This document shows positions 1 to 20,000 of a stretch of 20,000 nt of DNA, piece after piece (within the stretch, counting starts at the first letter, position 1; each line of letters begins with the position of its first letter). A model generated the notes under the pieces. The model was not told the origin of the DNA. It did not search any database and saw only the letters and a program-made list of their open reading frames with translations. Made by a program: the position numbers and the translations under genes. Source of the DNA: Bacteriovoracaceae bacterium (GTDB taxonomy: Bacteria > Bdellovibrionota > Bacteriovoracia > Bacteriovoracales > Bacteriovoracaceae); contig JABIHA010000121.1 in assembly GCA_018649885.1 (NCBI GenBank), positions 60,983-80,982 of the forward strand, in the 5' to 3' direction.

Positions 1-2
1 AT

Positions 3-860
3 TTTCTAGATCCTCTACAATACCGCTCACTTTACGAGTTTTTTAAAATCCAAACGACTTTACCTATAATGGTATTGAGTTTATTAGGTATAGCATTTTT
101 GATCAAAAATAGAAAAAAAGACAACCGTAACCTGGTTTTGATTTTCTGGACGATCACATTTTCAAGCTTACTATTCATATTATTTGGTGGAGATGCATCC
201 AAATACTATGGCTACAGTCGCTTTCACGGTTTAATATTTTTGCCTATTATTTTGATAGGCTTAATGGGAATGGCCGAGGTTGCCCAAAAATACCAATCCA
301 AGTGGGTCACGCCAATAATGGTAGTGCTCGGTATTTTTCTTTTCATGAAAACACCTAAAATAGATGAAAGAAATAGTTGGGGCACTCCCTTATATCAAAA
401 CTATGGAGAGAGCTACTTAGACATAGAAGGTTTGGTAAAATATTCTAATAAAATAGGTGCTAAATCCATTGCCTACTTTGAACTTCAGCTTCCACTTTGG
501 TTTTATAAAACAATGGCAAAATTCCCTCTCAGCATAGAAATTAATAACACTTTGAATAAAAGCCTAAACCTAAAATCTTATGATTATTTTGTTCATGCTC
601 AAAAAGAAAGTGATATCTGCCAAAAACTATCAAAGAAAGAATTCTCTCACATCAAACTTATTAAAAATTTTGATAGTTTGAAAAATGGAGCCTGTCTTTT
701 ACTATTTAAAAATCTAAATGGAAATAGTATTGAAATTGAAAAAAAATATCACCGCTGGAAAGCCTCGAGTGGAAATATGGCCATCGGCATAGATCCTCAG
801 AAAATTGCGAAGATCAAACAAGAGCTCTACTTTTGGCGAAAGACAGAACCAGCACTCTAG
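3..860 (+). CDS. C-terminal part of a multi-pass membrane protein, possibly a GT-C/ArnT-like glycosyltransferase; 5' end lies outside the window
   Basis: The frame is open from base 3 (FLDPLQYRSLYEFFKIQTTLPIM...). Several hydrophobic TM segments include an 'SRFHGLIFLPIIL' motif resembling the RY/F-x-LP segment of GT-C proteins, followed by a soluble domain. Confidence 0.55.
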   Translation, partial: FLDPLQYRSLYEFFKIQTTLPIMVLSLLGIAFLIKNRKKDNRNLVLIFWTITFSSLLFILFGGDASKYYGYSRFHGLIFLPIILIGLMGMAEVAQKYQSKWVTPIMVVLGIFLFMKTPKIDERNSWGTPLYQNYGESYLDIEGLVKYSNKIGAKSIAYFELQLPLWFYKTMAKFPLSIEINNTLNKSLNLKSYDYFVHAQKESDICQKLSKKEFSHIKLIKNFDSLKNGACLLLFKNLNGNSIEIEKKYHRWKASSGNMAIGIDPQKIAKIKQELYFWRKTEPAL

Positions 861-961
861 CTATTGTATGAAACAGGATCAATTTCCTGCACATGGCAAT
901 AACCCGAAGCCTTGGCATTAATAGCAAATATGAGAATTAAAACAAATAGAAGCGATTTCAC
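857..961 (-). CDS. Small secreted peptide (34 aa), not in the ORF track
   Basis: RBS AAGGAG lies 5 nt before a GTG start. Translation MKSLLFVLILIFAINAKASGYCHVQEIDPVSYNS* has a typical Sec signal peptide ending in A-K-A. Its stop overlaps the stop of the convergent upstream gene. Confidence 0.5.
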   Translation of the reverse strand: MKSLLFVLILIFAINAKASGYCHVQEIDPVSYNS

Positions 962-1097
962 GACAACTCCTTCTTATTTCTACCAAAAAACTACCAAATT
1001 TACCTGGACCCAAGGAATGACCCTCCTCAGAAATATTCAAGACAATTTATAGTTTAAAGATTAATCTTTGATAAGAAAAAGGATATTGACCTTGGTA

Positions 1098-1733
1098 ATG
1101 AGCTGCCCCCTATGTCTTGATACTAACCATTCTCTCTTTTATGAGGATAAAGCTAGAACTTACTATCAATGTGGGAATTGTTTTTTAATTTTCGTGCCCC
1201 CTAAGTTTTGGACTTCCCAGGTAGAAGAAAAAGAAATCTATGATCTCCACCAAAACTCTCCGCTTGATTTGGGATACCGAAAGTTTCTCTCTAGACTATT
1301 CGATCCACTCGTTAAAAAACTTACCCCCAACTCCAAGGGACTCGATTTTGGCTGCGGAAATGGTCCAACATTATCAGTTATGCTTGAAGAAAAGGGACAT
1401 TCGGTAGAGCTTTTCGATCTATACTACGCAAACGATCTAAAAGTATTTTCAAAAAAATATGACTTTATTGTGGCCACTGAAGTTATTGAACATCTTGGCA
1501 ATCCAAATCAAGAGATCACCAGATTAATAAGCCTTTTAAGGCCAGAAGGCTTACTTGGAGTCATGACAAAGCTGGCGAGAGACCAAAGTGCTTTTTCGAC
1601 CTGGCACTATAAAAATGACATCACTCACATCTGTTTTTACTCAGTGAAAACCTTTGAATGGATCGCCAAACACTGGTCCATGGAAATAGAATTTGTTGGA
1701 AATGATGTAGTGATTTTAAAGGCCTGCACATAG
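1098..1733 (+). CDS. Class I SAM-dependent methyltransferase with N-terminal Zn ribbon
   Basis: CPLC...CGNC Zn ribbon, motif I LDFGCGNG, 'YDFIVATEVIEH' and 'THICFYS'. The start is most likely the ATG at 1098 (MSCPLC) rather than the TTG at 1068. Confidence 0.85.
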   Translation: MSCPLCLDTNHSLFYEDKARTYYQCGNCFLIFVPPKFWTSQVEEKEIYDLHQNSPLDLGYRKFLSRLFDPLVKKLTPNSKGLDFGCGNGPTLSVMLEEKGHSVELFDLYYANDLKVFSKKYDFIVATEVIEHLGNPNQEITRLISLLRPEGLLGVMTKLARDQSAFSTWHYKNDITHICFYSVKTFEWIAKHWSMEIEFVGNDVVILKACT

Positions 1734-1743
1734 AAAACAGACC

Positions 1744-2415
1744 CTAGCTGGCCTTCCTTTTAATCGCCTTTCTAAGGCCTTCTTTTGATAATCCCAAAAC
1801 TCCAGATGCTTTTTGCTTATTGCCCCCAGTTTCCACCAAAGCAAGTGAGATCAACTTTTGCTCCAAGCGTTCTTTTTGTTTTTTTACATTTAAGTCATCA
1901 ATTTCAAAATGATGACTTTCAGATGATGTACTGAGTGCACTTAAACCACAAGAAAGAAGGTGGCCAACGAGTTCAAGTAAATCTAATTCATACTTTTCAA
2001 ATCTTCCGGATATTGAGTTCAAGGCCTGAATCACTCCAAAGGGATTCTCTGTGGTGCCTATAAGTGCACTGGCAATACACTCTGTTTTGTATTTGGTCTT
2101 TGTATCAATTTCTGGAAAAAAATCGGGGTGCCCGCTGGGGTCATTAACAAGTAGTGGTGCCTTATTTCTCCAGCAAAAGCCCACCACTCCCTTAGTCACG
2201 GGCAGTGAGATCTCTCCATTTTCAATACCAGTTCCGAGTTTTAAATCAAGCTGCTCCGTCTTGTGATTAAAAATAAAGACTGAAACTCTTTCAGCAAATA
2301 ATAGCTTTTGTGTGTAATTCACAAAGGGACGATAGAGGGCCACAGCAGACTTAGGTCCGTGAATAAGCTTACTTAGCTCTAGTAAATAAAACAATTTCTC
2401 TTGAAAATCGCTCAT
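1744..2415 (-). CDS. GAF domain + Fis-type HTH regulator, without a sigma54 AAA+ domain
   Basis: GAF signature (AERVSVFIFN...GVVGFC...LLVNDP...FFPEIDTKTKYKTECI...GVIQALN...F) is followed by a Fis HTH (ISLALVETGGNKQKASGVLGLSKEGLRKAIKR). The ATG at 2415 is preferred. Confidence 0.8.
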   Translation of the reverse strand: MSDFQEKLFYLLELSKLIHGPKSAVALYRPFVNYTQKLLFAERVSVFIFNHKTEQLDLKLGTGIENGEISLPVTKGVVGFCWRNKAPLLVNDPSGHPDFFPEIDTKTKYKTECIASALIGTTENPFGVIQALNSISGRFEKYELDLLELVGHLLSCGLSALSTSSESHHFEIDDLNVKKQKERLEQKLISLALVETGGNKQKASGVLGLSKEGLRKAIKRKAS

Positions 2416-2671
2416 AACTACTTGTCGGTTGGACGATGTACAACTTGAGTTTGCCCTTTGAACACTTTGCGATGACCAGGCCCAAGACACACGACAAACT
2501 TCCAGCTACTTGAGAGCTTATCCAATTTATCTGGGCGGGTTTCAGGCCTTTGGTAAATGAATTCTGATTGGATAAGAAACCTTTAACTATACTCCACATT
2601 ATTGAAATAATTCGAATTACGGTACATGAGTTGGATCAAGGCCTACCAAAGTGGTCAATAGACATAAAATA

Positions 2672-2759
2672 TAGGGGTGAAACGAAGAATCGAAAGATTC
2701 TTACCCTACGATAGCTGTATGTAAGTGGAAGTTACCAATCTCAATGTAGGGGCCATTGA
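2672..2759 (+). promoter_or_regulatory. Structured 5' leader with a GAAA-capped hairpin and a second hairpin
   Basis: AAGAATC-GAAA-GATTCTT (2685-2702) is closed by TAGGGGT/ACCCTA. A second hairpin is TCAATG-taggggc-CATTGA (2741-2759). Confidence 0.35.
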
Positions 2760-2793
2760 AGCAATAAACGGATTTCGCTTCAAAGGGGTCAAT

Positions 2794-3642
2794 ATGAAAG
2801 CATCACATCTTATGTCAATTTTACTAGCAGTTTTTTTAGTTTTTGCCACAGAGGCCAACTCTGCGTCTACAAAAAGATCAGCTAAATCCAAGCACAAAAA
2901 AGCACATCGAGGTAATCACAGAGGCGTTAAAAAAATGCTTAAAAAGTTTTACAAAAAACAAAGAAGAATCAGAAGACGCTACAAAAAACTTCATCTAGCT
3001 GGCAATGTAGGCCTAAAGGTAACGCAAATTGGAAGAGGCGAAAGGGAGAATAAAAGCGGCTTAGCTGCAAAGTCTCTCCTACTAAGAGGTGCCAATTTTT
3101 CGACTCAATTTTCAAGCTTACCACCAGAAATTGAAAAGGGATTGGTAGAAAGACTCAAAGGGGTTTATCTATACACGAGAATGAAAAATGAAAGCTCTGA
3201 GGCCCAAATAAGCCGATGTGACAAACTTGCACAAAACTCCATGCACAACCAAGACGCGCAAGTTTTTCTCTCCTTTGAAAACCTTAGATACCATCAAGTC
3301 TTTAGCAGTCTTATCAGGATTGTAAGGTACAAAATTAGATCTCTAAAATGGGGAAAAAGAAGAGCTTTGTACAAGAAATGGAAGACAAAAAGAAAGCATA
3401 GAAGAACAAAGCTGTCGTGGAGAAGGTTTTACCGCAAATTTTATAGAGTTAAAATTGGTAAAAAAGAGATTAAAAAGATTTTAAAAAGTGTTGAAGGAAA
3501 ATTTTTCACCAAAGGTTATCTCTATATTAATGTAGACGCAGGCCCTGTCAGCTGTACTAGTACTAATCCTGAAATAAGTGCAGTAGAAGAGGTTGAAGAG
3601 CATGAAGAAAAAGAACACGGTAAAGCTAAAAAAAATGATTAA
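2794..3642 (+). CDS. Hypothetical secreted, extremely Lys/Arg-rich protein
   Basis: RBS AAGGGG precedes the ATG at 2794. Signal peptide MKASHLMSILLAVFLVFATEANSA is followed by two long polybasic tracts and an acidic C-terminal tail. Confidence 0.7.
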   Translation: MKASHLMSILLAVFLVFATEANSASTKRSAKSKHKKAHRGNHRGVKKMLKKFYKKQRRIRRRYKKLHLAGNVGLKVTQIGRGERENKSGLAAKSLLLRGANFSTQFSSLPPEIEKGLVERLKGVYLYTRMKNESSEAQISRCDKLAQNSMHNQDAQVFLSFENLRYHQVFSSLIRIVRYKIRSLKWGKRRALYKKWKTKRKHRRTKLSWRRFYRKFYRVKIGKKEIKKILKSVEGKFFTKGYLYINVDAGPVSCTSTNPEISAVEEVEEHEEKEHGKAKKND

Positions 3643-3659
3643 TTCTTAAAGTTATTCTC

Positions 3660-3686
3660 CCCCACTATGCTTAAAGCATGGTGGGG
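3660..3686. terminator. GC-rich hairpin, probable terminator
   Basis: CCCCACTATGC-ttaaa-GCATGGTGGGG begins 18 nt after the stop at 3642. The U-tract on the + strand is weak. Confidence 0.5.
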
Positions 3687-3780
3687 CCAAAAAGTAGCAT
3701 TCTTTTCATTAAATAATTGTTAGTTTAGTATACTTGGCATGTTTATTGCTCTATTTCATAAAGAGAAAACTGAGGTGAAT

Positions 3781-3930
3781 ATGAATAAAATTGCTGAATT
3801 ACTACATATACTTCTACTGGTCGTAGGCATCACATTGGTGGCCGCCACACATTCACCAAAGAAGCATTTCAAATCAAAGTCGCGCTCTATCCAAAGAATG
3901 GGGTACAAGGTGCATTTTGAAAATTACTAG
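3781..3930 (+). CDS. Small membrane-anchored basic protein (49 aa)
   Basis: RBS GAGGTG precedes the ATG at 3781. One hydrophobic helix is followed by a basic tail. Confidence 0.5.
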   Translation: MNKIAELLHILLLVVGITLVAATHSPKKHFKSKSRSIQRMGYKVHFENY

Positions 3931-3954
3931 GTGGTGTTTAAAGAACTCAGAAGC

Positions 3955-4824
3955 TTATTTAATCACATTATTAAATCTGCTATAGTCCATAAGCTTGTTT
4001 CCATTTGAATCTGTAATCAAAATATCCTCAAACTTTTTTGCCTTCATAATATGATCAGAAGTGTAAATATGTCTGCCATGCACTGTTTGAGAAAATACAT
4101 CTTCGATTCCTGTAAACGATAGAACAAATAGTGCTTCTCTATTTTGAATGTCATCAATACTCATGCCAAATATTGGGCTCTGCTCATCAATTTTGTGCAC
4201 CACCAACCAACTGAGAGTAAAGAGTGGAGTACGAGATCTCATTAGCTCTAGGTCGTAGATCCTTTTCATTTCGACTCCCTCTTTTGAGGTCTCAGGCAAA
4301 ACAACAACACTTTTAATATTAGCATCGACAATATGGGTGGCACGAGCGTTACCAAGACGAAACATCAAAGTCTTCTCACCCTCATATTCAGTGATTATCA
4401 TATCCTTTGAAAATAAAACTTTGGATGTTGGCCTTGAAAAACGAGCAAAGGCCATCCCCGTAGAGATGGCCACAAAGAGTATTCCAGACAAAGAATCAAA
4501 TACGACAATCAAGTGAGCGTACATCGTTTTGGGAAGAAAATATCCATACCCTAGAGTGGTACTAGTTTGAAAACTAAAAATCCATGCGTCCCAATAAGAC
4601 TTAGGGTTGGCATTTAAAATACTATCTCCACCCAAAAAATAAAGAGTTGCAAATAAACTATTAATACACAGATATAGTAACGTAAAAATTACAAAATAAT
4701 GGCCCCAGCTAATTCGCATCAGAGTATGGTACCAATCATCCATAAATTTTTTCTGAATTCCTGTTCGCTTTAGATTAAAGCTGCCATCAGAGTTTATCAG
4801 TGATTTTGTTGGTGAGTTCGACAT
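3955..4824 (-). CDS. Inward-rectifier potassium channel (KirBac family)
   Basis: DxYH...ISW slide helix, FSFQTSTTLGYG selectivity filter, FARFSRP gate and an LMFRLGNAR cytoplasmic domain. Confidence 0.92.
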   Translation of the reverse strand: MSNSPTKSLINSDGSFNLKRTGIQKKFMDDWYHTLMRISWGHYFVIFTLLYLCINSLFATLYFLGGDSILNANPKSYWDAWIFSFQTSTTLGYGYFLPKTMYAHLIVVFDSLSGILFVAISTGMAFARFSRPTSKVLFSKDMIITEYEGEKTLMFRLGNARATHIVDANIKSVVVLPETSKEGVEMKRIYDLELMRSRTPLFTLSWLVVHKIDEQSPIFGMSIDDIQNREALFVLSFTGIEDVFSQTVHGRHIYTSDHIMKAKKFEDILITDSNGNKLMDYSRFNNVIK

Positions 4825-4877
4825 TAGTAAACGATAATTCCAATATTGTGTTGTCGCAACTTAAATCTTGTTTTGCA

Positions 4878-5801
4878 CTAATTTGAAGCCTTTAAAAAAC
4901 TATTAACCAAAGTATTCACAACTTGTTCTTTTTCTATAAGAGGCAAGTGACGGGTCTCTGGAATTGAATGAAACTGAACTCTTTTTATCGCCTCTAATAC
5001 AAATTTATGTCCTTCAAAAGGAGTAACCTGATCTCCTTCTCCCCAAATCAGTAAAACTGGATACTCAGCCTTGCCCACTTCTGAATAAAATTCTTTGACA
5101 TCGTTCAATGGGAAATACTTTAGAGTAGACAAAAGTGAGGCCTTAAAACCCAGATACCCCATTTGGATCTTCATTTTTTCTTTGAGATCTAAAAAATTTT
5201 CTGGTTTCATAAAGCACTTGGAAAATCCCTTAAAAACAATTTGTCTCCCCAGCACATGGGTAAGATAACTACCGAGAAATGGAAGCTTCAACAGTCCTGC
5301 AATTTTTGGCGTATTTGAAGCAGCCCCGGCCGGATCAATTAGAGTTAAACTGTTTATCAATTGAGGGTGAGAAGCAGCAAAGTGAGTACTTATAGCTCCT
5401 CCCATGGAAAGGCCCACCAGATGATTTTTTTTATCGATACCCACTTTTTCAATCAACTCTATTAACTGTCTTTCAAAGAAAGCGCTGTCATAAGCCTTTT
5501 TAGGTCGATCAGAGTATCCTCTTCCATATAAATCATAGCGGAGTACACGAAAACCAGAGTCCACTAGATCACGAGTTAAGGCGTCCCATATGAAGCTAGG
5601 GGTACTAAAGCCATGAACCAAAATGACTTGGGGGTCTGAATCATTGCCACTCACTTGGTAATAAACATGCCCATCACTAAGTTGACAAAAATCTCCTCCT
5701 ATAATCTCCCTTTCTTTTGAATCAAGAACTTTCTTCTCATCGTTAAAAAGAAAAATAGTAAAAATGAATGCAACCGCAATAATTACAGCTACCAGGGCCA
5801 T
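4878..5801 (-). CDS. Membrane-anchored alpha/beta-fold hydrolase
   Basis: HGF oxyanion motif, DLYGRGYS, GLSMGG nucleophile elbow, WGEGD acid and C-terminal His, with an N-terminal TM anchor. Confidence 0.9.
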   Translation of the reverse strand: MALVAVIIAVAFIFTIFLFNDEKKVLDSKEREIIGGDFCQLSDGHVYYQVSGNDSDPQVILVHGFSTPSFIWDALTRDLVDSGFRVLRYDLYGRGYSDRPKKAYDSAFFERQLIELIEKVGIDKKNHLVGLSMGGAISTHFAASHPQLINSLTLIDPAGAASNTPKIAGLLKLPFLGSYLTHVLGRQIVFKGFSKCFMKPENFLDLKEKMKIQMGYLGFKASLLSTLKYFPLNDVKEFYSEVGKAEYPVLLIWGEGDQVTPFEGHKFVLEAIKRVQFHSIPETRHLPLIEKEQVVNTLVNSFLKASN

Positions 5802-5998
5802 CTCATTCTCCGTGTAAATTTAAATGGTTGCTCTCGAGCTACTGCATGTCAATAAATCTCGGTATCTGTTTGCGAAAAAAACATATTCACTCAGCGCTGC
5901 ATCAAAGAGTCAAGCCTTTGAATTTTTTGTAAAATGTCTGTATCCACAACTTGCGTGAATTGATTTAATATTAATTATTCGTAGCAAGTGGGAAGCTC

Positions 5999-6925
5999 TT
6001 GACAGGTAGAACTCAGAATTGGAAAGAAAACAGACAGAGGATTGAGTCCCTTATTTCTTCGGCAAAGGGTTCGCTCAACCCCTTTTCATTAGAATGGGAT
6101 TTTGTAGAAACATTTAAACGTCCAATAATTTTAATGAGCAAGCTTACAGGAATTTATGGAAAGGGATTTAGGAATTCACTTGATATTCGTGTAAAGAAAA
6201 TTGACTGGGAATTTAATGAGCTTCCCAAAAACTTTCACAATTTCAAAATTCTTCACATCTCCGACTTACATTTAGACGAAAGACCAGACTTAGTGGATAA
6301 AATCTGCTCCCTTATTGAGGGGCAAAACTTTGATATAGCGGTTTTAACAGGAGATTTTTACTGTACCGCAAATTCAAAGGAGCAAGACCAATTAAAGGAA
6401 ATCTCAGAAAGAATAAAGCAAATCACGAGTTGTTACTCCACAACTAACGGAAACTTTGCCATCCTTGGAAATCACGATGGCCTGGCCATTATAGAACACT
6501 TAGAAAATATTGGTCTAAATCTACTCATAAATCAAAAAGTCGACCTAGAGATCTCAGGACAAAAACTAAGAATCATTGGAGTCGATGATCCTCACCTATT
6601 CTACAATCAAGAAATCAAACAGACATTAATGGAAGGCCAGGAACACTTTAGTATCGCTTTAGTTCATTCACCTGAGGCCTTTGACTATGCTGAAGCAGGT
6701 GGCTGTAATTTCTATCTATGTGGTCATACCCATGGAGGTCAAATTTGTCTTCCCGGTGGAAGGCCAGTTTTAACTCACTTGAAAAGAGGAAAAAAGTTTT
6801 CATCTGGCTCGTGGAGTTACAAATCAATGAAAGGCCATACTTCAAAAGGAGTGGGAACAACAGACGTTCCTCTACGCTTTTTCTGCCCCCCAGAATTAGT
6901 TATTCACACATTGAAGTCTATTTAA
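5999..6925 (+). CDS. Calcineurin-like metallophosphoesterase (YkuE/YaeI-like)
   Basis: SDLH, TGDF, GNHD, HSP and GHTHGGQ motifs. The start codon is uncertain (TTG at 5999). Confidence 0.9.
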   Translation: MTGRTQNWKENRQRIESLISSAKGSLNPFSLEWDFVETFKRPIILMSKLTGIYGKGFRNSLDIRVKKIDWEFNELPKNFHNFKILHISDLHLDERPDLVDKICSLIEGQNFDIAVLTGDFYCTANSKEQDQLKEISERIKQITSCYSTTNGNFAILGNHDGLAIIEHLENIGLNLLINQKVDLEISGQKLRIIGVDDPHLFYNQEIKQTLMEGQEHFSIALVHSPEAFDYAEAGGCNFYLCGHTHGGQICLPGGRPVLTHLKRGKKFSSGSWSYKSMKGHTSKGVGTTDVPLRFFCPPELVIHTLKSI

Positions 6926-8742
6926 GATTCATGACTTATAGGTAGAGTAATGGTGAATTTTGAGCCTTCACCTTCAACAGATTCTGCATGGACTGAACCC
7001 TCGTGCACAAGAGCAATGTTTTTAACAATACTTAGACCCAGACCTGAGCCCCCAAGCTCCCTGCATCTCGCTTTATCAACAGAGTAAAACCGCTCAAAAA
7101 TTCGCTCTAGATGAACTTTCGATATACCTGGCCCTTGATCTGCAACTACAATGCTAATAGTTTTCTCAACTTCATTGGGTCTAAGTGTAATGGAAATATT
7201 GGTTTTTTCATCACTATACTTGATGGCATTATCAATCAAATTAAGCACGGCCTGTTCTATCAGTCGTGAGTTGACTGATACCAAAGCATCCCCTTTAGAG
7301 TCTACTTTCAAATTAATTTCTTTATGCTTTGCTTTGGCCTCACAGGCAGAGGCAGCATTTTCAATTATAGGAGCTAGTTCAGTGAGCTCTATTTGGACTG
7401 ATTTTTGATCCCTTTCAATATCGAGCTCAGATAGTGCTAATAAGTCTTCAGTAATTTGACGAAGCCTTTCGGAGTTTCTTTTAATAATTAATAAAAATTC
7501 ATTTCGGGTTTCATCTGAATCAATTTCCCCTGCGAGCAATATATCGACGTACCCGTGAATAGAAGTAAGAGGAGTTCTTAACTCATGACTAACATTGGCC
7601 ACAAAATCTTTACGATGATTTTCTAGTTTTACAATACGAGTAATATCATTAAATACCATCAAGATACCTAAATCATCACCATTAAATTGTTTTAATATAC
7701 TGCCGTGTACTTGCAGATATTTTCCATTTCGAAGCTCAATTTCCTCTTCTATGACCGAGCTTTGTTCTTTAACTTGATCAATGAAATAATAAATCTGATT
7801 ATTATCAAAGACATCTAAAAGTGGAACTCCCTTATAGTCATGTGAATAGGGAACATCAAAAAAATTACATACGGCCTCATTTAAATGAAAAATACCACCG
7901 TCCATATAAACAGAAAGTACCCCTTCAGACATTCCACTAAAGATCGCCTCTCTCTCATTACGCTGACCTTGTATTTTCTTAAAAAGACTTCCAAGCTTCT
8001 TTGCCATTTCGTTTAATGAATGAACAAGTGAGTTGATTTCAAATGTGTCATTTGAATTAACTGGAATACTTTCGCTAAAGTTACCGAGGGCATAGTCAGA
8101 TGCTTTTTCTTGAATTCGGTAGAGAGAAGAGCTTACTCTTTTTGAAGTTAATGTTAGCAAAATAGTAAAAAGCACCCCCAAAATCATAGTTCCCCAAAAA
8201 ACTTTGTAAGTGTAACTCCAAAGTGCTGGTCTCAAAGCATGAGTTGTGTATGAGTGCCTAAGTACGGCCAATACTTTACCGTTGTCGAAAAGAGGAACAG
8301 CAACATAAATGGAGTCCTCATTAAGACTATCACTAAATCGCCGAATTCTTGCGACATTACCTTTTAAAGCTTCAATGACTTCAGGTCTTTTTCCGTGATC
8401 ATCGAGCAAGTCTGGGTTTTTCGAACTATCAGCAATGACTCTCCCATCAATTAATATCACTGAGATCCTCTGCTGACTTTCGCGAGCTCTCTGGTCAATA
8501 AATCCCCTTAATTTTTTGATATCCTTCACTTTTATGTAGCCAAGAACCGGCTTTTTTAAAACAGTGGCCATATTCTTTAAATGCAGAGTTTTCTCATCGT
8601 GATAGAAATTTTTAAAATGGTAACGGCCTAGATAAAGCAGCGCTAGAAAACCTGTTAGTGATAAAATCAAAAACTTAGGAAATAATTTTCGAAATAGCGT
8701 TGGCTTTCTCATGATTTTTTTGATGGTAATATTACCGCTCAT
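6922..8742 (-). CDS. phoR: PhoR-like sensor histidine kinase (TM-Cache-TM-HAMP-PAS-HisKA-HATPase)
   Basis: Periplasmic 'HGKRPEVIEAL' motif typical of deltaproteobacterial and Gram-positive PhoR. H-box RKDFVANVSHELRTPLTSI, N-box NLIDNAIKY, G-boxes DQGPGI and GGSGLGLSIVK. Confidence 0.75.
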   Translation of the reverse strand: MSGNITIKKIMRKPTLFRKLFPKFLILSLTGFLALLYLGRYHFKNFYHDEKTLHLKNMATVLKKPVLGYIKVKDIKKLRGFIDQRARESQQRISVILIDGRVIADSSKNPDLLDDHGKRPEVIEALKGNVARIRRFSDSLNEDSIYVAVPLFDNGKVLAVLRHSYTTHALRPALWSYTYKVFWGTMILGVLFTILLTLTSKRVSSSLYRIQEKASDYALGNFSESIPVNSNDTFEINSLVHSLNEMAKKLGSLFKKIQGQRNEREAIFSGMSEGVLSVYMDGGIFHLNEAVCNFFDVPYSHDYKGVPLLDVFDNNQIYYFIDQVKEQSSVIEEEIELRNGKYLQVHGSILKQFNGDDLGILMVFNDITRIVKLENHRKDFVANVSHELRTPLTSIHGYVDILLAGEIDSDETRNEFLLIIKRNSERLRQITEDLLALSELDIERDQKSVQIELTELAPIIENAASACEAKAKHKEINLKVDSKGDALVSVNSRLIEQAVLNLIDNAIKYSDEKTNISITLRPNEVEKTISIVVADQGPGISKVHLERIFERFYSVDKARCRELGGSGLGLSIVKNIALVHEGSVHAESVEGEGSKFTITLPISHES

Positions 8743-8951
8743 TCCTAGCTGCTAAAAAAGTTTAAAACTGTATGATATATTTATACCTTCAATGATAAAG
8801 GTATCTATAACTCATTGTAAATCGTGATAATTAAAGAAATATTGGGTTCTTAACTACTGATTTCCTTAACCGTTAACTATTTCTCCAAACAATTACTTCT
8901 GACTCTAAGATATCATGAGCGTACCTTTCACCAACCATTTAGGAGATCGCT

Positions 8952-9485
8952 ATGAAGTATTTTATCATATTAATTCTATCAATTAGCTCATTTAGTCTAC
9001 TAGCTGCAGCTGAACGCTTTACCGCAATTCAAAGAGATGGGGCCAATGTCAATATTAACTGCAGGACTTCAAGCTCTAGCTCCCAATTCCAAAGGGCCGA
9101 ATATGATTGGGAACTCGAACTTGATAAGCTCACAGCTGCCGAGTGGGCGCAATTTGAAACAAACTATGAAGCTGGTAGCTCTTACGTAACACTTACAATT
9201 GATACCAATACTTTTAGTAGTGGCCCAGTTTTAGCAGCTAATGGTGGTAAATACTCTCTTTCTATAATTGATAGCAGTGGAGTAGAGTTTGCAGTTGCAA
9301 GTGATATTTCAGTATATGATGGGAAATACGAACTCAATCTTGACCCAAGCTTGATAGGCGAGCTTATGCAAAGTGACACAATCTCGCTACGTGTCTCAGG
9401 TTTTGCCTTTGTTACTTGCGGGCGCTTTAATTCAGGACAAGCTCAATCAAATTACTATGCCAGAGGTGTTCATTTATATTACTAA
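8952..9485 (+). CDS. Hypothetical secreted protein
   Basis: RBS AGGAG and an N-terminal signal peptide; no recognisable family. Confidence 0.7.
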   Translation: MKYFIILILSISSFSLLAAAERFTAIQRDGANVNINCRTSSSSSQFQRAEYDWELELDKLTAAEWAQFETNYEAGSSYVTLTIDTNTFSSGPVLAANGGKYSLSIIDSSGVEFAVASDISVYDGKYELNLDPSLIGELMQSDTISLRVSGFAFVTCGRFNSGQAQSNYYARGVHLYY

Positions 9486-9866
9486 CTAGGGGCATCGATC
9501 ACATAGTGGATATGTAGTTTGCTCACATATGATCCAAATATCTTTGAAAGTAATTAGCTTGCCATCTTTTGTAAACTCACCTGAAGCTTTAGCCGCATAG
9601 TTCGTCACTGTCCCTCCCGCGGGAATTGAACGAGTATGTGACACTGTCTGATCAGTTAAATTGAAAATAATGGCCGCTCCTCTGTGATTCCACCTCCGGG
9701 CCATGACTCCATTATAGCTAATATCAATAGAGTTTCGATTGGCACCTCCATTGCTTGCGAAATGATTATAAGAAAAGCTTTGAAGTGCATTGGAGCAAAT
9801 AAATGTATTAGCACTAGAAGTTGGGCCCATACTACAAAATAAAATAATCAATAGAAAATATCTCAT
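9486..9866 (-). CDS. Hypothetical secreted protein
   Basis: RBS GGAGG and a signal peptide, with a C-terminal Cys cluster (ICEQ...CDRCP). Its stop abuts the stop of the convergent neighbour. Confidence 0.7.
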   Translation of the reverse strand: MRYFLLIILFCSMGPTSSANTFICSNALQSFSYNHFASNGGANRNSIDISYNGVMARRWNHRGAAIIFNLTDQTVSHTRSIPAGGTVTNYAAKASGEFTKDGKLITFKDIWIICEQTTYPLCDRCP

Positions 9867-10110
9867 AACTTACCTCCGAGAAATGATTTAGTGCTCAGTA
9901 ACATATATAACTGCGGCGAGCAATCTCCCAATCTTATTGCCATTTGAGATTTAAGTACTATAGACGGAGAATTATTCGAAATTTAAGTAATCTTTAATTC
10001 CTCATTTTTTCCTATAAACCTAAGTTAATTAAAATGAAATTAACCAAATTAAAACACAATACTTGGAAACTCAGGGCTACAATATAGCACTACAGAAATT
10101 TGGAGATTAA

Positions 10111-11724
10111 ATGCAGACTTGCCATAAAATTGTACCTCTTATTTTATTACTGATACTTCAAGCGAGCTGTACTTCAAGTTCATTCAAAAATACGAAGAGT
10201 AGTTCGGGAGTAAAAAATATCATTTTTGTTATAGGTGATGGTATGGGACCTGGACAAATTGGCCTCTTACTAAGTTATGCCAGACAGGCTCCCCATTCAG
10301 TTTTTCCCAATAAGAAAACTGCTTTTGATAAACTAGCAGAAAAAGGAGAAATGGGTATTTCCATGACCTACGCTCACAATGCGTTAGTTACTGACTCCGC
10401 TGCCTCCGCAACTCAAATGGCTTCAGGAGAATTTGCTGGCTCAGAAATGATTGGCTCAAACTACCGAGGAGAAAAAACGACAACGATACTAGAGCTGGCC
10501 AAAAAAAAGGGAATGAGTGTGGGGCTTGTTTCAGACACTAGAATCACCCATGCTACGCCCGCTGCATTTGCTGCTCATCAAAAACACAGATACCATGAAA
10601 ATAAAATTGCACGCGATTTGGTAGAGCTGGCCCCTGATGTCATGCTCTCAGGTGGCCTTCGCCACTTTATTCCAATGGAGGCCAGTAACAAGTCATCAAA
10701 AATCCACTTTGATTTAAAAAAAATGACAGGTGGAAAAATTCGAATTAAATCAAAAGGGAAGGATCAAGAAAATCTCCTAGAAATCATAAAGTCAAAAGGA
10801 CACAAGCTAGTTTTTACAAAAAATCAATTAAAGGATGTGGAGGGAAAAGTTCTAGGACTTTTTTCATACTCTGCTCTTCCCGACGGTATAAAAGAGAGTA
10901 GAAACAAACACAGTAGTAAGCGAACGATTCCCACCTTAAAAGAGCTTACTGAAAAATCAATTGATCTATTATCAAAAAATGAAAAAGGGTTTTTCTTAAT
11001 GGTTGAGGCGGGACAAATTGATTGGGCCGCACACTACAACGACACAGGAACAATGCTTCATGAAATGATAAGGATAAATGAAACTCTAGAGCATATTTTA
11101 TCATGGGCAGGCAGTCGTGATGACACTCTAGTTGTTGTGACTGCTGATCATGAAACAGGTGGCTTTGGCCTTAGCTATTCAGGAGATTATCTCCCCTCCC
11201 CTAAAAAATTAAATGGCAATGTTTTTCGCGGAAAAACCTTTCAACCTCAATTTAATTTTGGGAAATTAAAAATACTAGACAAGCTATATCAACAAAAGAA
11301 AAGCTATTCTGAAATATTTTTTGAAGACTTTGATTATCTCGCCAAAAATCGACAAACTCCTCGCTCTTTGGCAAATATTATTAATAATAATACCAAATTC
11401 CCAATTACGATCAAACAAGCAAAAAGGATACTCGCAACCGAGAAGAACCCCTTCTACCAAAATGGTCACAAATATCTTGGAGATAAAAATGTTCCTGTAA
11501 TGGGAAAGATGGGAGCATTTTACCCTTATCAATTAGATGATAACCGGCAAAACCTATTGGCAATGGAGGTGGCGACCAGCCAGCATGTAGTGTGGTCTAC
11601 AGGCACTCACACCAGCACGCCTGTGTTAGTATTTGCCAGTGGTCCTCCCAAAGTAACAAAAGATTTCCAAAAAATACTCCATCATACTGAGCTAGCTAAT
11701 TTACTAAAAAAAACCATTCAATGA
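10111..11724 (+). CDS. phoA: Alkaline phosphatase (PhoA family), probable lipoprotein
   Basis: GDGMG, catalytic VTDSAAS, THATPA, EAGQIDWAAHYND, TADHETGG and GTHT motifs. Lipobox-like LQASC and RBS GGAG. Confidence 0.93.
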   Translation: MQTCHKIVPLILLLILQASCTSSSFKNTKSSSGVKNIIFVIGDGMGPGQIGLLLSYARQAPHSVFPNKKTAFDKLAEKGEMGISMTYAHNALVTDSAASATQMASGEFAGSEMIGSNYRGEKTTTILELAKKKGMSVGLVSDTRITHATPAAFAAHQKHRYHENKIARDLVELAPDVMLSGGLRHFIPMEASNKSSKIHFDLKKMTGGKIRIKSKGKDQENLLEIIKSKGHKLVFTKNQLKDVEGKVLGLFSYSALPDGIKESRNKHSSKRTIPTLKELTEKSIDLLSKNEKGFFLMVEAGQIDWAAHYNDTGTMLHEMIRINETLEHILSWAGSRDDTLVVVTADHETGGFGLSYSGDYLPSPKKLNGNVFRGKTFQPQFNFGKLKILDKLYQQKKSYSEIFFEDFDYLAKNRQTPRSLANIINNNTKFPITIKQAKRILATEKNPFYQNGHKYLGDKNVPVMGKMGAFYPYQLDDNRQNLLAMEVATSQHVVWSTGTHTSTPVLVFASGPPKVTKDFQKILHHTELANLLKKTIQ

Positions 11725-11727
11725 ACT

Positions 11728-11755
11728 AAAAAAAAGGGCCTAAATATAGGCCCTT
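11728..11755 (-). terminator. Intrinsic terminator, possibly bidirectional
   Basis: AAGGGCCTA-aata-TAGGCCCTT with an A-run on the left (a U-tract on the minus strand), between two convergent genes. Confidence 0.75.
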
Positions 11756-11782
11756 ATCAAACTTTTTCAATATTTAAAAAAA

Positions 11783-14700
11783 TTAATCGATAAAAATATC
11801 ACCTTCTTCATCGAATTCAACAGGTTGTCCAGCCGAGATAACAGACTCATCAACTTCAAATCTTTTTGCCGAAATGGCCCTTAAGATCGATGTACCATCT
11901 TCGTAGAAAGTAGCTGCACATGAGCTTGCTTTAGAAGCAGAGTTTGCAAATCTTAGCTTGTGACAGTGATCCATTGAAGAAACCTCAACTCCGTTGTAAT
12001 TTTCGTTGTCTTTAAGGTAGCCAGTTTTTACCCTACCACTCGAAAAGAAATAAACGCTATTGGTAAATTTTCTGCCATCTACTTCAATATTCACATTGGC
12101 GCCTTTGCCTTGTGAAACCATACTGATCAGACTAGTGGCGAAAAAGTTAACTGTCGTACCTGCAGGAAGAGATAATTTCCCTACAGTTGCTGCACTTGAA
12201 AGAGTAACACTCTTAGGAACCTTATTTGAATAAAAGCTATATCTTCCCAGTGCCACGTTAAAGCCTGCAATAGATGAGCCCAAAGTTGTGACTCTTACTT
12301 TTTCGACTTGATGTAAACGTCCAAAGGAAACTGCTGTTCCTTTTGAGAGTTTTACATTTCCAGAAACCCACTGTTCACCAACTGTAGCACTATCCACTTT
12401 AGAGCTGTAACCAAGTGAGAACTTTGATCCCGCTGGAAGTACTACTTCAGGAAGTGAGTCAGATTTGTAACCTTTAGGCTTTTCATTTGAATTTTTAAAT
12501 TTGTAGAGAAAAGAAAACTCTGAACCAAGGGTTCCCTCAGTAAGATTTCCCTCTTCATCAAACTCAACTACTGTTTCTGCAAGGAGAGGAATTTTTCCAT
12601 ATCTGTCATTTTCTGCAGAGACGCTAGCTCCGATTGTCCCTCTATTAATTCTTCCACTATCGTGGAAAGTCAGAAAGTCATTTGAATACCTGCCACTTGC
12701 TCTTGGTAAGAAAGTCATTCCCGCAATTTCAATTGGTTTAGAAAAAACTAATTTTGAAGGCATTCCCGACCACTTATCAAAAATCAGCTCCGCTCCTTCG
12801 GGAACAGTTATAGAGTAGTCTCTGAGTACAATACGAGGAGACTCACCTGCTGGAGATTTTACTTCTCTTAAAGATCCTTTTTCACTGAAAGCAATTACAG
12901 TTCCTTTAGGAAAAGTATGGTTTTTTAATTTCAGTGGTCCTTCCAGTCTTACCCACTTAGGGTTTGAAGTTTCTGAATTTGGAATATAAAGAGATCCCTT
13001 CGGGAAAAGTGTTCCCCAAAAATATTCTGCGTCTCCTACTACTTGATATAGTGGAGCGACTATTTTACCTGTATTATTCAAAGTTACTTTTGTTCCTTTG
13101 TCATAAAGGGCACCATTTATTGTTCTTGCTTCTGCCATTAAAAATGTTTTGAGTTTACCATTAGCATGGAAGCAAATATTTCTTTTTGCAGAATCATTAC
13201 TTACCCCTTGAAGCTTCGTAGCATGCCCTACAACTTTAAAATCTCCCAGCTCTGTGGTGTCATTTATGTAAGCACACTCAAGCTCACCCGTAGGATAAAA
13301 GCTAACCTTATGTGGTCCCTTCCAATTTCCTCTTAATTCTACTTTTTTGCCATTAAGCGTGTATTCAGTATCTTTGTACAGCTGAGCAGTTTGTAGAGTT
13401 CCATCTTCATAAAATCTCACCATTGAAGTGCCCAGTCCCCCTAAGAGGTTCAGTCCTTTATAGGTGATCTTTTCAGCAAGGTGTCCTTGTTTAACACTGC
13501 CATTTTTTCTGTAAAACTTAACTGCTCCACCATTATCTTCAAAAAATGGCTTAAAAGTAAAAAATCCTATTTTAGTAGGCTCAGAAAGGTAAGCAACTTT
13601 TGGCACACCCTTCTTACCAGCATAGAGGTCAATATAACTTCCCTTAGCAAAGTTAATTCCATTAATTGTGGCCTTGCTACCGGCCAAAACAGTACGAGGT
13701 GTACAATTTTTAAAAAAGTACCAACCTCTTTTCTTTTCTGTGATTTGCTTTTCACAAATACTCTTTAAGTTGGCCCTAAGCTCTTCAAAGTTAGCAGCCT
13801 TATCGCCTTCAAGCATTGTGATGTAGTGATAAATGTCACTTCGGTCAATTCTGGCTTTTCCTTTTTCATCGTCTTGAACAAATAATTCAACATAATCTGA
13901 AGTTTCAAACTTCTCTGAGAAATCAATAAAAATGTCATTCTTTGCACCTGGAGTAAATTTGTTGCTTCTAACAAATCTTGCCACGGCATTAAGCCCAGTA
14001 TTTTTTTCAAGTGTATTCGTTAGACTGGCCCAGTCAGTATCTTTGCTCCAATCTTTAAGCTCTTTTTTTACATCTTTTGAAGTTTGAACAACGTCTTCAA
14101 AGAAATTCAGTAAATTTTCAGTTTTCAAGTTTTTGATATTTAATGAAACTGAATCAATATTTTTTAATTCAAAATCAAGCCCTGGAAGAATTCTTCCCCA
14201 GATATTGTATTGCATGGAAGGGCCCATAACGATTTGATACTTTGGTGAGTAAACCTTCCAAAATTGATTCCCAACAAGAGGCATTCTATTAGTTACAACA
14301 ATCTCAGCTCTTTGGTAAAGCTTCCAGAAAGTCGACTGGTAGTGAACCGGCTTTTGTTGAGCATAAAAAGTGATCTCTACAACTTGCCCTGCTACTTTTC
14401 TAGTATAGGTGGTGATTTCATCACTTTCACTTTTTACAGAGTACCCATAGTCTTTAATACTCTTTTTGAAGTCTGAGACAAATTTCAAGTCGCCTTTGTC
14501 TTCTTCTGTACATCCATATCTTTTATCATTACATTTTTGAATGGAAATAAGTACTTCAACTTTTCCGTCTTTAAATAGCTCATTGTATTCAGGATACACT
14601 TTTGCCACTTTTTTATAACTAACATCTTCTTTCCAAAAAACGGCTTCATTAAAGGTTCCATCTTTTAAGTAGCATTTGTTAGCAACATGATTAAATGACC

Positions 14701-15439
14701 GAAGGAAGTTATTCATTGTTAAAATGCCACTTTGAACTTTTTCTCCCAAACATAGGTTTTTTACATCGTTCAAAACTCTTTTCCATTTAAGTCTAGGCTT
14801 TGGTAGTGCCTTTTTCTTAAGAGACTCAAGAGCGAGATCTTTTAGATCACTCACACCTAAAATTTGATAGTAAAGCTGGTGAATATTTTTGGGAGATTTA
14901 AAACTTAGATCATAGTCAGAGATCTTACCTGCACCATCTTTTAGCTCAAGCTCTCTTCTAACTGAATAAACAACATCAAGGGTTCCAGATGCTTTATTTA
15001 CCACAGTTTTATCATGGTCAATTTTAATATCTACCACTCTATTCACTTTCCAAACTTTTCCAGAGTTTAGGCCATTTGAAAATCTCATATGTTTTTTTAT
15101 CCAGTACTCAACGTTGACCGGAATGACTGAGCCATCTGCACGAACGACAGGGTAGCCTCGATTTTCGTCTCTTTGTTGATTAAAAGTGGCCTTTAAATCA
15201 TAGTAAGTTTCAGGAAGGCCAGCACTACTTCTCCACCTATCAACATAATGAACCAAAAGATGGTCTTCAAGTTTGACAGGGATTGATATTTTAGATTCAA
15301 AGCCAAAATATGTAGCCGATTTAATATTAGCAGTTAAAGGGGCCATAGCATCTTTTAATGCACCAAGATCAACAGTTGCAAAAACATTGAAACTTGATAA
15401 CAAAAACAAAGTGGAGCACAGAGCGGTAGTCTTTTTCAT
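11783..15439 (-). CDS. Large secreted hypothetical protein (1218 aa) with a C-terminal array of degenerate MORN-like beta-hairpin repeats
   Basis: Signal peptide ending NVFA. From about aa 585 there are recurring 'V.F(Y/H)..G.(L/V)....L' units (FYRKNGSVKQGHL, FYEDGTLQTAQL, FYPTGELECAYI, FHANGKLKTFLM, FHDSGRINRGTI, FDEEGNLTEGTL, FFSSGRVKTGYL). Confidence 0.75.
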   Translation of the reverse strand: MKKTTALCSTLFLLSSFNVFATVDLGALKDAMAPLTANIKSATYFGFESKISIPVKLEDHLLVHYVDRWRSSAGLPETYYDLKATFNQQRDENRGYPVVRADGSVIPVNVEYWIKKHMRFSNGLNSGKVWKVNRVVDIKIDHDKTVVNKASGTLDVVYSVRRELELKDGAGKISDYDLSFKSPKNIHQLYYQILGVSDLKDLALESLKKKALPKPRLKWKRVLNDVKNLCLGEKVQSGILTMNNFLRSFNHVANKCYLKDGTFNEAVFWKEDVSYKKVAKVYPEYNELFKDGKVEVLISIQKCNDKRYGCTEEDKGDLKFVSDFKKSIKDYGYSVKSESDEITTYTRKVAGQVVEITFYAQQKPVHYQSTFWKLYQRAEIVVTNRMPLVGNQFWKVYSPKYQIVMGPSMQYNIWGRILPGLDFELKNIDSVSLNIKNLKTENLLNFFEDVVQTSKDVKKELKDWSKDTDWASLTNTLEKNTGLNAVARFVRSNKFTPGAKNDIFIDFSEKFETSDYVELFVQDDEKGKARIDRSDIYHYITMLEGDKAANFEELRANLKSICEKQITEKKRGWYFFKNCTPRTVLAGSKATINGINFAKGSYIDLYAGKKGVPKVAYLSEPTKIGFFTFKPFFEDNGGAVKFYRKNGSVKQGHLAEKITYKGLNLLGGLGTSMVRFYEDGTLQTAQLYKDTEYTLNGKKVELRGNWKGPHKVSFYPTGELECAYINDTTELGDFKVVGHATKLQGVSNDSAKRNICFHANGKLKTFLMAEARTINGALYDKGTKVTLNNTGKIVAPLYQVVGDAEYFWGTLFPKGSLYIPNSETSNPKWVRLEGPLKLKNHTFPKGTVIAFSEKGSLREVKSPAGESPRIVLRDYSITVPEGAELIFDKWSGMPSKLVFSKPIEIAGMTFLPRASGRYSNDFLTFHDSGRINRGTIGASVSAENDRYGKIPLLAETVVEFDEEGNLTEGTLGSEFSFLYKFKNSNEKPKGYKSDSLPEVVLPAGSKFSLGYSSKVDSATVGEQWVSGNVKLSKGTAVSFGRLHQVEKVRVTTLGSSIAGFNVALGRYSFYSNKVPKSVTLSSAATVGKLSLPAGTTVNFFATSLISMVSQGKGANVNIEVDGRKFTNSVYFFSSGRVKTGYLKDNENYNGVEVSSMDHCHKLRFANSASKASSCAATFYEDGTSILRAISAKRFEVDESVISAGQPVEFDEEGDIFID

Positions 15440-15503
15440 TTTTTCGATTCCTTGGAAGTCATGAATTTTTTATCAATATTTCCGGTGGTAACAAATAAGC
15501 CAG

Positions 15504-15672
15504 TGTATAAAAACAACCGTGAAATATTTTCAAACTCACTAGAAATAGACAACGCATCGCAAACTAAATGTTTTTATACAGGCCTTTGAAAATTCAATTT
15601 TTTAGTTACAATAAAATTTAACTAAATTAATACTCTGCTCTTACTCAAACAGTCGTTGACATTTAAATGTCA
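15504..15672. promoter_or_regulatory. Cluster of inverted repeats upstream of the 1218-aa gene
   Basis: TGTATAAAAACA (15504-15515) pairs with TGTTTTTATACA (15569-15580). TTTAGTTA/TAACTAAA lies at about 15601-15627. Perfect palindrome TGACATTTAAATGTCA at 15657-15672. Confidence 0.4.
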
Positions 15673-15712
15673 TGTTCCAAAAGTAGGTGGTAGAGCTCAT
15701 TTGAGCGACTTC

Positions 15713-16069
15713 TTAAAGGCTCGAAATGTAATCACATACTAATTTATAAATATTTTCAGGAATGCTATCAACAGGCTTATTCATGGTTATATTACCTAGG
15801 TCCTTAAAAGTAAATTTTGCAAATTGCTCATCAAAGCGAATTTCCCCATGCTCAAAAACCCTTATATTGATATTCTTCCCGCTTACAACTTCAGAGCTCA
15901 TGCTAACAAATTTTAATGGAGTCACTTCACTATTATCACTTGATATTTTTAGCCAGTGAAATTTCTTTTCTTTAGCGCAGTCAGGGGGTAAACCGAGTTT
16001 CTCTACTTCAAGAATACTGACTTCCTCATTCATAAAATAATATAGTGGCCTAAATTCTTTTTCGCTCAT
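15713..16069 (-). CDS. Hypothetical protein (118 aa)
   Basis: ORF with RBS GGGGA; no recognisable motifs. Confidence 0.65.
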   Translation of the reverse strand: MSEKEFRPLYYFMNEEVSILEVEKLGLPPDCAKEKKFHWLKISSDNSEVTPLKFVSMSSEVVSGKNINIRVFEHGEIRFDEQFAKFTFKDLGNITMNKPVDSIPENIYKLVCDYISSL

Positions 16070-16160
16070 GACGATCCCCTAGTTCACAATAAGAAAATTT
16101 TAACATAGGTGGTAACTCTAAGTCACTGAAATGATAAATTACAATTCTCCACCGTATGCC

Positions 16161-16207
16161 AATTAAACACAACTTTATGGAAATTAAACACAAGTGTAAT
16201 TGTTACA
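16161..16207 (+). repeat. 12-bp direct repeat plus a short palindrome in a divergent promoter region
   Basis: AATTAAACACAA at 16161 and 16182 (21-bp period), and TGTAA-ttg-TTACA at 16195-16207. Confidence 0.35.
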
Positions 16208-16283
16208 ATTTCAGGTACTTACACCTCCTCTAAAGGCCTTGGGTGATACAATTTATGGGCACTAAAATTCTCAAGGAAATACG

Positions 16284-17057
16284 ATGTATATCAAGCAGCT
16301 CTTATTGGTCTCCCTAGCAATTCTATTTTGCTCATGTGGAAATGGTGTAGATGACGAAAAGTCTAATCAAAGCACCAGCACTGATGCAACTTCAAAAACA
16401 CAATATGTTGAAAAAATTGTTACTCAAGTTGAAAATACATGGGGACTTGATTTTGTATCGACCCCCATTGACCAGGCATCAGCTGCAGAAATCGAGGCGT
16501 CTAAGGCAGTTGCATATGTCAATTATCGTGAAGGCGGATGTGCTACAGGTTTTTTTATTTCTGATGATGGATTATTTCTCACAAATGAGCACGTACTGAG
16601 TCGGCAAAGATGTCACAAAGGAAAATGTCCAAACATTAAAATTATCAGAGATTATAAAATTGGTGGAGCAATAGAAGTTTATGATGATTTTGAAGTACTT
16701 GCTCACAATTATTCTCTTGACTACGCCCTGGCCAAAGTAAAATTAAAAGATGGAGAAAAAGTTCCCTTTCTCAAAATGGAATGGTCTGGAGCAACTGAAG
16801 CAAAAAATTTCGAAGGAAGTGATTTAAAAATCATTGGTCATCCAAATTGCTCCTCTCTTAGGACAGGTAATGCAATATTTAGCTACGGCCAAGATCAAAA
16901 CCTGGTACTTAGAAGTATAGCCATATCCGGAAATAGTGGGAGTCCGTTATTTGATCTCACGACAAAAAAAGTGGTAGGACTCTATCACGCATCTTATATG
17001 GACTATCCCCTATCTGTATTCATTTTAGTCATAAAAACCACATATCTCAAATCCTGA
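16284..17057 (+). CDS. Trypsin-like (S1) serine protease lipoprotein, probably truncated or altered at the C-terminus
   Basis: Lipobox-like FCSC and catalytic triad TNEHV / DYAL / GNSGSP. The tail after VVGLYHAS does not resemble a normal S1 C-terminus. Confidence 0.8.
   Translation: MYIKQLLLVSLAILFCSCGNGVDDEKSNQSTSTDATSKTQYVEKIVTQVENTWGLDFVSTPIDQASAAEIEASKAVAYVNYREGGCATGFFISDDGLFLTNEHVLSRQRCHKGKCPNIKIIRDYKIGGAIEVYDDFEVLAHNYSLDYALAKVKLKDGEKVPFLKMEWSGATEAKNFEGSDLKIIGHPNCSSLRTGNAIFSYGQDQNLVLRSIAISGNSGSPLFDLTTKKVVGLYHASYMDYPLSVFILVIKTTYLKS
16996..17007 (+). repeat. Left copy of direct repeat ATAYGGACTATC
   Basis: ATATGGACTATC is 11/12 identical to 18126-18137. Confidence 0.5.
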
Positions 17058-17060
17058 GAC

Positions 17061-17108
17061 AATTATTTACTTCTTTATTTGATGCGGAATAATTGATAGT
17101 AAATAATT
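17061..17108 (+). promoter_or_regulatory. Sigma70-like promoter inside an inverted repeat, upstream of the candidate ncRNA
   Basis: TTGATG (17079-84)-N17-AATAAT (17102-07). Perfect 11-bp IR AATTATTTACT (17061-71) / AGTAAATAATT (17098-108). Confidence 0.4.
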
Positions 17109-17115
17109 AGAGGAC

Positions 17116-17358
17116 CGTCAAAAAAAAGCAACCACACCTAGGTGGCGAGAGTCGACAGACCCCGGGGCCATGATGAGAATGGATTCAATCTATCAGCGAA
17201 CATGTAACGGGCTCTAGAGTTTAAAACGAAGGCCAGAAGACTCTAGCGGAAACGCCTCGACGATCGAGATTAGGACGATCACCATAGCGCCATATGAAAG
17301 TTAATAAGTCCCTACCTAGAGTTCGGCAAGAAGTAGTGTGGTTTTCTTTTTTTCGATG
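17116..17358 (+). ncRNA. Unidentified structured ncRNA candidate (about 243 nt) with base-paired ends
   Basis: The ends pair (CGTCAAAAAAAAG-c-AACCACAC with GTGTGGTT-tt-CTTTTTTT-c-GATG). Inner stem CTAGGTGG/CTACCTAG. Hairpins at 17214-17246, GCG-GAAA-CGC and CTCGA-cga-TCGAG. The region is GC-richer than its flanks. G-U wobbles and the GNRA loop favour the + strand. Confidence 0.6.
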
Positions 17359-17402
17359 CAATTGCTACAGATAGAGTTATTCCTATTAAGAAGTAAAAAA
17401 AC

Positions 17403-17588
17403 TTATAGTTTTCTTTTATCTAAGAAAACAAAAGCTACTACTAAAAAAACTAAAAAACTTAATCCTAATATAATAAGGTCTCGCATTACATAAGCTAACA
17501 CCAACGTTCCAGCACCCAGCACGCTTCCTGTGCCAATAATTATATCAGCAGTTAATTTTTGATTTTTTCCTTTAAAGTAATTCCCCAT
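17403..17588 (-). CDS. Putative immunity protein (61 aa, two TM helices)
   Basis: Starts 9 nt after the Rhs-CT stop, with RBS AGGA and two hydrophobic helices. This is the standard toxin-immunity arrangement. Confidence 0.55.
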   Translation of the reverse strand: MGNYFKGKNQKLTADIIIGTGSVLGAGTLVLAYVMRDLIILGLSFLVFLVVAFVFLDKRKL

Positions 17589-17597
17589 AAATCCTAT

Positions 17598-18167
17598 CTA
17601 TCTTCCCCCGCATACAAGATTATTTGAGGTTTGATTTCTACCACTTAACAAATTATTAGTGGGATTTAAATTACCAGAACTTCGTTTACCTGGAGTATAT
17701 AACAATTCAGATCCACTAGCATCATTTATTATTTTAGCCGAGCTATTGGTTATTGCATTCAAGAAAGAATATGCTCCAGCAGCCCCTGCAAGAAGTCCAA
17801 CTCTAATGGTCGCGGGATTTTTTGAGGTTGCTGCAACTCCAAAACCAAATACTGCCGTAGCCCCAGAAACAGCAATCCGGGTCGATCTTTGTACTTTTGG
17901 ATCAGCTGCAACTTTTTGAGCTTTTTTTACAGTTGCTTTGATTTCATCTTTGTAAATATATGTTGCAACTGTAACAGCGACAGCACCTAATACCGCTAAT
18001 AAGCTAACATTTCCACTCGGGTCTACAAACTCAGATGGATTATTAAGTGCATATCTATAAAGGTTTGTGTCACCACCGTACAATCCACTAGGATCAAGCG
18101 AAAGAAATCGAGCAGAATTAGGATCATACGGACTATCAGGAAAATTTAGGGCTACAGCCATACTCAT
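17598..18167 (-). CDS. Orphan Rhs fragment: end of the Rhs core plus a variable, hydrophobic C-terminal toxin
   Basis: YDPNSARFLSLDPSGLYGGDTNLYRYALNNPSEFVDPSG is the Rhs-associated core signature ending in DPxG. The main YD-repeat body is absent. The CT has Gly/Ala-rich hydrophobic helices. Confidence 0.85.
   Translation of the reverse strand: MSMAVALNFPDSPYDPNSARFLSLDPSGLYGGDTNLYRYALNNPSEFVDPSGNVSLLAVLGAVAVTVATYIYKDEIKATVKKAQKVAADPKVQRSTRIAVSGATAVFGFGVAATSKNPATIRVGLLAGAAGAYSFLNAITNSSAKIINDASGSELLYTPGKRSSGNLNPTNNLLSGRNQTSNNLVCGGR
18126..18137 (+). repeat. Right copy of direct repeat ATAYGGACTATC, at the Rhs homology breakpoint
   Basis: ATACGGACTATC. Its ATA is the antisense of the Tyr codon that begins the recognisable 'YDP' Rhs motif. 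Confidence 0.5.
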
Positions 18168-18287
18168 ACTAACTCACTAAAATTAAAAATATTTTTGCAG
18201 TTATATTTTATCATGTAGCCTTCAAATTTTTTGCATTTTATTGAGCTTTTTTTAATTTTTGGCCATATTCTGGCCATTTTAAAGACC

Positions 18288-19523
18288 TTAGCTCCCACTT
18301 ATCAGCCTTTGCCGATACCCAAAACCTATTCGAGTATTTGCAATCGGAGAACCCGCAGTCAAATTTCCTGCTGTAGCTTGAATTAGATACCTATAATCAA
18401 GTATCCACTCTTTGAAAAAAGGGTTAGCAAAATAATACTGTCCATTAGGCTTATAAATATATTCTTTCTTTTCCAAGGCATTTAGAGCATTTGTAACTGC
18501 ACCGGGGCTTTTAACTCCAATCGTTTTTTGAAAGGCCTTTCCAAAGAATTTTATATCATTTTGTTCTTGTGCCCCTGCAAGCTGGACTATTAGGTTTTTT
18601 TGCACTTTTGTTAGCTCTTTTCCATCGAGAATATTTTTAAAATACTTTTGCTCATTCTTATAAATTATTTCTAAAACAACAAAAAAAGCCTCAATATTTA
18701 GGTGAGTTCCCTCTGGTAAACTATCAAAGGCCACTCGGCAAAAAGTTTGAATATCTCCAGTAACACCGTAGCAAATTTGGTAAAGGTAATCATAGGCATC
18801 TTGCTCTAAAATGATCTTTTTTTTCTTAAAACGGGTCGATATAAACTTATAGAAAATATCTGCCTCTATATGCTCGAAATAGATAATTTCAGCTTGTTTA
18901 AAGAAAGGAGAGCTTTGATCTCTAAAGATGTGATCCATTTCATGCCTGATACTACCTACATACATAAAGGGGATTCTCGTAATTTTTTGAATTTTTCCCC
19001 TCATATACTTGAGTATTGCCTCGCCGTTTTCTACCTCTTTAATCGCTTGAAATTCATCGAATAAAATAACTACTTTCCCCTTAGTTCTTTTTACTGTTTC
19101 GTTCAAAAACTCAAAGGCAACATTCAATGTTTTTTTATATTCTTGTCCTTTTGTTCCAACACCAAAAGAAACCCCACTCTCTGTTATATCGAATTTGGGA
19201 GTTAAACGGCTTGCTAAATCTAAAACTTTCTTGCCATCCCAAACATGGCTTAAAACCTTCATACAGGCATCTATAATGGATTCAGCTATATCAGACGGTT
19301 CGGTAATATGATAAAGGTCTATATCCACCTTATAATAACCTTTCATCCCATCAATTACATGATGGGCGGTGGAAGTTTTGCCAATTCTTCGATCACCAAT
19401 GAGTGCTAAGTTGTGACCGCTTTCTAGCTTTTTTAAGATTTTTTCTTCTACCTCTTTTCTAGGGCAGTAATCTCCCTTTGATACGATGGAATCATCAATA
19501 AATGGGTTTTTTGCTCTATTCAC
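18288..19523 (-). CDS. AAA+/STAND-like 'archaeal-type' ATPase with C-terminal winged helix
   Basis: N-terminal NPF...REV, Walker A GDRRIGKT, Walker B VVILFDEFQ and GS sensor. The C-terminal 'AVTNALNALEKKEYI...YYFANPFFKEW' is wHTH-like. GTG start with a purine-rich RBS. Confidence 0.85.
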   Translation of the reverse strand: MNRAKNPFIDDSIVSKGDYCPRKEVEEKILKKLESGHNLALIGDRRIGKTSTAHHVIDGMKGYYKVDIDLYHITEPSDIAESIIDACMKVLSHVWDGKKVLDLASRLTPKFDITESGVSFGVGTKGQEYKKTLNVAFEFLNETVKRTKGKVVILFDEFQAIKEVENGEAILKYMRGKIQKITRIPFMYVGSIRHEMDHIFRDQSSPFFKQAEIIYFEHIEADIFYKFISTRFKKKKIILEQDAYDYLYQICYGVTGDIQTFCRVAFDSLPEGTHLNIEAFFVVLEIIYKNEQKYFKNILDGKELTKVQKNLIVQLAGAQEQNDIKFFGKAFQKTIGVKSPGAVTNALNALEKKEYIYKPNGQYYFANPFFKEWILDYRYLIQATAGNLTAGSPIANTRIGFGYRQRLISGS

Positions 19524-19537
19524 ACGCTTTCCCTTCT

Positions 19538-19615
19538 TTACTCAGATTTGAGTAATTTTTTATTATCTTACTCGAAATTGAGTAAAATATCAATTTTTTA
19601 CTCTAACTTGAGTAA
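19538..19615. promoter_or_regulatory. Three palindromic operators TTACTC-N6-GAGTAA at exact 30-bp spacing
   Basis: Copies at 19538-19555, 19568-19585 and 19598-19615, directly upstream of the ATPase start. Confidence 0.8.
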
Positions 19616-19739
19616 AATAGAGGGTGGCTCATTTAGTCATTTTAAAGGGTTAGATACTATACTCCGGCCCTTCCCAAAAAGGCCGTTTTTCCTGTAGGCC
19701 ATTAATAATGAGAATTATCTCAAATTTCAGGAGGCAAAA

Positions 19740-19904
19740 ATGCAATCAATAATCAACTTAATTATGACCATTGTTACTGTTCTCTCACTTCAACATGGAC
19801 TACCAAAAATCTACAATTTTGTGAGGTACGAGGCATTGAAAAAAGTTAGTCAGGGACTTCCTGGTTTTAGCAGTCCAATAGTCACCCGGGTAAGTGCCAT
19901 TTAA
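19740..19904 (+). CDS. Small membrane protein (54 aa) whose C-terminus is probably replaced by IS sequence
   Basis: Strong RBS AGGAGG. Translation MQSIINLIMTIVTVLSLQHGLPKIYNFVRYEALKKVSQGLP|GFSSPIVTRVSAI*; the last 13 residues lie in the putative IS end. Confidence 0.55.
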   Translation: MQSIINLIMTIVTVLSLQHGLPKIYNFVRYEALKKVSQGLPGFSSPIVTRVSAI

Positions 19905-20000
19905 CGGCCTAAAAGTCACCCACCTCACATTTTGATATGACACGAAGCTTAATAGCATCCCGTTGTATCGGAGGAGGAGTGATTAGTATGGATATGTATG
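19862..20000 (+). mobile_element. Probable left end of an IS21-family insertion sequence, continuing beyond the window
   Basis: Begins with TG. Two subterminal direct repeats, TTTAGCAGTCCAATAGTCACCC (19866-87) and TTTAACGGCCTAAAAGTCACCC (19900-21), are 17/22 identical, as expected for IS21 ends. They are followed by RBS GGAGGAGG and a frame start (V)ISMDMY resembling IstA N-termini. Confidence 0.55.
19988..20000 (+). CDS. Start of a putative IstA transposase (partial)
   Basis: ATG GAT ATG TAT G follows GGAGGAGG. Only 4 codons are visible, and an alternative GTG start lies at 19979. Confidence 0.35.

Follow-up and report, generated by a model that had tools for sequence, protein, structure and literature searches.

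An apparently undescribed RNA of about 235 bases, doubly knotted, on a mobile cassette of predatory Bdellovibrio-like bacteria

What is the structured stretch that lies between a protease gene on the plus strand and, on the minus strand, an ORF of 61 codons as well as an orphan Rhs tip? The locus (Table 1) stands out in the window, that is, the whole 20,000-nt stretch of DNA analysed here, by its composition: the RNA core has 50% G+C, compared to mostly 30–44% across the window. A reading made from the sequence alone had pointed to this GC-richer island, and the motifs it named are present where it placed them. It had given the element the extent 17116–17358 and put it inside an Rhs cassette. 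The unit is larger than that, and the conserved RNA in it starts earlier, at G17110. It adjoins the Rhs tip without lying within it, and the tip is a bystander with no special tie to the RNA. Overlooked in that reading was the multi-copy, mobile character of the element, with which we begin.

Table 1. Features of the RNA, its cassette and the adjoining genes (positions in the window)
Feature	Position	Strand	Basis or remark
Conserved RNA, about 235 nt, putative ends	17110..17341	+	covariance model match 17109–17301, 137 bits
Core domain	17110..17258	+	covariation
P1a	17110–13/17255–58	+	covariation
P1b	17115–17/17247–49	+	covariation
P2	17132–35/17142–45	+	covariation
P3	17161–64/17208–11	+	covariation
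P4, varies by subfamily	about 17170–17205	+	
P5, with closing pair 17227/17239	17214–19/17241–46	+	covariation
Pseudoknot 1, 17166–69 with P5 loop 17231–34	17166..17234	+	paired cells 98.2% in A2, 92.9% in A4
Pseudoknot 2, two pairs: C17253–G17300, A at 17251–52 with U17301	17251..17301	+	
3' domain: hairpin P6 17262–66/17276–80, P7 outer stem 17290–95/17336–41	17262..17341	+	
Extended −10 box, imperfect, placed as in the family; putative promoter	17094..17102	+	one consensus base missing in this copy
U-rich tail, possible terminator in this copy	17342..17353	+	sequence
Whole cassette without genes, 384 bp	17000..17383	+	bounds are start and stop of homology to other copies in this genome
Left end of cassette	17000..17018	+	common to copies on C52, C44, C126, C8, C21
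Right end of cassette	17365..17383	+	common to copies on C52, C8 (two), C21, C122, C4
Trypsin-like protease gene, truncated; host gene, outside the element	16284..17057	+	Pfam Trypsin_2
Orphan Rhs tip	17598..18167	−	TIGR03696, 43.4 bits, above cut-off

Additional copies, with identities of 72–86%, are present in the same genome (5.4 Mb, 92% complete), where the family profile detects 16 copies, whole or partial. Pattern scans gave at least 121 stretches in genomes and 108 in metagenomes. Profile searches upheld most of the genome-scan stretches in records titled Bdellovibrionota as well as 59 of the metagenome loci, while 31 genome loci, nearly all from other groups, were confirmed neither by the profile nor by the covariance model. 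The search for further copies in the genome and its relatives, which had been proposed from the sequence alone, thus yields about 197 distinct copies after de-duplication. With the covariance model, the RNA is found in at least 37 of 150 genomes of its own phylum (a lower bound, as 17 candidates per genome were scored), with 1–7 copies each, and in none of 222 genomes of two other phyla (121 and 101). The spread is patchy, three quarters of the sampled genomes of the phylum being without the RNA. Two assemblies titled Chlamydiae and Roseivirgaceae hold true copies on short contigs, and these contigs may be misbinned. Plasmids AP029177 and AP029178 of Bdellovibrio sp. HAGR004 carry one copy apiece, and RNA copies from two different families are 93% identical over 229 nt. 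In viruses, the exact core pattern has no match; a looser pattern gives 29 matches, for which the best model score is no better than E 0.03, and the 120 viral stretches that fit a 15-base end pattern are taken as chance. A phage collection contains no match to the RNA.

As the earlier reading had supposed, the element matches no catalogued class, Rfam giving no match to it in the window or in 12 homologous loci. tmRNA, group I and II introns and RNase P were also considered and rejected, their helix order being different and their Rfam models unmatched. No description of the RNA family was found in the literature searched; an unnamed cluster in a 2026 bioRxiv atlas may already contain the motif. 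The words Bdellovibrio and Bacteriovorax are absent from the main text of PMC11109978, and the word Bdellovibrio from the text of the 2026 bioRxiv atlas. The large structured RNA is apparently undescribed; the mobile cassette that carries it is of a known kind.

The conserved fold was derived from an alignment called A2, which contains 55 of 65 non-redundant full-length copies; the other ten, with long insertions or damage, were excluded. RNAalifold recovered only 10 pairs from a first rough alignment, and the structure was therefore built from mutual information, which on A2 gives P1a, P1b, P2, P3, P5 and the two pseudoknots. In all, the fold of the family comprises seven helices plus two pseudoknots. 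In A2, 92.7% of the cells are paired and 20 of 30 pairs have two-sided changes; none of 500 shuffles reaches as high a value, and slid controls are 27–38% paired. Very similar values are obtained with A4, an alignment of 78 distinct copies from loci outside the model building (a few may repeat a model sequence), namely 92.6% paired cells and two-sided changes in 23 of 28 pairs. A4 was fitted to the nested helices only, the pseudoknots being absent from the model, and yet each pseudoknot has 92.9% of its cells paired, while slid controls over both alignments give 27–41%. The pseudoknot 2 pair is C–G in 60 and G–C in 11 of 77 copies in A4, and in 43 and 11 of 55 in A2. For P7a, the best of three registers has 208 of 222 cells paired, compared to 154 of 222 for a partner of the type proposed from the sequence alone. 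All 25 core pairs are formed in the present copy. The two-pseudoknot fold is kept under strong selection.

This fold differs from the one suggested previously. The long closing helix and the nested helix CTAGGTGG/CTACCTAG do occur in the minimum-energy fold of this copy, but over the 54 other aligned copies both are paired near chance, the former in 169 of 407 cells and the latter in 38 of 146; for CTAGAG/CTCTAG, the value in the same copies is 318 of 324. The strands of these two long helices belong to P2 and P7 in the family fold. For this copy, the previous fold has an energy of −62.5 kcal/mol, compared to −38.9 kcal/mol for the nested family fold, in a calculation where the pseudoknots are unscored and P3 is constrained one base off register, and the previous fold may be a copy-specific alternative. 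The proposed conformational switch would depend on pairings that only this copy has. The folding energy of 17116–17358 corresponds to z = −2.17 (4 of 200 shuffles are as good). The opposite strand folds better, with z = −3.90, which means that energy alone cannot choose the strand.

There are 30 G·U cells compared to 10 A·C cells on the plus strand, and this excess points to an RNA on that strand. Directly upstream, TGnTAnnnT ending 5–10 nt before P1 occurs in 27 of 114 non-redundant copies, compared to a mean of 1.3 and a maximum of 7 in shuffles, and plain TAnnnT at the same distance in 42, compared to 22.6 by chance; kin among these copies are not independent, and the box is present in several subfamilies. 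The covariation, the G·U bias and this promoter motif support, at the level of sequence, the earlier proposal of a structured RNA on the plus strand, and the extended −10 box before P1 suggests that the family has a promoter of its own. The particular promoter proposed before, TTGATG-17-AATAAT, is indeed found by a scan, as one of 4 sites where 2.0 are expected, but its −10 box ends at 17107, two bases before P1, so that the RNA would start inside helix P1. A U-rich tail is a weak trait of the family, with 39 of 106 copies compared to 27 on the opposite strand. We infer that the fold is that of an RNA transcribed from the cassette's own promoter.

Turning to the DNA around the RNA, the copies have about 110–150 bp in common upstream and 20–60 bp downstream, after which the sequences diverge abruptly. 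The boundaries are sharp between genomes also; in one example, 343 bp on the upstream side are 96.8% identical and 142 bp on the downstream side 99.3%. Each end carries a core near TAYYYGT within an imperfect inverted repeat, and 52 of 166 elements have inverted end pairs in which 7 or more of the 8 core bases match; comparison of the two ends of the present cassette shows that they too are imperfectly inverted. In several elements, private variants are common to both ends over 11–24 bp. A second subfamily has longer flanks, of about 345 and 150 bp, with inverted arms beside a short direct core, and internally deleted forms of 90–190 bp retain both ends. At one subfamily's ends there is a REP-like hairpin, which is part of the cassette ends, with no empty doublets among the loci read. 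The genes next to the copies, and their orientation, differ from copy to copy, and none recurs among the 691 ORFs located up to 3 kb away. Tyrosine recombinases (10) and Rhs pieces (9), together with IS66 and toxin-antitoxin genes, form the largest clusters among these ORFs, which is the usual content of variable islands.

In the window itself, the left end of the cassette overwrites the protease gene from residue 239, and the homology of the protease ends at 16994–17003. Its longer relatives (n = 13) have 496–563 aa; the missing C-terminal half was not found in this assembly, nor was an empty target site found in this genome. The cassette is a discrete mobile unit, present at unrelated sites, that truncates genes, and in this way it seems to remodel variable islands in the genomes of predatory bacteria. 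A direct repeat of at least 4 nt, indicative of target duplication, was seen in 0 of 27 elements, and the ends are placed to a few bases; a duplication of 2–3 nt is possible. No transposase lies consistently inside the ends in the about 197 copies. A parent insertion sequence with the same ends was found neither near the copies, nor by the end pattern in 401 genomes, nor among the transposase types searched for in this genome.

The closest known carriers are the prokaryotic MITEs (Correia, ERIC, RUP and similar; PMC10969869) and the mobile/repeat sequence candidates of PMC11109978. By the features given in these two sources, the cassette resembles both in being gene-less and a few hundred bases long, in its inverted ends, its multiple copies and inconsistent neighbours, and in the inactivation of genes, and like a MITE it must be moved in trans. 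By the same account it differs from MITEs in having no target duplication, in its few and diverged copies, in the occurrence of the same RNA with two types of ends, and in its interior, where a covarying fold with two pseudoknots and a putative promoter takes the place of a simple stem-loop. The cassette is MITE-like in behaviour but fails the duplication test, and its RNA is far more elaborate.

On the basis of these results, the reading that we prefer, with a probability of about one half, is that of a non-autonomous mobile cassette whose RNA aids its spread or persistence through an unlinked protein. A role of the RNA in movement or persistence is suggested because full-length copies that have spread between families keep the fold. 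In the mechanism considered, the cassette would consist of the left end, the promoter, the RNA gene and the right end. The RNA would be transcribed from the cassette promoter and would bind or regulate a protein encoded elsewhere, which, supplied in trans, would act on the ends and move the cassette without target duplication. If this protein is an IS91-like transposase, the cassette would be a parasite of IS91-like elements. Whatever its role, the RNA family has a well-supported fold, about 200 members, defined ends and a putative promoter. Few large RNAs with several pseudoknots are known in bacteria, and those carried by mobile DNA have time and again proved to be ribozymes or scaffolds of programmable enzymes. 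The copies on the two plasmids of the cultured, named strain HAGR004 make transcription, structure, partner and mobility directly testable.

The best candidate for this mover is a rolling-circle transposase of the HUH type, IS91/ISCR-like. It would explain why duplications are absent, why deletions are one-sided and why many copies are cut at varied points. Two IS91-like Y2 transposases are encoded in this genome, together with 21 copies of a 120-bp IS91-like right end, which by its position is taken for oriIS (PMC13393415). The IS91-like element itself measures about 1.7 kb (G000 C138, C63 and 21 sites), and solo copies of its right end are dispersed, several of them at contig ends. Of 20 cassette copies, five have an IS91-like right end within 2.5 kb, compared to 1.3% of random points. 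Relative to that end, the cassette occupies the inner side in 9 of 10 distinct rows among the fetched loci and in 5 of 6 in this genome, with one case in both sets. Related ends from other genomes are found beside copies in L417, L480, L482, L483, L492 and L616, again with the cassette mostly on the inner side, and in four cases (L417, L482, L483 and C21) the cassette ends are fused directly to IS91-like fragments. The transposase is present in 13 of 37 RNA-positive genomes compared to 18 of 113 others (Fisher p = 0.019, with kin not independent).

In the remaining 24 of the 37 RNA-positive genomes the IS91-like transposase was not found, and the covariance model detects no RNA copy in 30 loci around IS91-like genes. 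Outside this genome, the control for co-location covers only 92 kb compared to 1.23 Mb and shows little. Sequence likeness between the cassette and the local IS91-like element is confined to the flank of one copy. A large RNA is not known to us from IS91 elements. The two ends of IS91-type elements are distinct, and such elements can move adjacent DNA (PMC13393415), whereas the cassette has no transposase and its ends are inverted copies of each other and not a distinct oriIS and terIS. The cassette and the IS91-like ends may simply accumulate in the same variable islands, and shared hot spots may explain all of these associations. The assignment of the mover to the IS91/ISCR-like transposases is tentative, with the odds rather against it.

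Other possible partners were examined as well. The single reverse transcriptase of this genome, a lone 438-aa protein whose nearest models are UG17/UG26 (G000 C141 14099–15412), was rejected: its gene is on another contig and has no close relative in 149 other genomes. Within 3 kb of the copies, reverse transcriptase genes occur at three loci only, one of which is an intron inserted into the RNA. At that locus, L200 (G314:C84, 2356–4604), a group II intron reverse transcriptase gene on the opposite strand splits one RNA copy at P5. Y1 transposases were rejected too, being present in 25 of 37 RNA-positive genomes and 103 of 150 overall (p = 1.0). Three RAYT-like Y1 transposases of this genome, two of which were tested and fall below the NCBIfam cut-off, stand beside tandem short repeats of differing sequence (G000 C65, C118, C93 and C46). 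The cassette also differs from REP/REPIN and TIRYT elements, in that there is no co-occurrence with Y1 and in that the TIRYT consensus, as published (PMC6006769), differs from the cassette ends. IS630 is absent from this genome, and the one next to L112 possesses a right end of its own. IS21 is an independent insertion with a 5-bp duplication; at L616 (AP029177, 16329–20232) it is about 80 bp upstream of the RNA, which, with IS21 removed, would follow a tyrosine recombinase gene at a distance of about 130 bp.

Some copies have tyrosine recombinases, IS66, IS21 or toxin-antitoxin genes nearby. For the tyrosine recombinases, 5 of the 197 de-duplicated copies have one within 1.5 kb, compared to about 1% of random points (a few more are lost to de-duplication or stand behind an IS); this co-location fits the location in islands and shows no partnership. 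The cassette ends abut or are near truncated tyrosine recombinase genes at L478, L429 and L110. A two-gene module, of a small helix-turn-helix-like protein and a nucleotidyltransferase-like protein, is near copies at L028, L210, L483 and L616.

The alternative that survives best is that the RNA is cargo that benefits the host, for example as an antitoxin, a protein sponge or an anti-phage RNA, that the ends merely carry it, and that host selection keeps the fold. The putative promoter would be expected in this case, copies do reside on plasmids, and the neighbours are often of toxin-antitoxin or defence type (HipA, AbiEii, PIN, Fic, HigBA-like pairs), with the toxin-antitoxin pair at L088 bracketed by two convergent copies. 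However, no single toxin recurs, the genomes carry several diverged copies, many of them broken, and the RNA is missing from three quarters of the sampled genomes. We regard cargo as possible but improbable.

A bolder version of the preferred reading, to which we give somewhat less credence still, is that the cassette represents a new class of RNA-dependent mobile element, which would be free of protein and whose doubly pseudoknotted RNA would capture or steer an enzyme that belongs to another element, either a transposase (an IS91-like rolling-circle one being the most plausible) or a recombinase, or would do part of the chemistry. If this were true, we would have an RNA gene behaving as a satellite of insertion sequences.

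It is also conceivable that the RNA itself is catalytic or semi-catalytic, for example by cleaving or joining nucleic acid for the movement of the cassette. The compact double-pseudoknot core with its invariant unpaired bases around P5 and P1 would suit such a function, and a partner gene was not found among the flanking ORFs. Against this, no ribozyme model in Rfam matches, and, judging from the anatomy, the promoter and both ends are outside the RNA, so that a copy of the RNA could not rebuild the cassette. We therefore consider catalysis unlikely.

Another option is that the fold does its work in single-stranded DNA, while the cassette moves by rolling circle, and never as an RNA. The association with ends of HUH-type elements would favour this, but the promoter box at a fixed distance before P1 and the G·U bias speak against it. 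Loops rich in purines and short pseudoknot pairs, both present in the family, are typical of RNA. This option is quite unlikely.

Even less probable is that the RNA is an OMEGA-like or bridge-like guide scaffold, orphaned from an RNA-guided nuclease or recombinase whose gene is lost or elsewhere. The size, the pseudoknots and the gene-less multi-copy habit are reminiscent of such RNAs. The HEARO or omega RNA of IscB elements is large, pseudoknotted and on a mobile element, often without a protein gene, and all of this applies to the cassette RNA. Unlike it, however, the cassette RNA shows no sequence or model match (neither HEARO nor any other Rfam family), no ORF-bearing copy was found, the cassette has inverted ends, and no unpaired, variable guide segment of fixed length is visible in the alignments. 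The bridge RNA of IS110/IS1111 is a double-loop structure beside a recombinase gene (bioRxiv 10.64898/2026.10.21.760802). The likeness lies in a structured RNA within a mobile element and, for one cassette subfamily, in a short core repeat between inverted arms, while a double variable loop is not seen in the cassette RNA and its segments do not match the cassette's own ends (52 inverted-end elements; 6.4 nt, compared to 6.3 nt for the ends of other copies). No IS110 gene is near any copy, and neither IS110 nor TnpB has a match in this 92% complete genome. IscB/IsrB gave no match in this genome either, in a search that matched nothing in control genomes as well. By the features tested the cassette RNA is neither a retron nor a bridge RNA, and it matches no omega RNA model.

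Finally, the suggestions made from the sequence alone, that this is a retron-type (msr-msd; PMC11701397) or defence reverse transcriptase RNA or a regulator of Rhs-immunity genes, can be practically dismissed: pairable termini, as in retrons, and a TAG exist in this one copy, and the genome has a reverse transcriptase, but the terminal pairing is not conserved in the family, 2 of 54 copies have the 'branch' G, none of the 115 flanking ORFs encodes a reverse transcriptase, the one in the genome is unlinked and unshared, and Rhs pieces, at 9 of the 691 neighbouring ORFs, are no recurring neighbour, with neighbours and orientations that vary.

A few further observations were made along the way. 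Convergent pairs of copies bracket at least one gene at L088, L031, L113, L055 and L098, in an arrangement resembling a composite transposon, the genes at L088 being a toxin-antitoxin pair. Elsewhere in the window, a 1218-aa ORF (11783–15439) has a weak match to a MORN variant only, and repeated inverted boxes TTACTC..TGAGTAA at 19538–19617, 5' of an AAA ATPase gene (18288–19523), are possibly operators.
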